This document shows positions 1 through 64,000 of a DNA stretch of 64,000 nucleotides, piece by piece. Source of the stretch: Patescibacteria group bacterium (GTDB lineage Bacteria > Patescibacteriota > Microgenomatia > 2-02-FULL-39-11); contig JAMCUI010000011.1 of the NCBI GenBank assembly GCA_023379265.1, positions 4,030-68,029 on the forward strand. Reading direction: 5' to 3'. The notes below the pieces were generated by a model that was given only the letters and a program-made list of their open reading frames with translations, did not search any database and had not been told where the DNA came from. Within the stretch, counting starts at the first letter, position 1, and every line of letters begins with the position of its first letter. The translations under genes were made by a program, and so were the position numbers.

Positions 1-1202
1 ATATCTGGAGGTGAAGGGCGGTCTGGATTTAAGAATCTTTCAAATGGCAGATTATGCTTTATGGGATCAAGATCAGTAATACCCATGCTATATGCCACTA
101 GACTACCTGCAGCTGAACCACGGCCAGGCCCTACTGCAATTTTTTTTCCTTTTGCCCAGTTGACAAAATCCGCTACTATAAGAAAATAAGTTGAATAACC
201 TTTCTGGGAGATAATATTCAACTCGTAATCAAGCCTCTTTTTCAAATCATCGGTCACCTGACTGACTCTCCCTTTTAATCTTTCTTCAGCTAATTGGGCC
301 AGGTAAATATCAGGTGTCGTATCGGGGGGAACCTCAAACTGAGGTAAAATAAACTTTCCCAACTCAATCTCCACATTGCAACGCCGGGCAATTTTTATGG
401 TGTTTTCTATCGCTTCAGGATATTGTATAAAAAGTCCTTTCATCTCTTCCTGGCTGCGCATATAAAAATCCGGGGAAGAAATCATCGAAAGGGGTCTTCT
501 GGATTCCAAAATCGTATGCTGGGTTTGAACACAGAGAAGAATTTCTTGCGCTTCCGCATCATCCTTTCCGACATAGTGGATATCATTGGTTGCAACAATG
601 GGCAATCCCAGCTTTCTTGAAAGATCTACCAATTTTTTATTTGTCTCCTCCTGAATAGGGATTTTAGGATGATTCTGCAATTCCAGAAAAAATCTTCCTT
701 CCGGAAATATCTCCATAAATTCCCTTGCTTTTTTTTCAGCCTGCTCCACCTGGTTTGTAGCAAGAAGATGAGGGACCTCACCGTTGAGGCAACCGGAAAG
801 ACATATCAATCCTTCACTATGATCACGGAGAATCTGCAAATCAATCCTTGGTTTGTAATAATACCCTTCAAGGTTCGCGTGGGTGACCAGCTTCATCAAA
901 TTCTGATAACCTGTATTATTCTCAGCCAGAAGAATAAGGTGATATTGATCACTGTCCAAACCCTGCTGTTTATCAAAACGGCTTCTTGCTGCCTGGTAAG
1001 CCTCCACACCAATAATTGGTTTTATTCCTGCCTCACGCGCCTTGAGAAAAAACTTTACCGCTCCATACATGGCACCATGGTCGGTAATTGCCAGTGAATC
1101 CATTCCCAATTGCTTGGCGCGGTTTACTAAATCAGAAATCTTCCCCAATCCATCCAGTAGTGAATATTCAGAATGAGTATGAAGATGTACAAAATCAGAC
1201 AT
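1..1202 (-). CDS. dnaE: DNA polymerase III alpha subunit, N-terminal PHP domain (5' part of gene; runs off the window edge)
   Basis: The reverse-strand translation from the ATG at 1202 reads [52 protein letters not shown]...[11 protein letters not shown]...[10 protein letters not shown], a classic PHP-domain N-terminus of DnaE. The open frame continues to position 1. It is not in the ORF track because it runs off the edge. Confidence 0.8.
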
Positions 1203-1207
1203 AAAAT

Positions 1208-2269
1208 CTAAATCTTGGTTCCACCAATACCGTACTCCAGATTATAACTTCTGCCACCTCTTCTCTTAACAGCATACACTAATTCATCAGTTCTATCATT
1301 ATATTGACGAAAACTCTGCAAATGGTTTCTATCAACAAAAATTCCTCCCGTGCTTACTCCAAGACTAACAAAAGTTTTATCAATTAATTCGATCACTTCA
1401 CTCTCCTGAATTCTCCTTAAATGTCGATCTCTGTCATCTAGTTGCGCCCAAGTTCTCTCATCATTTAAGTAGATATCATAGTGTGTCACATCAATCTCTC
1501 TTAACATTTGTAAAAAATCTTTTATGCGCTTTCTATTACCCCTGCCACTATGCATAAAATGATCTGCTCTTCCATCTTCGTTATTACGTAGATTTTTGAA
1601 CCCTGTCAAAAATTGTTTCAATATCATGGTTCCCTCTTTTTCTTCCTGGCCTTTTTCATTCGTAACCGATCTATCTGAAGCCTGTATTAATTGTAGAGTT
1701 GAAAAGAGCGCGTGTTGATTTAAGGATTTATGCAATCTTAAGGCTACAGACTTAAACGCTTCGCCATCAATGGGGTCTCTTAATAAAACTGCAAACTCGT
1801 CACCTCCAATTCTGATACCTACATCTTTATTCCCTTTAATGCTATCCCGAATAATTCTTCCCACCTGAGCAAGATATAAATCTCCGATCATATGTGCCTC
1901 TAAATTATCATTCAGCCAGCTAAAATTATCCAAATCAAATCTTAAAATTCCTAAGGTTTTTAATTCTCCTGCTTTTAATTTTGCCAGGTCATCATTGATA
2001 AATATTTCAAAAGATTTTTTTTGATGGAGTTTAGTCAAATAATCAAACGTATTTTTTTCTTCTTCTCGAACTGTCTTTGCCGCTTGGAGTATAAGGGCTT
2101 CATCGACACCATATTTTCTGAAAAATGGTTTAGATTTATCTGACTTTTGGTTTTCTTTTAATTGTTGAATCGTGTTGAAAACTTCATGAGCAACCAGCGG
2201 ATTTTTAATTTTTCCCTTGTTTGGGCCGGATCTTAAGTATGGGTTCGGATAACCTTCAAATTCAGGCAT
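1208..2269 (-). CDS. GGDEF-domain protein (putative diguanylate cyclase) with an uncharacterised ~150 aa C-terminal region
   Basis: An intact [11 protein letters not shown] active-site motif is preceded by [16 protein letters not shown] (GGDEF fold). The C-terminal 150 aa has no recognisable motif. Confidence 0.65.
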
Positions 2270-2298
2270 AGCTTGAGGTATTTCAGAAACTGATTAAC

Positions 2299-3651
2299 TT
2301 ATATCAAGTCCCGAAGTAATAAACCAGCTTTCTCAATATTTACTTTTCCTTTTGTTTCCTTCATTACTTGTCCCACCAGAAACATCAGCGCATTTTTCCT
2401 GCCTGCCTTATAATCGGCAACTGCCTTCGGGTTTGCGCCAAGAACTTTCTTAACGATCTGCCCCAACTCATCATCTGACATGGTCGCTTTTTGCGACTTT
2501 TGGGATATTTGCTTAATCAATTCTTCTGAAGAAACTTTGGAAATATCCGCTTTCCTGTTTATGATCCAATTCGCAATTGTTTTTGCTGTTATCTGTCCTT
2601 TGTTCTTTGTAACCTGTTTCATTACATTCTCAAAATATTCCGCCGTCTCTTTCTCATCAGTCAGGACAACAGCATCATATTCTGAAAGTGAATAATCTCC
2701 CATAAATCTGGCAATTTTTTGATCGGGAAGCTCACAGATTTGAGATTTGAGATTTGAGATTTGAGATTTTGTCCATCTTACAGGAGGGATATCCGGTTCA
2801 GGGAAATACCTGTAATCCTGCGCCTCTTCCTTACTTCTTTGACTGTAAGTTACTCCTTTCTTTTCCTCCCATCCGCGAGTTTCCTGTTTGGGCACGATTC
2901 CATCCGAAAGTAACTCTATGTGTCTATTTATCTCAAAATCTATTGCCTTCTTGGCAAAATTAAAGGAATTAATATTCTTCACCTCTACCTTATATGGAGG
3001 TAAATTTCCGTCAGTTTTGAGTTTCACTGATATATTCGGTTCCAATCTCATACTTCCTTTTTCCATGTCCGCATCCGATATCCCCAGATACCTGACGACA
3101 TGATGCAGCTTTTTCAAGAAAATTCTGGCTTCTTCACTTGTCCTGATGTCAGGTTCCGTAACAATCTCCACCAGTGGCACCCCACTCCGGTTGAAATCAA
3201 TGAGTGAAACTTTCTTCCCCTCCACTGTGGCATGAAGAAGTTTTCCGGTATCCTCTTCCATATGTACCCGTCTGATTCTAATTATTTTCTCTCTTTGTTC
3301 TTTATTATTGGTTCCCTGTTCTTTAATTTTTAGTTTTCCATTGACGCAAAACGGTTGGTCATACTGGCTTATCTGATAGCCTTTCGGCAGATCAGGATAA
3401 AAATAATTCTTCCTGTCAAACTTGCTGAATTCCGGTATAGTACATCCTAAAGCCATCCCCAACATGACACACCATTCGACTGCCTTCCTGTTTGGTACCG
3501 GAAGTGCCCCGGGAAGACCCAAACACACCGGGCAGCAATGCGTATTTGGGTCATGGCCGAAATAGTCGGCAGAACACCCGCAGAACATTTTAGATCCGGT
3601 TTTTAATTCTACATGGATCTCAAGACCGATAACTGGCTCAAAATCAGGCAT
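2299..3651 (-). CDS. gatB: Asp/Glu-tRNA(Asn/Gln) amidotransferase subunit B
   Basis: The N-terminus MPDFEPVIGLEIHVELKTGSKMFCGCS...HCCPVCLGLPGALP is a canonical GatB. It is 450 aa. Confidence 0.9.
   Translation of the reverse strand: MPDFEPVIGLEIHVELKTGSKMFCGCSADYFGHDPNTHCCPVCLGLPGALPVPNRKAVEWCVMLGMALGCTIPEFSKFDRKNYFYPDLPKGYQISQYDQPFCVNGKLKIKEQGTNNKEQREKIIRIRRVHMEEDTGKLLHATVEGKKVSLIDFNRSGVPLVEIVTEPDIRTSEEARIFLKKLHHVVRYLGISDADMEKGSMRLEPNISVKLKTDGNLPPYKVEVKNINSFNFAKKAIDFEINRHIELLSDGIVPKQETRGWEEKKGVTYSQRSKEEAQDYRYFPEPDIPPVRWTKSQISNLKSQICELPDQKIARFMGDYSLSEYDAVVLTDEKETAEYFENVMKQVTKNKGQITAKTIANWIINRKADISKVSSEELIKQISQKSQKATMSDDELGQIVKKVLGANPKAVADYKAGRKNALMFLVGQVMKETKGKVNIEKAGLLLRDLI
2736..2770. repeat. 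Heptanucleotide tandem repeat (agatttg x ~5) inside the gatB coding sequence
   Basis: The plus-strand run agatttgagatttgagatttgagatttgagatttt encodes KSQISNLKSQI in GatB. Confidence 0.8.
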
Positions 3652-3655
3652 ACTT

Positions 3656-4645
3656 TCAATTTGATATAGTTACTTCTCCTGCTATATTTGTATTGAATAA
3701 CTTTCTAATTTTATTTACCGCTTTGTAATTGGCCAAACCCCACATTAATTTTGTTGATGCAGCCTCAAGAGTCATATCCCTTCCCGGAATCGCCCCCACG
3801 TTAAGAGCGTTTTGACCAACCTCGTACAACTGCATTTGCGTCGATCCTTTGTAACACTGGCTTATGATTACCACAGGGAGATCTTTCTGATTTGCTCTTC
3901 CTATTAAAGAAATAAAATTATCAGGTATATTACCGGATCCAAATGATTTTAGGATAACTCCTTTACATTGGCTCTCTATTATTTCATCTAAATACTTTGG
4001 ACGAAATCCGGGGAAAAGATCAAATATGACTATGTCAGGTTCAAACTTTGGCTTCAATTTCAATTTTTGCGATCTGGTTTTCTTTTCCTTTATAAACAGT
4101 TTCGGCTCAAGAGCAATTTCTCCCAATGGTAACCTCATGACGCTATCAAATGCATCCAGACTTGATTCGCTTATTTTTGTCGCCCTATTTCCTTTCAGTA
4201 TTTTTGTTCCGAATACGATATAAATATCCGGAATGCCATAATTGATTACTAAGACAGCGTTGATTAAGTTGTTTATCCCATCCGTCCCTATATCATCCAT
4301 CGGTTTTTGCCCGCCTGTAAGAACAACAGGTTTCCCCAGATTTAACAATGCAAAGGATAATGCGGAAGCGGTATAAGCCATCGTATCGGTACCATGAATG
4401 ATGATAAATCCCTCGTACTTGGAAATATTATCAGCAATTTTAATTGCAATTTCTGTCCATATTTCAGGTTGGAAATTAGAACTGTCTATATTTACTATAT
4501 TTTCTATATCAATTGCGGCAATTTCCGACAGATGAGGAACCCTTTTTATGAGATCTTTACTCTCGTAATAGGGAGACAGATTACCACGGTTATCTCTTTT
4601 CATCGCCAACGTACCGCCGCAAAAAAGTATCAAGATTTTCTTCAC
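3656..4645 (-). CDS. Type I L-asparaginase family protein (AnsA/GatD-like) embedded in the gatCAB operon
   Basis: It carries the asparaginase signatures CGGTLAMK (TGGTIA motif) and IIIHGTDTMAYTASAL (HGTDTM motif). It is 329 aa and sits between gatA and gatB with 3-4 bp spacing. Confidence 0.75.
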   Translation of the reverse strand: MKKILILFCGGTLAMKRDNRGNLSPYYESKDLIKRVPHLSEIAAIDIENIVNIDSSNFQPEIWTEIAIKIADNISKYEGFIIIHGTDTMAYTASALSFALLNLGKPVVLTGGQKPMDDIGTDGINNLINAVLVINYGIPDIYIVFGTKILKGNRATKISESSLDAFDSVMRLPLGEIALEPKLFIKEKKTRSQKLKLKPKFEPDIVIFDLFPGFRPKYLDEIIESQCKGVILKSFGSGNIPDNFISLIGRANQKDLPVVIISQCYKGSTQMQLYEVGQNALNVGAIPGRDMTLEAASTKLMWGLANYKAVNKIRKLFNTNIAGEVTISN

Positions 4646-6042
4646 AGATTAGATTTTTTATGCCAATCCGTAACTTTTTGGTAAAAATAACCTAGTTTTA
4701 ACAAAAGCGGTTCGGAAAACATATTACCCAGTAGCTGCATCCCGACAGGCAAATTGCTTTTTGTAAAACCAACCGGGACAGCCAGAGAAGGGATGCCAAC
4801 GGGCGTCTGACAGGTAAATATATCCGCCAGCATGTTTTTTACCGGATCTCCTATCAATTCTCCGAGTTTTGTAGCGGGCATCGGTTCAATCGGCATTAAT
4901 ATCGCGTCACATTGTGTAAAAGCTTTGGCATATTCCTTTATGAAAAGTGTCCTTCCCTGCTGGGCCTTTTTATAATAAGCGTCATAATAACCGGCCGACA
5001 GGGCATAAGTTCCCAGCATAATCCTTCTCATGGTCTCACTTGTAAATTTATTTCTTCCATTACCATATCTTATACCGTCATATCGAGCTAGATTGGAACT
5101 GGTTTCGGACGTACCAATAAGATAGTATACTGGTACACCGTATTCCAACATGGGCATGGAGATTTCCTTTATTTCTACTCCCAACTTTGCGTACTGCTCT
5201 GCCGCTTTATATATGAGCGATTTAATCTCATTATCGACACCTTCTCCATAACATTCCTTAGGCATGCCAATAGTCATACCTTTTATATCCCCGTTTAATC
5301 TGCTCCCGTAGTCAGGAACTTCTTCAGGAGAACTGGTAGCATCCAACGGATCTTTTCCGGCTGTAACCTGCAGTATTATCGCGCAATCCTCCGCTGTCCT
5401 GGCCATCGGTCCCACAGTATCAAAGGAAGATACATAAGCGATGCATCCGTACCTTGAGACACGCCCGTACGTCACTTTAAGACCGGTAATATTACACCAT
5501 CCCGAAGGGTTGCGGATTGATCCACCAGTATCTTCACCAATACCAAATACCGCCATTCTTGCGGCAATTGCCGCTGCATTTCCGCCACTTGAACCACCGG
5601 CCACCCGTGAGTTATCCCACGGGTTTCTGACGGGACCAAAATCCGTATTTTCCGAAGAAGCACCGTGTCCCCATGCGTCCATATTTGTTTTGCCAATAAG
5701 AATTGCTCCCGCGTCTAAAAGCTTCTGGTAAACGGTAGCGTTGTATGGCGGGATATATGTCTCTAATACTTTTGAGGAAGCAGTGGTACGTATGCCTTTA
5801 GTGTTATATGAATCCTTTATTACAAAAGGTAGTCCGTAAAGTAAAGAATTGACTGGAGTTTTTTTATCTTTTTCTCTTGCCTCTTTTATGACCTCATCCT
5901 TATCCCTTAAAGTTACAAAAACATTAAGCACAGGATTTAGTTTCTCAATATTCTCATAACATTCGCGCACAAGATCTTCGCTGGAAAACTTTTTTTCCTT
6001 CAAACCCGATGCCAGCTCTTTAATACTTTTTTCTAAAAGCAT
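4642..6042 (-). CDS. gatA: Glu-tRNA(Gln)/Asp-tRNA(Asn) amidotransferase subunit A (amidase signature family)
   Basis: The protein carries the amidase signature GGSSGGNAAAIAA and GatA-like flanks. I trimmed the start to the M at 6042 (MLLEKSIKELASGL) so the gene abuts the gatC stop rather than overlapping it by 56 nt. Confidence 0.88.
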   Translation of the reverse strand: MLLEKSIKELASGLKEKKFSSEDLVRECYENIEKLNPVLNVFVTLRDKDEVIKEAREKDKKTPVNSLLYGLPFVIKDSYNTKGIRTTASSKVLETYIPPYNATVYQKLLDAGAILIGKTNMDAWGHGASSENTDFGPVRNPWDNSRVAGGSSGGNAAAIAARMAVFGIGEDTGGSIRNPSGWCNITGLKVTYGRVSRYGCIAYVSSFDTVGPMARTAEDCAIILQVTAGKDPLDATSSPEEVPDYGSRLNGDIKGMTIGMPKECYGEGVDNEIKSLIYKAAEQYAKLGVEIKEISMPMLEYGVPVYYLIGTSETSSNLARYDGIRYGNGRNKFTSETMRRIMLGTYALSAGYYDAYYKKAQQGRTLFIKEYAKAFTQCDAILMPIEPMPATKLGELIGDPVKNMLADIFTCQTPVGIPSLAVPVGFTKSNLPVGMQLLGNMFSEPLLLKLGYFYQKVTDWHKKSNL

Positions 6043-6043
6043 A

Positions 6044-6349
6044 CTAATCCTCAAAAATTGCGTCCACCACAAAATAACCTTTATGTTTTCGGGGAGCATT
6101 TCTTAGCACTTCATCCTGCGGCAATGAGACGCCGGCTTCGTCTTCACGCATGACGTTCTCCATGCCGGTCACCTGGCTTGTCGGCTCAACATTTGTAGTT
6201 TCCACTTTGGAAACCTGTTCCACCAGGTGGAGAATGGATGACAGTTGATCCTGAAAACTCTTTAACTCTCCCGCAGACAGATCCAGTTTTGCCAATGTCG
6301 CGACATGTTTAACTATGTCTGTGGTTAAAATATTTTTTCCTTTTGGCAT
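6044..6349 (-). CDS. gatC: Amidotransferase subunit C
   Basis: It is a ~100 aa protein directly upstream of gatA. ...LSAGELKSFQDQLSSILHLVEQV... matches the GatC fold/length. Confidence 0.75.
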   Translation of the reverse strand: MPKGKNILTTDIVKHVATLAKLDLSAGELKSFQDQLSSILHLVEQVSKVETTNVEPTSQVTGMENVMREDEAGVSLPQDEVLRNAPRKHKGYFVVDAIFED

Positions 6350-6450
6350 ATGCTAATTTTATCTTTTTAGATTACCTATTGCCAGTAGATCATTAAGGCC
6401 AGACTCTTTTTCCCGTCTGACCTTAATATTTGACCTGCCTGAAATTTATG

Positions 6451-7797
6451 TTACAAATTCACCAGATATCTGTCTATTTCCCAATCAGTGACAAAAGTCC
6501 TGAAGGCATCCCATTCCTCTTTCTTTGCCTCCAGATATCTTCTCCAGGTATATTCACCAAATGTCTCTTTTACCAGCCTGCCTTTTCTTATTTCCTCCAT
6601 TGCTTCATCAAGTGACGCCGGCAGCTTGGTAATATAATACTTAGCCAGTTTTTCATCATCAAATTCAAAGAGGTTTTCCTCAACCGGCCCCGGAGCTTTC
6701 ATACCTTTCTTTATACCCTCCAAACCAGCCTTGAGTAAAACAGCCAATGTCAAATAAGGATTGCTTGAAGGATCAGGACACCTTATTTCAAGGCGTGTCG
6801 CCTTATCCTCAAGCCCCTTGGAAACTCTGGGTACCCTTATCAACGCCGATCTGTTGATCCGTGCCCAACAGGCATAGACTGGAGCTTCAAATCCTGGTGT
6901 TAACCTCTTATACGAATTCACCGTCGGGGCAAAAACACCGGTTATCTCTCTTACGTGAGCCAGCTGCCCGGCCAGATATTGATATGCCACACGGGAAAGC
7001 CCGTATTTATCTGTCCTGTCATAAAAGACATTTTTACCGTTTTTCCACAAACTCTGGTGTGTATGCATCCCGCTGCCGTTTATGCCGTAGAAAGGCTTGG
7101 GCATAAATGTGACATGGAAATTATGCCTGAAGGCAATAAATTTTGCCGCCATTTTGAGTGTAACTGTATTATCAGCAGTTCTCAGAGCCCGGTCATAGCG
7201 GATGTCTATCTCATGCTGGTTATCGGCAACCTCATGCGTACTGGTTTCAGTAGCAATCCCCATACTGTCTAAAGCCTCCATAATTTCCCTTTTTATGGTG
7301 TAAGTCTCGTCCATGATGAGGTTAAAATAAAATCCGTTTCCCTGCGATACACGCATAATCTTTCCCTCATCATCTTTTGGGAAAAGGAAAAATTCACATT
7401 CCGGTCCGGCAAAATACTCATACCCCATCGATTTGGCCTCAACCAACACTCTTTTGAGTATATTCCGGGGATCCCCTTCAAAAGGCTCGTGATTAGGCTT
7501 GAATACGTCGCATATAAGTCTTGCTACGCGGCCTGATTCTACATTGTTTCTCCATGGTAAAAGGGAATAAGTTGCAGGATCGGGCATCAGAAACATATCT
7601 GACTCATGTATTCTGGCAAAGCCTTCAATTGATGACCCGTCTATCCAGACTCCTTTTTCCAAAGCTCCCTCAAGGTTATAGGCAGGAATAGTTGAACTTT
7701 TGATATTTCCCAGGAAATCTGAAAATTGCAGATCAATAAATGAAACTTTATCCCTTTTTGCTTTCGCAAGAATTTCCTTCGTAACATCTTTTGGCAT
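6451..7797 (-). CDS. glnA: Glutamine synthetase type I
   Basis: MPKDVTKEILAKAKRDKVSFIDLQFSDFLG aligns with GSI N-termini. The length of about 450 aa fits GSI. I trimmed the start from the ORF-track M at 7821 to the M at 7797. Confidence 0.88.
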   Translation of the reverse strand: MPKDVTKEILAKAKRDKVSFIDLQFSDFLGNIKSSTIPAYNLEGALEKGVWIDGSSIEGFARIHESDMFLMPDPATYSLLPWRNNVESGRVARLICDVFKPNHEPFEGDPRNILKRVLVEAKSMGYEYFAGPECEFFLFPKDDEGKIMRVSQGNGFYFNLIMDETYTIKREIMEALDSMGIATETSTHEVADNQHEIDIRYDRALRTADNTVTLKMAAKFIAFRHNFHVTFMPKPFYGINGSGMHTHQSLWKNGKNVFYDRTDKYGLSRVAYQYLAGQLAHVREITGVFAPTVNSYKRLTPGFEAPVYACWARINRSALIRVPRVSKGLEDKATRLEIRCPDPSSNPYLTLAVLLKAGLEGIKKGMKAPGPVEENLFEFDDEKLAKYYITKLPASLDEAMEEIRKGRLVKETFGEYTWRRYLEAKKEEWDAFRTFVTDWEIDRYLVNL

Positions 7798-7976
7798 ATA
7801 AATCCCTTTCAAATTGAACATTTATAAAATAGGTCAAAAAAACTTACATTGTTTTCTATTTCCCTATAAAAAATCTCCCGTTCCTTTAGTTCACTCTCGG
7901 ATTGGGAGACTTCAGCGTCTCATCCACATCATTGTGGAAATATGATATGTATACTAATTTACAAAATACCGCTTTG

Positions 7977-8693
7977 TCAAGACTCAAATTTCATTCTGTC
8001 AGCCAAAATTACAGCTTCGGCAATTTCTTTAAGAGACTTCCTGCTATTCATGCTTTCCTTCTGAATTAACTTATACGCCGCCTCTTCGCTCAAATTCCTC
8101 CTTTTCATCAGTATCCCTTTTGCTTTTTCTATTAACTTTCGCAGCTCCAGCGCTTCCCTCAACGACAATGTTTCCTCTATGAGTAGCGCATTCTCCAGCG
8201 CTCCTCCCACCAGTTTGCCGATTGCCGCAAGAAGGTTTATTTCCATCTTGGTATATTTATGCTTTTTCCTGTACTGTATATTTATCACTCCAGCTACACC
8301 GTGCCGATTCAGAATTGGTACCGACAAAAACCCTTCAAACCTGTCCTCAGGCAGGGAATTAATGGTCTTAAAGCGGATATCTTTATAAGCCCCATCCTTA
8401 AGCATTACAGTCTCTTTCTCTTTGGCCACCCAACCCGTAATGCCTTCTCCCAACTTTAAGGATACTCTTTGTAATAGCGCCGGGTGGGGATTTTTGGAAG
8501 CGCGCAGGGTTAAAATTTGCTTTTGAGAATCATAAGTGTATATGAGACATGAATCTCCTGCTGTCACTTCAAGAGCAATTTTCAATATTTCGCGGAACAG
8601 TTCTTCTATTTCAAGACTGTGCACGCTTTGGGCGATGCGGTATAAAAAGTCCAATTCACGTTTTAGTTCTGAATACTTCGTTTTAATCATCAT
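7977..8693 (-). CDS. GAF-ANTAR domain RNA-binding antitermination regulator
   Basis: An N-terminal GAF-like region is followed by a C-terminal ANTAR helical motif (KAKGILMKRRNLSEEAAYKLIQKESMNSRKSLKEIAEAVI). Confidence 0.7.
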   Translation of the reverse strand: MMIKTKYSELKRELDFLYRIAQSVHSLEIEELFREILKIALEVTAGDSCLIYTYDSQKQILTLRASKNPHPALLQRVSLKLGEGITGWVAKEKETVMLKDGAYKDIRFKTINSLPEDRFEGFLSVPILNRHGVAGVINIQYRKKHKYTKMEINLLAAIGKLVGGALENALLIEETLSLREALELRKLIEKAKGILMKRRNLSEEAAYKLIQKESMNSRKSLKEIAEAVILADRMKFES

Positions 8694-8700
8694 TCGTTAA

Positions 8701-8745
8701 GTTCATAAAGTTCATAAAGTTCATAAAGTTTTTAAAGTTTGCATA
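8701..8745. repeat. 9-bp tandem repeat (gttcataaa x3 perfect plus 2 degenerate) in the promoter region of the GAF-ANTAR gene
   Basis: It reads gttcataaagttcataaagttcataaagtttttaaagtttgcata and starts 8 bp upstream of the ATG at 8693. Confidence 0.8.
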
Positions 8746-8763
8746 GTAATGGATACCTTAACT

Positions 8764-9549
8764 TTAGAAACTTTCTACTTTATAAACTTTTAACTTTTTT
8801 AATATGAAATCGTGCGCTTTCCACTCAAGCGTATCGTCTAGAGGCTCCAATTTTATCTCTTTTTTATACCTGATTTCAAGCGATTTGGATATAAGCCAGT
8901 CTGCAATATGGGGATTTTTGGGTAAAAAAGGACCATGGAAATAACAGGCAATCACATTTTTATATACCGCTCCTTCCGTTTTGTCTTCCCCATTATTTCC
9001 GTATCCCTTTATCACTTTGGCAAAAGGTTTGACATCCTTCCCTAAATATGTTCTGCCCCCGTGGTTTTCAAATCCCACTATGGTGTCTCTCAAATTTCCA
9101 ACTCGGAATTGCCAATCTCCGGTTAACCTGCCCACTGTATTCCCTATGCATCTTGGCTTATCATTACCGAAGTGTCTGGTGACGAAATCAAATATCCCCA
9201 ATCCTTCAAGTTCCTTGCCGTCTCCAGTCATATAATAATGTCCCAAAAGCTGGGGAGAACCGCATACAAACAGTCCGGGAACGCCCCTTTCAAACATTTC
9301 TTTGTAAATACTTACTTTTTGGTGCAAATCCGTAATAACTATAGACTGTTGCCTATCTTGCGCCCCGCCTCCCATGATAAGATCACATTTTGCAATCTCC
9401 GCTTCTCTTGTATCCCTATCTATATTAAATACATTTATATTTATCCTCCGCCACTGACAACGCCTCTTCAGGCAAATGATATTTCCCCGATCCCCATAAG
9501 TAGACATAAGGTCCGGATACAACCAACCTATTTTCAGTTGAAAGTTCAT
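8764..9549 (-). CDS. gatD: Lipid II isoglutaminyl synthase glutaminase subunit (CobB/CobQ-like GATase)
   Basis: It has a GATase fold with the nucleophile in PGLFVCGSPQLLG. It overlaps murT by 4 bp and has the size of S. aureus GatD. Confidence 0.65.
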   Translation of the reverse strand: MNFQLKIGWLYPDLMSTYGDRGNIICLKRRCQWRRININVFNIDRDTREAEIAKCDLIMGGGAQDRQQSIVITDLHQKVSIYKEMFERGVPGLFVCGSPQLLGHYYMTGDGKELEGLGIFDFVTRHFGNDKPRCIGNTVGRLTGDWQFRVGNLRDTIVGFENHGGRTYLGKDVKPFAKVIKGYGNNGEDKTEGAVYKNVIACYFHGPFLPKNPHIADWLISKSLEIRYKKEIKLEPLDDTLEWKAHDFILKKLKVYKVESF

Positions 9550-10880
9550 AGTATTTTTCTCCCCGTCAATATCTTCCTTACCTCTAACATAGCTGAGTAA
9601 GTCGCAAAAACGTATAAAACATCAGATTTAGCCGTGCGCGCCGTACTAGAATTTATCGCTCTCTCCAGGTTTTCTTCGATTTGACATTTAATATTTGCAG
9701 TTTGCACTTTTTCAGAAGTGTATTTTATCCTCAATCCCACATCATACGCCCTGTCACCACTTACGGTAATTTGCACTTTCCCGGGAATCATCTCAAAATC
9801 CACATCCCAGATCCAGGAGACATCGCGTCCGTCCGGTATCCGGTCATTTAAGACCAAAAGAATATTATGAAGTCGTAAGTCAATTACAGTCCGCAACGCT
9901 GCGTTAAATCCTGCGGGATTTTTAGCAAGAAATATCTTTATCTTCTTCCCCTTATACTCAATTTCCTCCTGACGCCCGAATGCCGGCATAAAATCAGAAA
10001 CTGCAACACTTTTCAGAATATCTGTTCCCACTCCCGCCTCTATCGCTGCCCAATATGCGGCCTGACTATTGTATAGATTGTAAATGCCGGCAAGAGGAAA
10101 AGTTAAAACATCACTCTTTACAGCTGGGCGGTGTAATCCGCAATTTTTACAACTCCATTTCCCCAGATGGGAAAAATATACTCCTTCATAGTCAAGTTTT
10201 TGCCCGCATGAGGGGCAATAGATTGAATCAGTCGCGTGTTCATAAGTTTTGAGATAGACTTCCGGTTTATCTAATCCGAAATAAATTGATCTAGCTTTGG
10301 TTTTTCCTCCTATATATGCTACCAAAGGGTCGTCAGCATTCAGTATTAAGGTGGTATTTTCTTTTTTGGACTGATGGGCCAGCACATTTTGCCATTTGCG
10401 TGCAATTAGGTCTACTTCTCCATACCTGTCTAACTGATCTCTAAAAAGATTCAAAAGTACTACAATGATTTTTTTCTTTGCATCAAGGCATCGGTTTATT
10501 TTGGGCAAAACAACAGGCAAAACATTCTCATCTACCTCAAGCACTGCCCATTTTGCGTAAATCCTGCCTTTTGCCGACGACTGCGATATAAATGCGGATA
10601 CGAGGCCGTTTTCAATATTAGCGCCGGACTGATTATGCACCACTTTTACATCTTTACCACTTTTTTCAAGGAATTTACGGATCATAAGGGAAGTAGTAGT
10701 CTTACCGTTTGTGCCTGCAACGATAATTACTCCCTTCTCAACCTGAGAAACAAAATGTTCCAATATTCTATCATTGAAAGTTAAGGCAATCTCTCCCGGC
10801 CATGTACCGCCATTACCAAGATTTAAACTTTTTGAAATGAAGCGGATAATCTTACCTATGAGTATAAGAGGAATAATCAT
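9546..10880 (-). CDS. murT: Mur-ligase-family lipid II isoglutaminyl synthase
   Basis: It has a Mur-ligase P-loop GTNGKTTTS and a Cys4 ribbon (CPSCGQK...CKNCG), with a C-terminal DUF1727-like region. Confidence 0.7.
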   Translation of the reverse strand: MIIPLILIGKIIRFISKSLNLGNGGTWPGEIALTFNDRILEHFVSQVEKGVIIVAGTNGKTTTSLMIRKFLEKSGKDVKVVHNQSGANIENGLVSAFISQSSAKGRIYAKWAVLEVDENVLPVVLPKINRCLDAKKKIIVVLLNLFRDQLDRYGEVDLIARKWQNVLAHQSKKENTTLILNADDPLVAYIGGKTKARSIYFGLDKPEVYLKTYEHATDSIYCPSCGQKLDYEGVYFSHLGKWSCKNCGLHRPAVKSDVLTFPLAGIYNLYNSQAAYWAAIEAGVGTDILKSVAVSDFMPAFGRQEEIEYKGKKIKIFLAKNPAGFNAALRTVIDLRLHNILLVLNDRIPDGRDVSWIWDVDFEMIPGKVQITVSGDRAYDVGLRIKYTSEKVQTANIKCQIEENLERAINSSTARTAKSDVLYVFATYSAMLEVRKILTGRKIL

Positions 10881-10891
10881 TTTCCCAAAAT

Positions 10892-13033
10892 TCAGTTTGG
10901 CAGGATAAAAACAACTTTATCATTCTTTATATCCGCTTGCACTTTATCTCCCTGTTTTACCTTTTCCTCCATAATAAAAAGTGATAGCTCATCCAATATC
11001 TTATCCTGTATCACCCTCTTGAGAGGTCTTGCACCAAAGGAAGGGTCGTATCCAGCCTGTGCGATATATTTCTTCAACTTATCCGTAAATTGTATCTGTA
11101 TATTTTGCCTTGACAATCTTTCTCTTACCATTTCCAATTGCTTATCCGCAATCCGGCCAATAAGGTCGCGCGTCAGTGAACTGAAAAATACTATCTGGTC
11201 CAACCGGTTAAGAAATTCCGGCTTGAAGCTTTGCCGCAGGAGCTGCATAATTTTTACCCTTACAACCTCGTCTATCTTTCCTTTTTCCATAACCAGGTCA
11301 CTGCCCAAATTCGAAGTCAAAATTATGACAGTATTGGTAAAATTTACCATCCTGCCGCGACCGTCCGTAAGTCTGCCGTCATCAAAAATCTGCAAAAAGA
11401 TGTTAAATATCTGGGGATGGGCCTTCTCTATTTCATCAAAAAGAATCACACTATACGGCCTTCTTCTTACCGCTTCAGTCAGCTGTCCTCCCTCCTCATA
11501 ACCTACATAACCAGGAGGTGCGCCAATCAGACGTGCTACTGTATGAGCCTCCTGGTATTCGGACATATCTATTCTTATCATCATCTTCTCGTCATTAAAA
11601 AGTGCCTGCGCCAGGGCCTTGGACAACTCTGTCTTACCCACACCCGTGGGACCAAGGAAGAGAAAAGTACCTATCGGTTTATTTTCCTCTCCGATACCGA
11701 CCCTATTGCGTCGTATGGCTTTTGCCACTTTCTCTACCGCTTCATCCTGACCTACAACTCTTTTCTTTAACTCATCATCAAGATGGAGAAGTCTTTCCGT
11801 TTCCGAACGCAACAGCCGGGTCACTGGAATACCTGTCCATTTGGAAATTACTGAGGCGATATCCTGGTCAGTCACTTCATCCCTTAAAAGCCTTTCATCC
11901 TGGGGAATTTTTTTCCATTGCCCTTCCAATTCCTTTAATTTTTTCTCTATCTCTGGCAGTTTGCCGTACTTTATCTCCGCAGCCTTATCAAGCATTACAT
12001 CTCTTTCCGCTTTTTCAAGTTCAAGCTTCAGCGAATCGTACTGCCGGCGAAGTGCATTAAGTTTCGTCAGTATGGATTTTTGCTCCTGCCATAATTGTGT
12101 CAGTTTTCCTTCTCTATCCTTTAACCCGTTTATTCTCTTTTCCAAATCGCTCCTGCGCTTTTGGGTCGTCTCACCCTTTTCCCTCCTGAGTCCAGTCAGC
12201 TCAATCTCAGCCTGGGTCTTTTGTCTTTTCACCTCATCAAGACCCGCGGGCATGCTTTCTATTTCTATCTTTATGGCTGAGGCTGCTTCATCCACCAGAT
12301 CTATGGCTTTATCAGGCAAAAAACGATCCGTAATGTATCTTTTGGAAAGGGTAACTGCGGCAATCAGGGCATCATCGGTAATTCTAATAGCATGATGCAA
12401 TTCATATTTTTCGCGCAGTCCCCGAAGTATTGAGATTGCATCCTCAACTGATGGTTCATCCACATATATAGGTTGAAACCGTCTTTCCAAAGCTTTATCC
12501 TTCTCGATATATTCCCTGTATTCGTTTACTGTAGTCGCACCTATAGCGTGAAGAGCTCCACGAGCCAGAGCCGGTTTTAATATATTAGCCGCGTCTACAG
12601 CTCCTCCTGCGGCTCCTGCCCCCACCAGCGTATGAAGTTCATCAATGAAAAGTATATATTTTCCGCCTCCCTTCTCCAATTCTGACATCAGTTTTTTCAA
12701 CCTGTTCTCGAATTCCCCCCTGTATGCTGCACCAGCCAAAAGTCCTGCCAAATCCAAAACCAGCACTTCCTTACCCCTCAGTGTTTCAGGTACATCTCCT
12801 GCCACAATTCTCTGTGCCAAACCCTCCACAATAGCAGTTTTCCCTACTCCTGGATCTCCCAAAAGCACAGGATTGTTTTTTGTCCTTCTTGCCAGAATTT
12901 GCATCAGGCGCCTGATCTCACTGTCCCGTCCCACAACAGGATCAAGTTTACCCTCATGCGCCCGCTTTGTCAGGTTGAGAGTATATTTTTCCAGAATGTT
13001 TCCTTCGTGAGGAGGCTCATAATGCATCTGCAT
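10892..13033 (-). CDS. clpB: ClpB-type AAA+ chaperone (two ATPase domains plus a long coiled-coil M-domain; no N-domain)
   Basis: It has GDPGVGKTA Walker A, a long coiled-coil insert (...ELTGLRREKGETTQKRRSDLEKRINGLKDREGKLTQLWQEQ...), and a second AAA domain GPTGVGKTELSKALA. Confidence 0.85.
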   Translation of the reverse strand: MQMHYEPPHEGNILEKYTLNLTKRAHEGKLDPVVGRDSEIRRLMQILARRTKNNPVLLGDPGVGKTAIVEGLAQRIVAGDVPETLRGKEVLVLDLAGLLAGAAYRGEFENRLKKLMSELEKGGGKYILFIDELHTLVGAGAAGGAVDAANILKPALARGALHAIGATTVNEYREYIEKDKALERRFQPIYVDEPSVEDAISILRGLREKYELHHAIRITDDALIAAVTLSKRYITDRFLPDKAIDLVDEAASAIKIEIESMPAGLDEVKRQKTQAEIELTGLRREKGETTQKRRSDLEKRINGLKDREGKLTQLWQEQKSILTKLNALRRQYDSLKLELEKAERDVMLDKAAEIKYGKLPEIEKKLKELEGQWKKIPQDERLLRDEVTDQDIASVISKWTGIPVTRLLRSETERLLHLDDELKKRVVGQDEAVEKVAKAIRRNRVGIGEENKPIGTFLFLGPTGVGKTELSKALAQALFNDEKMMIRIDMSEYQEAHTVARLIGAPPGYVGYEEGGQLTEAVRRRPYSVILFDEIEKAHPQIFNIFLQIFDDGRLTDGRGRMVNFTNTVIILTSNLGSDLVMEKGKIDEVVRVKIMQLLRQSFKPEFLNRLDQIVFFSSLTRDLIGRIADKQLEMVRERLSRQNIQIQFTDKLKKYIAQAGYDPSFGARPLKRVIQDKILDELSLFIMEEKVKQGDKVQADIKNDKVVFILPN

Positions 13034-13136
13034 ATTTTGGATCTTAATGCGCCTTCAACATCATTTACATCTCTTTAAGTATTCGTATTCTTTCTTCTAT
13101 TAGTAAATCCGAAGTTTGGTCAATTCAAAACATTAT

Positions 13137-14063
13137 CTACATGGCCCGTAGTATTTTTATTCTTTCTTCTATTGGCGGATGCGTATCAAAGAGCCCGGCA
13201 AACCAGGCTTTGGCGCTTTTACCCTTGAAAGGATTTTCAATATAAAGGTGTGCGGTAGCATTTGTCGCTCCCCGCATTACAGTCTTATCCTGGGCGATTT
13301 TTTCCAAAGCCGAAGCTAACTCTGCCGGATTTTTGGTAAGGAGTGCCCCTGAGGCATCCGCCAAAAATTCCCTTTTCCGTGATATTGCCAGCTGTATTAT
13401 AGTGGCAATTACCGGAGAAAGTATGGCTAAAACTATACCTAATACCATAATAATCGCACCAAAGCTACTCCTATCCTCCCTACTATCCCGATTTGCTCCT
13501 CCCCACCATAGCATCCTCATAAACCAATCAGACATAAAAGCTACAGTTCCTACCAAGACTGTCACAATAGCCATAAGGCGTGTGTCGTAATTGCCTACAT
13601 GCGACAATTCATGCGCAATCACTCCCTCCAGCTCATCCCTATCCATCTTCTCAAGAAGTCCCCTTGTCACACAGACTACTGCGTGCTGAGGGTCGCGGCC
13701 CGTGGCAAAAGCATTGGGAGCGGCATCCTCAATGATATAAACTTTTGGTTTGGGCAATCCTGCACCTATCGCCAGGTTTTCAGTCACAGTATATAGATCA
13801 AAATCCCTTCTCCTGTCTGCTGGCCGGGCGCCCGACATGGAAAGAACAATTTTGTCACTCCAATAATAGCTTCCCAGACTGGTCAGTCCGGCAAATATGA
13901 GCGCAATTCCCGCCCACGATATGCCATAGCCCGAAGCCTGTCCCAATATAAAGGCTATCATTGCGATAAATACGGTAAAAAAAGCCATTGTGAGAAGGCT
14001 TTTGGTTTTATTGCTTTCTATTTGAGAATATACAGATAAAGCCATTATTTTATTAATTGACAT
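13137..14063 (-). CDS. htpX: M48-family membrane protease HtpX
   Basis: It has the HExxH zinc motif in GVIAHELSHV, N-terminal TM helices and a length of about 300 aa. Confidence 0.85.
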   Translation of the reverse strand: MSINKIMALSVYSQIESNKTKSLLTMAFFTVFIAMIAFILGQASGYGISWAGIALIFAGLTSLGSYYWSDKIVLSMSGARPADRRRDFDLYTVTENLAIGAGLPKPKVYIIEDAAPNAFATGRDPQHAVVCVTRGLLEKMDRDELEGVIAHELSHVGNYDTRLMAIVTVLVGTVAFMSDWFMRMLWWGGANRDSREDRSSFGAIIMVLGIVLAILSPVIATIIQLAISRKREFLADASGALLTKNPAELASALEKIAQDKTVMRGATNATAHLYIENPFKGKSAKAWFAGLFDTHPPIEERIKILRAM

Positions 14064-14111
14064 CCCGTATCTGAAACTGACAGAACGGTTATAAATAAAT
14101 ATTTGATACTA

Positions 14112-14666
14112 TCAGTCAAACTTTACGTCAATCTTCTTTTTTTCTTCTTCAGAAGCGGCAAAGAATTCTTCATCAAGAAAACCCAGATGCTGAGCAATAA
14201 GTACGTTTGGGAAAATCTTTATTCTGGTATTGTAATCCATGACCGCTGTGTTATAAAACTGCCTGGAGTATGCCACTTTGTCTTCGGTGTCTTCAAGTTC
14301 TCTTTGCAACTGCCCAAAATTCTCGCTCGCACGCAATTGCGGATAAGCCTCAGCTACCGCGAAAAGAGACTTGAGTGTCGCACCCAGCTGGTTATTTGCT
14401 TCGGCTTTTGCCGCAGGAGTTTTGGCAGAAAGAAGGGCACTCCTCGCCTTAGTCACGTTTTCAAATACGCTCTTCTCATGCTTGGCATATCCTTTGACTG
14501 TTTCCACAAGGTTTGGAATAAGGTCTGATCGCCTTTTGAGCTGTACATCCACCTGACTCCAGGCTTCCTTCACCCGCATTTTGAGCGTCACAAGTCCGTT
14601 GTAAAGTGACCAGATATATAGGATTATCAACCCCAAAACTGCTATAAGCAGCAATGCAATATTCAT
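14112..14666 (-). CDS. lemA: LemA family protein
   Basis: An N-terminal TM segment is followed by a LemA-like region ([36 protein letters not shown]). The LemA-HtpX pairing is common. Confidence 0.75.
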
Positions 14667-14696
14667 AAATCACCACCCTCCTTTTAATTTTAATAA

Positions 14697-16508
14697 TCAG
14701 GGTTTTAGAAGCCAATCCTTGACTTTATTATAAGGTAAAGTGTTTAGTATGTCATCTTTTTTTGCCCAACCCCTTCGGGCAACAGAAACTCCATATTTCA
14801 TAAGCGACATATGTTCCTTGTCATGACTGTCTGTATCAATTACCAGTTTCACTCTGTTTTTTATAGCCTCCCGCACAAGAGAATCAGGCAAATCAAGCCT
14901 GTCGGGATATGAGTTTATTTCTATTGCTTTGTTATTCTCAAAGCAGAATTTAAAAATTTGCTGCCAATCCAAATCATAACCGGGACGTTTCCCCAAAAGT
15001 CTTCCGGTCGGATGTCCCAATATTTTTGCTTTCGGGTGAGAAAGAGCCGATAGTACACGCTTTGTCATCATTCCCGTACCAATTGTAAATCCGCTATGTA
15101 TAGATACGACAGCCGCGTCAATGTAGTTGAATGCTTCTTCCGGTAAAGCCAGTTTCCCATCAGGGAGTATATCAATCTCCATCATGATAAATAAATTTAC
15201 CCGTATACTTTTATTGCTCAACATTATGTGTTCAAATTCGTGTTTTCGTCGCTCCATTATGTGTACAACATCTTCTTTTGTGTGTTTGGATACACTAGGA
15301 TTATGATCGCTTATCCCTACATATTCATAATTCATGCTTTTGGCAGTAGTCAGTATTTCTTTTAGGGAAGATATCCCAAGGTCATGTGACGGTTCAAGAT
15401 CGTAATTAGAGTGGATGTGAAGTTCACCTTTTATATCCGAAAGTCCTATAATATCGGGCAGTTTATTGGTGCCAGCTGCCTCAATTTCTCCCGTATCCTC
15501 TCTCATTTCAGGGGGAATATACTGCATATCAAGCGCCCGGTACAAACTCTTTTCATCCGGAAATTCAAACATCTTTTCCTTTTTACTGTATGATGCTCCT
15601 GTAAGTTTATACATTTCCGCTTCCTTTGATAATGCCTTCATTCCGTATTCAGAAAGTGAAAGTCGCTTTTTGAGAGCCACCTCACGAAGATGTATGTTAT
15701 GGTTTTTGCTACCGGTAAAATATTGGAGCATCGCTCCGAACCTGCCCGGATACTGTACCCTCAGATCCACCTGTCTGCCGCTTTTAAGTAAAATAGTAGC
15801 TCCTGCAGTCCCCTTCTCCACCTGCTTTTCCTTTTGGGGATAGGCCAGAAACCAGTCCACTACTTCTTTTGGATTTCTTGTAGATACGGCTATATCTATA
15901 TCTCCAATTGTAGCTACCCTTCTTCTCAAACTCCCCAAAAACTCGGCTTGAAGTGTGTATTCACATTTGCTCAAGTAAGACAATATATCGTCGGCAATTG
16001 CTCCGGCATAAGGCAAAGGCATCCTATTTTCCTTTACCTGACCTTCTTTAAGCCTCTTTAAGGCGTCCAATATATCCTGCTGTGATTTATTACCAAAACC
16101 CTCAATTGAGGCGATTTTGCCGGATTTGGCGGCGGCAGACAAGTCTTTTATCGCATTTTTGGCATTGTCCAGTTTCAATTCCGACACCAGCCTGTACGCT
16201 TTTTTGGCGCCAAAGCCGGGAATATCCAGAAGTGGAAAGACTGCTTCAGGAATTTTAGATTTTATATCCTCAAAATGTTTAACCTTGCCCGTTTTGAGTA
16301 GCTCACCTAGGTGAGCGGCAAGCGAACCGCCAATACCGGGTACGGAAGTCAACTTCCCCTCTTTCCACAACTGCTCCGCTTCAACAGTACTTTTTTCTAT
16401 GGAATCAGCAGCCCTCCCGTAAGCTATTATCCTGAACCTGTCCTCAGACAATATCACATATGAAGCGGCAATCTCCCTGAGAAGCTTTGCAATCTCCCTG
16501 TTATTCAT
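14697..16508 (-). CDS. polX: Family X DNA polymerase with C-terminal PHP (3'-5' exonuclease/phosphoesterase) domain
   Basis: MNNREIAKLLREIA... is a Pol beta-like N-terminus. The C-terminal PHP motifs are HIHSNYD and GISDHNP. I trimmed the start to 16508; the ORF-track start at 16610 is likely an over-extension. Confidence 0.8.
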   Translation of the reverse strand: MNNREIAKLLREIAASYVILSEDRFRIIAYGRAADSIEKSTVEAEQLWKEGKLTSVPGIGGSLAAHLGELLKTGKVKHFEDIKSKIPEAVFPLLDIPGFGAKKAYRLVSELKLDNAKNAIKDLSAAAKSGKIASIEGFGNKSQQDILDALKRLKEGQVKENRMPLPYAGAIADDILSYLSKCEYTLQAEFLGSLRRRVATIGDIDIAVSTRNPKEVVDWFLAYPQKEKQVEKGTAGATILLKSGRQVDLRVQYPGRFGAMLQYFTGSKNHNIHLREVALKKRLSLSEYGMKALSKEAEMYKLTGASYSKKEKMFEFPDEKSLYRALDMQYIPPEMREDTGEIEAAGTNKLPDIIGLSDIKGELHIHSNYDLEPSHDLGISSLKEILTTAKSMNYEYVGISDHNPSVSKHTKEDVVHIMERRKHEFEHIMLSNKSIRVNLFIMMEIDILPDGKLALPEEAFNYIDAAVVSIHSGFTIGTGMMTKRVLSALSHPKAKILGHPTGRLLGKRPGYDLDWQQIFKFCFENNKAIEINSYPDRLDLPDSLVREAIKNRVKLVIDTDSHDKEHMSLMKYGVSVARRGWAKKDDILNTLPYNKVKDWLLKP

Positions 16509-16680
16509 AAATCGAGTGTAGCATAAAAAACAGCCGTCTCCCATCCCTTGACCCTCGTACCCGCTTCTGATATCATCCTGATAGTCCAAAATCTTAGGAT
16601 AATACATCAAGACGGAATTATTCTGAATAAAAGATAAAATTTATCTGGGTTTACCCAGTAAATTTGATCGCAAATTTACC

Positions 16681-16753
16681 GGGCTCGTGGTGTAGCGGTT
16701 AACATGTCGCCCTGTCGAGGCGAAGACCGCCGGTTCGAATCCGGTCGAGCCCG
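16681..16753 (+). tRNA. tRNA-Asp (anticodon GTC)
   Basis: The cloverleaf has acceptor GGGCTCG/CGAGCCC, anticodon loop CTGTCGA and T-loop TTCGAAT. Confidence 0.85.
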
Positions 16754-16778
16754 CCTTCGTCTCGCCGTAGCTCGACTT

Positions 16779-16795
16779 CGGCGAGGCAAGCCCGC
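16779..16795. repeat. 17-bp motif cggcgaggcaagcccgc; left inverted repeat bounding the LysM/acyltransferase cassette
   Basis: It is the reverse complement of the copies at 18784-18801 and 60829-60845. It sits 25 bp after tRNA-Asp, next to the hairpin ctcgccg-N11-cggcgag. Confidence 0.7.
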
Positions 16796-16892
16796 TAAAA
16801 GAGCGGAGGCGGAAATGTAATTTTTTATTCCGTCGTATTCTGCCCCGAAGAAAAATATCCATCTGCCCAGAAAGGGGGAACAAATATCATTT

Positions 16893-17453
16893 ATGTGGAA
16901 AAAATACCTAAAACAGTTGAGTATGCCGGAATCATACATATCAATCACTTTGGGATTTCTCGTAGTAGTTGTCGCCGGTCTTCTTTTTTACAACTACATA
17001 AACCGTACAAGAACCGGGACTTCCATGCAAAATAGCGGCAACACTACTACAGGACAACAGGCGGCAAAGGAGCAAAAGATGGATTTGCCCACAACCCATG
17101 CAGTGGCAGCAGGCGAGACACTCTGGTCCATAGCACAGAAATATTACAATTCCGGATACAATTGGGTGACCATAGCCCGCGCCAACAACCTGGCAAATCC
17201 GGACATGATAGAGGAAGGACAGAAACTTGATTTACCCAAAGCAGATACTATTACCCCTCCGGCAGCAGGGGAAGTATCATCGGCAGGTATCACTCCGGCT
17301 ACATCCTATACGGTAGTACACGGTGATGACCTGTGGAACATAGCGGTCAGGGAATATGGTGACGGTTTTGCCTGGACCAAAATTGCTAAAGCCAACAACC
17401 TGGTAAATCCCAATCTTATACATGCCGGAAATGTACTGAAATTGCCAAGATAA
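16893..17453 (+). CDS. Membrane-anchored protein with two LysM domains
   Basis: An N-terminal TM helix is followed by two LysM repeats (AVAAGETLWSIAQKYYNSGYNWVTIARANNLANPDMIEEGQKLDLP and YTVVHGDDLWNIAVREYGDGFAWTKIAKANNLVNPNLIHAGNVLKLP). Confidence 0.75.
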   Translation: MWKKYLKQLSMPESYISITLGFLVVVVAGLLFYNYINRTRTGTSMQNSGNTTTGQQAAKEQKMDLPTTHAVAAGETLWSIAQKYYNSGYNWVTIARANNLANPDMIEEGQKLDLPKADTITPPAAGEVSSAGITPATSYTVVHGDDLWNIAVREYGDGFAWTKIAKANNLVNPNLIHAGNVLKLPR

Positions 17454-17506
17454 TAAGGATTAATTTTAGTATTTCTTCTGAAGTTACAGATTTACACCTG
17501 TAAGAT

Positions 17507-18694
17507 TTAACGTGCAAAACGGTTTATGACGTATCCCCTCACTTTCGATACCGGCTTTTCTACTATGAAGTATGTTGCTACAGATACTAATACGGTGATC
17601 AAAAACGCAGGTATGGCCTTTTGGAGAAAAACTGCCCAAGAAGTCACATCGTAATTGGTAAAGCCGAATATATCTATCACGGCTTTATGCCAAATATAAA
17701 TTTCAAAAGATAAAATACCGACAATTTCAAAAAGTCTGACCGGTTTCCCCATTACACTCTTTACACTCAATTTTATCCTCTTTTTGTAAGCGCTATATTT
17801 TTCCAGTGTTTCAAAATAAACGATATACCAACCAGTCACTAGACACGCTAAAAATGGCAACGTATATGTAACTGCCTCACGGTAACTGGAAAACCGGGAG
17901 TATACAAAAATTGTATTGTAGTTGGCAAAAAAATATAAAAATAATAGAGATAAAATCGTCACTACCATTCCCAAAAGATTTCCGTGCAATCTATTCCAAA
18001 ATTTTGCGGATGCATTTTTTTTAACTCCCCTTACGATGAGATTTAAGAAAAAACCAAAAAGGAATATATCCAAATTCGCCACAAGTGGAGTATATACATG
18101 CACGCTATAACTCTCAGCATTCCACACAACACCATGAACTGTGATATAGGCGCGTATAGCAAAACCCAGTATTAAGATAGCTTCACCTGCCAAGATCGAA
18201 AGGGTAAGTCTCTTCTCAATAAAAGAAAAGAGAGCAAAAAAAATAGGTACCAAAAGAAAAAACTGCATCTCTGTGGAAACAGTCCAAATAGGGGAATTAA
18301 AGTTTGCTATGGGGTAAAAATCAGTCTGTCGAAACGTCAGAAGATTTATAAAAACCGGCAATCTGTCGCGAAGAAAAGCAGGATATATAAAAATGGCAAG
18401 GAATAAAATATTCAGATAGTAAGCCGGTGCTATCCGTAAAAACCGGCTGAGATAAAAACGCATTATACCCGCCTTTGTCAGTGCATAGCGGCCGATAAAA
18501 AATATTTTGCCCATGAGGTATCCCGAAAGGATAAAAAATACCCATACAGCGGCAAGCCCGGAGGGAAACGTAATCCAGCTGAAGTTAATCCCTTTTATGA
18601 CTAAGTAATATTTGGGCGGGCCTATATGCCAAAAGAAAACAGCAAGGCAGGCCAATCCGCGAAGAATAAGAAGAGGATCCGCTTTGTTCTGCAT
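17507..18694 (-). CDS. Acyltransferase family 3 integral membrane protein (OatA/WecH-like)
   Basis: It has ~10 TM helices and an N-terminal LRGLACLAVFFWH motif typical of acyl_transf_3. Confidence 0.65.
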   Translation of the reverse strand: MQNKADPLLILRGLACLAVFFWHIGPPKYYLVIKGINFSWITFPSGLAAVWVFFILSGYLMGKIFFIGRYALTKAGIMRFYLSRFLRIAPAYYLNILFLAIFIYPAFLRDRLPVFINLLTFRQTDFYPIANFNSPIWTVSTEMQFFLLVPIFFALFSFIEKRLTLSILAGEAILILGFAIRAYITVHGVVWNAESYSVHVYTPLVANLDIFLFGFFLNLIVRGVKKNASAKFWNRLHGNLLGMVVTILSLLFLYFFANYNTIFVYSRFSSYREAVTYTLPFLACLVTGWYIVYFETLEKYSAYKKRIKLSVKSVMGKPVRLFEIVGILSFEIYIWHKAVIDIFGFTNYDVTSWAVFLQKAIPAFLITVLVSVATYFIVEKPVSKVRGYVINRFAR

Positions 18695-18783
18695 AGGAAA
18701 ATCAAACTATTATACATTCTTATCATTTTCACTGATATAATGAAATACTCCTAGCAGGTTACAGATTTGATATAATAAAAGCA

Positions 18784-18801
18784 GAAAGTTTTTGGCGGGC
18801 T
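18784..18801. repeat. Right inverted repeat (ggcgggcttgcctcgccg) of the cassette, followed by a ~100 nt structured unassigned region
   Basis: It is the reverse complement of 16779-16795. A partial copy tttttagcgggcaag lies at 18893-18907. Confidence 0.7.
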
Positions 18802-19022
18802 TGCCTCGCCGTAGCTTTAGCGTAGGCGGGATTAGTACACCGGTAGTATGCGTCCTTCCTCCGACGAAAGCTTCGCATTCAGGTGGACACGCTTAAATAC
18901 GAAGTTTTTAGCGGGCAAGATATAAGCATGTTTTATTATACTTATGTAGAGAGAAACAGTTGAAAACTGGGTTCGGAAGAGGATATTATTAAACGAAGAT
19001 TAGACGGCTATTTAAAGTCGTT

Positions 19023-19094
19023 GCGGGCGTAGTTCAGCGGTAGAATGTCTCCTTCCCAAGGAGAAGGTCACCGGTTCAAATCCGGCCGCCCGCT
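19023..19094 (+). tRNA. tRNA-Gly (anticodon CCC)
   Basis: It has acceptor GCGGGCG/CGCCCGC, anticodon loop TTCCCAA and T-loop TTCAAAT. There is one A-C mismatch at the base of the T-stem. Confidence 0.8.
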
Positions 19095-19253
19095 CAAATC
19101 TCCGATTTCTTAGTTTCAGAATATTAGGTTATATTGAAATAATCCACGCTGAACAACATAATCTAAAAAGATCACGCAATCCAGCGTGGAAAATAATACC
19201 TAGAGACAAATCCGCTTGCGGGATAAAACAGATCCGTCTCTGACGAACCTAAC

Positions 19254-19667
19254 CTAATCCGGGACTCTTGGACGCATGCCTGGAGGCAAACCCCAGATTA
19301 CCCATTGGGTCATTCCGACTATAACAAAGCCGGCTATGATGACAATTACGGTTCCCCATGGATAATCATAGGGTAGAAAAGTGGGCGCTAGAAATAGCGT
19401 GAAGAGGCCAATCAGACACATCATTGATCCTGCCGCTTCGACCATACGCAGTATTTGCCTCACCACGAAATCCAACGCCCACCAATTTGGTAGTCGTCCC
19501 CGTGCGTTCTCAATCATCCCTATACTCAGCAACAAGAAAATCAACGTTGCTAAAGTCAAAAGGATGGCAAGACCGCTGAAGGGCCAACGTAACCAAATCA
19601 GTGCGAGGATCAATAGATCGATCCCCCACATTTTGCCCCAGATCGGAATCCTGTTTACTAATTCCAT
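19254..19667 (-). CDS. Hypothetical 4-TM, Trp-rich membrane protein
   Basis: This 137 aa ORF has four hydrophobic segments. It is locally GC-richer than its surroundings. I could not assign a homology. Confidence 0.4.
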   Translation of the reverse strand: MELVNRIPIWGKMWGIDLLILALIWLRWPFSGLAILLTLATLIFLLLSIGMIENARGRLPNWWALDFVVRQILRMVEAAGSMMCLIGLFTLFLAPTFLPYDYPWGTVIVIIAGFVIVGMTQWVIWGLPPGMRPRVPD

Positions 19668-20194
19668 CAGTGGAATTCCTTTCTAGCCGGATTATCTGAT
19701 TCTTTGTCCCTTTGCAGATTTTTTTCAAGTGTATCCCACGGTTTTTCAACCACACTTGTTTTCATTTTGCACGCGAAATTGTGCACCGGAAAAAGAGAGA
19801 CAACCCGATAGCAAAAAAGAATATATTCTTTTCTTTTAACGGATTGTCTCAGCAATATTAATGTGCAAAGATCCGATGTGATAATAGCAGAGGGTTAAAA
19901 CTATAGCAATTTTATGGGAAAAAGGGGAAATTAAAATATGTTTACAGTTTACATTACCAGAAAAATGTCCGGCAGAATCAAAATCATATCCACTAAAACT
20001 ATTTCCAGAAAATGTTATTGAAATATGATTTCTATTTCCATAATGATAAAGTGAAAATGTATCGCCTGATCTGCTACCACTTATATGACATTTTTGGTCA
20101 TAATCGTACAATGAGACATTTCCGTTCTTACACCCTTAAACTTTCCTCCAGAAGAAAATCCGAGGTCCTATTTTACTAAATTTTATAGGGTATT

Positions 20195-23100
20195 CTAATT
20201 TCCACCACTCCAATCTTTGCAAAGTAAATTTGCTTGCTCTAAAACGGTTTGGGTGGCACTTTCCTGCTTATCCGGTGGATAATTATACTTGCGTAGCAGC
20301 TTTTTAACATAAACCCTGAGTTTCGCCTGAACATTTTCCTTTATAGTCCAGTCAATCGTTGTGTTTTTGCGAAGCATGGAAACCAACTCTCTGGCAATCT
20401 GCATAAGTGTTTCGTCTCCTAATTCCCGAATTGCACTTTCATTGATACAAAGCGCATCATAAAAGGCTACTTCCTCAGGACTGAGTCCGATCTCTTTTCC
20501 TCTTTCTTTTTCTGCCCTTATTTTTTTAGCCAGTACTACAAGTTCTGCTATCACTTGAGCCGCTTCAATCGTACGGTTTTGATATTTTTTTATCGTATCC
20601 TCCAACATTTTGGCAAATGACCGTGATTTTACTAAGTTACTCCTCATCATGGTTATGACTTCATCATTTAAAAGACGTTTAAGCATTTCAAAAGCTAAAT
20701 TCTTATGAGGTAAACCTTTTACCTCAGCTAAAAATTCATCTGAAAGTATTGAAATGTCCGGCGCTTTTAATCCTGTGGCCGAATAGATATCGATAACCTT
20801 ATCTGAAACAATCGCTCCAGAAACGATTTGCTTAATAGCCTCTTGATAATCTTCATCTGTCGGACCTCCTCTGCCACCACCATCCCCACCCCCAGCTTTT
20901 CTTATTCCGGCTTTAACGGATTGGAAAAACGCTACTTCATCTCTAATTCTTATTGCTTCTTCGTGAGGCACGGATAATGAAAAAGCAAACGAGAGCTCTG
21001 TGACAGCTTGAACATACCGTTTCTCACCATCTTCTAAACCAAAAACAAAGTCAATCGCTCCCGCTATCATTCGTGTTCTATCCGACGCAGAACCATGAAG
21101 GTCTTTCTTATAATCAAATCCATGATACATACCTGAGACCACCTCATATTTTTCAAGCATAACCATCACCGCTTCTTCTTGAGGTATTGCAACTTTCTTC
21201 CGGTCGTTATCAGCATAGTAGGCAAGGGCTTCTTTTAACTCCGGTGCGATACCCAAATAGTCTACAATCAAGCCTCCTTGTTTGTCTTTGAAAACTCTGT
21301 TTACCCGGGCAATAGTCTGCATCAATCCGTGGCCTTTCATGGGTTTATCGATATACATCGTATGAAGGCTTGGCACATCAAATCCGGTAAGCCACATATC
21401 CCGGACGATAACCAGCTTTAGCTCATCATTGGGATCTTTCATCCTGTTAGCCATATCATGACGTGCCTTTTTGGTTCTGATATGTTTTTGCCAATCCAAA
21501 GGATCCATAGCAGATCCAGTCATTACTATCTTTAGAAAACCACTATTGTCATCTTCTGTTGCCCAGTCAGGACGCAGTTTGGCAATTTCGTTATATAGTT
21601 CAACCGCAATTCTTCGGCTCATCACTACAATCATTCCTTTACCCTCAACTGCGGTAAGTCTATCTTCAAAATGTTCAACTACGTCATGAGCGATAAGAGA
21701 AATTCGCTTAGGAGCACCAACCAAAGCCTCAAGTCGTGCCCACTTGCTTTTAAGTTTCTCTTTCTTTTCAATCTCTTCTCCTTCAGTTAATTCCTCAAAT
21801 TCAGGATCAATCTTTGGTCTTTCTTCTTCTTTCAGGGAAATCTTGGCAAGTCTGGCCTCATAATAAATCGGCACCGTTGCTTTATCTTCAACGGCATGCG
21901 ACACATCGTAGATATCAATATAGTCTCCGAATACTGCCCTGGTATTTTTATCGGTTAGTTCAATTGGGGTTCCGGTAAAGCCAATAAACGAAGCGTTGGG
22001 AAGAGCATCACGCATATATCTTGCAAAACCATCAACAAAATCGTACTGGCTGCGGTGGGCTTCATCAGCAATCACTACGATATTTCTTCTGTCTGACAAA
22101 AGCGGATACTCTTGACAACCGTTTTCAGGAAAAAACTTTTGTATCGTGGTAAAAATCACTCCACCTGAAGCAACTTTAAGATACTCTTTTAATTGCTCTC
22201 TGTCTTCCGCCTGTTTGGGGGTTTGGCGCAGTAAGCTTGAGCATCTGGAAAACGTCCCAAACAATTGGTCGTCAAGATCGTTCCTGTCCGTCAAAACCAC
22301 AATTGTCGGGTTACTAAGATCTTGAATAATCCTGCCCGCATAAAACACCATCGTCAAACTCTTACCTGACCCTTGTGTATGCCAGACAACACCGCAGCGC
22401 CTGTCTCCCTCTTTTTTCGTGGCCTCAATTGTCTTTTTAACCGCCTTATTTGTGGCGTGATATTGATGGTAGGCAGCTACTTTTTTAGTAATCTTCTCTC
22501 CGTCTGTCTCAAACACTACAAAGTTATTGACGATATCTAAAAGTCTTTTCTTTTCAAAAATTCCTTTAAGTAAAACCTCTAATTGAGGTAAAGAATTGGG
22601 CGCCAATTCATCTCCGTCAATTGTTCGCCATCTGGTAAACCATTCTTTGTTAGCAGAAATCGTGCCAACTCTGGCTTCCATACCATCACTGATAATTGAT
22701 AGTTCGTTAAAGGCAAAAAGTGTAGGAATATCGTTCTTGTAGGTTTGAATTTGATTAAACGCTCCGCCGATTGTCGCCCCTGTATCTGCCGGGTTCTTCA
22801 GTTCAATAACCGCAACAGGTAAACCATTTATAAAGATAACTACATCCGGCCGTCTTTGGCTTCTTCCTTCGATAATTGTAAATTGGTTTACTGCAAGAAA
22901 ATCGTTCTTGTCAGGATTTTCTGTATCTAAAATTTTTACTTTGTCTCCAGCGATTGAACCATCCGGCCGTTTATATTCAATATCAATCCCGTCTCGAAGC
23001 ATGGTATGAAAGGCTTTGTTATTAACAATGAGTTTAGGACTGGTAGTTGGTACACGGAGGACTTTTCGTAATGCTTCGTCTTTTGCTTCATCCGGTATTT

Positions 23101-23284
23101 GAGGATTGAATTTGTTAATAGCGTTTTTTAGTCTTTCAACCAGTACCACATCTTGATAACTGGTACGTTCCGGCTTCTCACCATCGGGGGGTGGGGCAAT
23201 TTCAGGTCCTCCGACAACACTATATCCCAGCTCGGCAAGCCATTCGAGCGTTGCCTGTTCTAAGTCTGATTCCGTATATTTCAT
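20195..23284 (-). CDS. hsdR: Type I restriction enzyme R subunit
   Basis: It is 1029 aa. The N-terminal nuclease region ([18 protein letters not shown]) is followed by SF2 helicase motifs ([14 protein letters not shown]; [10 protein letters not shown]). Its start overlaps the upstream gene's stop by 4 bp. Confidence 0.9.
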
Positions 23285-24069
23285 CGTGTATATCTTTCAA
23301 TAAGTAAAAATAATATACAAAGCAAAGTGATAACAGAAATAAATACTAATTTTTTTAATAAAAATGGTATTTTTTTATCATAATCTTCCAGCTTCTTAAA
23401 AATTTCCTGATAAAGAGAATTATATAAATAATTTAAGGAGTCAATTTGACCTTGATTACCGATAAGTTGGTTGTGGATTGTATCATTGGTTAAATATAAC
23501 CTATAGGCTAAATAATGCATATTCCTGTCGATTTTAATTTTACTCTTTGAAAGATTATCTACCGACAGTGAAAAAGCAGGAAACAATACTGCTCTTTTTC
23601 TTAATCCATTATTTTCTAAAAAATCTTGTAAACTACCGGAAAGAATCGGGTTAGCAGTAATGTTATACATCTGGTAATCAAGTTGTTGGTTAAAAGCAAC
23701 TATTCTTTCGTTAAATAAACTAATTTGTCGATATAGTTTTTTTGAAATAACCCTCGAATCACTAATTCCTCGCCTTGCAATTTCCACCGCAGATTCAAAT
23801 GATAATTTGAATACGATTTTATCAGGAGAAAACCATTCTTTGTCTTGATTTTTTATGTATATTCCACCAATCCAAGATGACTGCGCCATTAGTTCATCAA
23901 GAAAAGATTGAAGAAGAGCTTTCCAGGAATCATATTTGTCTAAAATCGACCTTCGATAGGCAATAATTGCTAAAATAAAAGCAACAAAAGTTATCAAGTC
24001 ACCACTTTTGATTGGAGAAAGATAAAAACAGATGAAATCTAATATTAAGTACCCAATTTGATTGCACAT
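23281..24069 (-). CDS. Hypothetical protein with two TM segments, embedded between hsdS and hsdR
   Basis: This 262 aa protein has an N-terminal TM ([14 protein letters not shown]), a C-terminal TM ([17 protein letters not shown]) and a ~180 aa soluble middle. The ATGA overlap with hsdR and the 1-bp gap to hsdS imply co-translation with the restriction-modification genes. Confidence 0.5.
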
Positions 24070-24070
24070 A

Positions 24071-25702
24071 TCAATTCACCCTTAATTTTCCACTCATCAA
24101 CCTTGGTAGTAAAACATTGCGAACCTTACTTAAGTTAATATTTAGCTTTGCTAACAAGACAATTTGCCTTGATATATTCAAAGTCAATTCCGAGTAGTAT
24201 TTAAGCAATACAGAATCAATGTTTGAGAGCACGATCTTATATTCCGACATCTGATTCCAACTAGTTCTTGGCATTTTCGTACCAGTAGATGCATTACTTA
24301 TTTGGGATATAAATTTGTCATCAAACAGAGTAAATAGCATCGGTCCTAAGTATTTTTCATCCTTAGGTTTAATCACTAAAATATCTGTAGAACATATTCC
24401 CTCGAATGGAGCTACTGCAACATTTTTAAAATATGGTCTTAATTTGCCAAAAAGAATGTCTCCTATTGAAAATGACCATTTATCACTAGAAACCTCTGTT
24501 GAAAAACCATAGTTTTCTAATGAGAGTGATCCTCCTGTAAAATGTTCTAAACCTATATACTTAGACTCGGATGATACCGCTCTTGGTTTTATTTTTATCC
24601 TTATATTCTCTGAAATATCACAAAGTTTTTTTATTTCCCATCCCTTCGGTATCTCTCCTAATTCCGACTCAACCATCTCGCCGCCTGCCTGCCTGAGCCT
24701 ACCGGCTATTTCTTCCCGATCCAACCACTTTCTACCAAAACCGGTTTTCAACCACTTTTCTCGAGCTGCTGCCTCCTGTTTGTTTGAAAGTCCTTCCCAA
24801 TGAATAATCTTTACCGGTTTATATTGAAGTGTATATTTTGCACCAGTTCCAGTAACGTGTTCATGATATCGTTTAAGAATAAAATCAGTCATGCCTATGT
24901 AGCGGTATCCGTTTTCCAGCTCGAGAACATAAACAAAATACTTATCAGACTCAGGCGCAGGTAAACCGCCAAATGATTTGTAGCCATAGCACATCAACTC
25001 AAGATGCGCGGCTTGCGTGCGCTCGCCATAGGCGAGCAGGCACGGAAATTCGAAATCCACAAACCACCTATTAAAAAGCGCTTTTCCAATTTCCTCTAAA
25101 GCCGTATTCATCTTTTTATTGAGTTCGATCCTGTCATCAAGAGAAGAAAGAAAACCCGCAATCTGTTTCTGTTGTTGCATCGGAGGACATGGGGCTAATA
25201 TCTTCTTAAAATCGGTTTTATTGAACTTAGGCACTGCACTCCCACTTTTAATATCGTTTAAGGCCTGTTGACCATATATACTCTTTAACCAGTAATAGAA
25301 AAAAGTGTCATCGTATTTTGTCTTAAGGGTTATCGAGTTTGGTCCTAACGTCATTGGGTAATTTAACTGAGGTGCTCTATAAACAGTCCCAGAGTATTCA
25401 CCAACATTAGAAATAATAATTTCACCACCAGTTAATTTTGATTTTTTAAGATATTCATATCCCTCTTTATTTACATAAACAAAATTCCCTTGAAAATTTT
25501 TATTGTAATCAGCTAATCGAATAAGTACTGCGTGGTCAGGGATATCGTTATACCTAACATGAAATTTAAGAGAAGCGAAACTCCCGTTTGCTACATAATC
25601 TGTAACAACACTACATATTTGAGCCATCGTCTCCACCTTCCAATCCTCAGGAATATTGCCGATTTCAGTTTGTTTATATTTCGTTTGACTTTTGTTTGAC
25701 AT
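24071..25702 (-). CDS. hsdS: Type I restriction-modification specificity subunit with an in-frame GIY-YIG (YhbQ/Slx1-type) nuclease domain between the central conserved region and TRD2
   Basis: Two target-recognition domains bracket the conserved ...ALFNRWFVDFEFP and C-terminal ...LPRLMSGKLRV elements. Residues ~240-340 read YFVYVLELENGYRYIGMTDFILKRYHEHVTGTGAKYTLQYKPVKIIHWEGLSNKQEAAAREKWLK, which is the GIY...YIG / R / H / GAKYT / E signature. Confidence 0.85.
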   Translation of the reverse strand: MSNKSQTKYKQTEIGNIPEDWKVETMAQICSVVTDYVANGSFASLKFHVRYNDIPDHAVLIRLADYNKNFQGNFVYVNKEGYEYLKKSKLTGGEIIISNVGEYSGTVYRAPQLNYPMTLGPNSITLKTKYDDTFFYYWLKSIYGQQALNDIKSGSAVPKFNKTDFKKILAPCPPMQQQKQIAGFLSSLDDRIELNKKMNTALEEIGKALFNRWFVDFEFPCLLAYGERTQAAHLELMCYGYKSFGGLPAPESDKYFVYVLELENGYRYIGMTDFILKRYHEHVTGTGAKYTLQYKPVKIIHWEGLSNKQEAAAREKWLKTGFGRKWLDREEIAGRLRQAGGEMVESELGEIPKGWEIKKLCDISENIRIKIKPRAVSSESKYIGLEHFTGGSLSLENYGFSTEVSSDKWSFSIGDILFGKLRPYFKNVAVAPFEGICSTDILVIKPKDEKYLGPMLFTLFDDKFISQISNASTGTKMPRTSWNQMSEYKIVLSNIDSVLLKYYSELTLNISRQIVLLAKLNINLSKVRNVLLPRLMSGKLRVN

Positions 25703-25787
25703 GTTGTATATACTAAGAATGCAGGTGTTGGGTAGGTTTACCTACCAGCAGGGAGGCATAGATTGCATCTATACCCTCCCCATCCTG

Positions 25788-26477
25788 CTACTTTCTACTC
25801 CAATCTACTTCCCAACAATTAAACTTGTTTTTTCCGACTTTTCTTTTAAGTTCCAGCACTTTTTGAGCGATTCTTGTTTTGTTTCCTTCTTTATCTCCAG
25901 AATCTGGATTTAATGAATATAAGAAACCACCCAAAAGCATATCCGCAAGTTGAACAGGTAAAACTCCGTGAGATTCTGTTTGGAGAATATTGTATACTTT
26001 TGGAATATCTTGACAAACAAATTCAATCTTTTTCCGGGAATCCTTTGGTTTACGTTGATAATCTGCAATGATGATGGTTTCTTCACTTTTCCACACAGTT
26101 TTTTTGACCAGCATTTTAATAAATGAGACATATTTTCCCCATCTCTGTATATGATTAGCTGGTTTAATAAAACCTATATCGTTTGTATCAAAATACAAAC
26201 AATTAAATTCCCAATCATAATCTCCATCAAGCTTGCTAATAAAATCAATGTCGAATTGAATACTTTTTGATGTTGTACTTTTAAAACTGAATTCCACTTT
26301 TGTTTCATCTTTCTTTAATTGACTGACCAATCCTTCGTAAACAGGATGAAGACGTTCGAGCAACGCTATTGGTTTTATGTGCTTAAATGCACCAATACCA
26401 AAGTATGACTTTCCATCATGAACTGGATTTAATACCCCACTTTCATCTATAAAAGTAAAGGTTTTAATTACCGTCAT
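25788..26477 (-). CDS. DUF3800-like protein embedded between hsdM and hsdS
   Basis: The N-terminus [18 protein letters not shown] matches the DUF3800 hallmark (hydrophobic-x-DESG). It is 229 aa and its stop overlaps the hsdM start region (26474-26477). Confidence 0.55.
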
Positions 26478-28000
26478 ACTTTGAATCCAACTTTTTCTAA
26501 ATTTTCTCTAATTTTCTGTTCTAAATCCTTTGACTGTTTAAATTGTTCTGATAATTCTTTTGTTAACCTTGTCATCTTTTCCTCAAAGGCCTCATCGTCT
26601 TCCTCTACAAAGTCCGTGCCTACATAACGGCCGGGAGTCAAAACGTATCCGTTCTTTTCGACTTCTTCTATCGATGTTGCCTTGCAAAAACCCTTTATAT
26701 CTTCATATTTACCGTTTTTGTTTCTCCAGTTGTGATATGTTCCTGATATTTGTTGCAGTTCCTCATCCGAAAGTTCCCTGTGTCTTCGGTCAACCAGTTT
26801 TCCCAGCTTACGGGCGTCAATAAAGAGTATTTCATCATGTCTGTCTCTGAATTTGTTGTTATAGCGGTCTCTTGACACAAACCAAAGGCAAGCCGGAATC
26901 TGGACGGTATAAAAAAGTTTATCCGGCATGGCTAAAATACAATCAACCAGTCCGGCTTTTATCATCTTTTTCCTGATTTCTCCCTCGCCTGAAGTATTAG
27001 AGGATAGTGAACCGTTAGCCATGACAAACCCTGCTATACCTGTTGGTGATAAATGATGGATAAAGTGTTGAATCCATCCGTAGTTAGCATTTCCTGTCGG
27101 AGGAGTGCCGTATTTCCACCTTACGTCTTCCCGTAACCGCTCACCGCCCCAGTCGCTGATGTTAAAAGGAGGATTGGCAAGGATAAAATCTGCTTTTAGG
27201 TCTTTATGCTGGTCATTATGGAAGCTGTCACCCAGATAAATATGTTTGCTTTCGATCCCTCTAATAGCCAGATTCATCTTACAAAGCCGCCAGGTGGTAG
27301 CGTTTGACTCCTGCCCGAAGATCGAAACGTCATCAACCCGCCCGCCATGGCTTTCTGCAAACTTCTCGCTTTGCACAAACATCCCGCCACTGCCACAACA
27401 CGGATCAAACACTCTCCCTTTGTATGGCTCAAGCACCGATACCAGAAGTTTGACTACAGATTGCGGGGTAAAGAACTCGCCGCCGCCTTTACCCTCTGCA
27501 CTAGCAAACCTTCCGATGAAATACTCGTAAACCCGGCCGAGTATATCCTTTGACCGGCTTTCCTTATCTCCTAAACCGATTGTGCCTATAAGATCAATAA
27601 GCTCTCCTAATCGCTGTTTATCTAAAGTGGGGCGGGCATAATCTTTGGGAAGCACCCCTTTAAGCGACGGGTTTTCTTTTTCGATTGCCACCATCGCATC
27701 ATCAACAAGTTTTCCAATTTCCGCTTTCTTGGCGTTTTGAAGTAGAAAATTCCAGCGGGCTTCTTGAGGTACCCAGAATACGTTCTCTGCTAAGTATTCG
27801 TCTTTATCCTCTGGATCTGATAATTTGTCAGCTTTTAATTTTTCGTGTAGTTCTTCGAAAGAGTCAGAGATATATTTAAGAAAGATAAGTCCCAATACAA
27901 CATGCTTATACTCTGAGGGGTCCATATTGTTCCGCATCTTATCGGCAGCCGCCCACAGTTTTTCCTCGAACCCCAGGTTTGCAGAAGTTGATTTAGCCAT
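26474..28000 (-). CDS. hsdM: Type I restriction-modification N6-adenine DNA methyltransferase subunit
   Basis: It has the [14 protein letters not shown] (NPPF) catalytic motif, the SAM-binding [11 protein letters not shown] motif and an HsdM N-terminal domain. Confidence 0.9.
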
Positions 28001-28108
28001 AAATCGAATACCATTTAATAAATGACTTATTTTATCACTTTATCTGTAGGTAAACGAGAAGAAATGAGTTGCGGCAGTTCGCAAAATTTAATCCAAAAAA
28101 TACGGAGC

Positions 28109-28948
28109 TTATTTGCCTAAACCAGTAATAATTTGATTAGCTATACCTTCCAAAGAATTTTGCGTTTTGAAAAAATTTGCTTCCCAAGGAGGAGTAAATG
28201 AACTAGTTAATAGAACCGTATCCATCTGAAGCGCATGCGGTGTTACTAAATCAAATTCCCCTCCATTCCCAACAACAACATAAGGGTGTTGTCCCAGGGA
28301 TAAAATAATATTTCCATAGTGTTCTCTTCTTAATAAAACATCACGGCTATTAAGTCCTGGCAACTTCATACTCCACGGAACTCTACTCCAATTTGGGCTA
28401 ATTAGATTCTTATGAGCATTACCCCTTACCTCAATGTTTTCCATAGGAATATTATTACTACTTAAGAAAGGTTCCAGTTTCCTAAGAATATGATCCGGAT
28501 TTGAACCAGAAATAATAACAAGTTTACCAAGAGGTATTATTTCTTTAATTGTGTAAGCTGCATCTGGTCTATAAAAAGAATCTATTTGGGGATAACTTGT
28601 ATATTCTATCCCATCCAAAAATTGAGACATTGCTTCTTCATCTGGTAAACCAGGTTCCAAAGCTTGACGCATCTTTGCAATTGCCCGTTCAGCCGCTACT
28701 CGATTTAACACGATAGTATCAAATGAGGCTGAAGCAATAACAAAACCTTGATGATTTCTCCATCCGTAAACTTCCGGATGTTCTCTTAATTCATATCTTT
28801 CAGGTTCAAGATATTTTGTTACAACATCACTTGGTAAACCGGTTGCCTGTGAAAATTGTTCCTCAAATACGTCAGTATAGGCATCATGCGTCGCTTCAGG
28901 ATCAGTTAAAGTCCCGTCATGATCAAAAATAAATAATTCTTTTGACAT
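28109..28948 (-). CDS. HAD-superfamily hydrolase
   Basis: It has motif I FIFDHDGTLTD, motif II VIISGS and motif IV VGNGGEFD. Confidence 0.65.
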   Translation of the reverse strand: MSKELFIFDHDGTLTDPEATHDAYTDVFEEQFSQATGLPSDVVTKYLEPERYELREHPEVYGWRNHQGFVIASASFDTIVLNRVAAERAIAKMRQALEPGLPDEEAMSQFLDGIEYTSYPQIDSFYRPDAAYTIKEIIPLGKLVIISGSNPDHILRKLEPFLSSNNIPMENIEVRGNAHKNLISPNWSRVPWSMKLPGLNSRDVLLRREHYGNIILSLGQHPYVVVGNGGEFDLVTPHALQMDTVLLTSSFTPPWEANFFKTQNSLEGIANQIITGLGK

Positions 28949-28966
28949 AATAAAACTGATTTAGAT

Positions 28967-29647
28967 CTAATCAGCAATCTGAATACTGGAAGGTCGGGAT
29001 TTTGTCATATAACCTGGTGCAAGTAGTCTGTATTTGAAATCAGATATTTCTATCGGCCTTTTATCAGCAGCAAAATTTATCCCAAATACATAATTTCCAA
29101 AAGTAGTAAGCCAATCAACACGCCTTGGATAACTTATCGGCAAAAAAATTGGCAACTCTTTACTTGATGTTAGATTTTTATACTCTATTTTTTCTCCCCG
29201 CTTTTTATCATAAGCGAGAATTGAAACAAGCTCTGCCTCATCTGGTTTTTGGTTATCGACTTTATATCCAAGCTGATACGCTCTGTTAGAATCAAAATCA
29301 TGATACCAAGCTGTAAAACCACCACCCTTTAGACCGACCAAATCATGCTTTTCATCAAATAAGACATTCATTTCAAGAAGTCTAAGTTGCGGGCCATTTT
29401 CAATGGGAGAGTTAGTATTTATCTCAAGCACGCCGATATTTCTTAGTCCCTCCATTTTCTCTTTATCAGCAAAATCAATACCACGAAATCCGAGATATAT
29501 TGAGAAAATTGTACCCTTATCATCATGATAACTACTTTGCGCAAGACCCATGGGACCAGATTCAGTCCGATCTGATGTTTCCCATCCTTTAAATACTTTT
29601 TCTGCTTCAGAGGTTATATATGGATTAATTTCTTTCAGGTTCAACAT
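28967..29647 (-). CDS. Hypothetical protein (no recognisable motif)
   Basis: This 226 aa ORF shows coding-like composition and sits 18 bp upstream of the HAD hydrolase gene. Confidence 0.4.
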   Translation of the reverse strand: MLNLKEINPYITSEAEKVFKGWETSDRTESGPMGLAQSSYHDDKGTIFSIYLGFRGIDFADKEKMEGLRNIGVLEINTNSPIENGPQLRLLEMNVLFDEKHDLVGLKGGGFTAWYHDFDSNRAYQLGYKVDNQKPDEAELVSILAYDKKRGEKIEYKNLTSSKELPIFLPISYPRRVDWLTTFGNYVFGINFAADKRPIEISDFKYRLLAPGYMTKSRPSSIQIAD

Positions 29648-29736
29648 AAATTATTTCTATTATTATATATTGTCAGATCAAGCTATTATATAATTTTAAG
29701 TGAAATTTAACACAAGTGTTATAATTCAGTCAAAAT

Positions 29737-30477
29737 ATGATGGAACATCAACCGGATCCAGCACGTGGAACTACTATGGAACCTCATGTCTTAACAAGAG
29801 AAGAATTAATTGAAAACTTGCAAGGTATCAAAGCGAGAATAGAACAAGCAGCACGGAGTGTAGGAAGAAATTCATCTGAAATTACTATCGTCGGCGCTGC
29901 AAAAACAGTCCCTATTGAAACGCTTAATACTGCTATTGCTCTTGGAATTACTCACCTTGGAGAAAATTACGTGCAGGAGGCAACCAGGAAAAAACTAGCG
30001 CTTGTTCAACTAGGCGCAAATCCTACATGGCATATGATCGGTCATCTTCAGACAAACAAAGCAAAAGATGCGGTATCTATTTTTAATGTAATTGAGACTG
30101 TAGATTCTGTCCGTCTTGGGGAAGCGATTGCACATAGAGCGGTAAGAAAATCAATTCCCGTCATGCTGGAGGTCAATATAGGACAGGAAGTCACTAAGTC
30201 TGGCTTTGCGCCACAGAACTTAGCTGAAGCATATAGAACGTTAAGAGATTTACCGGAGCTCTCTATTGTAGGTTTGATGACAATTGCACCAGAAGTAACC
30301 AACTCAGAGGAAGTTAGACCAGTTTTCCGTCAGTTACGACAGTTAAAGGACGAACTGGGTTTAAGAGAGCTTTCTATGGGAATGACCAATGATTTTGAGA
30401 TAGCGATACAGGAAGGAGCAACTTTGGTCAGAATAGGTCGGGCGCTCTTCGGTGCACGTCCACAATCACAGAGATAA
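29737..30477 (+). CDS. yggS: YggS-family PLP homeostasis protein (alanine racemase N-terminal-like fold)
   Basis: ...[33 protein letters not shown]... matches the YggS K36/GENYVQE region. The likely true start is the M at 29776 (MEPHVL...). Confidence 0.8.
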
Positions 30478-30479
30478 AC

Positions 30480-31076
30480 TTATATCTGATACACCTGTTT
30501 AATAAAATATTCGTGGAAAGTTGTTGTTGTCAGTTCAGGGTGGAAACAGGACGCTAAATAATAGTTACCATCTATTTTCTGTTCACAGGCAATAGTTTCT
30601 CCCTCATTTTCGGCAAGTACATTTACATCTGTTTCTACTTTTAATATCCTTGGTGCACGAATAAAGACTGCACGAATATAGCCTAATTTTGTTTTTATAT
30701 CTTTATCAAATGAATCTGTCTGTCTTCCATAAGCATTTCTGTCTATTTCAATATCCATTAGTTCAAGAGTTTTCTGCCCGGGTATTTTATGATTTATCAC
30801 TTTGGCAAGCATAATAGCACCGGCACAGGTTCCGAATATATTTTTTATTTTTTTCATCTTTTCCCACATACCTTCCCTTTCACATAATTTATAAAGGGTA
30901 GTACTTTCTCCTCCTGGAATAATAAGAGCATCAAGATGGGAAATAATATCTTTCGTACGAACGGAAACTATTTCAATATCTAATTGAAGTTTTTTGGCTG
31001 AGAGCTTTGTTGTTTCAATATGCTCTATAACATCACCGTGAAAGGCGAGGACTCCGATAATCTTTCTTGATTTCAT
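30480..31076 (-). CDS. pdxT: Pyridoxal 5'-phosphate synthase glutaminase subunit
   Basis: It has the SNO/PdxT family architecture with the GATase Cys in GTCAGAIML. It is 198 aa and adjacent to pdxS. Confidence 0.85.
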   Translation of the reverse strand: MKSRKIIGVLAFHGDVIEHIETTKLSAKKLQLDIEIVSVRTKDIISHLDALIIPGGESTTLYKLCEREGMWEKMKKIKNIFGTCAGAIMLAKVINHKIPGQKTLELMDIEIDRNAYGRQTDSFDKDIKTKLGYIRAVFIRAPRILKVETDVNVLAENEGETIACEQKIDGNYYLASCFHPELTTTTFHEYFIKQVYQI

Positions 31077-31098
31077 GAGTTGTTATCATTACGGTTTT

Positions 31099-31977
31099 TT
31101 ATATACCACGGGATGCCATTTTTGTTTCTAAAGTGGCAATTTCCAGACCTTTCATGGCTTCACCCAAATTTTCGCTTGCCTTGGCTATTTTACCGGGATC
31201 TTTAAAATGGGCGGTTGCGTCAACAATGGCTTGAGCCATTTTTACCGGTTCATTGCTTTTGAAAATTCCTGATCCGACAAAGACACCATCAACTCCAAGC
31301 TGCATGCAAAGCGCAGCATCGGATGGAGTAGCGATACCTCCTGCGGCAAAATTAACAACAGTTAGTCTTCCCAGCTTTGCCGTTTGCAAAACCAAATCAT
31401 ATGATACACGATATTCTTTGGCTTTATCTTTTAATTTATTTAATTGCTTATTTTTGAGTAAATTCTTTAACTCATCACAACCTCTATTTACCGCTCTGAT
31501 ATGTCTGACAGCTTCAACTATATTACCTGTTCCGGCCTCTCCTTTGGTTCGTATCATAGCAGCTCCTTCTTCAATCCTACGGAGTGCTTCTCCTAAATTA
31601 CGGCAACCGCAGACAAAGGGTACCTTGAATTTAGTCTTATCTATGTGAAATTCCTCATCTGCCGGAGTCAGAACTTCGCTCTCATCTACAAAGTCTACCT
31701 TCAAAGATTCGAGAACCTGCGCTTCGACAAAATGTCCTATGCGGCACTTAGCCATAACAGGAATAGTAACAGCCTCTTGAATTTCTTTTATTTTGGTCGG
31801 ATCAGACATACGAGCCACTCCTCCGGCTGCACGGATATCTGAAGGAACCCGTTCAAGAGCCATGACTGCTACCGCACCTGCTTTCTCGGCAATCTTCGCA
31901 TGTTCGGCGTTGACCACATCCATGATTACGCCGCCTTTTAACATCTGGGCCAAGTTTTTTCCAAGTTTGTTGTCCAT
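31099..31977 (-). CDS. pdxS: Pyridoxal 5'-phosphate synthase lyase subunit
   Basis: [49 protein letters not shown] is a highly conserved PdxS N-terminus. Confidence 0.92.
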
Positions 31978-31995
31978 AGTTATAGTTTAATAAAA

Positions 31996-32877
31996 TTATT
32001 TATAAACCTCAATAGGAACAAAAGTACTACCTTGCAAAACTTGAGCAACCTTATCCATTTGAGTTTCAGTCAGTGCTGTTACGTAAGATTCCGCAGGGGG
32101 TCGGGAAACGGTATATAGTTGTATTGCTGAAATTTGGCCACCGTTCTCAATAATATGATTTACTCTGTCAGCATATGCCTTGAGTTCATCCTCCCCAGGC
32201 ATTTCACCATGAACATTCATAAAGCACGACTGAATTTTAATAGGGCGTTCTTTGGCTGTAGTTAAAATGTTAGTTAAGACTTTATTAAAAGGTACTCTCG
32301 TTTGAGCGATACGTTTATAATAATCCTCTGTTCCTGCATCCAGTTTTGCCCAAAGTTCACCGTTATGCTCATCCATAAACCGTAAACCCTTTTTAACAGT
32401 ATCTCTATGTAACCCAGAAGCGTTTGAGATAACTACGAACTTGGCATCGGATAAACCAAATTCATCTCTAATAGCAATGGCTCTTTTTACTACTTCCTCA
32501 AAATTCAGTAAAGATGAGGGTTCTCCATCTCCTGAAAGAGTGATTGCTTTGATCGGCTGATCGCCCATACTACCACCTTTTATATCGGTTAATACTTTTC
32601 TTAACTGAGTATCAGCCAAATCAGCGTTGAATTTCATTATGCCGCCCTCTACCGTGCGGTCAACCTCACAGTAAATACAACCGAAATTGCATATTTTCGA
32701 GGGGGAGGTATTAATTCCAACGGAAAGACCGCTAACTCTTCTGGAAAGAACCGGATAAATTAAACTTCCTTCTCCATAATAACTTCTGTCATGTAAAGTT
32801 GTGGTTAGTTCTGGTTGTCGGTCATCACGTTCATCCATACCGTGCTCTACCTTACTGCTAATAACTGTCTTTGTCAA
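31996..32877 (-). CDS. Radical SAM domain protein (specific function not assigned)
   Basis: It has a CNFGCIYCE CxxxCxxC cluster and a glycine-rich LSGDGEPS SAM motif. It is 293 aa. Confidence 0.65.
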   Translation of the reverse strand: MTKTVISSKVEHGMDERDDRQPELTTTLHDRSYYGEGSLIYPVLSRRVSGLSVGINTSPSKICNFGCIYCEVDRTVEGGIMKFNADLADTQLRKVLTDIKGGSMGDQPIKAITLSGDGEPSSLLNFEEVVKRAIAIRDEFGLSDAKFVVISNASGLHRDTVKKGLRFMDEHNGELWAKLDAGTEDYYKRIAQTRVPFNKVLTNILTTAKERPIKIQSCFMNVHGEMPGEDELKAYADRVNHIIENGGQISAIQLYTVSRPPAESYVTALTETQMDKVAQVLQGSTFVPIEVYK

Positions 32878-32919
32878 GAAAAATAGGTTTTGTTAAGGTT
32901 TGGAAAGGTCTTGGAAATC

Positions 32920-33210
32920 TTATGGTTTAAAAAATTTCGCCAAACTTAGCTTATACATCGATTCTATAAAATCTGATCCTGCGTAACCGGCAAGCAACGA
33001 GGCTCTCCAATCTCCATTAAACACTACTCCCCCAAACTGTCCCACAATCATGGAAATAACAAGAGTCGCTGCAAAATATTGCCACTGGAATTTGAAAGTC
33101 TTCGGATCAAATGTCTGGGATTTAGTAACGCCAACTAAACCCCTGACTAAACCTCCTAATCCTCCGGCCAGAAATTGTAATAAGGCTGGTGAAATATTCA
33201 TAAAACTCAC
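32920..33210 (-). CDS. Small hypothetical membrane protein
   Basis: It is 96 aa with two to three hydrophobic, Gly-rich helices. Confidence 0.4.
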   Translation of the reverse strand: MSFMNISPALLQFLAGGLGGLVRGLVGVTKSQTFDPKTFKFQWQYFAATLVISMIVGQFGGVVFNGDWRASLLAGYAGSDFIESMYKLSLAKFFKP

Positions 33211-33216
33211 CTCCTA

Positions 33217-34608
33217 TCATAAATGATAAATAGTTGCTTTTCCCTTTCCCTCCATCCTTATTTTCCCGGAAGAAACCAAAGCATGTAAGTACTCTGTGGC
33301 TGTAGTCTGGGAAACATGAAGATAATCCCTGATGTTTTTATTATTGGCTTTTGGTTTAGACTGAAGGAACTGGATGATTTTATTTAAGTTTTCTTCCCTT
33401 TTCTCAATTCTTTTCCGGTTGGCTTTCTGGAGTCTGGAATCAACCTCCAGAGTAATTCTTTCTTCAGCTCTCTTATCTACTTCTGCTTCGTCAAAAACTC
33501 GAACTTCCTTAACCACTTCTTTTATAACTTCCACCGGTTTTTCGATAATAACCGGTTCAGGAACAACGGGTGCAGTTGTCGGAGGTGAGACGCTTGGTGG
33601 GTTGGGGACTGATGCCGGGGCTTGGGATTGTTGCTGTTGGAGCTGTTGGGAAACCGGCTGAGAATTTCCGGTTGCAGGTTGTGGACTGTCTGAAGGTGCA
33701 GCAGAAGCTGGATCTATCAGATCACCAAAGGAAACGGAAGGATTGGGAGTATCAGAAACCGGAGTTTGAACCGGCAATGGTGAAGTATTGGAATCTGACT
33801 TTCCGGAAAGTATATCCCCAAAGGATAAATTATTGTTTTTTTCAGGAATTTTCTCCTCGGATGGGGCTATTTGGGGACTATCAGAAGGCTCTGGCTGGAT
33901 TTCGGCCGAATCTACCCCCGGAATTTCCGTAGCACTTATAGAAGCATCATTTGGGGCTTCTGATTGCACCTGTTCGACCTGAATCGGTAGTGTTCCGGTG
34001 TTTTGAACGGTATCGGAATTTGGCTGTAAAGATGACTGTTCAGGCTGAACTGGAACCTGATTTTCGTTTATCGGATCGGCCGGATTCGTTGAATCTGTCT
34101 GTGAATCGGCCGGTTTGGCATCAACGGGAATTTCAGGCTGCTGCACTTCAGAAACGGAATCCTCTTTCGCTGAAGCACCGGCTGACAATTCGGCCGGAAT
34201 GGAATCAACAATTTCTTCCGGAATCTTAACTTCGGAAACTGGATCGGCCGGAATGGTAGGTTCTGACTGGATGCTTATATCGGCAGATTGGGTAGGAGAT
34301 TGAACTCGTCCGGAATCGGCCGGAATGGTGGAAACCGGCCGATTGGAATCAGAACTAATGGTCTGCTCAGAAGTTAAAGCTGTCGTTTGTGAATCGGCCG
34401 GAATGGTCCCCGACTCTCCGGTCGGGGTAAAGGAAACCGGCCGATTGGTGTCTGATCCGACCAATTGATCACCGGAAGCTGAATCTGAAGTGGGCTGGTT
34501 AACCGCTGGAGGGGAAGGCGAGGAAGTATCCTCCGGTAAACTGCTAAAGTCCTGATTATCCCGGACAGTCCGGGAACTGGAATCATCAGCCATGGGTATA
34601 TCCAGCAT
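33217..34608 (-). CDS. Low-complexity Ser/Pro/Thr-rich protein with repeated IPADS motifs and a C-terminal winged-helix-like domain
   Basis: DNA repeats aatcggccggaatgg recur through 34075-34445 and encode (T/S)IPADS. The C-terminal ...NIRDYLHVSQTTATEYLHALVSSGKIRMEGKGKATIYHL looks like a wHTH. Confidence 0.5.
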   Translation of the reverse strand: MLDIPMADDSSSRTVRDNQDFSSLPEDTSSPSPPAVNQPTSDSASGDQLVGSDTNRPVSFTPTGESGTIPADSQTTALTSEQTISSDSNRPVSTIPADSGRVQSPTQSADISIQSEPTIPADPVSEVKIPEEIVDSIPAELSAGASAKEDSVSEVQQPEIPVDAKPADSQTDSTNPADPINENQVPVQPEQSSLQPNSDTVQNTGTLPIQVEQVQSEAPNDASISATEIPGVDSAEIQPEPSDSPQIAPSEEKIPEKNNNLSFGDILSGKSDSNTSPLPVQTPVSDTPNPSVSFGDLIDPASAAPSDSPQPATGNSQPVSQQLQQQQSQAPASVPNPPSVSPPTTAPVVPEPVIIEKPVEVIKEVVKEVRVFDEAEVDKRAEERITLEVDSRLQKANRKRIEKREENLNKIIQFLQSKPKANNKNIRDYLHVSQTTATEYLHALVSSGKIRMEGKGKATIYHL

Positions 34609-34683
34609 AACATAAAATGAGAATCACATGAATATTATATGAATGGCTCCAGAGGTAAAGATCATGACTGGATTTACACAATC

Positions 34684-35790
34684 CTAATTTACGATTTTCT
34701 CCCAAGGAAATATGCTCCTGCCGAAATGCCCGTAACAGGCAGCCGGAAGATATATAGGCCGCAAGAGGTCAAAAGCGCTGATGATGCCGGAAACGGATAG
34801 ATCAAGGAGATTCCAGGCATATTTCTCTATCTTTCTTTTATCTTCCATCTCTGTCCCGAATGTCTCCACCGCTTTAGCAAAAGGGGTTTTCTTTCCTATA
34901 ACGTAGGCTACCTGTACTTCACACCGGCTGGCCATTTTCCGGGCAACAATATTTTTGGCGATAAAACGGGCAGCATAAGCACCGATTCTATCCACCTTGC
35001 TGGGGTCTTTTCCGGAAAAACAACCGCCTCCGTGCCGACCCATTCCCCCGTAGGTGTCTACCATAATCTTCCTGCCTGTCAGTCCGGTATCTGAAGCCGG
35101 ACCGCCAATTTCCCATCTCCCCGTACCGTTTACAACCAGATCTTTCTCATCGCATTGGAATCCGTATCCGGAAAAGACAGGAGTCACAACATTTTTCCAG
35201 AGTACTGATTTTAATTCACCGTTTGCAATTTCGCGATTATGGGGTACCGCCAGAACCACTTTATCGACCGCCTCCGGTTTCCCCTTCTCATAAACTACCC
35301 TAACCTGGCTTTTTCCGTCCGGCCGCAAAAAGGAATATTCTTTTTTCTTCTTTATATTGTCCAGGCGGCTGATAAGCTTATGCGAGAGCATAATAGGAAG
35401 TGGCATCAACTCCTCTGTTTCGCTAGTAGCGTAACCAAACATCATCCCCTGATCACCCGCTCCCCCTTTTGTCACTCCGATGTCTATATCTGCCGATTGC
35501 TGGTGAATAAAATTTTCTACGGGAGAGTGAAAACTGAAATTATATATATCGTTTGTATAACCGGATTTCCTTATAATTCTTCTAGCGATACTAACATAAT
35601 CCACTTTCGCACAAGACTTCACTTCGCCTGCAATAATCAGACGATTTGCAGTAGCCAAACATTCGACAGCTGTATGGGAATTCCTGTCCTGGGACAAACA
35701 TTCATCCAAAATGGAATCCGAAATCTGGTCGCAGATTTTATCCGGATGACCGCAGGAAACTGATTCTGAAGTAAAGTATCTGTAATTCAT
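34684..35790 (-). CDS. metK: S-adenosylmethionine synthetase
   Basis: It has GHPDKICDQISD, GAGDQG and GGGCFSGKD motifs. The ORF track starts at the GTG at 35796 (7 nt after GGAGG); the ATG at 35790 gives MNYRYFTSES, which aligns with MetK N-termini. Confidence 0.9.
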   Translation of the reverse strand: MNYRYFTSESVSCGHPDKICDQISDSILDECLSQDRNSHTAVECLATANRLIIAGEVKSCAKVDYVSIARRIIRKSGYTNDIYNFSFHSPVENFIHQQSADIDIGVTKGGAGDQGMMFGYATSETEELMPLPIMLSHKLISRLDNIKKKKEYSFLRPDGKSQVRVVYEKGKPEAVDKVVLAVPHNREIANGELKSVLWKNVVTPVFSGYGFQCDEKDLVVNGTGRWEIGGPASDTGLTGRKIMVDTYGGMGRHGGGCFSGKDPSKVDRIGAYAARFIAKNIVARKMASRCEVQVAYVIGKKTPFAKAVETFGTEMEDKRKIEKYAWNLLDLSVSGIISAFDLLRPIYLPAACYGHFGRSIFPWEKIVN

Positions 35791-35796
35791 AGCCAC

Positions 35797-35950
35797 AAAA
35801 AAACCTCCGGTAAAGAGGTAAAAGGTTTCCTCTTTAAACAGGCTTATCTTTGCTAGCTGGCACCCTTACCTTCCGGGTTGCCGGATGATTTTACAAGCTA
35901 GAACTTGCTACCTTGTTTCAGGTATTCTCATCTCTCTTGATAGATTATCC
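35797..35950 (-). promoter_or_regulatory. Candidate SAM riboswitch (SAM-I clan-like) with an SD-sequestering expression platform in the metK leader
   Basis: The minus-strand RNA reads AUCUAUCAAGAGAGAUGAG...AUCAUCCGGCAACCCGGAAGGUAAGGGUGCCAGCUAGCAAAGAUAAG. The P1 halves are CUAUC/GAUAAG, the AAGAGAG, CCGGCAACC and GGUGCC elements are present, and P2 is longer than canonical. It is followed by AAAGAGG...CCUCUUUACCGGAGGUUUUUUU, where CCUCU can pair with the SD GGAGG. Confidence 0.45.
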
Positions 35951-36036
35951 ATTTCCCAGGATGATTTGATTTGTTATTAAGTTTACAAAATTAGTCAAAA
36001 AAAAGTCAATATACAATTGGTATATAATACTAAAAT

Positions 36037-36480
36037 ATGGATACGCTTCCCGACGAGAATTCCAAAAAATTCGTTGCGGTTCTAAACAAAAAAATAGAGG
36101 CGGGAAAACTCATGAATGCCCTGGGACATATGACTGCCGGGCTTGCCGGTGGATACGGTAAGGAGAAAGAGATGTGCTTTCTGGAATACTGCGATAAGGA
36201 TAATGGAAAACATCCCTTTATCTCACATTTCCCTTTTATTGTCCTGAGGGCTGACAATTCCAACCAAATAAGAACCGCCAGAAAAGAGGCTGCAGCAAGG
36301 AATATCATCTTCACCGACTTTACAAGCACCATGACGGTGGGAACATCAGCCGAGCAAGTCCAAAGAACTTCTGAGACTCCAGAAGCCGAACTGGAATATT
36401 ACGGCATATGTATGTTTGGGGATACGGCAGCTCTAAATGAATTTACCAAAAAGTTTTCCCTATGGAGGGAAGACGCGTGA
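36037..36480 (+). CDS. Hypothetical protein (possibly DUF2000-like)
   Basis: This 147 aa ORF is divergent from metK. FVAVLNKKIEAGKLMNALGHMTAGLAGG resembles DUF2000 family members, from memory only. Confidence 0.4.
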   Translation: MDTLPDENSKKFVAVLNKKIEAGKLMNALGHMTAGLAGGYGKEKEMCFLEYCDKDNGKHPFISHFPFIVLRADNSNQIRTARKEAAARNIIFTDFTSTMTVGTSAEQVQRTSETPEAELEYYGICMFGDTAALNEFTKKFSLWREDA

Positions 36481-36553
36481 AACCTATATAGACAAACTCA
36501 AACAGCAAATAAAACAACAGCAAGATAATAGAAAAAGAATTCTCAAACCTGAA

Positions 36554-37081
36554 TCAACCAGCCGGGCGGATAAAATATCTGTATCTGCCGCTCTTCCTAA
36601 ATAACTTTGGAATGGCATCTTTGATAAAATTTAAGTTTAGCCTTTCCCAGAACTGTCTTAGAAGAAATACCTTTATCTCTCCGGGTAAACCCATATAGCT
36701 AATTTTGCGGAAATTCAATCCTTTCACAATATGCCCCACTTTTTTGTTGGAACTCCCTATATAAAGATTGTTTGCCCTGTATCTTTCCACCACCCGCGAT
36801 AACAATCTCTTGCCGTATCCTTTTCCCTGAAATTCTTTCAGAATAATGACTGGCCCCAACTTCAACCAATTTTCCAAGGGTATGACGACACATACTCCTA
36901 TAAATTTGTCGTCTTTTAAGATGATAAAAGGATTCTGAAAACCTTCCCAAGTCTTCTTTGCATACAAGCCGACATCGGGAAAAAATGGAGACTGGGACAA
37001 TAAAAGCATGATTTCGCTATCCGCAAGTTTTCTTTGAAAAATTGAGATTTTGGGCATATAATTCATATCACATATGAGCAA
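36554..37081 (-). CDS. GNAT family N-acetyltransferase
   Basis: Motif A is VIILKEFQGKGYGKRLL (Q/R-x-x-G-x-G/A). Confidence 0.65.
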   Translation of the reverse strand: MLICDMNYMPKISIFQRKLADSEIMLLLSQSPFFPDVGLYAKKTWEGFQNPFIILKDDKFIGVCVVIPLENWLKLGPVIILKEFQGKGYGKRLLSRVVERYRANNLYIGSSNKKVGHIVKGLNFRKISYMGLPGEIKVFLLRQFWERLNLNFIKDAIPKLFRKSGRYRYFIRPAG

Positions 37082-37200
37082 GGAAATTTACGAAACAGCA
37101 AAGAACGCAGAAAATATAAAGGAATTCCTGAAAAAGTGGGGTACTAGAATAGGTCTTCTCGCCATAGGTATTATCGGTCTCTCTTTTATACTCTAAATTT

Positions 37201-38346
37201 TTAGACTTTCCCTTCTTTTATCTTTTCTCTGATTTTTTCGACCAGTGTATTGAAGTAATAGAGATTGTGCAAAGTCAAAAGCCGTAAACCTAAAATTTCT
37301 CTGGCTCTTATCAGATGATTGATATAATAACGGGGAAAATCCCCTGTGCAGACAGTACATAGACAATCTTTATCAAGCGGGCTTTTTTCACTCTCATACT
37401 CACTCTTTCTGAAATTCAACCTTCCTTCCCGCGTAAACGCTATTCCCCGCCTGCCATAATGCGTCGGAACGGTACAATCAAAAAGATCAATTCCCTCTTT
37501 TATGATAAGCTCCATATCCTCCGGATACCCTATGCCAAGCAGATGACGCGGTTTCCCCTCATCAAGGATTGGCAGCGTCCAGCGCAAAATGTCCCTGGTA
37601 TCGGTCTTACTTTCACCCAAATCGCCTCCGATACCAAAACCCTCAAAGCCTAATGAATTGATATACCTGGCACTCTCTTCCCGAAGTTCACGGAAGTTGG
37701 ATCCCTGGACTATACCAAAAAGCGCCTGTTTTGTCCTGTGCGTCTCCCGGCAAATCTTGGCCCAGCGGTGTGTACGCAAAAGAGAAAGGCGGGCATAATC
37801 CCTGGTAATAAGGGGAGGCGTACACTCGTCAAAAGCAAAGATGATATCAGCTCCAAGCTTTTCCTGTATACTGATTGACTCTTTGGGACCTATAAAAAGT
37901 TTTTGACCATCAAAAGGAGAAGAAAAATAAACACCATCTTGTGTGATTTTCAACCCTTTGGGCTGGTCTTTAACATCAACTTTGAGCTTTTGCCTGCCAG
38001 GGAAATACTTGATTTTCTTGCCTATTCCAAAATCCAGACCAAAACCGAGACTAAATACCTGAAATCCGGCGGAATCGGTCATAGTCACTCCATCCCAAGC
38101 CATAAATTTATTCAAGCCGCCCAATTTTGAAATAACCTCCTCACCTGGCTGTTCGTGAAGATAAAAGGTATTGGAAATGGCAATTTTGGACTTGGCCATC
38201 TTGAGTTCGCCACTTGTAATAGTCTTTACTGCTGCCTGAGTGGCGACTGCGACAAGAGCGGGTGTCTCTACCACTCCATGGGGGGTGGCGAGAAGCCCCA
38301 GCCGGGCCTGTGATTTTTGCGATCTTTGTAGAACTGTAAATTTCAT
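37201..38346 (-). CDS. tgt: Queuine tRNA-ribosyltransferase
   Basis: MKFTVLQRSQKSQARLGLLATPHGVVETPALVAVATQAAVK matches the Tgt N-terminus. It has the catalytic D in FAFDEC and a zinc site CLCTVCTGDFPRYYINHL. Confidence 0.85.
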   Translation of the reverse strand: MKFTVLQRSQKSQARLGLLATPHGVVETPALVAVATQAAVKTITSGELKMAKSKIAISNTFYLHEQPGEEVISKLGGLNKFMAWDGVTMTDSAGFQVFSLGFGLDFGIGKKIKYFPGRQKLKVDVKDQPKGLKITQDGVYFSSPFDGQKLFIGPKESISIQEKLGADIIFAFDECTPPLITRDYARLSLLRTHRWAKICRETHRTKQALFGIVQGSNFRELREESARYINSLGFEGFGIGGDLGESKTDTRDILRWTLPILDEGKPRHLLGIGYPEDMELIIKEGIDLFDCTVPTHYGRRGIAFTREGRLNFRKSEYESEKSPLDKDCLCTVCTGDFPRYYINHLIRAREILGLRLLTLHNLYYFNTLVEKIREKIKEGKV

Positions 38347-38441
38347 AAAAGGCTGAATATATCAGTATTTCGGTCTTGCCTGAGCTCTGCAGACCAAAAA
38401 AGATGGAAATAACACCGCTAAATTAATGCTAAAATATCACT

Positions 38442-39626
38442 ATGACCCCCAAAATCATAAAAGCTGTACTTGTCCCTCTTATATCTGGAATTATAGCAGG
38501 CATACTCATCTTTTTCTTTTTACCTAAACTTCCGCTTTCTCCTGACAATCCCCTCTACAGTTTATTGGGAATAAGGAAAATGCGGGTAATCGGTTTTGAG
38601 CCTTATTGGCTCCTGACTCGGTCCGACAAAAACTATACCCCCTACCTGACAGACTTGACTTATTTTGGCTTAAATATCGGCCCAGACGGACACTTGGTAA
38701 AACTTGCAAACACAAAGGAGGAAGATCCTTCCTGGACATGGTTTAAGGGAAATACTCTTTCTAGCAGGTTAAAAACGGTTACCAAAGATGGACTGACCAC
38801 CACTTTACTGCTTTTTAATGCCAATGAAAAAGATATAACCGCACTTTTATCTGACCCCTTGACAAATGCTAGGAATATGATGGATGACGCCGTACCCCTA
38901 ATGGCAAAATACGGATATAAAAACCTGAATCTGGATATAGAAAGTTTCAAAGAGGCTTCGGCCGAGGACAAGATACGCTTTACTGAATTCGTCCATAATG
39001 TCAAAAACCTGCTAAAGATTAACGGCAAGGGTAGTCTGATTGTCGATTTCAGCCCGTCTGTATTTTATAAAAATTACATCATCGACCCGGCGGGCGTAGC
39101 CCAATATGCGGACTTTGTCATCATAATGGCGTATGACTACAATTATTCGGGTTCTTTCCTGACAGGGCCGGTAGCTCCTCTTTCTGGAGCCGGCATCAAC
39201 CGAGAGACAGATGTGGAATCAGCAATAAAGGATGCCAAAAAAATCATACCCGAAAACAAAATCGTATTGGGTATACCACTTTATGGTTATGAATGGGATA
39301 CGCTCTTAAAAGAACCTGGAATTGCGGCAATTCCCAACTCGTCATCTGTGGCAAGCAATAACAGAATCACCAAACTATTGTCATCATGCAAGACTTGTAC
39401 CAGGTCTTTTGATATCGACTCTATGTCTCCCTATATCATCTATCAGGAAAAAGATGCAGACTATTACCATCAAATATATTTTGAAGATAAAGAATCTTTA
39501 GAGGCAAAATTGCAGGTAGCAGAAAAAAACGGACTGGCCGGCGTGGCCCTGTGGGCTCTGGGATACGAGGGAAACGACATGCTTTCACCTCTTTCAAACT
39601 ACAAAAAAACTTACCTGAAACTTTAA
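38442..39626 (+). CDS. Membrane-anchored glycoside hydrolase family 18-like protein
   Basis: An N-terminal TM precedes the GH18 catalytic motif NLNLDIESF (DxxDxDxE), with a YDYNY aromatic cluster. Confidence 0.6.
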   Translation: MTPKIIKAVLVPLISGIIAGILIFFFLPKLPLSPDNPLYSLLGIRKMRVIGFEPYWLLTRSDKNYTPYLTDLTYFGLNIGPDGHLVKLANTKEEDPSWTWFKGNTLSSRLKTVTKDGLTTTLLLFNANEKDITALLSDPLTNARNMMDDAVPLMAKYGYKNLNLDIESFKEASAEDKIRFTEFVHNVKNLLKINGKGSLIVDFSPSVFYKNYIIDPAGVAQYADFVIIMAYDYNYSGSFLTGPVAPLSGAGINRETDVESAIKDAKKIIPENKIVLGIPLYGYEWDTLLKEPGIAAIPNSSSVASNNRITKLLSSCKTCTRSFDIDSMSPYIIYQEKDADYYHQIYFEDKESLEAKLQVAEKNGLAGVALWALGYEGNDMLSPLSNYKKTYLKL

Positions 39627-39627
39627 C

Positions 39628-40296
39628 CTACCTTATCTCCACTGTTTTTGAAGAATTATCATAAACGGCTTTTTTATCTTGCGAAAGATTATAGACTTTG
39701 GTATTATTATCTTTGTCTTCATATCCAATGACGGCAGAACCTTGTAAATCCGTCGTAGAAACGGTACCGGAATAAATATCTGTTGTAATCTTTGCTTCCC
39801 CGCTCAGACTCACCAGTGAATTCAGACTGCGAACTGCCAATTTTTCGCCTCCAGAGGCCTTATACGAGACTGTCCCTGACTTTTGCCAAAAGAGAAATTG
39901 GTTGGGAGTAAGATTGGAAAAAACCAATTCAGTCTCAGCACCGACTTTTAGATCTGCATAATTGGTAAAAGACACTAAAGCAGACGATTGATAACCAGTC
40001 AGGATAGCATCACCCAGAACGATCTTGGCCGAAGTGGAAGCCGCAGAAAAACTGTCTTTATCAAAAGGCTGCAGCTTTACATCACCTGAAATTTCAATTA
40101 TTGTCCCCTGCCTGCTTGCTGCGGGAGGAGTAAGTGTAATATCCAATGTCCGAGGTATAAATGGTTTCTCTTTGATTTTCTTTACCTGAAAATATCTTAC
40201 CGTCAAAACAGTAAAAACACCTAAGGTGAAAAAAGGATTATAGTGAGCAAACTTTTCCACATCTTGGATAATAATTATAAACCATCTCGCTAACAT
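39628..40296 (-). CDS. Hypothetical membrane-anchored protein
   Basis: This 222 aa protein has an N-terminal hydrophobic helix followed by a Ser/Thr-rich beta-like region. Confidence 0.4.
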   Translation of the reverse strand: MLARWFIIIIQDVEKFAHYNPFFTLGVFTVLTVRYFQVKKIKEKPFIPRTLDITLTPPAASRQGTIIEISGDVKLQPFDKDSFSAASTSAKIVLGDAILTGYQSSALVSFTNYADLKVGAETELVFSNLTPNQFLFWQKSGTVSYKASGGEKLAVRSLNSLVSLSGEAKITTDIYSGTVSTTDLQGSAVIGYEDKDNNTKVYNLSQDKKAVYDNSSKTVEIR

Positions 40297-40379
40297 ATAG
40301 TTGATTGTTTGCTATTTCACAAAATTCTGTCAGTTTTGTATAATCCACATTCATATAAATCACGTTTGAGAAATTTATT

Positions 40380-41462
40380 ATGATTTCAGAATTACCAAGC
40401 GAGATAGAATCACCTACTAAACCTTTACTAGACGCACCCAATATAGAAACCGTCTTTATCGTCGGTGCTCCAACCCCGACAGCTATCGCAGAATTACCAG
40501 CTCAAACGCGGCTTGACGCACCCGGTAGAAAAACAGATTTTGTTGTGAGCGCACCCAGCCAAGCAGCTTTATCCGTAGATTTTAGAAAGGAAATTCCTCA
40601 CAAGCCTAAAGCAATCGCTAGGCCTGGAAAGATAATTCCTACCGCTGCTGTCATACTTAGCGTAGCTTTATTAGCCGATGCTTGTGCTTCTCCCCCCAAT
40701 CTCACTCCTGAGCCGACACACGTCTCTCCACCTCCTACCTCTGTACTACTCTACCAAAGAACGGAAACCCCCACCCCCTTATCCCGCCCACAGATACAAA
40801 TTGACCCGGACCTCTTTCCCGTGCTTTACAAAAAACTTAGCGGCGATCCTGATTTTAAGCCGGAAAACTTCCTAAGAGAAGCAGAAGATTATTATCTGGC
40901 ACAAAAATTAAATAAGCCCGTCAGTGCACTAAGAAGACAAATTGGAAATGAAGGCGCAAGTAAAACTTTATTTAAGGTTTGGGGTCCGCCAAGCGTTGAC
41001 GGCGAGGCTTATATGATTGTGCTGCCTGATGGTAGACATGCGCTCTATGTCGATCCGCCGGGCGTAGTAGTCGCTTTACCTCACGGGGCGCACCTCGACA
41101 ATGAAGACTTAAAGCAGGTCTCAATTGACATGGGTGACAAAAATAATATGTACCAACCAATGTACGTAATGGATCCCAAAACGCCCGTAAGCGGGTTGGG
41201 ATTTGTAATCACCAGGTCGATAAACGGCAGCGAATATGATATTGCGGCCAAAAATTTCCCCACAGAGCATCTTGATCAATTGATGGAACTTATAAAAGAA
41301 TGTTCACAAAATTCAATTTGCCAATTTGATATGACTGAGTATGTGGACGCTGCCTCAAAAAAAATAGTTTCGATTATACAACAGACTGACTATTTGGGCA
41401 GGACTCAATCCTTTCAACTCACGGACAATGGTATTATCATTCCTATTACTGTACAGAAGTAA
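40380..41462 (+). CDS. Hypothetical protein (Pro-rich N-terminus, one TM, unknown C-terminal domain)
   Basis: This 360 aa protein is locally GC-richer, with the TM at IIPTAAVILSVALLA. Confidence 0.45.
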   Translation: MISELPSEIESPTKPLLDAPNIETVFIVGAPTPTAIAELPAQTRLDAPGRKTDFVVSAPSQAALSVDFRKEIPHKPKAIARPGKIIPTAAVILSVALLADACASPPNLTPEPTHVSPPPTSVLLYQRTETPTPLSRPQIQIDPDLFPVLYKKLSGDPDFKPENFLREAEDYYLAQKLNKPVSALRRQIGNEGASKTLFKVWGPPSVDGEAYMIVLPDGRHALYVDPPGVVVALPHGAHLDNEDLKQVSIDMGDKNNMYQPMYVMDPKTPVSGLGFVITRSINGSEYDIAAKNFPTEHLDQLMELIKECSQNSICQFDMTEYVDAASKKIVSIIQQTDYLGRTQSFQLTDNGIIIPITVQK

Positions 41463-41477
41463 CATGTCAACCAGCAG

Positions 41478-42101
41478 GTGTTTTACAAAAGCCAGAAAAA
41501 CTATAGTAAAATAGATTACAGAATGAAAAAAACTTTGCCCATTCTTCTTGCCACTTGCTCTCTTGCTTTTCTTCTTCTTTTATCTTTTGCCAACCAGAAA
41601 AGAAGCGATTCGGCAAAAAGTCCAGATGTCCTTTCCGCCAGAACCACCATAATCTCTTATCCTACTGGTAAGACCTTTGTCTATACTTCTCCTTCTCTTT
41701 CTACCGGCTGCCAAACCAAAGGCGGGTTGCCAGACACTAGATGCACGCCGGGCGCTATCATCACGCAAACCACGAAGGATGAAATATGCCAAGCAGGATA
41801 TGCCAAATCGGTCCGCAACGTATCCGAAAGCGAGAAAAAACAGGCCTATGCCGAATACGGAATATTTTCTCATGCCACCGGTGAATATGAGGTCGACCAT
41901 CTGGTAAGTCTGGAATTGGGCGGATCAAACGACATTGCCAACCTCTGGCCCGAAGCAGCGGCTCCCACACCAGGCTTCCATGAGAAGGATAAAGTCGAGA
42001 ATTATCTGCACAAGATGGTCTGTAATGGATCAATTACTTTAGTTCAGGCTCAACAAGAAATTGCCACGGACTGGCTGCAGGTTTACCAACAGATGAAATA
42101 A
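41478..42101 (+). CDS. Secreted HNH-motif endonuclease
   Basis: It has a signal peptide or TM ([19 protein letters not shown]) and an HNH core [22 protein letters not shown]. Confidence 0.6.
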
Positions 42102-42102
42102 G

Positions 42103-42252
42103 ATGGCGCAAAAAGCAGATAATAGAGAAAACGCCACATTGGCCGGAGGCTGTTTCTGGTGCACTGAGGCTATTTTCAAAAGATTAAAAGGCGTCATCTC
42201 AGTCACCTCAGGATACACAGGAGGCACAAAATTATATCTGAATCATCCTTAA
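42103..42252 (+). pseudogene. msrA: Peptide methionine sulfoxide reductase MsrA N-terminal remnant (49 codons, truncated)
   Basis: [41 protein letters not shown] is the MsrA active-site N-terminus (GCFWC). The frame stops after 49 codons, and the stop overlaps the 3' end of the convergent 806 aa gene. Confidence 0.55.
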
Positions 42253-44652
42253 TTTTGGGGAGCCGAAATTGGTAAAAATAAGCAGAATTTCTGTCAATTT
42301 GCCTTTTCTTAACCTTATATCCACCAAATTTTCATTAATATCCATGTCATCCATCAGGCTAACACTTAAGTTTGTCCGCATCGTTTCGCTTGGAATAATT
42401 TTTAATCTGTGCACACCAACAAGAGGATCATATAATACCAAAAGGCTTTCGTCACTTTTATAAACCCTTTTCTTTGGATCTAACACTTCCATCTTTGCAC
42501 TTTTATCCAAACTGACTGACATGACAATTTTACTTGTCTCTTCCGGTAAACTTATCATGCCGGCTGGACGCACTCCAGGTATTCCCAAATAATTCAAAAT
42601 CTTTTGGATTCCTTCTGTTGAAGAAATTACATCAGAGTGGCTTCCATTTATCTCACTATTATTAGCTCCTTCCACAACACTACTCATGTTTAATACTGTC
42701 CCGTCGCCTTCTCTTGTATATTCTTTCATTTGTGGGTATCCATCCAGCCAGTCACCATTCTTTCTATCTTTGTTAGAAGTATCTTTTATATCCAAATATT
42801 GAAGAGTTCTATTTCCGGTACCTGATAGATTAAACACACCAACGTGATATAAATCTGGATCAAGTTTATGGCTCATAAGCCAATCATTTTTATACACTTG
42901 ACTCTCATATCTTAGTAGATTACCATTTCTCTTCAAATAGTCAAAAACTGGCAAAATATCCTGTACAGAAGGTACCAATTCCTGAACTACATCTTTTTTA
43001 GTTTTCTTTAGAAACTTAAAATTGTTGTTTTTCACTGAATTATTATTTGTAATAAATCGGCAGTGTTGTATGATGGCATTTGTGCCTACTTTCAATAATT
43101 TATCATCAGTCCATAGCTCTCCAGCCTCCCAGATGGGATATGCTAAAATAGTTCCCTGATGAGGCGTACCCGCAGTCAAAATACTTTCAGCTTTATGAGT
43201 ATCATGATATAAATCCAGATAACTTCTTATCACTAAACCTCCTAGACTATGTCCAATTAGTCGCACTTTAGTATGAGCAGGTTTATCTTTTAAGATATTA
43301 TCTATAAAATCCTTCAAATGCTGTCCCTGCCAATCCAGTGTTTGACGCCAGTCATATGTATAAATATAGACTTCATTATTCATCTTCAAGCGGGCGTTTT
43401 TTGTGAGTGTATTTATCAGACGCGTATAAACATTCACGTAAGGTGCCATCGTCCAACCGGAAGAAGTATTCAAAGAACAAGTAAAAATTGCTTGGGGATT
43501 CCAAGTAGAACCCATCCCAGGAACAATAATAATGGGAGAAAATTGTGCCTTTACAACTGTAGGAGTGGGAGTTGGAGTACTAGAAGGTGTAGGTGTAGGA
43601 CTGGAAGTTGGGGTTGGAGTTTCCGTTGGAGTTGGTGCAGGAGTATAAGTGGGGGTTGGATCAACCGTGATAAACGGAGTAGGAAGTGCTTCAGTTGTAG
43701 CCAACCCAATCTGCCATTTTCCATTTTGTCCAATTCCTGTGTAATACATAAAATATTGATTATCTGACTTTATTACAAAAGGATTCATAACTCTTAAAGA
43801 GTCAAACGACGTAGAATCATTACTAGCAGTTAAAACTGGGGTGGGTGACTTTACCCAATTTGTACCATTGTTAGACTCTGCATACCAAATCCCAAGGTCT
43901 GTATGATACCATAACCTATATATTCCACTATCAAAAATTACATTAGGACTATTTGCGTTAAGTCCATCTAAGTTTTCATCACCTTCTAATATTGGCTTAC
44001 TCTCTCTTATCCAGTTAATTCCGCTACTTGACGTTGCATATCCTAGTCTCCATAATTCGCTACCATTATATAAACCATTTGCACCATACCATAATTTATA
44101 TAAACCATCTGAATAACTTACAAAAGGAAATGATATCCCTTTAGGCATTTCCCATTCGTATAAAGGATTAAATACCCCCAAAACTCTACTTCCCCAATTT
44201 TCTCCATCTGGAGATTTAGAAAAGTTGATATGAATATTGTTGATGGTTGAATTTGAACCATCAAACCACATTAAATATTCTCCGTCCTTATATATTACTC
44301 GCGGATCATGAATATTATAGTTATTGTTATAATCTATTTGATCAATTACGAAAGAACTCGATTTATTCCAGTTAATCCCATCAGCAGATTCTGCATACCC
44401 GATTCTCCAAAGAAATCGATTATTTCCTGCATACCACATTTTATAATTATCTTTATTTCTAATAACGGAAGGTGAACCTACAAAGTAATTATCCCATTCA
44501 TTTTCGGATCCAACGGAAATAATTGGTTGTGACGAATATTTATTCCAATCTGCGTATGTTTTATTTCCAACTGAAACAAACATTAATATAAATTGTGAAA
44601 TTATTACAAATACTAATTTTGGAAGATGCATATATCGACTTATTTTTTTCAT
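42232..44652 (-). CDS. Secreted two-domain hydrolase: N-terminal 5-bladed beta-propeller glycosidase-like domain, Pro/Thr linker, C-terminal LCAT/PGAP1-like alpha/beta lipase-esterase domain
   Basis: It has a signal/TM segment and repeated blades (MWYAGNN...[14 protein letters not shown]; LWYGANG...[14 protein letters not shown]; LWYHTD...; YFMYYTGIG...WQIGLATT). The linker is [34 protein letters not shown]. The second domain has a GHSLGG nucleophile elbow and an LCAT-like YDWRQ motif. Confidence 0.65.
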
Positions 44653-44653
44653 T

Positions 44654-45487
44654 TTGAGTGAAAAGACTACTAGTGATAAACTATCCTCTAATAAAATAAA
44701 ATTAATCTATCATCTTATGAAAAAAATGTCAGTAATTATTCATACATTAAACGAATCAAAAAACATTGAGAACTGCATAAGGTCAGTTAATTGGGCTGAT
44801 GAAATAATAGTAGTAGATATGGAATCAAAAGATAAAACAGTTAAGATTTGTAAAAAATATACGTCGAAAGTTTATTTGATTAAAAAACTAGATTATGTTG
44901 AACTTGCAAGAAATTTTGCGATCTCAAAAGCAAAATACGATTGGATATTAGTACTTGATGCTGATGAAACTTTGCCCAACCACTCAGAAGTAATAATTCG
45001 AAAATTATTACAAAATAAAAAAATATATGGTTATCAATTTCCAAGAAAAAATTATGTAAATTCTAAAGAGTATTTACTCCACGGATATTTCTACCCCGAC
45101 TATCAACTTAGATTATTCCGGAATAATAAAAAAATTAAATATTCGGGAAAAATTCATGAACAACCACTTATTGAATCAAGCCATTTAAAAATCTGCAACG
45201 ATGTAATTATTTTTCATAATCCTTCTCATAGTAAATATAATTCTTTTTCTTCTTTTTCCCGTTTCTTCCCATATATAAAAATTGAAGGTAAAACTGAATC
45301 TAATAATTATTCTTTACTATGGCTACTTATTAAAGCTAAAATAGATTTTTTTAGGCACTTTTATAGATCATTTATTAAATTAAGTGGATATAAAGATGGA
45401 TATATTGGCTTTCGTGCAGCAATTCTTTTTGCATTATACAAAAGTTCTATATACGTATACGGAGCATATCTTAAGATAAAACGCTAA
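44654..45487 (+). CDS. Family 2 glycosyltransferase
   Basis: SVIIHTLNESKNIE...IIVVDMESKD...VLDADETL carries the GT2 DxD signatures. The likely true start is the M at 44717. Confidence 0.72.
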   Translation: MSEKTTSDKLSSNKIKLIYHLMKKMSVIIHTLNESKNIENCIRSVNWADEIIVVDMESKDKTVKICKKYTSKVYLIKKLDYVELARNFAISKAKYDWILVLDADETLPNHSEVIIRKLLQNKKIYGYQFPRKNYVNSKEYLLHGYFYPDYQLRLFRNNKKIKYSGKIHEQPLIESSHLKICNDVIIFHNPSHSKYNSFSSFSRFFPYIKIEGKTESNNYSLLWLLIKAKIDFFRHFYRSFIKLSGYKDGYIGFRAAILFALYKSSIYVYGAYLKIKR

Positions 45488-45489
45488 AT

Positions 45490-46152
45490 ATGAAATTAAA
45501 ATACAATCATTTTAATATTGTTCCTTTTGAAACTCACATGCTTGTGTACGACAAAATAAAAACTGGTAGTAAAGTGTTAGACGCTGGTTGCGCTTCTGGA
45601 TATTTTGCGAGGGAGCTTAAAAAGAAAAATTGTAAAGTTTGGGGTATAGATAGCGACAAAAATGCCATAAGACAAGCTAAAAGATATTGTGTTGATACGT
45701 TCGCTGCAGACGTTGAAACGTTATCTTCAATCCCCTTCAGACAAAAATATGACTATATCTTACTTCTTGATGTTATTGAACACTTAAAAAATCCAAACCA
45801 TATCTTACAAACTGCTAAAAAATATTTAAATACAAAAGGAGAAATTATTATCTCTACACCCAATATAGCTTTTCTATCATCCAGATTGTCTCATTTTGCC
45901 GGAAAATTCGAATATAGAGACACTGGGATTATGGATAATAATCACATACATTTCTACACAAAAAAAAGTCTCATTGATCTAATAAAAAGAAACGGTCTGA
46001 AATTAAAGACTTTTGATACGGCTAGCGGCTTTTCTCAAATTAGTTGGTTTGGGCATTACCTTAATCATATTCCCAAAATATGGCAGTATAAAATTACAAG
46101 GCTGTTTGATACACTCTTGGCATATCAGTTTATCGCTTTTTGCAACTCATGA
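45490..46152 (+). CDS. Class I SAM-dependent methyltransferase
   Basis: It has motif I VLDAGCASGYF and the post-I acidic GIDSD. Confidence 0.72.
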   Translation: MKLKYNHFNIVPFETHMLVYDKIKTGSKVLDAGCASGYFARELKKKNCKVWGIDSDKNAIRQAKRYCVDTFAADVETLSSIPFRQKYDYILLLDVIEHLKNPNHILQTAKKYLNTKGEIIISTPNIAFLSSRLSHFAGKFEYRDTGIMDNNHIHFYTKKSLIDLIKRNGLKLKTFDTASGFSQISWFGHYLNHIPKIWQYKITRLFDTLLAYQFIAFCNS

Positions 46153-47285
46153 AACTTGCTATTGTCCATAATCTTCCAGCCGGAGGCCAAAAAAGGGCCC
46201 TTTATGAGCAGGTCAAAAGGCTTTCTACCCGCCGTCACTTACTGGATTTATTTACTCTATCCTCTACAGACGAATCATTTCTGTCTTTATCTCCTTTTGT
46301 CAGAAAACATATAAAGACACCTTACAACCCGCCTCCCCACTTCCCTATGAGCGTCCTTTCAGTTTATACCAGGCTTCCACAAGCTTACCGAATTCTGGCT
46401 GAAAGCATAAATGACGGAAAGTATGACGCTGTCTACGTTAACCCCTGTTATCTCACCCAGGCTCCGTATATACTACGCTTCTTGAAAACCCCTTCCCTCT
46501 ACTACTGTCCTGAGCCAAAAAGGGAATTTTATGAAAAAATCCCCCGCATATCCAATCTGCTGACTTACTATGCCACCTACCCTTTCCGACTACCTATAAA
46601 GGATATTGATATCAGAAATACCAAGTCGGCCACACGAATAATTACCAACTCCTATTATTCCAAAGCAAAAATCGACAAAATTTATCAGGTAAAATCCTAT
46701 ATCAATTACTTGGGAGTTGATAACAATCTGTTTCATCCTGCTCCTGTCAAGAAAGAAAAAACCGTATTGACTGTAGGTGATTTTTCCCTTCATAAGGGAC
46801 ATGATTTTCTCATAAGAAGTCTCTCTCTCATTCCTTCCGAGAAAAGGCCCAAGCTTGTAATTATAGGCCATAGCGGTGTGGAGAAAAAATACCTTCTTAA
46901 ACTTGCCGCACAATTTGGAGTAAATGTCGAAATATATGGCAATATTTCAGATTCCGAACTAGTCAGCTGGTACAATCGTGCCAGGCTCTTTGTCTATGCT
47001 CCACACCATGAACCATTTGGTATGGCACTTCTGGAGGCAGCAGCGTGCAACTTGCCGGTAGTAGCGGTTGACGAAGGCGGTATAAGTGAGGCACTGCAAA
47101 ATTACCCCCATGCCGTACTTACTGATAGAGACGAAAATCGCTTCGGTCAGGAAATAAAATTCGCGATTGAGACTTCATATCTGCAAAGTAGCATAGAAGC
47201 CAAAAATGGCCAATTTCTCTCTGGTTGGAGCTGGGATAATTCTGTTAATATACTAGAGAAGCATCTGAAAGAAATATGCGCCTGA
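46140..47285 (+). CDS. Family 1 (GT4-type) glycosyltransferase
   Basis: It has a C-terminal EPFGMALLEAAACNLPVVAVDEGG (EX7E) motif. Confidence 0.78.
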   Translation: MQLMKLAIVHNLPAGGQKRALYEQVKRLSTRRHLLDLFTLSSTDESFLSLSPFVRKHIKTPYNPPPHFPMSVLSVYTRLPQAYRILAESINDGKYDAVYVNPCYLTQAPYILRFLKTPSLYYCPEPKREFYEKIPRISNLLTYYATYPFRLPIKDIDIRNTKSATRIITNSYYSKAKIDKIYQVKSYINYLGVDNNLFHPAPVKKEKTVLTVGDFSLHKGHDFLIRSLSLIPSEKRPKLVIIGHSGVEKKYLLKLAAQFGVNVEIYGNISDSELVSWYNRARLFVYAPHHEPFGMALLEAAACNLPVVAVDEGGISEALQNYPHAVLTDRDENRFGQEIKFAIETSYLQSSIEAKNGQFLSGWSWDNSVNILEKHLKEICA

Positions 47286-48109
47286 AAATTGCCGTCGTCA
47301 TACTCCATTTCCGCAATATTTCACTTACAAGTCAGTGTCTACAGTCCGTAGGATTAATGAAAACCGGTAATTTTGATTTCTATATTATTCTGGTCAACAA
47401 CTCTCCTGAGCAAAACTTCAATAAAAATGACGTCGGGAAATATCTCAAACCCGGCAAAAATAATATTCCTGTTTATGTCATAAAAAATACCAAAAACATG
47501 GGTTTTGCCGCCGGTATAAATGTAGGCATTAAAAAAGCATTGTCAGACAAAAATACCACACATTTTCTCCTCTTGAACAACGACACAGTTGCTCCAAAAG
47601 AGATGCTTACCATGATGATAAAAGAGAATTCTGATATTGTCTCTCCTGTAATTAGATTCAAATCTTTGGAAAATAGATTTGTTTTTGATTTTGGAGGTAT
47701 GGTTAACCGATGGACTGGACGCACTACTCATATTGAGTCAGATAAAATGGAAGAAAATAAAACGGCTGGCGATATAGATTATGTCAGCGGGTGTTGCATG
47801 CTAATTAAAAGGGGTGTCTTTGAGGAAATTGGGTATTTCGACGAGAACTATTTTTTTTATTATGAGGATACGGATTTTTGCACCAGAGCAAAAAAAGCAG
47901 GTTTTTCCATAAAAGTCTGCCACCATACATACATCGATCATAAACTTGCAGGAAGCATAGGCAGATGGTCCAGCCGGGCAATCTATTATAATTTGACAGG
48001 TAATGCTAAATTCATATCGAAACACTTGGGTCTGAGAAAACCAATCGGGTTTACATATCTTTTTTTACTATCGCTTAAAATTCTTATCAATCGCCTGGCA
48101 GGAAAATGA
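47276..48109 (+). CDS. Family 2 glycosyltransferase
   Basis: It has a GT2 fold, and YEDTDFCTRAKKAGF is typical of rhamnosyl/GalNAc-type GT2 enzymes. Confidence 0.72.
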   Translation: MRLKIAVVILHFRNISLTSQCLQSVGLMKTGNFDFYIILVNNSPEQNFNKNDVGKYLKPGKNNIPVYVIKNTKNMGFAAGINVGIKKALSDKNTTHFLLLNNDTVAPKEMLTMMIKENSDIVSPVIRFKSLENRFVFDFGGMVNRWTGRTTHIESDKMEENKTAGDIDYVSGCCMLIKRGVFEEIGYFDENYFFYYEDTDFCTRAKKAGFSIKVCHHTYIDHKLAGSIGRWSSRAIYYNLTGNAKFISKHLGLRKPIGFTYLFLLSLKILINRLAGK

Positions 48110-48885
48110 AAGACAATAATCTCATATCTGCGGTAATCTTGACCAAAAACGACGAGCGCACAATTAAAAGATGTCTTGAGTCTCTTTCATGGTGTCATGA
48201 AATTATAGTAGTTGATGATTATTCTTCGGACAATACTTTGAGTCTAGTACGAGACTTCAACAAAGATATCAGGATATACAAGCGTCATATTGGTGGTGAT
48301 TTTTCTTCTCAACGAAATTATGCATTGGAAAAAATCAATACTAAATGGGTGCTCTTTGTTGACAGCGATGAGGAAATACCTGATGAACTTGCGAAAGAAA
48401 TTACTCAAAACCTAAAAAACCCGATAAATAGTGGAATCCAGGGATATTATATTATGCGTAAGGACACTTTTGCCGGAAAGCTTCTCGAACATGGGGAAAC
48501 CGGCAACATCAGCTTTATTCGTCTTGCAAAAAAGGATGCCGGAAAATGGTACGGAAAGGTGCATGAAGTATGGAATATACCTGGTAAAAAGATAACCTTA
48601 AAACATAATATTTACCATTTCCCCCATCCTTCCATCTCATTATTTCTTGATGAAATTAACCGCTATACCGATATAGAGGCATACGCGCGTTTTAAGGAAG
48701 GCAGGAGGGATGGATTTAAGGAAATCTTATTTTTCCCACTAGGTAAATTCCTTTGGAACTATTTGATAAAACTTGGTTTTCTGGATGGAGTACCCGGACT
48801 GCTCGTAGCTGTTATGATGAGTTTCCATTCTTTTCTGGTCAGGGCTAAACTTTTTCGTTTGGTCCAAAATAAAAATGAAAGATAA
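48106..48885 (+). CDS. Family 2 glycosyltransferase
   Basis: ISAVILTKNDERTIKRCLESL...IIVVDDYSSDNT...VLFVDSDEEI gives the DxD motifs. Confidence 0.72.
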   Translation: MKDNNLISAVILTKNDERTIKRCLESLSWCHEIIVVDDYSSDNTLSLVRDFNKDIRIYKRHIGGDFSSQRNYALEKINTKWVLFVDSDEEIPDELAKEITQNLKNPINSGIQGYYIMRKDTFAGKLLEHGETGNISFIRLAKKDAGKWYGKVHEVWNIPGKKITLKHNIYHFPHPSISLFLDEINRYTDIEAYARFKEGRRDGFKEILFFPLGKFLWNYLIKLGFLDGVPGLLVAVMMSFHSFLVRAKLFRLVQNKNER

Positions 48886-50101
48886 ACTTTTAAAATACTT
48901 CCTCTATTTTGCCATATTTTCCATCATTTCCGGATCGGCGTTTAGTATTCCTTTAGGCGGTAACGGTTCTGACATAGGAGTAAATATATATACTATGGAC
49001 ATATCCGCCATCCTCTTAACCATATTTTGGCTCTTTAATATACGTGACTTTTATAACCTAATCAAAAGAGATAATGTCGCAAAATCATTTCTGCTCTTTA
49101 TCTTTATAACTTTCCTGTCTTTGGTATTTACTCCGGCATTAATCACTTTACCCCATAAAATTCTGTCATCTCTTTACATAATAAGAATATTTTCCTACTT
49201 CTCAATTTATATTTCAGTCCGACACCTCTTAGCTAAAAATAAAATCAGCACATCAAGATTCATATATCTTCTAACCGTTTCCGGAATAACCCTTGCAATA
49301 GCAGGTTGGCTGCAATATTTTTTATATCCGGATTTGCGCAATCTCTACTATCTTGGATGGGACCCGCACTACAAAAGGATTTTTAGCACTATACTCGACC
49401 CAAACTATCTTGGCCTTATCCTAGTTTTGACATTTGTGGCTTTATTCTCTAGTCTTCCACGCCCTTTATGGAAAAAAGATACAAAAATAAAAATATTCTC
49501 TTTAATTCCTTCCATTTTTATCTTTTTCACAATAATGTTCACTTACTCCCGTAGTGCTTTTTCCTCTTTCCTTACAGCCGCGGCATACTATTCTCTGGCA
49601 CAAAAAAAATACATAATCATCGGAGGATGCGTAATTATTCTTTTTCTTGCTGCTTTTTTATTGCCAAAACCTGGCGGCGAAGGTGTAAACCTGAAAAGAC
49701 TTTATTCTATACAAGAAAGACTAATCAATTGGCAGGAGGGTCTGGGGATATTTCTGAAATATCCTTTATTGGGAATCGGTTTTGACACCTTAAGATATAC
49801 AAATCCCAACGTAAAAAATACGCAACTAAACAACACTATTATCAGTCAAAACGTTCCCAACCACTCAGCAGGAGGTCTGGATAATAGCCTAATCTTTGTC
49901 GCCGCAACCACTGGAATATTGGGATTAACTGCGTATCTGCTATTCCTTATTATGGCATTCAATAAATCAATATTAGTTTCTCGTATTTCGCTTCTGGCTA
50001 TTTTCGTACATAGTCTTTTCTTAAACTCTCTCTTCTTTCCGCCTGTTTTAATTTGGCTGTGGGTAATTCTTGGATTAAGTAAAGGGAAAGGTGATTTTTA
50101 A
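48875..50101 (+). CDS. O-antigen ligase/polymerase-like polytopic membrane protein (Wzy_C-like)
   Basis: It has ~10 TM helices and the periplasmic loop YSRSAFSSFL typical of the O-antigen ligase family. Confidence 0.6.
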   Translation: MKDKLLKYFLYFAIFSIISGSAFSIPLGGNGSDIGVNIYTMDISAILLTIFWLFNIRDFYNLIKRDNVAKSFLLFIFITFLSLVFTPALITLPHKILSSLYIIRIFSYFSIYISVRHLLAKNKISTSRFIYLLTVSGITLAIAGWLQYFLYPDLRNLYYLGWDPHYKRIFSTILDPNYLGLILVLTFVALFSSLPRPLWKKDTKIKIFSLIPSIFIFFTIMFTYSRSAFSSFLTAAAYYSLAQKKYIIIGGCVIILFLAAFLLPKPGGEGVNLKRLYSIQERLINWQEGLGIFLKYPLLGIGFDTLRYTNPNVKNTQLNNTIISQNVPNHSAGGLDNSLIFVAATTGILGLTAYLLFLIMAFNKSILVSRISLLAIFVHSLFLNSLFFPPVLIWLWVILGLSKGKGDF

Positions 50102-50808
50102 GGATTATAATTGACTGTTCTATCCACTTCAGTCTTATTTCCCGCATCATCAGTGGCAACAATCTTATACCTGTTTTCACCTGAAGAAAGTACTACATGA
50201 TAGGAAAACTTCCCGTCTGTATCCACTATCACCACATGATCATTTACGACTAGATGATTATTGGGATCCGTCTGCCCGATAATATCAATTTCTTTAGTGT
50301 CTGAAGAGAATTTTTGTCCGTCATCAGGAGAAGATATATCAAGTTTTGGTGGCTGGTTAACAAAAGAAACGCTTATTGATGCTGAAGGACTGCTTTCCTT
50401 TTCATTTTTCACCACCGTAGCATAAATACTATTATCCCCTTGGGACAATTTCAGACGAGGTACAGAAAATTGACCTTTATTGTCGGTTAAAGTGGTCAAC
50501 TGTTCATTTCCATTGACATAGATTTTTACTGTTGCCTCCTTATCAGCAAAACCTGAAATATTGGTATAAGCGGTATTGGTAGCCTCAACTGCCGGATTTA
50601 AGGAAGGAGGAGAAATATAGTTTTCCGTCACCGCGACGCCAACAGGGCTTTTCTTAAAAGTGGAAAAAGTCAGTATAACTTTTACCAGGATTGGCAACCC
50701 TGCATAAAAAAATGCTATTACTACCGCTATAAATCCCAGTATGGTTAGTATTAGTCTTCTTTTAAGCTTTGTTTCCTCCGCCCTAATCCTGTGAGAAGAT
50801 AAAATCAT
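50098..50808 (-). CDS. Membrane-anchored Ig-like (Big-type) beta-sandwich protein
   Basis: An N-terminal TM is followed by repeated beta-strand-rich segments (...ATVKIYVNGNEQLTTLTDNKGQFSV...; ...DIIGQTDPNNHLVVNDHVVIVDTDGKFSYHV...). Confidence 0.45.
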   Translation of the reverse strand: MILSSHRIRAEETKLKRRLILTILGFIAVVIAFFYAGLPILVKVILTFSTFKKSPVGVAVTENYISPPSLNPAVEATNTAYTNISGFADKEATVKIYVNGNEQLTTLTDNKGQFSVPRLKLSQGDNSIYATVVKNEKESSPSASISVSFVNQPPKLDISSPDDGQKFSSDTKEIDIIGQTDPNNHLVVNDHVVIVDTDGKFSYHVVLSSGENRYKIVATDDAGNKTEVDRTVNYNP

Positions 50809-50868
50809 AAAGCCTTATGTCGGAATAAAACCGGCAATCCTTAAAACTAAATAATACCACTTATATTT

Positions 50869-50960
50869 GAGCCGACAGTCGGGATCGAACCGATAAACTC
50901 CATATTGCTTATTTGAGCCGACAGTCGGGATCGAACCGATAAACTCCATATTGCTTATTT
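50869..50960. repeat. Two tandem 46-bp units, each containing the 3'-terminal 25 nt of the adjacent tRNA-Thr plus 21 bp of flank
   Basis: gagccgacagtcgggatcgaaccgataaactccatattgcttattt occurs at 50869-50914 and 50915-50960 and abuts the tRNA 3' end at 50961. Confidence 0.85.
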
Positions 50961-50961
50961 G

Positions 50962-51034
50962 AGCCGACAGTCGGGATCGAACCGACGACCTACGCTTTAC
51001 GAAAGCGCCGCTCTACCAACTGAGCTATGTCGGC
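50962..51034 (-). tRNA. tRNA-Thr (anticodon CGT)
   Basis: The minus-strand sequence GCCGACATAGCTCAGTTGGTAGAGCGGCGCTTTCGTAAAGCGTAGGTCGTCGGTTCGATCCCGACTGTCGGCT forms a perfect cloverleaf. Confidence 0.88.
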
Positions 51035-51247
51035 AGCCTAAACAATTCTCTTTCTCCGGTAAAACTACTCTAATACCAGATGTATTATAGCCGAGCTATG
51101 TCGGCAGCCTAAACAATTCTCTTTCTCCGGTAAAACTACTCTAATACCAGATGTATTATAGCCGAGCTATGTCGGCAGCCTAAACAATTCTCTTTCTCCG
51201 GTAAAACTACTCTAATACCAGATGTATTATAGCCGAGCTATGTCGGT
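51022..51247. repeat. Three tandem 71-bp units plus a partial one, each containing the first 13 nt of tRNA-Thr plus its upstream leader/promoter (-10-like TATAAT)
   Basis: The unit gagctatgtcggcagcctaaacaattctctttctccggtaaaactactctaataccagatgtattatagcc repeats at 51022, 51093 and 51164, with a partial copy from 51235. Confidence 0.85.
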
Positions 51248-51333
51248 ATATTCTGAAATATATAGTTGTAAATCAGAATTATTGAAGTATATAAGTGTAT
51301 TTTATCAGATTAAAAAGGTATGAAAAAGAGCAG

Positions 51334-51723
51334 TCACTTACCAGCAAATATGACACGTGCGTCTTTGCGATCCAATACCAACTGTTTCTTCATTTCCTCA
51401 AGTGAAGAAAAAAAGGAAGGTCCCCTTATAAATCCTACAAGGCTAAAACTGACAATTGAGGGAGAAACCTGTTTTTTATAATTAAGTATATATATTTCCA
51501 GTATATTTTTTTGCTCTCCCAACACCAGCCTGGGACCAAAATATAATAAACCCTTATAAATTTTATTATCCCATCTTACCCAAGCAGCATAAACCCCCAA
51601 CTTTTTCGTGGTCAAAAGTAGAGGAATATCCAGATTTATGGTAGGAAATCCTATTGTCCGGCCAATTTTTTTTCCTTGGACAACACGTCCGGAATGCCAG
51701 AATCTTCTAATCTTATTCGTCAT
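51334..51723 (-). CDS. Monofunctional riboflavin kinase
   Basis: GKKIGRTIGFPTINL matches the riboflavin kinase (RibF C-terminal) GRxLGFPTxN motif. It is 129 aa. Confidence 0.65.
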   Translation of the reverse strand: MTNKIRRFWHSGRVVQGKKIGRTIGFPTINLDIPLLLTTKKLGVYAAWVRWDNKIYKGLLYFGPRLVLGEQKNILEIYILNYKKQVSPSIVSFSLVGFIRGPSFFSSLEEMKKQLVLDRKDARVIFAGK

Positions 51724-52291
51724 TAAAACCCCTTGACTGCATAATCATGGCGATTTGCTCAGATCTATGCAATATTCTATGTAACAGAGGAATTACGATC
51801 GGGAACGTATTTTTTATCATGTTCAGACTTTTAGTATTATACCCGCGCGAATTTTGTGCCATATATATTTTTTGCGCTTCCTTAAAGATAACCGGTATCA
51901 GACTCAAAGTGATTGTAAGCATAAGCTGGATTTTACGCGGAAGAAAAGATAAGACTCTGGCAATTTCACTAACAGATGATACTGCGGTATATGCCAACAT
52001 CAGAAGTGAAAGAGTGGTCAACTTTAACCAGGCAGATAACCCTTGGAAAATTCTGATGGAAAGACTCCCATGACTATTGAGAAAAATCTGGATAGCCAGT
52101 ATTAAAATAAAGACATACAACATTGGCTTTAATCTGTATAAGACTTGTGTTCCGGAAAGCAAAAATACCAAATATGCCAAGAGAATAAAAATCGCCGATG
52201 ATAAAACATAAAGGTTATGGCTGGAGGCAATAAAAACAGTCATCATTACTAAAACAAATAATTTCAACCTTGCAATCGTAATACTATCCAT
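51713..52291 (-). CDS. ecfT: ECF transporter transmembrane (T) component
   Basis: It is polytopic with the two conserved Ala-Arg-Gly motifs (MAQNSRGYN; MQSRGFNDE). Confidence 0.65.
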   Translation of the reverse strand: MDSITIARLKLFVLVMMTVFIASSHNLYVLSSAIFILLAYLVFLLSGTQVLYRLKPMLYVFILILAIQIFLNSHGSLSIRIFQGLSAWLKLTTLSLLMLAYTAVSSVSEIARVLSFLPRKIQLMLTITLSLIPVIFKEAQKIYMAQNSRGYNTKSLNMIKNTFPIVIPLLHRILHRSEQIAMIMQSRGFNDE

Positions 52292-52293
52292 AT

Positions 52294-53049
52294 TTATTTT
52301 TTTCGCTTGTTTGGAATTTTTATTCCCAACTTGTTTAATATCCGTACTTTTCTAAACACGTCACGCGTTTTTCCCTCCAAAACAACGGAACCCTCATTCA
52401 AAACTTTGACCTCTTCGGCAAACTGGTAAAGAAAGTCAGTATCGTGTTCCACCACGATGATTGTATTTCCTTTTTTATTCAAATTTCGCAGTATGGAGTA
52501 AAGTTCACAAGAACTCCTGTAATCCAGCATTGCACTGGGTTCATCAAGCACTATATACGCCGGATCAAGAGCAATCACAGCTGCAAGGCTAACTTTCTGC
52601 TTCTGGCCGAAAGAAAGCGATTGAGGGTCTCGGTCGGCATACCCTTCCAAACCAACCTGTTGCAAAATCCTGTCTATCTTTTCTTTTCCCTCATCAATAT
52701 GATAATTTCTTAATCCGAATTGTATCTCTTCCCTGACAGTCAGATTAAAAGTGGAAAAATCCGGGTTTTGGAACACCATGCCTACTTTTCTGGAAAAATA
52801 AGCAACATTCTTCTGGCTTGTAGCGATACCATCAATCATCACTTCACCTTCCAACTTCCCTTCTATAAAATGAGGTATAAGACCGTTTAGAAGATATGTT
52901 AACGTAGATTTTCCAGAACCGTTACTCCCTGCAATGCCTAAAAAGGTACCCGGAAGTATCGAAAAAGATATATCTTTTAAGACTTTCTCGCTCCCGCCAT
53001 ACGCAAAGGATACGTTCTTTAATATAATTCCCATATCAATACTTGTCAT
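52294..53049 (-). CDS. ecfA: ECF transporter ATPase component
   Basis: It has Walker A GSNGSGKST, an LSFGQKQKV signature and Walker B IVLDEPSAMLD. Confidence 0.8.
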   Translation of the reverse strand: MTSIDMGIILKNVSFAYGGSEKVLKDISFSILPGTFLGIAGSNGSGKSTLTYLLNGLIPHFIEGKLEGEVMIDGIATSQKNVAYFSRKVGMVFQNPDFSTFNLTVREEIQFGLRNYHIDEGKEKIDRILQQVGLEGYADRDPQSLSFGQKQKVSLAAVIALDPAYIVLDEPSAMLDYRSSCELYSILRNLNKKGNTIIVVEHDTDFLYQFAEEVKVLNEGSVVLEGKTRDVFRKVRILNKLGIKIPNKRKK

Positions 53050-53092
53050 AAATTATCTGAAACGTTTCGAAAAAAGAAAAGAACGGCAAACA

Positions 53093-53665
53093 TTATTTCC
53101 GCCATGAAGCAAATCGGTATATACGGAAATGAAACACTACCAGCCATGCCAAAATCACGTCAAATATCCCCTGTATGGAATTAAAAATTGATATGATATA
53201 CCATGGTATGGTAGAAATTGCCTGCTGGGTCGTCATACCGGTCCATATTGGTATCGCAAAATAATAATTCAAAGGCAACATCAATACGGTTCGTATTACA
53301 AGTGCGAAAACAAGAGGTGCAACCAGTTCCCGAATTTTTTGGTATGAAGAAATATCCTTTTTTCTGAATTTCATCCATATATACAAACTGAACCACATTG
53401 GCAATGTCGCAACCCATTTCATCACTGCACCAAGCCATGTTTCAGGAGCAAAAAGAGTGATAATTAATCCACCCATCAAAGATACTAAAAAAGCTGACCT
53501 TGTACCAAAGAGAAAATAAGCTACAAGCCAGGACACTGCCACCACATCTATCCACATTCCCCACTGAGGAGATTGATACCCCAAATGCACAAGTTGTACT
53601 ATGGCAGAAATTGCCGCAAGTCCTGCTGATAAAGCGATTTCCCTTGAGTTGAGACTTTTTCTCAT
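53093..53665 (-). CDS. ECF transporter substrate-specific (S) component, putative riboflavin-specific (RibU-like)
   Basis: This ~190 aa six-TM protein is the first gene downstream of an FMN riboswitch and lies in an operon with ecfA, ecfT and riboflavin kinase. Confidence 0.5.
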   Translation of the reverse strand: MRKSLNSREIALSAGLAAISAIVQLVHLGYQSPQWGMWIDVVAVSWLVAYFLFGTRSAFLVSLMGGLIITLFAPETWLGAVMKWVATLPMWFSLYIWMKFRKKDISSYQKIRELVAPLVFALVIRTVLMLPLNYYFAIPIWTGMTTQQAISTIPWYIISIFNSIQGIFDVILAWLVVFHFRIYRFASWRK

Positions 53666-53680
53666 AAAACTCCTCCCATA

Positions 53681-53895
53681 AAAAATCCCCCATTCGGGGG
53701 AAACATAATAAATATAGGGTTTAGAGCAAAATAAGCCTAACCCTATCTCTTCTTTCTTTTATCCCGACTTTACGGTCGCTACCGGAGTTGCACCGGTTCA
53801 TGTCCGATTTTATATCAGACTCGTAGAGTTTAACTACCGATTGGGAATTTTCCGCTTGATGCGCAATCACCCATACCCCGAAAGAATAAGTAGAT
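53681..53895 (-). promoter_or_regulatory. FMN riboswitch (RFN element) with an intrinsic terminator
   Basis: The minus-strand RNA UUCUUUCGGGGUAUGGGUGA...GGAAAAUUCCCAAUCGGUAGU...CGGUGCAACUCCGGUAGCGACCGUAAAGUCGGGAUAAAAGAAAGAAG matches the RFN core (P1 UUCUUUC/GAAAGAA; GGGUGA; AAUUCCC; GCGAC.GUAAAGUC.GGAU). It is followed by the terminator UCCCCCGAAUGGGGGAUUUUUU at 53681-53705, then GGGAGGA and the ATG. Confidence 0.7.
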
Positions 53896-53981
53896 ATTAT
53901 CTTTTATCAACTAGTCTGTCAAGTAAGTGCAGATGCATTTATACCCTCACGCACTGAGAAATTTCCTCAGAAATTTCGAAG

Positions 53982-54053
53982 TGCACGCACATGGACTTGA
54001 ACCATGGACCTCTTCGATGTGAACGAAGCGCTCTACCGCTGAGCTATGCGTGC
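53982..54053 (-). tRNA. tRNA-Val (anticodon CAC)
   Basis: The minus-strand sequence GCACGCATAGCTCAGCGGTAGAGCGCTTCGTTCACATCGAAGAGGTCCATGGTTCAAGTCCATGTGCGTGCA forms a perfect cloverleaf. Confidence 0.88.
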
Positions 54054-54205
54054 ATCCTAAAAATAAGTCTTTTTATTATACACAATTTTACATATCTATC
54101 ATAACAATAACAAATCTACACACTTGCTTAAATAAACGATTCTAACGTATAATAAAAATGTTGCCTCTATTTGAGGATTTTTACTTTTATTGACTAGATT
54201 CCCAA

Positions 54206-54922
54206 ATGCCAACTCAGAATAATTCCAAAGTCGCAGTCGACAGCAGAATAGACCGTTCAACTCCAAACGTGGTAGTTTCATCGGCTCCCAAAGAAGACAT
54301 TGTCAATCCTGCCCCGGAAGTCAAACAGCAAAATCCCACAAACCTTCCTGTTACGTTGGTAAAACGGTTGGTAAATTTCTGTCTGGACTTTCTGGAGACT
54401 ATTGTCGTAGCGCTATCTATTTTCGTAGTAGTCTATCTCTTTCTTGTCCAACCACATGAAGTAAAAGGTAGCTCAATGGAGCCCAATTTCCATGATAATG
54501 ACTATATTTTGACTGACAAAATCTCACTCAAACTTCACGATCCTGAGCGAGGAAATGTCATAATCTTCAAATCACCGCCAAATCCTGACGTAGATTATAT
54601 TAAAAGAGTTATAGGGCTTCCCGGCGATAAAGTAAAAGTCCAGGACGGCGCAGTTTATATTAACGATAAAAAACTTGACGAGCCTTATTTAGCTGACAAA
54701 ACCAATCTTTTCCCTGGAAGCTTTTTACAAGAAGGGGTGGACTTTACTGTCCCACAAGGCGAATATTTTGTCATGGGAGATAACCGTCCCCACAGTTCTG
54801 ATTCGCGCGAATTTGGACCTATTAAAGCTGACTCAATCATCGGTAAAGCCATGCTGCGGTACTGGCCGATCACGCAATTCGGGATTATTCCAGACTTAAA
54901 ATATAACCTCAGCAGTCCTTAA
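54206..54922 (+). CDS. lepB: Signal peptidase I
   Basis: It has a TM anchor and SPase I boxes: GSSMEPNF (catalytic Ser), YIKRVIGLPGD (Lys box) and GDNRPHSSDSREFG. Confidence 0.85.
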   Translation: MPTQNNSKVAVDSRIDRSTPNVVVSSAPKEDIVNPAPEVKQQNPTNLPVTLVKRLVNFCLDFLETIVVALSIFVVVYLFLVQPHEVKGSSMEPNFHDNDYILTDKISLKLHDPERGNVIIFKSPPNPDVDYIKRVIGLPGDKVKVQDGAVYINDKKLDEPYLADKTNLFPGSFLQEGVDFTVPQGEYFVMGDNRPHSSDSREFGPIKADSIIGKAMLRYWPITQFGIIPDLKYNLSSP

Positions 54923-55026
54923 TTACCATAGTGCACCCGCCTGTTTGATGGATTTTAATATTTCCGGTAGTTTATCCTTAAATGTTTGAGATTTGAAGTT
55001 TGTTTGAAGAATCAGTACACGTTATA

Positions 55027-55848
55027 TTAAATTAGAAGCTTATCTTTTAGTGTTTTAATCAATTCTGAGGTTTCTTCAGGCGGACCTTTGAAGAGAATTT
55101 GTATCTTGGCGCTGACTGTAGACTGATATACAGATACTCTGGCACTTAACCTGCTACTCAATTCCTTTCCTATACCCTCCAGTTCCACACTTTGAATACG
55201 TTTATTGGCTGCTTTGGGTACCATATCGGACTTTTCTTTTATTCTTCTGACAAGCTCTTCCACCCGTCTGACTGACGCGCCTTCCGCCAGTATGGTCTTA
55301 TAAACCTCAATCATCTGGCTGACATCTCCCAAACCGGCAATAGCTCTGGCATGACCCTCTGTAATATCTCCAGAGATAAGCCCGTCTTTTATGGCATCCG
55401 GCAAAGCCAAAAGTCTCATTGTATTTGATACGTAAGCCGGGCTTTTTCCTATCCTTTTTGATATTTCCGTGACTCCCATCCCAAACTCGTCCATAAGCCG
55501 CTGAAATCCTTGCGCTCTTTCAATGGGATTTAATTCTTCTCTCTGGACGTTTTCCACGAGAGCCATCTCCAACATCCCTTGGGTACTTGTCTCTTTAACA
55601 ATTACAGGCACTTCTTTCAACCCGACTATTTTGGATGCCCGCCAACGTCTTTCGCCTGCAATTATTTGATACCCGGCTGGGGTTTTAGCAACTACCAATG
55701 GTTCAAGGACACCATGTTCTTTTATCGACTCCACAAGATCCACCAACGATTCCGACTTGATGAGGCTACGTACCTGAAGAGGATTTGGCTGTAATAAGTG
55801 TATTTCCAAATTTATTAGTTTCTGATTTTCTGGTACTGTTGAGGCCAT
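55027..55848 (-). CDS. parB: ParB/Spo0J-family partition protein
   Basis: It has the ParB box (LEPLVVAKTPAGYQIIAGERRWRASKIVGLKEVPVIV) and an HTH (ISKRIGKSPAYVSNTMRLL). There is no adjacent parA. Confidence 0.85.
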   Translation of the reverse strand: MASTVPENQKLINLEIHLLQPNPLQVRSLIKSESLVDLVESIKEHGVLEPLVVAKTPAGYQIIAGERRWRASKIVGLKEVPVIVKETSTQGMLEMALVENVQREELNPIERAQGFQRLMDEFGMGVTEISKRIGKSPAYVSNTMRLLALPDAIKDGLISGDITEGHARAIAGLGDVSQMIEVYKTILAEGASVRRVEELVRRIKEKSDMVPKAANKRIQSVELEGIGKELSSRLSARVSVYQSTVSAKIQILFKGPPEETSELIKTLKDKLLI

Positions 55849-55851
55849 ATT

Positions 55852-56097
55852 TTAGGCTATTTCAATAACGGTATTTCCCAATCTTGTCTTAAAATTAACC
55901 ACTCCGTTTTTTATTGCATAAATGGTAAAATCTTTCCCCAGTTTTGTTCCATTACCTGCTCTATATCTTGTCCCTTTCTGGCGCACTATTATATTTCCGG
56001 ATATTACTTTACTACCACCATATACTTTTACTCCAAGCCTTTTACTTATTGAATCTCTGTTACCTTTTGTTGTTCCGCCTGTTTTTATGTGTGCCAT
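55852..56097 (-). CDS. rpmA: 50S ribosomal protein L27
   Basis: MAHIKTGGTTKGNRDSISKRLGVKVYGG is a canonical L27. Confidence 0.92.
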   Translation of the reverse strand: MAHIKTGGTTKGNRDSISKRLGVKVYGGSKVISGNIIVRQKGTRYRAGNGTKLGKDFTIYAIKNGVVNFKTRLGNTVIEIA

Positions 56098-56188
56098 ATT
56101 TTCTCCTTTTTAACTTATGTAGTCTACTTTATTTTTTCACGGATGTCAACCATTTTTTTCACGAAAAAATCTTTGATTATGAAGTTAA

Positions 56189-56548
56189 TTAGATATTTTT
56201 CTTGTTCTTGCTGTGCTCTCTCTTATCGACGCCGGCAGGATGAATTTTCTCTATGAGGACCTTGGAAAGAAACGATCTATAACCTATCACTCTTCTGTAA
56301 TGCACTTTTGACTTGAATTTTCCCACTCTTATTTTTTCTCCTTTTATATTATCGATAACCTTTCCGCTTACTTTACAATTATCTATATATGGAGTACCTA
56401 TCTGGATAGCATCATCATAATTTACCAGAAGTATATGCGGAAACTCATATGTTTCCCCTTTTTCTCTAGTAATATAATCGACTAGTATAGTATCACCCTC
56501 ACTTACCCTATATTGTTTGCCGCCTGATTCGATTACCGCGTAATTCAT
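56189..56548 (-). CDS. rplU: 50S ribosomal protein L21
   Basis: MNYAVIESGGKQYRVSEGDTILVD is a canonical L21 N-terminus. Confidence 0.9.
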   Translation of the reverse strand: MNYAVIESGGKQYRVSEGDTILVDYITREKGETYEFPHILLVNYDDAIQIGTPYIDNCKVSGKVIDNIKGEKIRVGKFKSKVHYRRVIGYRSFLSKVLIEKIHPAGVDKREHSKNKKNI

Positions 56549-56613
56549 ATTGGGAGATTATATCAAAAATGAATAAATCTCACAAGAGACGTATAGTTAC
56601 TAGAGAAATAGAA

Positions 56614-57690
56614 TTACTTTAACAGTAACGTGTGTCTATTTTTACTTACTCTAGCCACAGAAGCTACCAAACCCAAATCAATAAACGTACTTATTATTGA
56701 ACTTCCACCATAAGATAATAAGGGTAGAGTAATCCCTGTAATTGGCATGATTCCAAGATTCATACCTATATTAATAAATACCTGAATAAATATTTGGGCA
56801 AAAATGCCTATTACCAAAAGTTTGCCAAAATTATTTTCCGACTCTTCCATAACCTGTAAAATCCTCAATAGAAGAATAAAGTAAAAAATAATTACAGCGA
56901 AAGTACCAAGAAAACCTAGCTCCTCTCCCAACGAGGCAAAAACGAAATCCGTATGATACTCTGGTAAAAATAACAGATGACTTTGTGTTCCACGTCCCAG
57001 ACCCATTCCAAAAAGTTGGCCGGAACCTATAGCTATCATCGCCTGTATGGCATTGTAACCTATGCCTACCGGATCAGCCTGTGGATTGAAAAACGCCAAC
57101 AACCTCACTTTCTGATACTGCTTCAGCAAAAACCAAAAAAATGGCAATACAACTCCAGACAAAACAGCACCAATAAAAAAGTATAAAAGAGGTAAACCAC
57201 TGGCGAGCTCTAACGCTATAAATGTCAGAAAATACACAAGTACATTACCTAGGTCTGGCTGCTTAAAAATTATAATAAGGATTGGAAGGAAAAAAATGAA
57301 AGGTTTTAGTTTATCCAGAATTGTGTGTCTTTCTCTATCAATAATTATTCCTGTCAGAAACAGTATGACAAAAGGCTTCAGAAGTTCAGACGGCTGTATC
57401 ACGCGAATCCCTGCAATATCTATCCATCGGCTTGCCCCTCTTACTTCACCACTGGCAAAACTGGCTATAAGAAAAAATAGAGAGAAAATATAAAATATCC
57501 AGCTAAAACGAGACCATATTCTAAAATCAACCGCAGAAAAAATCAGGAAAAGAAAAATACCAACCAGAAAAAAAATTAACTGCTGCGAAAAAAGGGTGGG
57601 GGTAGTACTACCTAAAATTGACAAACTTATCCCAATCAAACCAAATACCGGTACAGTCAGTCCTATGTCGAAAAGGACACCAAGATTCAT
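56614..57690 (-). CDS. SEDS-family peptidoglycan glycosyltransferase (RodA/FtsW)
   Basis: This 358 aa polytopic protein has the conserved SEDS loops (...SELLKPFVILFL...; ...LPEYHTDFVFASLGEELGF...; ...GGSS...). Confidence 0.8.
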   Translation of the reverse strand: MNLGVLFDIGLTVPVFGLIGISLSILGSTTPTLFSQQLIFFLVGIFLFLIFSAVDFRIWSRFSWIFYIFSLFFLIASFASGEVRGASRWIDIAGIRVIQPSELLKPFVILFLTGIIIDRERHTILDKLKPFIFFLPILIIIFKQPDLGNVLVYFLTFIALELASGLPLLYFFIGAVLSGVVLPFFWFLLKQYQKVRLLAFFNPQADPVGIGYNAIQAMIAIGSGQLFGMGLGRGTQSHLLFLPEYHTDFVFASLGEELGFLGTFAVIIFYFILLLRILQVMEESENNFGKLLVIGIFAQIFIQVFINIGMNLGIMPITGITLPLLSYGGSSIISTFIDLGLVASVARVSKNRHTLLLK

Positions 57691-57691
57691 A

Positions 57692-60679
57692 TTATAACTT
57701 TTCTACGCTTAAAACAGTTCCTCTTTTTAATTCTCCAGCCAATGTTTCTTTCTTTATATATTCCTCAAATCCATCAGGAAAATTCTTGTCGGGAAGAGTA
57801 ACTTTTACTTCTTCTGTTAGAGAGCATCCCAATTCTTTCCTTTTTATCTGAATCTGTCTTACAAATTCTCTAGCTTGACCTTCAAGAAGGAGGTCTTGAG
57901 AGATTTTTGTATCTAATTCCACTAGCAAATTCTCTTTCCCTGGTTTTATCTCTACTGATTTTATATTCAACTCGTCTTTTATAAGACTAACAAACTCACT
58001 ATCGTCAGTCATTAATAAATCTGTGTATACAGTAATAAGTCGCAATGGCTGCCGAACTTTTATATTCTGCGCTTTCCTCTGGGCATGTCCCAGTTCCACA
58101 ATACTTCTTACTTCAGCCATTTTCTTTTCCAACTTATCACTTATTAGACTTGCGTCCGGTTGTGGCCAATCGGATAAATGTACGGATAGTTCGTCTGTGA
58201 TATTGATATAAATTGACTCTGAAAGATAAGGATTAAATGGAGCAAGAAGACGAGAAAATATTGATAAAATATTATAAGTGACCGTATAAAACGAATTTTT
58301 GTCGTCAAGAGATGTTACCCCTTTCCCCACCCGGCTACGACTTCTCCTTATATACCATAAAGACAGATCGGATATGAAATCTTCCATTAAAATGGCGCCA
58401 GTACTTGCATCAAAATTTATAAGGTTTTTTGTCACGGCTTTAACAAGTCTATTAAGCCTTGAAAGAATCCAAAGATCAAGAACGGTGTAATTTACCTTCA
58501 CTCTGGAAGCATTATTGTGTTCTTTGGACGTCCAACCATCAATATTTGCATAGGTAATAAAAAAGTTATAAATATTCCATAAAAGCAGATGGAATCTCCT
58601 TCTTGTTTCGTCAGCAGTCCGGTATCCGAATAAAAGATTCATAGTCGGCTTTTGGGTAACATACATCCAACGCATCACATCTACACCTATTTTCCCAGCT
58701 GCTTCATTGAATTCTATAGCGTTTCCCCAAGATTTATGCATCGGACGTCCGTCTTCACCCAATACCGAAGCGTATCCCAATACCGAGCAGAAAGGATTTT
58801 TTTTCTCAAGAACCGTAGACATGGCGATCATTGAATAAAACCAGTTTTTGAACTGACCCGGGAATGATTCAGTGATAAAATCTGCTGGAAACCACTCTCT
58901 CCAATATTTTTTATCAGACGTATAACTCAATTTATTGCTTTTGGGATCAATAAGTGTGGAAAAAGGCACAATCCCAGCGTCAAGCCAGACATTTCCTACA
59001 TCATCAAGCCTGGACACATTTTTACCACATTTATCACATTTGATCTTTACGCTATCAATGTATGGTTTATGCGGACTGTGACCTTCAAAATCTTCCCAAC
59101 CTTCTATTGCTTTTTCCTTCAACTCTTCTTTACTACCGATAACCGTAAAATATCCGCAGTTGCTACATTCATAGATTGGAAGAGCCAATCCCCAATACCT
59201 GTTCTTTTTGCTTATGAGCCAGTCGTGCATATTCTGCAACCAGTCCAGTTCCCGCTCAAGGCCAAAATCCGGAATCCACCGGATCATCTTTGCTGTTTTT
59301 ATCATCTGCTGTCTCAGCGTCCTGTCTTTTGCTCCTTTTTTTAACCCTTTCTCTTCCTTGTCCATCGAGATATACCATTCATCAGCCACCTTCCAGACCA
59401 ATTCAGTCTTGCATCTCCAGCAGGCCGGATAACGGTGCTTATAAGGGAAAATCCTGAATACCCACTTTCCTTCTTTTTCTTCCCGTTTTTTCAGATAATC
59501 AAGGATTATTCCGGGGTTTTTCTTGGCGTTTTTACCGCTAAACTCGCCGAATCCGCCAATATAATCGGCATTATCCGCAATAACGGGAATCATCGGTAGA
59601 CCCAATTTTTTACCCAGCTTGAAATCCTCCTCGCCGGCTGATACTGCTGTATGCACCATTCCGGTTCCTTCACTCATGGAAATAGGCATTAAAAGCGGAT
59701 CGGTCGGGATAACTGTGTGGAATTTTTCGGGGTTTTCATCTCGTGCTTTCTCAACCGCCTGCAAACCGTCAAAAGCACTTTGGTACCGCAAACCGACCAG
59801 TTCTTTTCCCCTGACTGTTTTTACTATTTTCTTTCCAAAATCCTTAAATATCTGGTCAACCAAAGTTGACGCCAGCCAGTATTTCTGTTCCCGCCCGCTT
59901 ATATCCGAAGAGACTAACGTATAATCTGATTCCGTATCTACGGCAACGGCGATATTGGCAATAATTGTCCAGGGGGTAGTCGTCCATACAAGCAGAAATT
60001 CGTCTTTGGCATCCGCAAGAGGGAACTTCATTATGACTGATTCATGAGTCAACTCCTTATAATCCTCAGTCAGCATCTCATGTTGGGATATTGCCGTCTC
60101 GCATCTGGGACACCACGGCACGCTTTCCCTGCCTTTATAAACCCATCCTTTGTCAAAACAGGTTCTGAGGAAATGCCATATCATGTAATTATTCTCATCC
60201 GACATAGTAAAGTATGAATTGTTCCAATTCATAAAATACCCTAATTTTTGACTTTGTTCGGACTGTATTTTACTAAACCGTTTCACTCTTTCTTTACATA
60301 ACTCCACAAATTTAGCAACACTTGCTTTCTTATCACCTGGAACAAGATTTTCTATATCTCTTTTGTTGCGTATACCCAATTCCTTCTCCACTTCAACCTC
60401 AATCCACAAGCCCTGGCAATCAAAACCGTTCTGGAAACGTTCCTTATAACCCCTCATGTTAAAAAACTTTTGCCATAAGTCTTTATATGTCCTACCCCAA
60501 GCATGATGTACTCCCATAGGGTTATTGGCCGTGATAGGCCCATCTATAAAGGAGAATCTTTTTTTTGAACCGTCATTTCTTCGGAGATATTTCTCGATGA
60601 CACCGTTTTTAATCCAATACTCATAGATGCTCTTCTCAAGCTCAGGAAAGCTTACTTTTGTATTGACATTTTTGAACAT
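57692..60679 (-). CDS. ileS: Isoleucyl-tRNA synthetase
   Basis: It has a HIGH-class motif (PITANNPMGVHHAWGRTYKD), a KMSKS-equivalent (RPMHKSWGN), an editing domain and Zn-finger cysteines (CPRC...C..C). I trimmed the start to MFKNVNTKVSFPELEK at 60679; the ORF-track start at 60724 is likely over-extended. Confidence 0.9.
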   Translation of the reverse strand: MFKNVNTKVSFPELEKSIYEYWIKNGVIEKYLRRNDGSKKRFSFIDGPITANNPMGVHHAWGRTYKDLWQKFFNMRGYKERFQNGFDCQGLWIEVEVEKELGIRNKRDIENLVPGDKKASVAKFVELCKERVKRFSKIQSEQSQKLGYFMNWNNSYFTMSDENNYMIWHFLRTCFDKGWVYKGRESVPWCPRCETAISQHEMLTEDYKELTHESVIMKFPLADAKDEFLLVWTTTPWTIIANIAVAVDTESDYTLVSSDISGREQKYWLASTLVDQIFKDFGKKIVKTVRGKELVGLRYQSAFDGLQAVEKARDENPEKFHTVIPTDPLLMPISMSEGTGMVHTAVSAGEEDFKLGKKLGLPMIPVIADNADYIGGFGEFSGKNAKKNPGIILDYLKKREEKEGKWVFRIFPYKHRYPACWRCKTELVWKVADEWYISMDKEEKGLKKGAKDRTLRQQMIKTAKMIRWIPDFGLERELDWLQNMHDWLISKKNRYWGLALPIYECSNCGYFTVIGSKEELKEKAIEGWEDFEGHSPHKPYIDSVKIKCDKCGKNVSRLDDVGNVWLDAGIVPFSTLIDPKSNKLSYTSDKKYWREWFPADFITESFPGQFKNWFYSMIAMSTVLEKKNPFCSVLGYASVLGEDGRPMHKSWGNAIEFNEAAGKIGVDVMRWMYVTQKPTMNLLFGYRTADETRRRFHLLLWNIYNFFITYANIDGWTSKEHNNASRVKVNYTVLDLWILSRLNRLVKAVTKNLINFDASTGAILMEDFISDLSLWYIRRSRSRVGKGVTSLDDKNSFYTVTYNILSIFSRLLAPFNPYLSESIYINITDELSVHLSDWPQPDASLISDKLEKKMAEVRSIVELGHAQRKAQNIKVRQPLRLITVYTDLLMTDDSEFVSLIKDELNIKSVEIKPGKENLLVELDTKISQDLLLEGQAREFVRQIQIKRKELGCSLTEEVKVTLPDKNFPDGFEEYIKKETLAGELKRGTVLSVEKL

Positions 60680-60828
60680 AAACTCTATTTTACACAAAAA
60701 ATCCCACCTTTGAAAGCACTTCACCTGTAGTTCAGTGCCGGTGAGATTTAGATAATTATTCCGATAATTTTCAGATTTATCTTTTTTATCATTTAGTTAC
60801 TTATTAATGTTTCCCCTGCCTTAAGAAT

Positions 60829-60845
60829 GCGGGCTTGCCTCGCCG
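60829..60845. repeat. Third copy of the gcgggcttgcctcgccg motif (between ftsZ and ileS)
   Basis: It is identical to 18785-18801 and is the reverse complement of 16779-16795. Confidence 0.7.
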
Positions 60846-60858
60846 TATTGCGGTAAAA

Positions 60859-61992
60859 TCAATGTTTACCTTGTCGCAAGAAGGCGGGGATATCCCAGTC
60901 ATCTTCTTCAGGAGGCACGTTATCATCTTGCTGTTGCGGCTGGTTTGAACTGACAGCAACACTTGAAGATGGGATTGACATGTCTTCGCGCATTACCGGA
61001 GATTCCATTTTTGCAGACAGTTCCTTTAATCTTTTCTTTGTTTCGTCAAACCCGGTCGCAATTACTGTAATTTTTACCTGATCAACCATTTGTTCGTCGA
61101 TTGTCGCCCCAAAAATTATATTAGCATCAGGATCCACCGAGGCAGCAATTAATTTAGAGGCTTCATCCACCTCATTCATCGTCAGATCAGATCCACCAGT
61201 AATATTGTAAAGTACACCTTTTGCCCCATCAATTGACAATTCCAGAAGAGGCGATGAGATTGCCATCCTAGCAGCGGCTGAAGCCCTGTTTTCTCCTACC
61301 CCAGTCCCAATTCCCATCAGTGCACTCCCCGCATTACTCATAATAGTCCTCACATCGGCAAAATCTACATTTATTAAGCCAGGCAGAGTGATCAGATCGG
61401 AAATACCCGTAACTCCTTGACCTAGAACAGAATCGACAATCTTGAACGCTTCAACGAGTGTCATTTTTTTATCCACTACATCCAAAATTCTCTGGTTAGG
61501 TATAACAATAAGAGTATCCACTTTCTCCTTGAGATTGAGAATTCCTTCTTCTGCTGCCAGCATCCTTCTTGTTCCTTCAAAAGCAAAAGGTTTTGTGACC
61601 ACAGCTACAGTAAGAGCTCCAATCTCTCTCGCAACTTCTGCAATAATTGGTGTCGCACCGGTTCCGGTACCTCCACCCTCTCCACACGTCAAAAAAACCA
61701 TGTCAGTCTCTAAAAGAAACTCTTTTATCTTTTCCCGGGATTCCTCTGCAGACTGTTTGCCAATTTCGGGGTTTCCACCAGCACCAAGCCCTTTGGTTAT
61801 ATCATCACCAATCTGTATTTTAACTTGAGCAGCACATGTCAATAATGCTTGAGCATCTGTATTAACACCTATAAAATCCACGCCCTGTATAGTGGAAGCA
61901 GCAATCATAGAATTAATTGCGTTACATCCGCCACCACCGATACCGATAACTTTTATTTTGGCAAAACGCGCAATATCAGGTTTGATCAACAT
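60859..61992 (-). CDS. ftsZ: Cell division GTPase FtsZ
   Basis: It has [15 protein letters not shown] and the GGGTGTG tubulin signature in [15 protein letters not shown]. Confidence 0.95.
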
Positions 61993-62032
61993 GAATTAGA
62001 GTCCTTTCCGGGCAGAAAAATATGGAAACAGA

Positions 62033-63343
62033 TTAGGGTAAAAAAGATTTTACCAGATCGACTACTCTTCCAGCAACGCCTTGTATGGGCACTTTTCCCA
62101 CTATCTTTGTCAGTCTATTCAGATTGAACTTTTCCTTCATCACTACTCCTGTTTTTGAAGCATAAATTACAAGTCCAGAAGCCGTTGCGTAGGTAGGAGT
62201 AATGATTTCGTCCACCAACCCCGTAATGTTGGCCGGTACTCCAACTCTCACCTGCATCGCAAGATTTCTTTTGGCGGTTTCCACTATTCCCAAAGTTTCT
62301 GATCCTCCTCCGGTAATAACAATTCCTGCAGGTGTTAATCCTCCAAAACCGCTCTTTTTTATCTCAAGTCCTATCATGGTAAATACTTCATTCAATCGCG
62401 GTCTTATGATACCTTCTATCAAGGTTTTTCTAGATACCTTGTTTAGTCCTTCAGGTAAATGCAGATTTGATAAATCCATACTGTCATGATCGTCTTTCTC
62501 TTTACCTTTTTTTGTATTATCGGACAGTATTGACTGCGGAAGCGTCATCTCTGGTTCCTTCTTATTTAGTGCTAGTTTAATTTTCTCCGCACTTTCTAAA
62601 GAAATTCTCAAACCTATAGCCAGATCATTTGTTATATTTCTCGCACCTACAGGTAAAACAGATGAATATGAAAGTGAACCATCTACAAACATACAAATAT
62701 CGGTCGTTCCTCCACCTATATCAACCAATACCACTCCTAACTCTTTTTCCGTTTCTGTTAGTACAGCTGTACTAGATGCTAACCCACCAAAGACAAATCC
62801 GTCTACATCAATCCCTACTAACGACGCGCATTTTTCCAGGTTACGAAGAGCGGTTCCTCCAGTAGTAATAATATGAGTGTTCACCTCAAGCCTGACACCG
62901 GTCATCCCCACGGGATCCTTTATTCCCTCTTGTGAATCCACGATAAATTCTCTTGGAAGAACATGAAGGATTTCTCGGGTTGAAGGAAGATTGACCGCTC
63001 TAGCCGCCTCCACAGCTCGATTTATATCTTCTGGTGTAATTTCTTTTTGTGGCTCGGCAACAGCCACTACTCCATGGGAATTTTGAGACATGATATGCGC
63101 ACCACCCACTGATAGAAATGCTGAGGAGATGGAATAACCCGCCATCCTTTCTGAGGCTTCAAGACTTTCAACAATAGCTGCAGTTGACTCTTCTATATCG
63201 ACTATTTGGCCTTTTCTGATTCCTCTGCTTTTTACACTCGCCACTCCCATCACATTTACAGTGCCCTCTTCGCTCACAGAAGCTATAATAGTGGTAATTT
63301 TTGTTGTACCGATGTCTATTCCGGCAACTATTCTTTTACTCAT
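62033..63343 (-). CDS. ftsA: Cell division protein FtsA (actin-like ATPase)
   Basis: It has the IVAGIDIGTTKITTII phosphate-1 motif and DIGGGTTDI phosphate-2. It is 436 aa. Confidence 0.9.
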   Translation of the reverse strand: MSKRIVAGIDIGTTKITTIIASVSEEGTVNVMGVASVKSRGIRKGQIVDIEESTAAIVESLEASERMAGYSISSAFLSVGGAHIMSQNSHGVVAVAEPQKEITPEDINRAVEAARAVNLPSTREILHVLPREFIVDSQEGIKDPVGMTGVRLEVNTHIITTGGTALRNLEKCASLVGIDVDGFVFGGLASSTAVLTETEKELGVVLVDIGGGTTDICMFVDGSLSYSSVLPVGARNITNDLAIGLRISLESAEKIKLALNKKEPEMTLPQSILSDNTKKGKEKDDHDSMDLSNLHLPEGLNKVSRKTLIEGIIRPRLNEVFTMIGLEIKKSGFGGLTPAGIVITGGGSETLGIVETAKRNLAMQVRVGVPANITGLVDEIITPTYATASGLVIYASKTGVVMKEKFNLNRLTKIVGKVPIQGVAGRVVDLVKSFLP

Positions 63344-63422
63344 AAACTTTTTATCTAATAAGCAACAGTGTATTGCTTATTTCGGAGTTTTTCTATCTGA
63401 TAATTGCGCCGGTTAATTTTAT

Positions 63423-64000
63423 CTATTTTGAGTAAATATTGTCTCCATTTGACAACACAACAATCGGCTTATCAAAGCGAAAATCCACTTTACTGACAAA
63501 TTTACCCTCTATTCTAAACCTAGATATTATTACTTGTAAAGAGGCAGCTACCGAAAGAACGTCTGCGGTAAATGGTACCATCACTATGCTGTCATCTTTC
63601 ATATATGCAGTAAAATAATTTTCATTATTATTTATTTCTATTTTCCTGACTGTCAAACCGGCTTTATTCAAATCCACTATCATATCCACTGATTTTTGTA
63701 TTCGCCAATCAGCTTTCTGGTCTTTGTATATGGGAATACCACCAGCTTGAATAGTGGGCAGATCACTGTTAAACGCATCAAGTGTATAGATTCCGCTTGA
63801 GTCCACATCTCCCATTACATTACCACTAACTACATGTACAAGAGGAATCCTCAGCTCTGTTTGAACGATAATAGTATTGACATACCTTTTTTCCAATCTG
63901 ATTTTTTTTATCACCATATTTTTCACCAATAGGTCTTTCTCCAACCTTTCAGTATCCATAAATAGTAGGTTTTGACCAGCGAGTATATCTAAATCCTTAA
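63423..64000 (-). CDS. ftsQ: FtsQ/DivIB-like cell division protein (3' part; open frame continues past the window end)
   Basis: It has POTRA/FtsQ-like beta-rich sequence upstream of ftsA. In-frame codons upstream of the first M (..KDLDILAGQNLLFM..) have no stop before position 64000. Confidence 0.55.
   Translation of the reverse strand, partial: KDLDILAGQNLLFMDTERLEKDLLVKNMVIKKIRLEKRYVNTIIVQTELRIPLVHVVSGNVMGDVDSSGIYTLDAFNSDLPTIQAGGIPIYKDQKADWRIQKSVDMIVDLNKAGLTVRKIEINNNENYFTAYMKDDSIVMVPFTADVLSVAASLQVIISRFRIEGKFVSKVDFRFDKPIVVLSNGDNIYSK

Follow-up and report, generated by a model that had tools for sequence, protein, structure and literature searches.

Exchangeable cargo genes and a DUF3800-linked RNA element in a Type IC-like restriction-modification operon of an uncultured Patescibacteria bacterium

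Several genes that sit within Type I restriction-modification (R-M) operons have turned out to encode defence systems (PMC12707154; PMC11411939; bioRxiv 10.1101/2024.01.29.577857). PrrC acts as an R-M guard that is switched on when restriction is inhibited (PMC12707154), TgvAB is a Type IV system located inside the Type I R-M operon of Vibrio cholerae VPI-2 (PMC11411939), and the PADLOC phage defence candidates came from a systematic guilt-by-embedding survey (Payne et al., 2024; bioRxiv 10.1101/2024.01.29.577857). The statement of the preliminary description of the locus treated here, that canonical Type I loci consist of hsdR, hsdM and hsdS only, thus passed over a well-known phenomenon, as PrrC in EcoprrI, TgvAB and the guilt-by-embedding survey demonstrate. 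DUF3800, a domain with an RNase H-like fold, accompanies retrons and CRISPR systems in an accessory role (PMC7736814; PMC10910872; PMC13594972) and is found, generally, as an accessory or effector in nucleic-acid-based defence (PMC7736814; PMC10910872; PMC13594972; bioRxiv 10.64898/2026.08.25.746378). Furthermore, eleven RNA motifs linked to this domain, DUF3800-I to DUF3800-XI, have been described (Weinberg et al., 2017; PMC5737381).

The present locus lies in a window of 64,000 nucleotides, i.e. the whole stretch analysed, on a contig of an uncultured Patescibacteria bacterium, and comprises five open reading frames, all on the minus strand: hsdM, a DUF3800 gene, hsdS, the gene of a 262-aa membrane protein (TM262) and hsdR. 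EcoprrI, a Type IC system with the order hsdM-hsdS-prrC-hsdR, likewise carries an extra gene between hsdS and hsdR, which is the position of TM262, and in L061, a relative of the present backbone, an AAA_13 gene occupies the prrC-equivalent slot; AAA_13 is presumably the family to which Pfam assigns PrrC and RloC. However, TM262 differs from PrrC and RloC in having no ATPase or nuclease domain, in being all-helical and membrane-tethered and in accompanying many R-M types, and no counterpart of the guard latency of PrrC is indicated for TM262 with its R-M enzyme. With TgvAB and the PADLOC candidates the locus shares a Type I operon that is interrupted by genes of actual or predicted independent, complementary defence function, but of the PADLOC candidates PDC-M04A is matched weakly and its partner is absent, TM262 stands outside PADLOC, and the cargo includes an RNA element. 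Retron type VII, TPR-DUF3800 with Cas12a2/a3 and Csx32 with Cas13 possess the same domain (DE and QxxD motifs, RNase H2-like fold), whereas the protein found here is a stand-alone one of 229 aa with no TPR or RT partner and is embedded in R-M genes. The RNA element resembles the Rfam motifs RF02964, RF02968, RF02969 and others as a structured RNA tied to a DUF3800 gene, but it is distinguished from those of the motifs DUF3800-I to DUF3800-XI that Rfam covers by its own fold and a near-invariant hairpin.

The operon and its restriction-modification genes

A check of the open reading frames reproduced to the base the coordinates and strand that had been given for the five genes, and the tight junctions and five-gene order claimed beforehand were likewise borne out by the sequence. 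The hsdM and DUF3800 genes overlap by 4 nt in an ATGA junction (26474-26477), the DUF3800 stop codon (TAG, 25788-25790) is followed after an 85-nt spacer by the hsdS ATG at 25702, the hsdS stop codon (TGA, 24071-24073) and the TM262 ATG at 24069 are separated by a 1-nt gap, and TM262 overlaps hsdR by 4 nt in a second ATGA (23281-23284). We infer co-transcription and translational coupling for all five genes. The upstream gene is ended by a terminator-like hairpin (28084-28069), and the surroundings of the operon in the window yielded neither a transposase or integrase nor terminal repeats.

The methyltransferase subunit HsdM (508 aa; 26474..28000, minus strand) matched HsdM_N (2.3e-29) and N6_Mtase (2.5e-108) in Pfam over the whole profile length and MTase_I (3.8e-235) in PADLOC. 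The specificity subunit HsdS (543 aa; 24071..25702, minus strand) has two target-recognition domains and was recognised by Methylase_S in two stretches (Pfam, 3.2e-23), by Specificity_I (PADLOC, 3.6e-65) and by the solved HsdS chains 7vru and 1yf2. For the restriction subunit HsdR (1029 aa; 20195..23284, minus strand) we obtained HSDR_N (1.7e-51), SWI2_SNF2 (7.7e-84), T1R_D3-like and T1RH-like_C (1.1e-126) as well as TIGR00348 at 639.7 bits against a cut-off of 284.55, the best solved relative being HsdR of EcoR124I (2w00, E 4.4e-42). The locus represents a Type I R-M operon that is Type IC-like and intact.

A GIY-YIG nuclease module, which the preliminary description had overlooked, is inserted in-frame in HsdS at about aa 221-339 (24686..25042, minus strand; PF01541 at aa 254-320, E 1.9e-10), after the central conserved helix and before the second target-recognition domain. 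Among solved structures, those nearest to it are 1zg2 and 1ywl, both stand-alone UPF0213 proteins. The module occurs at the identical point in at least 10 HsdS proteins whose recognition domains are unrelated; relatives without the insertion show FP[ND]E.G.PYKSSGGEMV at this point.

The DUF3800 gene and its RNA element

The cargo of the hsdM|hsdS slot (25788..26477, minus strand) has TFTFIDESG in its N-terminus, as had been reported, and its assignment to DUF3800 was confirmed above Pfam's own threshold (PF12686, 28.7 bits at E 2.4e-6, the cut-off being 21). The PADLOC candidate PDC-M04A was matched only weakly (2e-8, 31.9 bits), and a search for its partner component with PADLOC found none. 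The AF2 model (pLDDT 90.8, pTM 0.90) had RNase HII / H2A structures as best Foldseek matches (2dff, 1eke, 3puf; probability 1.0, E 3e-4, TM about 0.43), and D11-E12, D139 and Q176..D179 are invariant among 27 homologues. The modelled fold is RNase HII-like, and the protein is a predicted nuclease. To our knowledge, a biochemical activity has been described for no DUF3800 member.

Genes of this DUF3800 subfamily are situated inside or abutting R-M genes in 11 of 15 loci; among the others, two have R-M genes at most 3 kb away and one has an hsdM remnant only. Gene and RNA element are intact in L044, which has kept just a 144-aa remnant of hsdM and neither hsdS nor hsdR, they occur alone in L052-54, and in L059 a serine recombinase adjoins the unit. 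The DUF3800-RNA unit moves among R-M operons of differing types and outlasts R-M decay.

The short structured spacer noted before hsdS indeed has a better fold than shuffled sequences (z -2.9 for the sense and -3.05 for the antisense strand), but it is a conserved DUF3800-linked RNA element rather than a mere spacer. This element of ~70 nt (25721..25788, plus strand) forms three helices and overlaps the DUF3800 stop codon. It is present at the 3' end of each DUF3800 gene of the subfamily, in 15 distinct loci and regardless of the next gene, and missing from loci without a subfamily gene, including upstream of hsdS. In the covariation analysis 94.9% of cells were paired, and double changes were found at 11 pairs, whereas shuffles gave 4.6±1.2 (0/500) and slid controls no more than 4. 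RNAalifold independently arrived at the same helices (compensatory pairs 12/24), and a model built from 15 sequences recovered the L063 copy, which had been excluded from building, at 98 bits; a 171-nt query found nothing in Rfam at E≤10. The central hairpin is almost invariant, with the inverted repeat ATAGAT-gca-ATCTAT. In L002, the element stands between direct repeats ACTTGTCAAGTAT without a cognate gene of the DUF3800 subfamily.

A scan revealed a sigma-70-type promoter-like site (TTGACT, 18 nt, TATACT; 25685..25714, plus strand), which is antisense to the operon, faces the RNA element and overlaps the hsdS start region. A -10 hexamer (TATAAT, at least 5/6) precedes the first base of the element by 6-8 nt in 15/15 loci, in 12 of them by 6 nt, and a -35 hexamer (match of at least 5/6) stands at a distance of 17-19 nt in 8/15, the bases between being variable. 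If a promoter points in the antisense direction between DUF3800 and hsdS, this would oppose a simple co-transcription of the five genes. DUF3800-V and DUF3800-IX take up the corresponding place in related loci, at the 3' end of sister DUF3800 genes, and lie antisense to them. One invariant U.G pair speaks for the sense strand, while the variable positions, the promoter and these known sister motifs speak for the antisense strand, so that the element is probably transcribed antisense to DUF3800, i.e. from the plus strand of the window. It would be a possible further class of DUF3800 motif, belonging to one subfamily and set apart from the Rfam models only.

TM262 and the turnover of slot contents

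The cargo of the hsdS|hsdR slot, TM262 (23281..24069, minus strand), is an all-alpha protein for which N- and C-terminal transmembrane helices and the absence of a recognisable family had been claimed. Both claims hold: two hydrophobic segments are seen at about aa 20-43 and 236-258, both with K/R-rich flanks on the side of the central domain, and the four HMM libraries Pfam, NCBIfam, PADLOC and PHROGs yielded zero matches. The sequence matched nothing in the PDB, and the fold of the AF2 model (pLDDT 87.8, 11 helices) nothing in the PDB or among viral structures at E≤1e-3. The family is rare, with 92 clusters in 1.84 billion representatives, all of about 250 aa, and 30 residues are invariant among 17 homologues that are 36-77% identical.

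In 28 of 38 distinct TM262 loci, an M, S or R gene lies at most three genes away. The R-M company includes Type I (two positions), Type III-like Mod+Res, C5 methylases, an M-S fusion and an N6_N4 methylase with a MvaI/BcnI-family endonuclease (Type II); in most Type I loci TM262 directly precedes hsdR, in others it lies between hsdM and hsdS. Elsewhere it adjoins an RT and a PD-(D/E)XK nuclease, or an OLD-family ATPase. About a quarter of the loci show no R-M gene, being short contigs or having unannotated or housekeeping neighbours, e.g. a glutamyl-tRNA synthetase gene two genes upstream in L038, and in L032 an IS110 transposase adjoins TM262. Neither the TM262 nor the DUF3800 family was found in viral contigs, which is neutral as to a defence role.

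The five-gene order recurs in L001 and L002, the latter with a TM262 of 74% identity even though its Type I backbone is another one (hsdM and hsdR 23-31% identical). The closest backbone relative (HsdM 87%, HsdR 89% identical) has other genes at the hsdS-hsdR position. On the same backbone this position is filled by four other genes, one of them SIR2-like (L063), by SduA_C (Shedu-like, L051), by the above-mentioned AAA_13 (L061), by RhuM (L065) or by a 345-aa protein of no assigned family (L049), and the hsdM|hsdS position in relatives by RhuM, Bro-N or YhcG. As both positions have different occupants in close backbone relatives, the two junctions are slots for exchangeable cargo genes.

The role of the cargo genes

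We lean towards reading the locus as an intact Type IC-like operon with two cargo slots, one for DUF3800 with its RNA and one for TM262, whose contents act as second-line antiviral modules; expressed alongside R-M, they would be autonomous like TgvAB and not enzyme subunits. The linkage of both genes to R-M, which the preliminary description had proposed to check, was found (DUF3800 in 11/15, TM262 in 28/38 loci), and its two possible refutations, i.e. lack of such linkage elsewhere and failure of DUF3800 in an HMM search, did not materialise. In contrast, its suggestion of modules co-functioning with this R-M enzyme gives way to autonomous, exchangeable cargo. The grounds for autonomy are the occurrence of both families with unrelated R-M types and without R-M, and the different contents of the hsdS|hsdR slot in the closest backbone relative.

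We regard it as unlikely that the additional genes serve this enzyme itself, be it as accessory subunits or as regulators. In such a case, TM262 would anchor HsdR or the complete enzyme at the site of foreign DNA entry in the membrane, the RNA element would determine the HsdM:HsdS:HsdR ratio, and DUF3800 would process RNA-DNA hybrids met in translocation. The tight start/stop overlaps with hsdM and hsdR, the place of TM262 immediately 5' of hsdR in most Type I loci and the overlap of the hsdS start region by element and promoter would fit. However, TM262 accompanies Type I backbones of only 23-31% identity, is elsewhere found between hsdM and hsdS, and occurs with Type II, Type III-like, C5 methylases, reverse transcriptases and OLD ATPases, which disfavours specific contact with one HsdR; moreover, the nearest backbone relative does without TM262, and the RNA element tracks DUF3800 and not the downstream gene, as none is found upstream of hsdS without DUF3800.

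We likewise assign a low probability to selfish hitch-hikers, such as toxin-antitoxin-like addiction modules or mobile-element remnants, that ensure their own persistence or that of the operon and do not protect against phage. The intact DUF3800-RNA unit in the decayed L044 and its solitary occurrence in L052-54, the fast turnover of slot contents and the recombinase and transposase neighbours in L059 and L032 are consistent with this view, but the window yielded no transposase, integrase or terminal repeats near the operon, DUF3800 and TM262 are strongly conserved with invariant polar residues, and other slot occupants (SIR2, SduA_C, AAA_13) are recognised defence-type domains; besides, addiction and abortive infection are compatible roles. 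It is very improbable that the conserved spacer is a DNA-level element, such as an operator or a site at which cassettes are exchanged by recombination, with an incidental link to DUF3800. The operator-like inverted repeat of the hairpin and the L002 copy, with its flanking direct repeats and missing cognate gene, point in this direction, but three helices kept by compensatory changes far above shuffled and slid controls, the promoter at a conserved 6-nt distance, the DUF3800-V and DUF3800-IX RNAs at the same place by sister paralogues and the lack of an accompanying recombinase gene in most loci argue against it.

For autonomous antiviral cargo, type I toxin-antitoxin systems with cis-antisense RNA, such as SymE/SymR and txpA/RatA (the latter with a 3' overlap), offer a model, since in these pairs, as probably here, a promoter drives a structured small RNA that is encoded opposite a potentially toxic gene and overlaps its end. 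Nevertheless, DUF3800 toxicity and RNA regulation are putative here, and, judging by the covariation, the RNA's own fold matters beyond complementarity. The DUF3800-RNA geometry would be that of such a pair. Of the conceivable mechanisms we tentatively favour one in which antisense transcription of the small RNA reaches into the end of the DUF3800 message; the RNA might silence or bind the nuclease, and an infection upsetting transcription or RNA stability might free the nuclease and arrest the cell. The central domain of TM262 lies putatively in the cytoplasm, and a role as a membrane-level effector of abortive infection or exclusion is conceivable, if doubtful. The arrangement of DUF3800 and TM262 is an instance of the already recognised phenomenon of embedded defence genes, as known from PrrC, TgvAB and the PADLOC candidates.

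Organization of the restriction-modification operon

Five open reading frames on the minus strand were found exactly where the preliminary description had placed them, i.e. hsdM at 26474-28000, a DUF3800 gene at 25788-26477, hsdS at 24071-25702, the gene for a 262-aa protein with N- and C-terminal transmembrane (TM) helices, here named TM262, at 23281-24069, and hsdR at 20195-23284. The close spacing of these genes can also be read directly off the sequence. hsdM and the DUF3800 gene share an ATGA, the TM262 gene and hsdR share another one, a single base lies between the hsdS stop codon and the ATG of the TM262 gene, and 85 nt lie between the DUF3800 stop codon and the ATG of hsdS. Translation is probably coupled at the gene overlaps, and all five genes may be co-transcribed from a putative promoter within 28001-28068; the upstream gene ends in a terminator-like hairpin before this region.

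In profile searches, HsdM matched N6_Mtase (2.5e-108) and HsdM_N (2.3e-29), HsdS matched Methylase_S in two stretches, which correspond to two target-recognition domains separated by conserved helices, and HsdR matched HSDR_N, SWI2_SNF2, T1R_D3-like and T1RH-like_C with very low E-values as well as TIGR00348 at 639.7 bits. HsdR thus has the expected N-terminal nuclease, SF2 translocase and C-terminal helical domain. Because the best solved relative of HsdR is the HsdR of EcoR124I (2w00, E 4.4e-42), the operon can be assigned, as judged from its sequence, to the Type IC-like Type I restriction-modification (R-M) systems.

The genes flanking the operon resemble ordinary housekeeping genes. A tRNA-Gly(CCC) is encoded on the plus strand at 19023-19095, 1.1 kb past the hsdR stop codon, and the gap in between (19096-20194) contains short ORFs only, among them a hydrophobic one of 137 aa on the minus strand (19254-19667). 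Neither an integrase or recombinase ORF nor boundary repeats were found near the operon, which does not support an integron-type cassette with an integrase gene and attC-type boundary sites. Integration at the tRNA-Gly was looked for through attachment-site repeats in 18900-28300, which returned short matches that probably arose by chance. One of them, with 14 of 15 nt shared between the tRNA-Gly anticodon arm (19052-19066) and the 3' end of the gene upstream of hsdM (28180-28194), roughly brackets the operon and is probably accidental, too.

The HsdS protein is approximately 110 aa longer than its relatives. It contains an in-frame GIY-YIG module, encoded on the minus strand at 24686-25042, which follows the central conserved helix and precedes the second recognition domain. 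PF01541 is matched by residues 254-320 (E 1.9e-10, 41.3 bits vs a threshold of 22.6), and the nearest solved relatives of the module are small stand-alone UPF0213 proteins. Uninserted HsdS can be aligned with the window protein on both sides of the module, and in the alignment the module, FPC...GIY-YIG...GRLRQAGG, stands in place of the short linker FP[ND]E.G.PYKSSGG. At least 10 HsdS proteins whose recognition domains are unrelated carry this module at an identical position; two of them have Nitrospinae and Verrucomicrobiota source names. Read by eye for the Tyr, Tyr, Arg and Glu of the active site, the insert-bearing proteins show approximately.Y.L...YIG.....R..EH....RE.WLK, with Y268 nearly invariant. 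GIY-YIG-containing HsdS are found together with DUF3800 (in the related loci L049 and L063 from other genomes) and also without it (L065). A literature search at the level of titles and abstracts returned no paper describing GIY-YIG inside HsdS, and the recurrent module appears to be new. Other long HsdS proteins of approximately 520-640 aa carry Pol-beta/NTP_transf_2 domains (PF18765, PF01909) in place of GIY-YIG, for example the homologues P0134, P0152, P0160, P0165, P0166 and others. Extra enzyme domains seem to be recurrent in long HsdS proteins.

Exchangeable cargo and the TM262 family

In relatives with the same backbone, the same two junctions, hsdM|hsdS (first slot) and hsdS|hsdR (second slot), are filled by other genes. 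In L063, whose HsdM and HsdR are 87% and 89% identical to those of the window, DUF3800 and four more genes precede hsdS, and four unrelated genes, one of them SIR2-like, precede hsdR. The second slot contains a Shedu-type SduA_C gene in L051, an unknown 345-aa gene in L049 and an AAA_13 ATPase in L061, AAA_13 being presumably the Pfam family of PrrC. Locus L065 carries YhcG in the first and RhuM in the second slot, and TM262 loci without DUF3800 have RhuM, Bro-N or unknown genes in the first one. Hence, the slot contents are exchangeable. L063 (2001-14018) represents a twelve-gene form of the operon, with a PhdYeFM/ParE pair and RadC upstream and a second DUF3800 gene on the opposite strand just past hsdR.

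Such embedding follows a pattern already known from PrrC in EcoprrI (PMC12707154) and from TgvAB in a Vibrio cholerae Type I R-M system (PMC11411939). A guilt-by-embedding survey, from which the PADLOC PDC models originate, reported no assigned function for over half of the genes embedded in Type I R-M systems (bioRxiv 10.1101/2024.01.29.577857). Therefore, the window adds a further instance of a known arrangement. Of its cargo, the DUF3800 type is catalogued and the TM262 family is not; the PADLOC candidates drawn from genes embedded in BREX, DISARM or Type I R-M already include a DUF3800-like protein. The extra genes were recognized correctly at the outset, and the general direction of their interpretation was right; embedding in Type I operons as such was already established.

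The 262-aa protein had been described as a member of no recognizable family, and it indeed found no match in Pfam, NCBIfam, PADLOC or PHROGs. A word-indexed search gave 17 homologues with 36-77% identity and 30 invariant residues, and an exhaustive profile search among 1.84 billion cluster representatives gave 92 matches, all of approximately 250 aa; the family is therefore rare and has a single domain. The AlphaFold model is confident and all-helical (pLDDT 87.8); Foldseek found no match of the fold in the PDB or BFVD at E<=1e-3, and a profile search of PDB sequences returned nothing meaningful. Hydropathy places TM segments at approximately aa 20-43 and 236-258. Since Lys/Arg-rich flanks occur on the central-domain side of both segments (positive-inside rule), the core of approximately 190 aa is probably cytoplasmic.

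The genomic context of TM262 was sampled in 38 distinct loci, which were annotated by tblastn, clustering and Pfam. A linkage to R-M genes, which the preliminary description had proposed to check, was found here: a methyltransferase, specificity or restriction gene lies at most three genes away in 28 of these loci. The hsdS-hsdR interval of Type I operons is the commonest place, and four loci have TM262 between hsdM and hsdS. Other neighbours are N6_N4 methylases with an MvaI/BcnI endonuclease, a Type III-like Mod+Res pair, C5 methylases and an M-S fusion; further loci adjoin a reverse transcriptase with a PD-(D/E)XK nuclease, or an OLD-family ATPase. The exact five-gene order of the window is also present in L001 and L002. 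In L002, hsdM and hsdR are only 23-31% identical to those of the window, yet TM262 is 74% identical, and therefore the TM262 gene moves between backbones. An obligate pairing of TM262 with DUF3800 was rejected, because DUF3800 is present in only three of the seven TM262 loci in which the hsdM|hsdS slot can be read. In the window, the TM262 gene occupies the location typical of PrrC/RloC, i.e. the hsdS-hsdR interval of a Type IC locus. However, PrrC/RloC proteins consist of an N-terminal ABC/AAA_13 ATPase and a C-terminal anticodon nuclease, and TM262 has neither according to the Pfam, NCBIfam and PADLOC searches. The TM262 family and its strong linkage to R-M genes are new.

The DUF3800 protein and its RNA element

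The DUF3800 assignment held in an HMM search (PF12686, 28.7 bits vs a threshold of 21, profile positions 3-148 of 149). The protein belongs to a tight subfamily of 74 homologues with at least 51% identity, in which D11-E12, D139, H170 and Q176..D179 are invariant. D11-E12 and Q176-L-A-D179, invariant in 27 DUF3800 homologues, represent the N-terminal DE and the C-terminal QxxD motif of the family (PMC7736814). The AF2 model is confident (pLDDT 90.8, pTM 0.90), and its top Foldseek hits are archaeal RNase HII and human RNase H2A (probability 1.0, E ~3e-4, with a TM of only ~0.43). The model thus predicts an RNase H2-like fold, in agreement with published modelling of DUF3800 (PMC7736814, PMC10910872); a profile search of PDB sequences gave nothing meaningful. 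Among PLSDB plasmids, the relatives of DUF3800 are distant Campylobacter proteins only and no TM262 relative was found; viral contigs contained neither a TM262 nor a DUF3800 relative, nor a copy of the core of the RNA element described below. In PADLOC, the protein gave a match to the candidate PDC-M04A (2e-8), which is the only PDC-M04 component matched in the operon, the other operon proteins matching none, and a literature search on PDC-M04 found nothing.

The DUF3800 subfamily is likewise linked to R-M genes, being embedded in or abutting them in 11 of 15 distinct loci. The gene lies between hsdM and hsdS in the window, L001, L045, L049, L051, L061 and L063, between hsdS and hsdR in L046 and L057, ahead of an N6_Mtase/Type_ISP_C protein in L047, and overlaps the end of a ResIII gene in L059. 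In L052 and L055, R-M genes are found within 3 kb. In L044 the DUF3800 gene is intact, hsdM is reduced to a 144-aa remnant, and hsdS and hsdR are gone. This decayed operon (7570-8765) comes from a Candidatus Blackburnbacteria genome; the hsdM remnant is in-frame, with aa 1-52 fused to 421-508, and the DUF3800 gene product (82% identical) and the RNA element (99 bits) are both intact.

The region before hsdS had been described as a short structured spacer. Its structure is confirmed, but it is more than a spacer, namely a conserved covarying element of approximately 70 nt (25721-25788) tied to the 3' end of DUF3800. The spacer DNA is nearly identical across related loci, even in L002, where the DUF3800 protein is barely related (pairwise E 0.005). 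Copies were sought by fuzzy search and then with a covariance model, and exactly one was found at the stop codon of every subfamily DUF3800 gene (15 of 15 distinct loci), whether hsdS, hsdR, a methylase, a recombinase, a MazG-like gene or no gene follows. No copy was found in TM262 loci or the HsdS::GIY-YIG locus without DUF3800. A role of the spacer as hsdS leader was rejected, since the element tracks DUF3800 and not hsdS. The element consists of a closing helix and two hairpins. In the alignment 94.9% of the cells are paired, and changes on both sides occur in 11 pairs, vs 4.6+-1.2 in shuffled alignments (0 of 500) and at most 4 with partners slid. RNAalifold independently gives the same helices, with 12 of 24 pairs compensatory, and the L063 copy, which was left out of model building, scores 98 bits.

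Rfam 15, including its DUF3800 motifs, left the element unmatched in the window at E<=10, and scans of 19000-29500 and of the spacer alone gave one tRNA and no other family. As positive control, DUF3800-V and DUF3800-IX were detected in related loci at 60-68 bits, at the 3' ends of other DUF3800 paralogues and on the strand antisense to the gene. Compared via the Rfam models, the element would be a further class beside the eleven published DUF3800-linked RNA motifs (PMC5737381), a predicted small RNA not listed before, which has a clear promoter and accompanies its gene one to one. ToxIN-like Type III toxin-antitoxin systems have a tandem-repeat RNA antitoxin upstream of an endoribonuclease toxin, with a terminator between; in contrast, the window element is single-copy, lies at the 3' end of the gene and lacks tandem repeats.

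Two side observations concern the borders of the element. The C-terminal tail SRIERV of 235-aa DUF3800 variants is the translated 5' part of the element (window 25776-25790; readthrough codons AGC AGG ATT GAG AGG GTA TAG), so that what looks like conservation of the protein in fact reflects the nucleic-acid element. In L002, direct repeats ACTTGTCAAGTAT (1838-1850 and 1958-1972) flank the element, which is found there without a cognate subfamily gene beside the DUF3800-V RNA of a distant paralogue; the second repeat provides the -35 of the antisense promoter.

The strand of the RNA has to be weighed. One invariant U.G pair, with a pairing of 98.3% in sense vs 95.6% in antisense, favours a sense-strand RNA, a reading that was revised in view of the Rfam control and the promoters. 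All four sense-strand mismatches at variable positions are A.C and turn into G.U pairs when read in antisense. Furthermore, a -10 hexamer with at least 5/6 identity to TATAAT lies, on the antisense strand, 6-8 nt ahead of the first base of the element in 15 of 15 loci (6 nt in 12), and a -35 of at least 5/6 precedes it at 17-19 nt spacing in eight of 15, with varying bases in between. In the window this promoter-like site (TTGACT, 18 nt, TATACT) is at 25685-25714 on the plus strand, and a generic scan found the same site. Because of the mismatches at variable positions, the promoter-like site and the antisense orientation of the sister motifs DUF3800-V and DUF3800-IX, we consider it probable that the element is the gene of a small RNA whose transcription runs antisense into the end of DUF3800.

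Possible roles of the embedded genes

The anatomy, the conservation, the R-M linkage of both families, the exchangeability of the slot contents and the covarying RNA element with its promoter are shown by the sequences; a defence role for the cargo genes is our proposal. The general statement of a Type I operon that carries second-line cargo is, in our opinion, reasonably likely to be correct, and each mechanistic step proposed for it is rather doubtful. The cargo genes would act as autonomous second-line modules and not as enzyme subunits. DUF3800 could be a metal-dependent nuclease, which is restrained or partnered by the cis-antisense structured RNA. By analogy, the geometry of both would be that of a type I toxin-antitoxin pair, as realized in SymE/SymR and txpA/RatA. 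The survival of DUF3800 and its RNA in the decayed operon L044 and as a solitary pair in L052 fits an addictive or self-sufficient module. TM262 may serve as a membrane-tethered effector at the inner membrane face, where it would trigger abortive infection or block entry.

The rival explanations touch different parts of this proposal. The cargo proteins could be accessory subunits of the R-M enzyme, in line with their tightly coupled genes; this assumption has to be weighed against the exchange of the slot contents on near-identical HsdM and HsdR. Purely selfish hitch-hikers could likewise fill exchangeable slots, and here the defence-type domains among the other slot occupants (SIR2, SduA_C, AAA_13) must be considered. 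Finally, the conserved element could act at the DNA level, for which its nearly invariant central hairpin, an inverted repeat, may be quoted, and against which the compensatory changes and the promoter-like site have to be set. Among these possibilities we prefer second-line defence cargo with an antisense RNA beside DUF3800. The most far-reaching version, to which we assign a low probability, is that DUF3800s are RNA-partnered nucleases, each subfamily having a private, promoter-driven structured antisense sRNA that gates or directs the enzyme; here, together with TM262 and the nuclease-bearing HsdS, they would form a layered fail-safe around the Type I enzyme.

The general picture is unchanged, since embedded defence genes are already an accepted idea. 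Nevertheless, the TM262 family is not in current defence catalogues and adds a membrane-tethered candidate to the R-M-embedded genes, and, given the GIY-YIG module, cleavage by a Type I enzyme via its specificity subunit becomes conceivable. That cargo is exchanged on a near-identical backbone shows how such operons diversify in uncultured Patescibacteria. The association of DUF3800 genes with many unrelated RNA motifs has been a puzzle since 2017, and the domain is now met beside retrons, Cas12a2/a3 and Cas13. The locus offers a minimal testable case for the DUF3800 family, in which a predicted 229-aa nuclease stands beside a 70-nt RNA that has a clear promoter, covaries strongly and is strictly linked one-to-one to its gene.

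Follow-up and report, generated by a model that had tools for sequence, protein, structure and literature searches.

Members of the GIY-YIG nuclease superfamily are recognised by a domain of ~100 aa in which the motifs GIY and YIG are accompanied by an Arg in the centre and a Glu at the C-terminal side (PMC1564403). The stand-alone UPF0213/YhbQ proteins (such as BH0048, PDB 1zg2, and EF2693, PDB 1ywl) and other small 'GIY-YIG nuclease family proteins' are alike in fold and motif set to the domain analysed here, but each is encoded by a gene of its own (80-107 aa), complete with start and stop codons and lacking inverted-repeat ends, whereas our copy is embedded in a larger gene and has neither start nor stop. 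Slx1 (PDB 4xlg, 7cq3 and 6seh), a protein of the same GIY-YIG subfamily, cuts branched and stem-loop DNA, the kind of structure that the ends of the element described below could form; unlike the domain of this element, it carries a RING/zinc finger and depends on Slx4.

Selfish nucleases offer a second term of comparison. GIY-YIG homing endonucleases, such as I-TevI and the free-standing Seg and Mob enzymes of T-even phages, are likewise selfish nuclease genes that invade conserved genes, but they have their own DNA-binding domains, are intronic or intergenic, are not translated with the host and lack conserved ends (PMC1564403). Inteins share with our element that they are in-frame, translated with the host, selfish and nuclease-carrying, but differ in their Hint domain and splicing residues. 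Among short repeats, the Rickettsia palindromic elements (RPEs), reportedly described by Ogata et al. (2000, Science), encode no enzyme and occur only in Rickettsia; the mini-hairpins of 30-63 nt that belong to our family behave alike, but this family also has a nuclease-encoding member and spans >15 phyla. REP elements and REPINs (REPtrons) form an extragenic system whose RAYTs belong to the HUH Y1 enzymes; dispersed short GC-rich hairpins and a nuclease gene between inverted repeats are common to both cases, but here the enzyme is of the GIY-YIG type and the unit lies inside ORFs.

A full-text literature search returned no description of the element and no paper linking GIY-YIG with REPs, and its sole related item was a remark on the HsdR protein MCA0838 of Methylococcus capsulatus, which carries an in-frame Slx1-like GIY-YIG insert that is missing from a homologue of 80% identity (Dunin-Horkawicz et al. 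2006, PMC1564403). Its authors regarded the insert as recent, probably non-functional and not needed for function, and reported it as a single case, in which repeat ends, other hosts and mobility were not recognised (PMC1564403). The MCA0838 insert is very likely a member of the cassette family that we describe in the following.

An inserted nuclease domain at the hinge of HsdS

The DNA analysed here, a window of 64 kb from a Patescibacteria genome, contains on its reverse strand (as for all parts of hsdS, hsdM and hsdR given below) an hsdS ORF of 543 aa at positions 24071-25702. Its product matches Methylase_S in two stretches (Pfam, E=3.2e-23) and Specificity_I (PADLOC, E=3.6e-65), and a structural search with Foldseek gave HsdS 1yf2 as the top match (E=3.3e-15), with 1ydx and 2y7c also matched. 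The AlphaFold2 model of the protein comprises a first target recognition domain, TRD1 (aa 1-172; 25187-25702; pLDDT >90, with a Methylase_S stretch at aa 18-203), the central conserved helix CR1 (aa 175-215; 25058-25180; ending in ...WFVDFEFP and also seen in the alignment of HsdS homologues), TRD2 (aa 349-495; 24218-24658; the second Methylase_S stretch) and the C-terminal conserved helix CR2 (aa 497-537; 24092-24214), the same layout that the initial annotation had read in the sequence. The genes hsdM (508 aa, 26474-28000; Pfam N6_Mtase, E=2.5e-108, and HsdM_N) and hsdR (1029 aa, 20195-23284; HSDR_N, SWI2_SNF2, T1R_D3-like and T1RH-like_C) share the operon with hsdS, and all three are full length. 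With two TRDs, two conserved helices and hsdM and hsdR beside it, the 543-aa protein is a Type I restriction-modification (R-M) specificity subunit, and the system in the window is apparently intact.

The nearest insert-free HsdS homologues, which reach at most ~50% identity with the window protein, read ...WFVDFEFPNEEGKPYKSSGGEMVESELGEIP in the alignment, and the extra sequence therefore falls precisely where the central conserved region gives way to TRD2, as the annotation had proposed. A single insert of ~110 aa had been envisaged there; the size stands, with ~113 extra aa at the hinge, but the extra sequence is made of two in-frame insertions, separated by the host residues YKSFGG (24965-24982; YKSSGG in uninserted HsdS). 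The first one is a GC-rich segment of 60 nt (aa 221-240; 24983-25042; CLLAYGERTQAAHLELMCYG) that stands in place of the NEEGKP of uninserted homologues in the alignment, and that has a pLDDT <50 in the AlphaFold2 model. Its 5' part (25017-25043) forms the hairpin GTGC-CT-GCTCGCC/GGCGAGC-GCAC, an architecture repeated with a different inner stem sequence at the related locus L083 and in the metagenome fragment L001, and its TGCCTGC motif is common to the ends of the second insertion and to mini-hairpins elsewhere that are read in the same 'CL' frame. The second insertion, a cassette of 94 aa (aa 247-340), holds the nuclease.

The peptide from which a YhbQ/Slx1-type GIY-YIG domain was first recognised corresponds to HsdS residues 255-319, and the profile searches agree with that reading. 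The catalytic domain proper (aa 254-320; 24743-24943) matches Pfam GIY-YIG PF01541 with E=1.9e-10 and 41.3 bits, against a cutoff of 22.6 bits, and a profile of the module retrieved from the PDB the UPF0213 proteins BH0048 (1zg2, E=3.7e-16) and EF2693 (1ywl, E=5.6e-15), followed more weakly by T4 EndoII (0.0046), Slx1 (0.024) and I-TevI (0.059). Foldseek matched the domain to 1zg2 and to Slx1 7cq3, with an rmsd of 2.0 Å over 78 columns. The positions conserved in the family (Y258, Y268, G270, R278, H282 and E315) are all filled in the window copy, and they are invariant or nearly so across the cassette family. By its Pfam match and this set of residues, the domain in HsdS is a member of the GIY-YIG nuclease superfamily, and by the profile and Foldseek matches it belongs to the UPF0213/YhbQ-Slx1 clade, to which it is nearer in sequence and fold than to those of I-TevI, UvrC or restriction enzymes. 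AlphaFold2 predicts the fold confidently (pLDDT 86-97 for aa 249-337), as an independent unit with linkers of pLDDT <50 on both sides.

Anatomy of the cassette and constraint on its core and ends

The cassette (24683-24964; LPAPESDK...GRLRQAG) measures 282 nt, or 94 codons, and its limits are those of a family with shared boundaries retrieved with phmmer. It is almost entirely ORF, lacks start and stop codons of its own, and encodes a single protein, the GIY-YIG nuclease, with no recognised transposase. Exactly 282 nt were found in 41 of the 58 copies with recognisable ends, and insertion lengths are precise multiples of three. In composition it departs from its host gene (GC 0.43 vs 0.34 in the remaining hsdS). 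The ends are imperfect inverted repeats of ~18-20 bp (CCTGCCTGCGCCGCG... / ...CGCGGCAGGCAGG) that read in-frame as LPAP...RQAG: a left arm at 24946-24965 (T-TTACCTGCGCCTGAGTCTG; family consensus C-CTGCCTGCGCCGCGRCC) that pairs with a right arm at 24684-24701 (TAGGCTCAGGCAGGCAGG; family consensus GGYCGGRCGCGGCAGGCAGG), both defined by aligning the ends of the 58 copies. Where the consensus arms have CGCG/CGCG, the window copy has CCTGAG/CTCAGG, a compensatory change. The module begins with Leu-Pro and finishes with Ala-Gly, after which comes a Gly, Glu or Lys, and the junctions consist of a precise gain of 94 codons with no duplicated flank (e.g., QDPND|LPAP..RQAG|EPASELL). Terminal inverted repeats conserved across phyla, with covariation, are what a DNA transposon would have; a recognised transposase is absent, and no target-site duplication is visible at the insertion flanks.

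Both parts of the cassette are under constraint, each of a different kind. The nuclease core, with a dN/dS of 0.03-0.17, is under purifying selection. Within the hsdS lineage of the window, the comparison with the cassette of the related locus L083 gave pN 0.079 and pS 0.61, and a pN/pS of ~0.13 for the nuclease vs 0.21 for the flanking CR1; the terminal 15 nt of the right arm are the same in both copies in spite of that core pS. The cassette has been inherited with this hsdS lineage over a long time, and kept intact through saturating synonymous divergence. At L083, hsdM and hsdR are fragmented, and hsdS with its cassette is intact.

The ends, on the other hand, are constrained as nucleic acid, as indicated by conservation at synonymous sites and by covariation. 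Third-codon identity is 75-93% at the cassette termini, with 79-97% for the left arm, vs 49% in the core. In the terminal stem, 87% of cells pair, compared with 30-50% in slid controls, compensatory change occurs in 7 pairs, and double changes are found in 29 cells vs 9.8±2.7 in shuffles, with none of 500 shuffles reaching 29. Stem mismatches are balanced between G-U (37) and A-C (31), with no strand asymmetry, and for this reason they do not choose among double-stranded protein-binding repeats, a DNA hairpin and an RNA stem.

Hosts, spread and end-only hairpins

A phmmer search of 1.84e9 representatives returned 2831 matches with shared boundaries, 254 of them below 1e-10. Hosts were classified in two samples: a domain scan of 104 proteins out of the 150 top-ranking representatives of 50%-identity clusters, and a survey of species-representative genomes that yielded 374 confirmed loci, of which 80 were kept for analysis. 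In the scanned top matches, Methylase_S was by far the most frequent host domain (87 of 104), followed by MsrB, HsdR, MGMT, SET, TfoX, DUF1156 and Nudix. The 80 genome loci comprise HsdS (37), HsdR (11), DUF1156 (4) and, among further hosts, AlaRS, ArgRS, TrmD, MsrB, PduO, MGMT, SET and radical SAM proteins; HsdM is also among the cassette hosts. The insertion is therefore common in HsdS proteins, which together with the 2006 HsdR precedent (PMC1564403) leaves the initial impression of an architecture special to this system without support. Type I subunits account for 49 of the 80 loci, and R-M or related DNA-methylase proteins for ~70%, so that Type I R-M proteins serve as hosts much more often than their proportion among genes would predict. 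The carriers cover more than 15 phyla (Patescibacteria, Bacteroidota, Desulfobacterota, Nitrospirota, Planctomycetota, Verrucomicrobiota and Chloroflexota, among others), including the cultured Salegentibacter echinorum DSM 24579 and Tangfeifania diversioriginum DSM 27063. In all 80 kept loci, aminoacyl-tRNA synthetases included, the reading frame of the host runs on uninterrupted to either side of the cassette.

Within HsdS, at least three different cassette sites exist, and many copies sit at one conserved motif, QDPND^EPAS, as homing would predict; this repeated insertion is suggestive of homing into empty sites. Pol-beta nucleotidyltransferase domains of HsdS homologues were also considered, as a sign that the hinge is a general hotspot for domains, but they are N-terminal fusions and do not lie at the hinge. 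One HsdS has two different cassettes (L037) and one MAG has two (L052 and L068), the copies being divergent in each case. The most similar elements at unrelated sites (L013 and L016, both in Saccharibacteria msrB and thus from the same host phylum) share 82% nucleotide identity with unrelated flanks; near-identical copies at different sites were not found, nor was a strain-level presence/absence pair in the sequences compared here. The IMG/VR viral contigs gave no cassette copies, and the PLSDB plasmids gave only free-standing GIY-YIG genes of <50% identity. Free-standing homologues (P0312, P0302 and P0363) have the same KTGFGR C-terminal helix without the repeat-encoded ends, and indicate the likely ancestor of the cassette.

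Palindromes kept in-frame inside functional genes, as in RPEs, are found in this family too. Mini-hairpins made of the left and right ends alone, of 30-63 nt, occur in-frame in the same host ORFs as the cassettes, and were also detected in at least 120 metagenome contigs. In the metagenomes, 108 of 125 mini-hairpins have lengths that are multiples of three, a proportion due to two abundant families, of 30 nt and 33 nt, while half of them are outside long ORFs, with mixed frames and both orientations; a coding constraint deduced from these lengths was consequently dropped. In two hosts (L068 and L077), an in-frame IS200-like Y1 transposase domain is also present, with repeat-derived peptides on either side, whereas the window has no Y1 transposase. 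A hairpin pattern search of the 64 kb gave no further matches, and the one tblastn match in the window was the remnant of a GIY-YIG sequence, short and degenerate, near 18945-18986. The motif GGCAGGCAGG with one mismatch occurs there 8 times vs 1.9 expected, but these are ordinary coding sequences (GatB, MetK and Tgt among them) and not elements. In Rfam searches, the whole window at gathering threshold contained only four tRNAs and an FMN riboswitch, and the 24000-25800 interval, with E up to 1, no structured RNA or ribozyme.

Possible origins of the insertion and their meaning

We consider it probable that the GIY-YIG domain found in this HsdS represents one copy of a selfish cassette of wide distribution, in-frame and bounded by palindromes, which is translated within the host protein and is not a built-in R-M effector. 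The same ends and the same 94 codons at other HsdS sites, in HsdR, in HsdM and in unrelated housekeeping enzymes are the signature of a promiscuous selfish insertion. The initial annotation had instead suggested a catalytic module at the hinge that could cleave on behalf of the methyltransferase/specificity complex or act as a fail-safe; in this reading, the tethered nuclease would enable M2S1 or R2M2S1 to cut DNA independently of HsdR, as a second activity, or would serve as its fail-safe. Such an exapted Type I effector would account for the weight of Type I subunits among hosts in both samples, for a nuclease co-inherited with hsdS under purifying selection that is tighter than on CR1 and with its family-conserved positions intact, and for the full-length hsdM, hsdS and hsdR of the window; the flexible linkers predicted by the model would also let the domain reach DNA. 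Against it, the same cassette with its ends resides in AlaRS, ArgRS, TrmD, MsrB, PduO and SET proteins of many phyla, where an R-M role is impossible, and end covariation and synonymous-site conservation are unexplained by a purely protein-level role. Moreover, the cassette occupies several sites within HsdS, L083 keeps hsdS and cassette intact with hsdM and hsdR in fragments, and the HsdR of 2006 has a close homologue that does without the insert (PMC1564403). The effector reading is hence unlikely in our opinion, and the notion of a purpose-built module is not sustained, yet the R-M bias of the hosts and the long intact co-inheritance with hsdS fit a beneficial or exapted role as well as they fit a selfish one.

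The mobile unit could also be the hairpin itself, if REP- or MITE-like ends were moved in trans, by a RAYT-type Y1 transposase or by host replication and repair, with the GIY-YIG ORF as a passenger of the loop. Solo hairpins with the same ends are indeed abundant, half of them outside long ORFs and in both orientations and several frames, and the Y1 domains of L068 and L077 lie beside repeat-derived peptides. A passenger ORF, however, is not expected to show the dN/dS values given above and to keep its conserved active-site positions the same from phylum to phylum, most copies have the one fixed length of 282 nt, and the window offers neither a Y1 transposase nor another hairpin copy, all of which makes a trans-mobilised hairpin decidedly unlikely. 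An intervening sequence, removed from the RNA once the paired ends align the exons, or from the protein by splicing, would leave a mature HsdS without nuclease; ends able to form a stem of ~18 bp that brings the flanks together, and the tolerance of cassettes in essential genes of reduced genomes (AlaRS, ArgRS, TrmD), speak in its favour. This reading is nonetheless highly improbable: a downstream frame and ORF continuity preserved in 80 of 80 loci would be needless under splicing, G-U pairs show no preference over A-C mismatches, and the absence of Rfam matches at the locus goes with 282 nt that are nearly all coding, with no space for a group I or II ribozyme. In addition, Pfam matched no Hint/intein domain in HsdS, and the junctions (L...G, then G, E or K) lack the intein nucleophiles, that is, a Cys or Ser start and a His-Asn end followed by Cys, Ser or Thr, and the mature protein most likely retains the cassette. 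As to a sequencing frameshift or assembly error fusing a separate GIY-YIG ORF into hsdS, its only support is one metagenome fragment (L001) with a broken frame around the same insertion. The identical 543-aa protein is present in a Patescibacteria record of NCBI and, independently, in the Logan assembly SRR10278331, which refutes it, and many relatives, with 81-66% identity across the insert, share the architecture, with insertions in multiples of three; the chance of an artefact is negligible in practice, and the in-frame insertion originally annotated is real.

For a selfish cassette, we infer mobility, which its nuclease would drive. The cassette would persist in genes that it has entered in-frame, at the position of a surface loop or hinge, and read-through by translation would turn it into an extra globular domain, flexibly tethered, with the host function kept. 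Spread might follow two routes. In one, the nuclease would cut conserved empty sites and repair would copy the cassette in, a homing process that is plausible for the many HsdS sites adjoining ...QDPND^EPAS.... In the other, an Slx1-like action on the hairpin or cruciform of its own ends could result in a transposition-like entry into new genes. To our knowledge, GIY-YIG enzymes are hydrolytic nucleases and not known transposases, and the integration step would thus be one without known chemistry. A real possibility, which we advance tentatively, is that the family constitutes an unrecognised class of prokaryotic mobile elements: an autonomous in-frame palindromic cassette that propagates itself together with its 30-63-nt derivatives, with a strong preference for Type I R-M genes. 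Its minimal GIY-YIG nuclease would occupy the loop of a hairpin of REP type, bring no translation signals and be produced solely as an internal domain of the invaded protein.

If this is true, selfish nuclease genes would have a third lodging in host genes, besides introns and inteins, and there would exist an element equivalent in function to inteins and to homing endonucleases borne by introns for which splicing is not needed: the nuclease would be kept as a tolerated extra domain, and the conserved cis element would be the DNA ends instead of a splicing machine. The cassette would account for the GIY-YIG domains that recur, unremarked until now, in 'restriction endonuclease subunit S' and HsdR proteins, and would advise caution against taking such fusions for new defence architectures. 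GC-rich hairpins would become a candidate substrate for the widespread small UPF0213/YhbQ nucleases. Cultured carriers are open to experiment, namely the Salegentibacter and Tangfeifania strains cited above and, with family membership very likely, M. capsulatus through MCA0838. More generally, these cassettes would be one way in which proteins acquire inserted domains in nature, and a natural system in which to study how such insertions are tolerated, even by the essential aminoacyl-tRNA synthetases of reduced CPR genomes.

A nuclease domain at the HsdS hinge

The specificity-subunit gene hsdS (24071-25702, minus strand) encodes a protein of 543 aa and lies in a Type I restriction-modification (R-M) operon that also comprises, on the same strand, hsdM (26474-28000), a DUF3800 gene (25788-26477), a gene for a 262-aa protein without a family match (23281-24069) and hsdR (20195-23284). 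The DUF3800 protein is a hit to PDC-M04A (E=2e-8), a candidate-defence model in PADLOC, and the 262-aa protein has hydrophobic N- and C-termini. Methylase_S is recognised in two stretches of HsdS (E=3.2e-23) and Foldseek matches its frame to HsdS structures (1yf2, E=3.3e-15); the host protein is a bona fide HsdS. As advanced by the initial annotation, whose quoted peptide corresponds to residues 255-319, it carries a GIY-YIG domain (Pfam PF01541, residues 254-320, E=1.9e-10, above the gathering cutoff). An identical 543-aa protein has a database entry titled 'restriction endonuclease subunit S [Patescibacteria group bacterium]' and turns up in an independent Logan assembly too, which rules out an assembly artefact or the erroneous joining of a separate ORF as the source of the fusion and places the window in a CPR bacterium.

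The nearest insert-free HsdS homologues (430-450 aa) read ...WFVDFEFPNEEGKPYKSSGGEMVESELGEIP... at the hinge between the conserved helix CR1 and the second target-recognition domain (TRD2), and the window HsdS reads ...WFVDFEFP[CLLAYGERTQAAHLELMCYG]YKSFGG[LPAPESDK...GRLRQAG]GEMVESELGEIP... (single outer brackets mark inserted segments). The in-frame location at the hinge proposed at the outset thus held in the alignment, but not the idea of a single insert: by sequence comparison two separate insertions are confirmed, a GC-rich segment of 60 nt (24983-25042, minus strand) and a GIY-YIG cassette of 282 nt or 94 codons (24683-24964, minus strand; residues 247-340).

The suggested YhbQ/Slx1-type identity also stood. 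The module profile matches the solved UPF0213 proteins BH0048 (1zg2, E=3.7e-16) and EF2693 (1ywl, 5.6e-15), with far weaker matches to T4 EndoII, Slx1 and I-TevI, and Foldseek pairs the inserted domain with 1zg2 and with Slx1 (7cq3, rmsd 2.0 Å over 78 columns); the domain belongs to the UPF0213/YhbQ-Slx1 clade of the GIY-YIG superfamily. Residues Y258, Y268, R278, H282 and E315 are present, at conserved positions that are invariant or nearly so family-wide. An AlphaFold2 model of the whole HsdS (mean pLDDT 86) consists of TRD1, the CR1 helix (175-215), a confident and independent alpha/beta domain (249-337), TRD2 and the CR2 helix (497-537). Since the flanking segments 216-248 and 338-348 fall below pLDDT 50, the nuclease is predicted to fold on its own and to be joined to HsdS by flexible linkers. 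A separate kind of fusion, unrelated to the GIY-YIG insertion, is found in the HsdS homologues P0192, P0194, P0230 and about 15 others (517-547 aa), where a Pol-beta/MNT-type nucleotidyltransferase (PF18765, PF01909) lies N-terminal to TRD1. Elsewhere in the window, an ordinary FMN riboswitch (RF00050, 71.2 bits; 53747-53889, minus strand) adjoins tRNA-Val.

Hosts, ends and history of the cassette

An exhaustive phmmer search over 1.84 billion cluster representatives gave 2831 matches (254 below 1e-10), with the module at widely differing positions in proteins of 100-675 aa. Its boundaries are sharp and recurrent (LPAP...KTGFGRKW...AGR(T/L)RQAG) and the host sequence is otherwise continuous, as seen at the insertion flanks in HsdS (KLVPQDPND before, EPASELLERIK after), MsrB (HLGHVFDD, GPTKTGKRYC) and TrmD (DFAQG, KHKITDDMAYGG). 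Among 104 scanned proteins taken from the 150 best matches, 87 contain Methylase_S, and the other Pfam hosts are SelR/MsrB, HSDR_N, EcoEI_R_C, MGMT, SET, TfoX, DUF1156 and NUDIX. A GTDB scan with one genome per species yielded 374 confirmed loci, the best 80 of which were examined further. These come from Patescibacteria (Saccharibacteria, Parcubacteria and others), Bacteroidota, Desulfobacterota, Nitrospirota, Nitrospinota, Planctomycetota, Verrucomicrobiota, Chloroflexota, Acidobacteriota, Binatia and Omnitrophota, together with one archaeal MAG, and in 80/80 the module is in-frame with the host ORF (193-1307 aa) continuing on both sides. Hosts in these 80 loci are strongly biased towards Type I R-M genes (HsdS 37, HsdR 11, HsdM 1), perhaps because these are dispensable, are often transferred horizontally and contain conserved target motifs. 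Further hosts are DUF1156 (4), Eco57I-type methylase (2) and Type ISP (1) proteins, and those with housekeeping roles comprise alanyl- and arginyl-tRNA synthetases, TrmD, MsrB (2), PduO-type adenosyltransferase, MGMT, SET and radical SAM proteins, among others. One HsdS from a Zetaproteobacteria MAG (L037, 2356-3972) has two divergent cassettes in one ORF, at separate central-region sites with about 125 aa between them. Judged by these sequences, HsdS is only one of many hosts of the module.

When the DNA of 58 copies was aligned at the ends, the termini proved nearly invariant over phyla and GC contents (left (GA)C-CTGCCTGCGCCGCGRCC..., right ...GGYCGGRCGCGGCAGGCAGG-N), and 41 of the copies measure exactly 282 nt. 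Majority identity at third codon positions reaches 79-97% in codons 1-4 and 85-100% in codons 89-93, against a core mean of 49%. Together the two ends form imperfect inverted repeats, with an outer helix of 9 bp, a 2-nt bulge and an inner helix of 9 bp. In an ungapped alignment of 39 sequences, pairing occurs in 87% of cells, compared with 30-50% after the partner has been shifted by 1-3 columns; compensatory change affects 7 of 18 pairs, and double changes fill 29 cells versus 9.8±2.7 in shuffles (0/500 reach 29). The apparent amino-acid covariation (R...T/A, Q...L, E...L) is matched exactly by reverse-complementary codons, and the window copy has CCTGAG/CTCAGG in place of the consensus CGCG/CGCG. 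Stem mismatches are balanced (37 G-U, 31 A-C), so that the ends may act alike as a protein-recognised double-stranded repeat, a DNA hairpin/cruciform or an RNA stem. Directly 5' of the cassette there is in every case a pyrimidine, which pairs with G281, and the codon ahead of the cassette is GAC/GAT (Asp) more often than any other. No target-site duplication is visible at the insertion flanks, the gain being exactly 94 codons. GC content falls from 0.59 at the ends through 0.40 in the cassette core to 0.34 for the remainder of hsdS, a gradient suggesting that the core drifted towards host composition with the ends conserved.

Strong purifying selection acts on the nuclease core, with a dN/dS of 0.03-0.17 for the closest pairs and synonymous sites saturated in most comparisons. 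The operon most similar to that of the window lies on the ENA metagenome contigs L083/L084 (genes at 158-1740, 5209-6995) and repeats its order of hsdM, DUF3800 gene, hsdS with cassette, an unknown gene at the equivalent position and hsdR. The L083 and window cassettes share 81% protein identity (core pN 0.079, pS 0.61) and the flanking CR1 gives 0.15 and 0.73, the cassette core being tighter; the terminal 15 nt are the same in both despite the synonymous divergence of the core. In L083, hsdM is in two pieces (88 + 442 aa) and hsdR is truncated as well as fragmented, with hsdS and its cassette intact, which could be true R-M decay with the cassette ORF kept or assembly frameshifts. The most similar pair at unrelated sites, among 39 aligned 282-nt copies, consists of two Saccharibacteria msrB cassettes (L013, L016) that are 82% identical, sit at different msrB positions and have unrelated flanks. 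Free-standing relatives without LPAP/RQAG ends (P0312, P0302 and P0363, the last of 81 aa in a Moranbacteria genome) are probable ancestors of the cassette. The window itself contains the degenerate remains of a small GIY-YIG gene (...CREKQLKTGFGRGYY*; 18945-18986, plus strand, within 18780-18990) that resemble free-standing 81-aa CPR proteins such as P0363, with stops and an N-terminal half that is not intact; this region is directly upstream of tRNA-Gly(ccc) (19023-19095), and Rfam gave nothing there besides tRNA.

Mini-hairpins with the termini of the cassette

In many copies the right end alone is a complete small hairpin, e.g., SPVPESKLRQAG, that is, CCTGTGCCTGAGT-CTAA-ACTCAGGCAGGCAGG. 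Separate hairpins of 30-63 nt with cassette termini occur in-frame in cassette-bearing host ORFs (L034, L035, L051, L057, L060, L068), in both orientations and several frames, and a two-end pattern search found at least 120 metagenome contigs with them, mostly as 30- and 33-nt hairpins. Many unrelated environmental contigs (L085-L204) share the 30-nt hairpin CTGCCTGCGCCGAGGCTTCGGCAGGCAGG or 33-nt variants. By sequence, these mini-hairpins form an abundant REP-like repeat family with the termini of the cassette. Among the matches listed, the unspecified middle is palindromic too, and since about half lie outside long ORFs and frames are mixed, they behave generally as REP/MITE-type repeats, not exclusively coding ones. 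The first insertion of the window HsdS starts with a cassette-like hairpin (outer helix GTGC/GCAC, 2-nt CT bulge, 7-bp inner helix), whose inner stem in L001 (metagenome contig FWPU01141737.1, NCBI) differs in sequence and is still complementary; with a TGCCTGC motif and a 'C-L' reading frame in common, it is a probable member of the mini-hairpin family. L001 has the HsdS site and cassette as in the window, and its frame is broken upstream (a stop within the first hairpin segment) and downstream, owing either to decay of this copy or to sequencing error.

A probable selfish cassette and its relatives

The evidence is best explained if the GIY-YIG domain represents a selfish in-frame cassette, bounded by palindromic ends, that invaded the hsdS hinge and would be translated within HsdS as a tolerated extra domain. 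The cleavage or fail-safe effector role initially envisaged for the HsdS complex, i.e., exaptation by the Type I system, would fit the R-M host bias equally well; however, the identical cassette resides in tRNA synthetases, TrmD and MsrB, and a protein-level role leaves the conserved, covarying DNA ends unexplained, so that we do not favour this main rival and regard it as improbable. Nor is the cassette likely to be excised from the RNA or the protein, given the downstream frame kept in 80/80 best loci, the lack of an Rfam match at the cassette region and the absence of intein features.

What is directly observed of the cassette is its anatomy, its distribution, how it is selected and the repeat family to which its ends belong; we infer that the nuclease helps it spread. 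It could do so by homing into conserved empty sites, plausible for many QDPND^EPAS sites, or by Slx1-like action on a hairpin/cruciform formed by its own ends. Several points weaken this explanation, among them the strong bias towards Type I R-M genes, the lack of target-site duplications and the lack of any known integration chemistry. In addition, neither near-identical copies at different sites nor a strain-level presence/absence pair was found among the compared loci, nor the cassette among IMG/VR viral contigs or PLSDB plasmids.

Homing endonuclease genes are likewise selfish nucleases in conserved genes, but they have their own DNA-binding domains, lie outside the host protein and lack conserved ends. 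Inteins are also in-frame and translated with the host, whereas the cassette has no Hint domain. Rickettsia palindromic elements (RPEs) are in-frame palindromes kept in proteins and, unlike the cassette, encode no enzyme. REP/RAYT systems share hairpin repeats and a nuclease gene flanked by them, yet RAYTs are HUH enzymes and their units extragenic, neither of which applies to the cassette. The cassette thus departs from each of the four in a defining feature.

In the full-text literature searched, which leaves out most subscription journals, the cassette, its ends and its host range are not described. [quoted passage not shown] 2006, PMC1564403); a prior description elsewhere is possible.

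Two DUF1156 ORFs (L068:2332-3954, L077:2365-3963) contain, in addition to the GIY-YIG cassette, an IS200-like Y1 transposase domain (RAYT-like) that is in frame and follows the repeat-derived peptides GQAGSLPY and GTGFQPV, and for this reason in-frame residence of nuclease or transposase modules may be a wider phenomenon. The cassette itself is a variant of selfish nuclease-encoding elements, and there is a fair chance that it merits treatment as a separate class of mobile elements that reside in frame.
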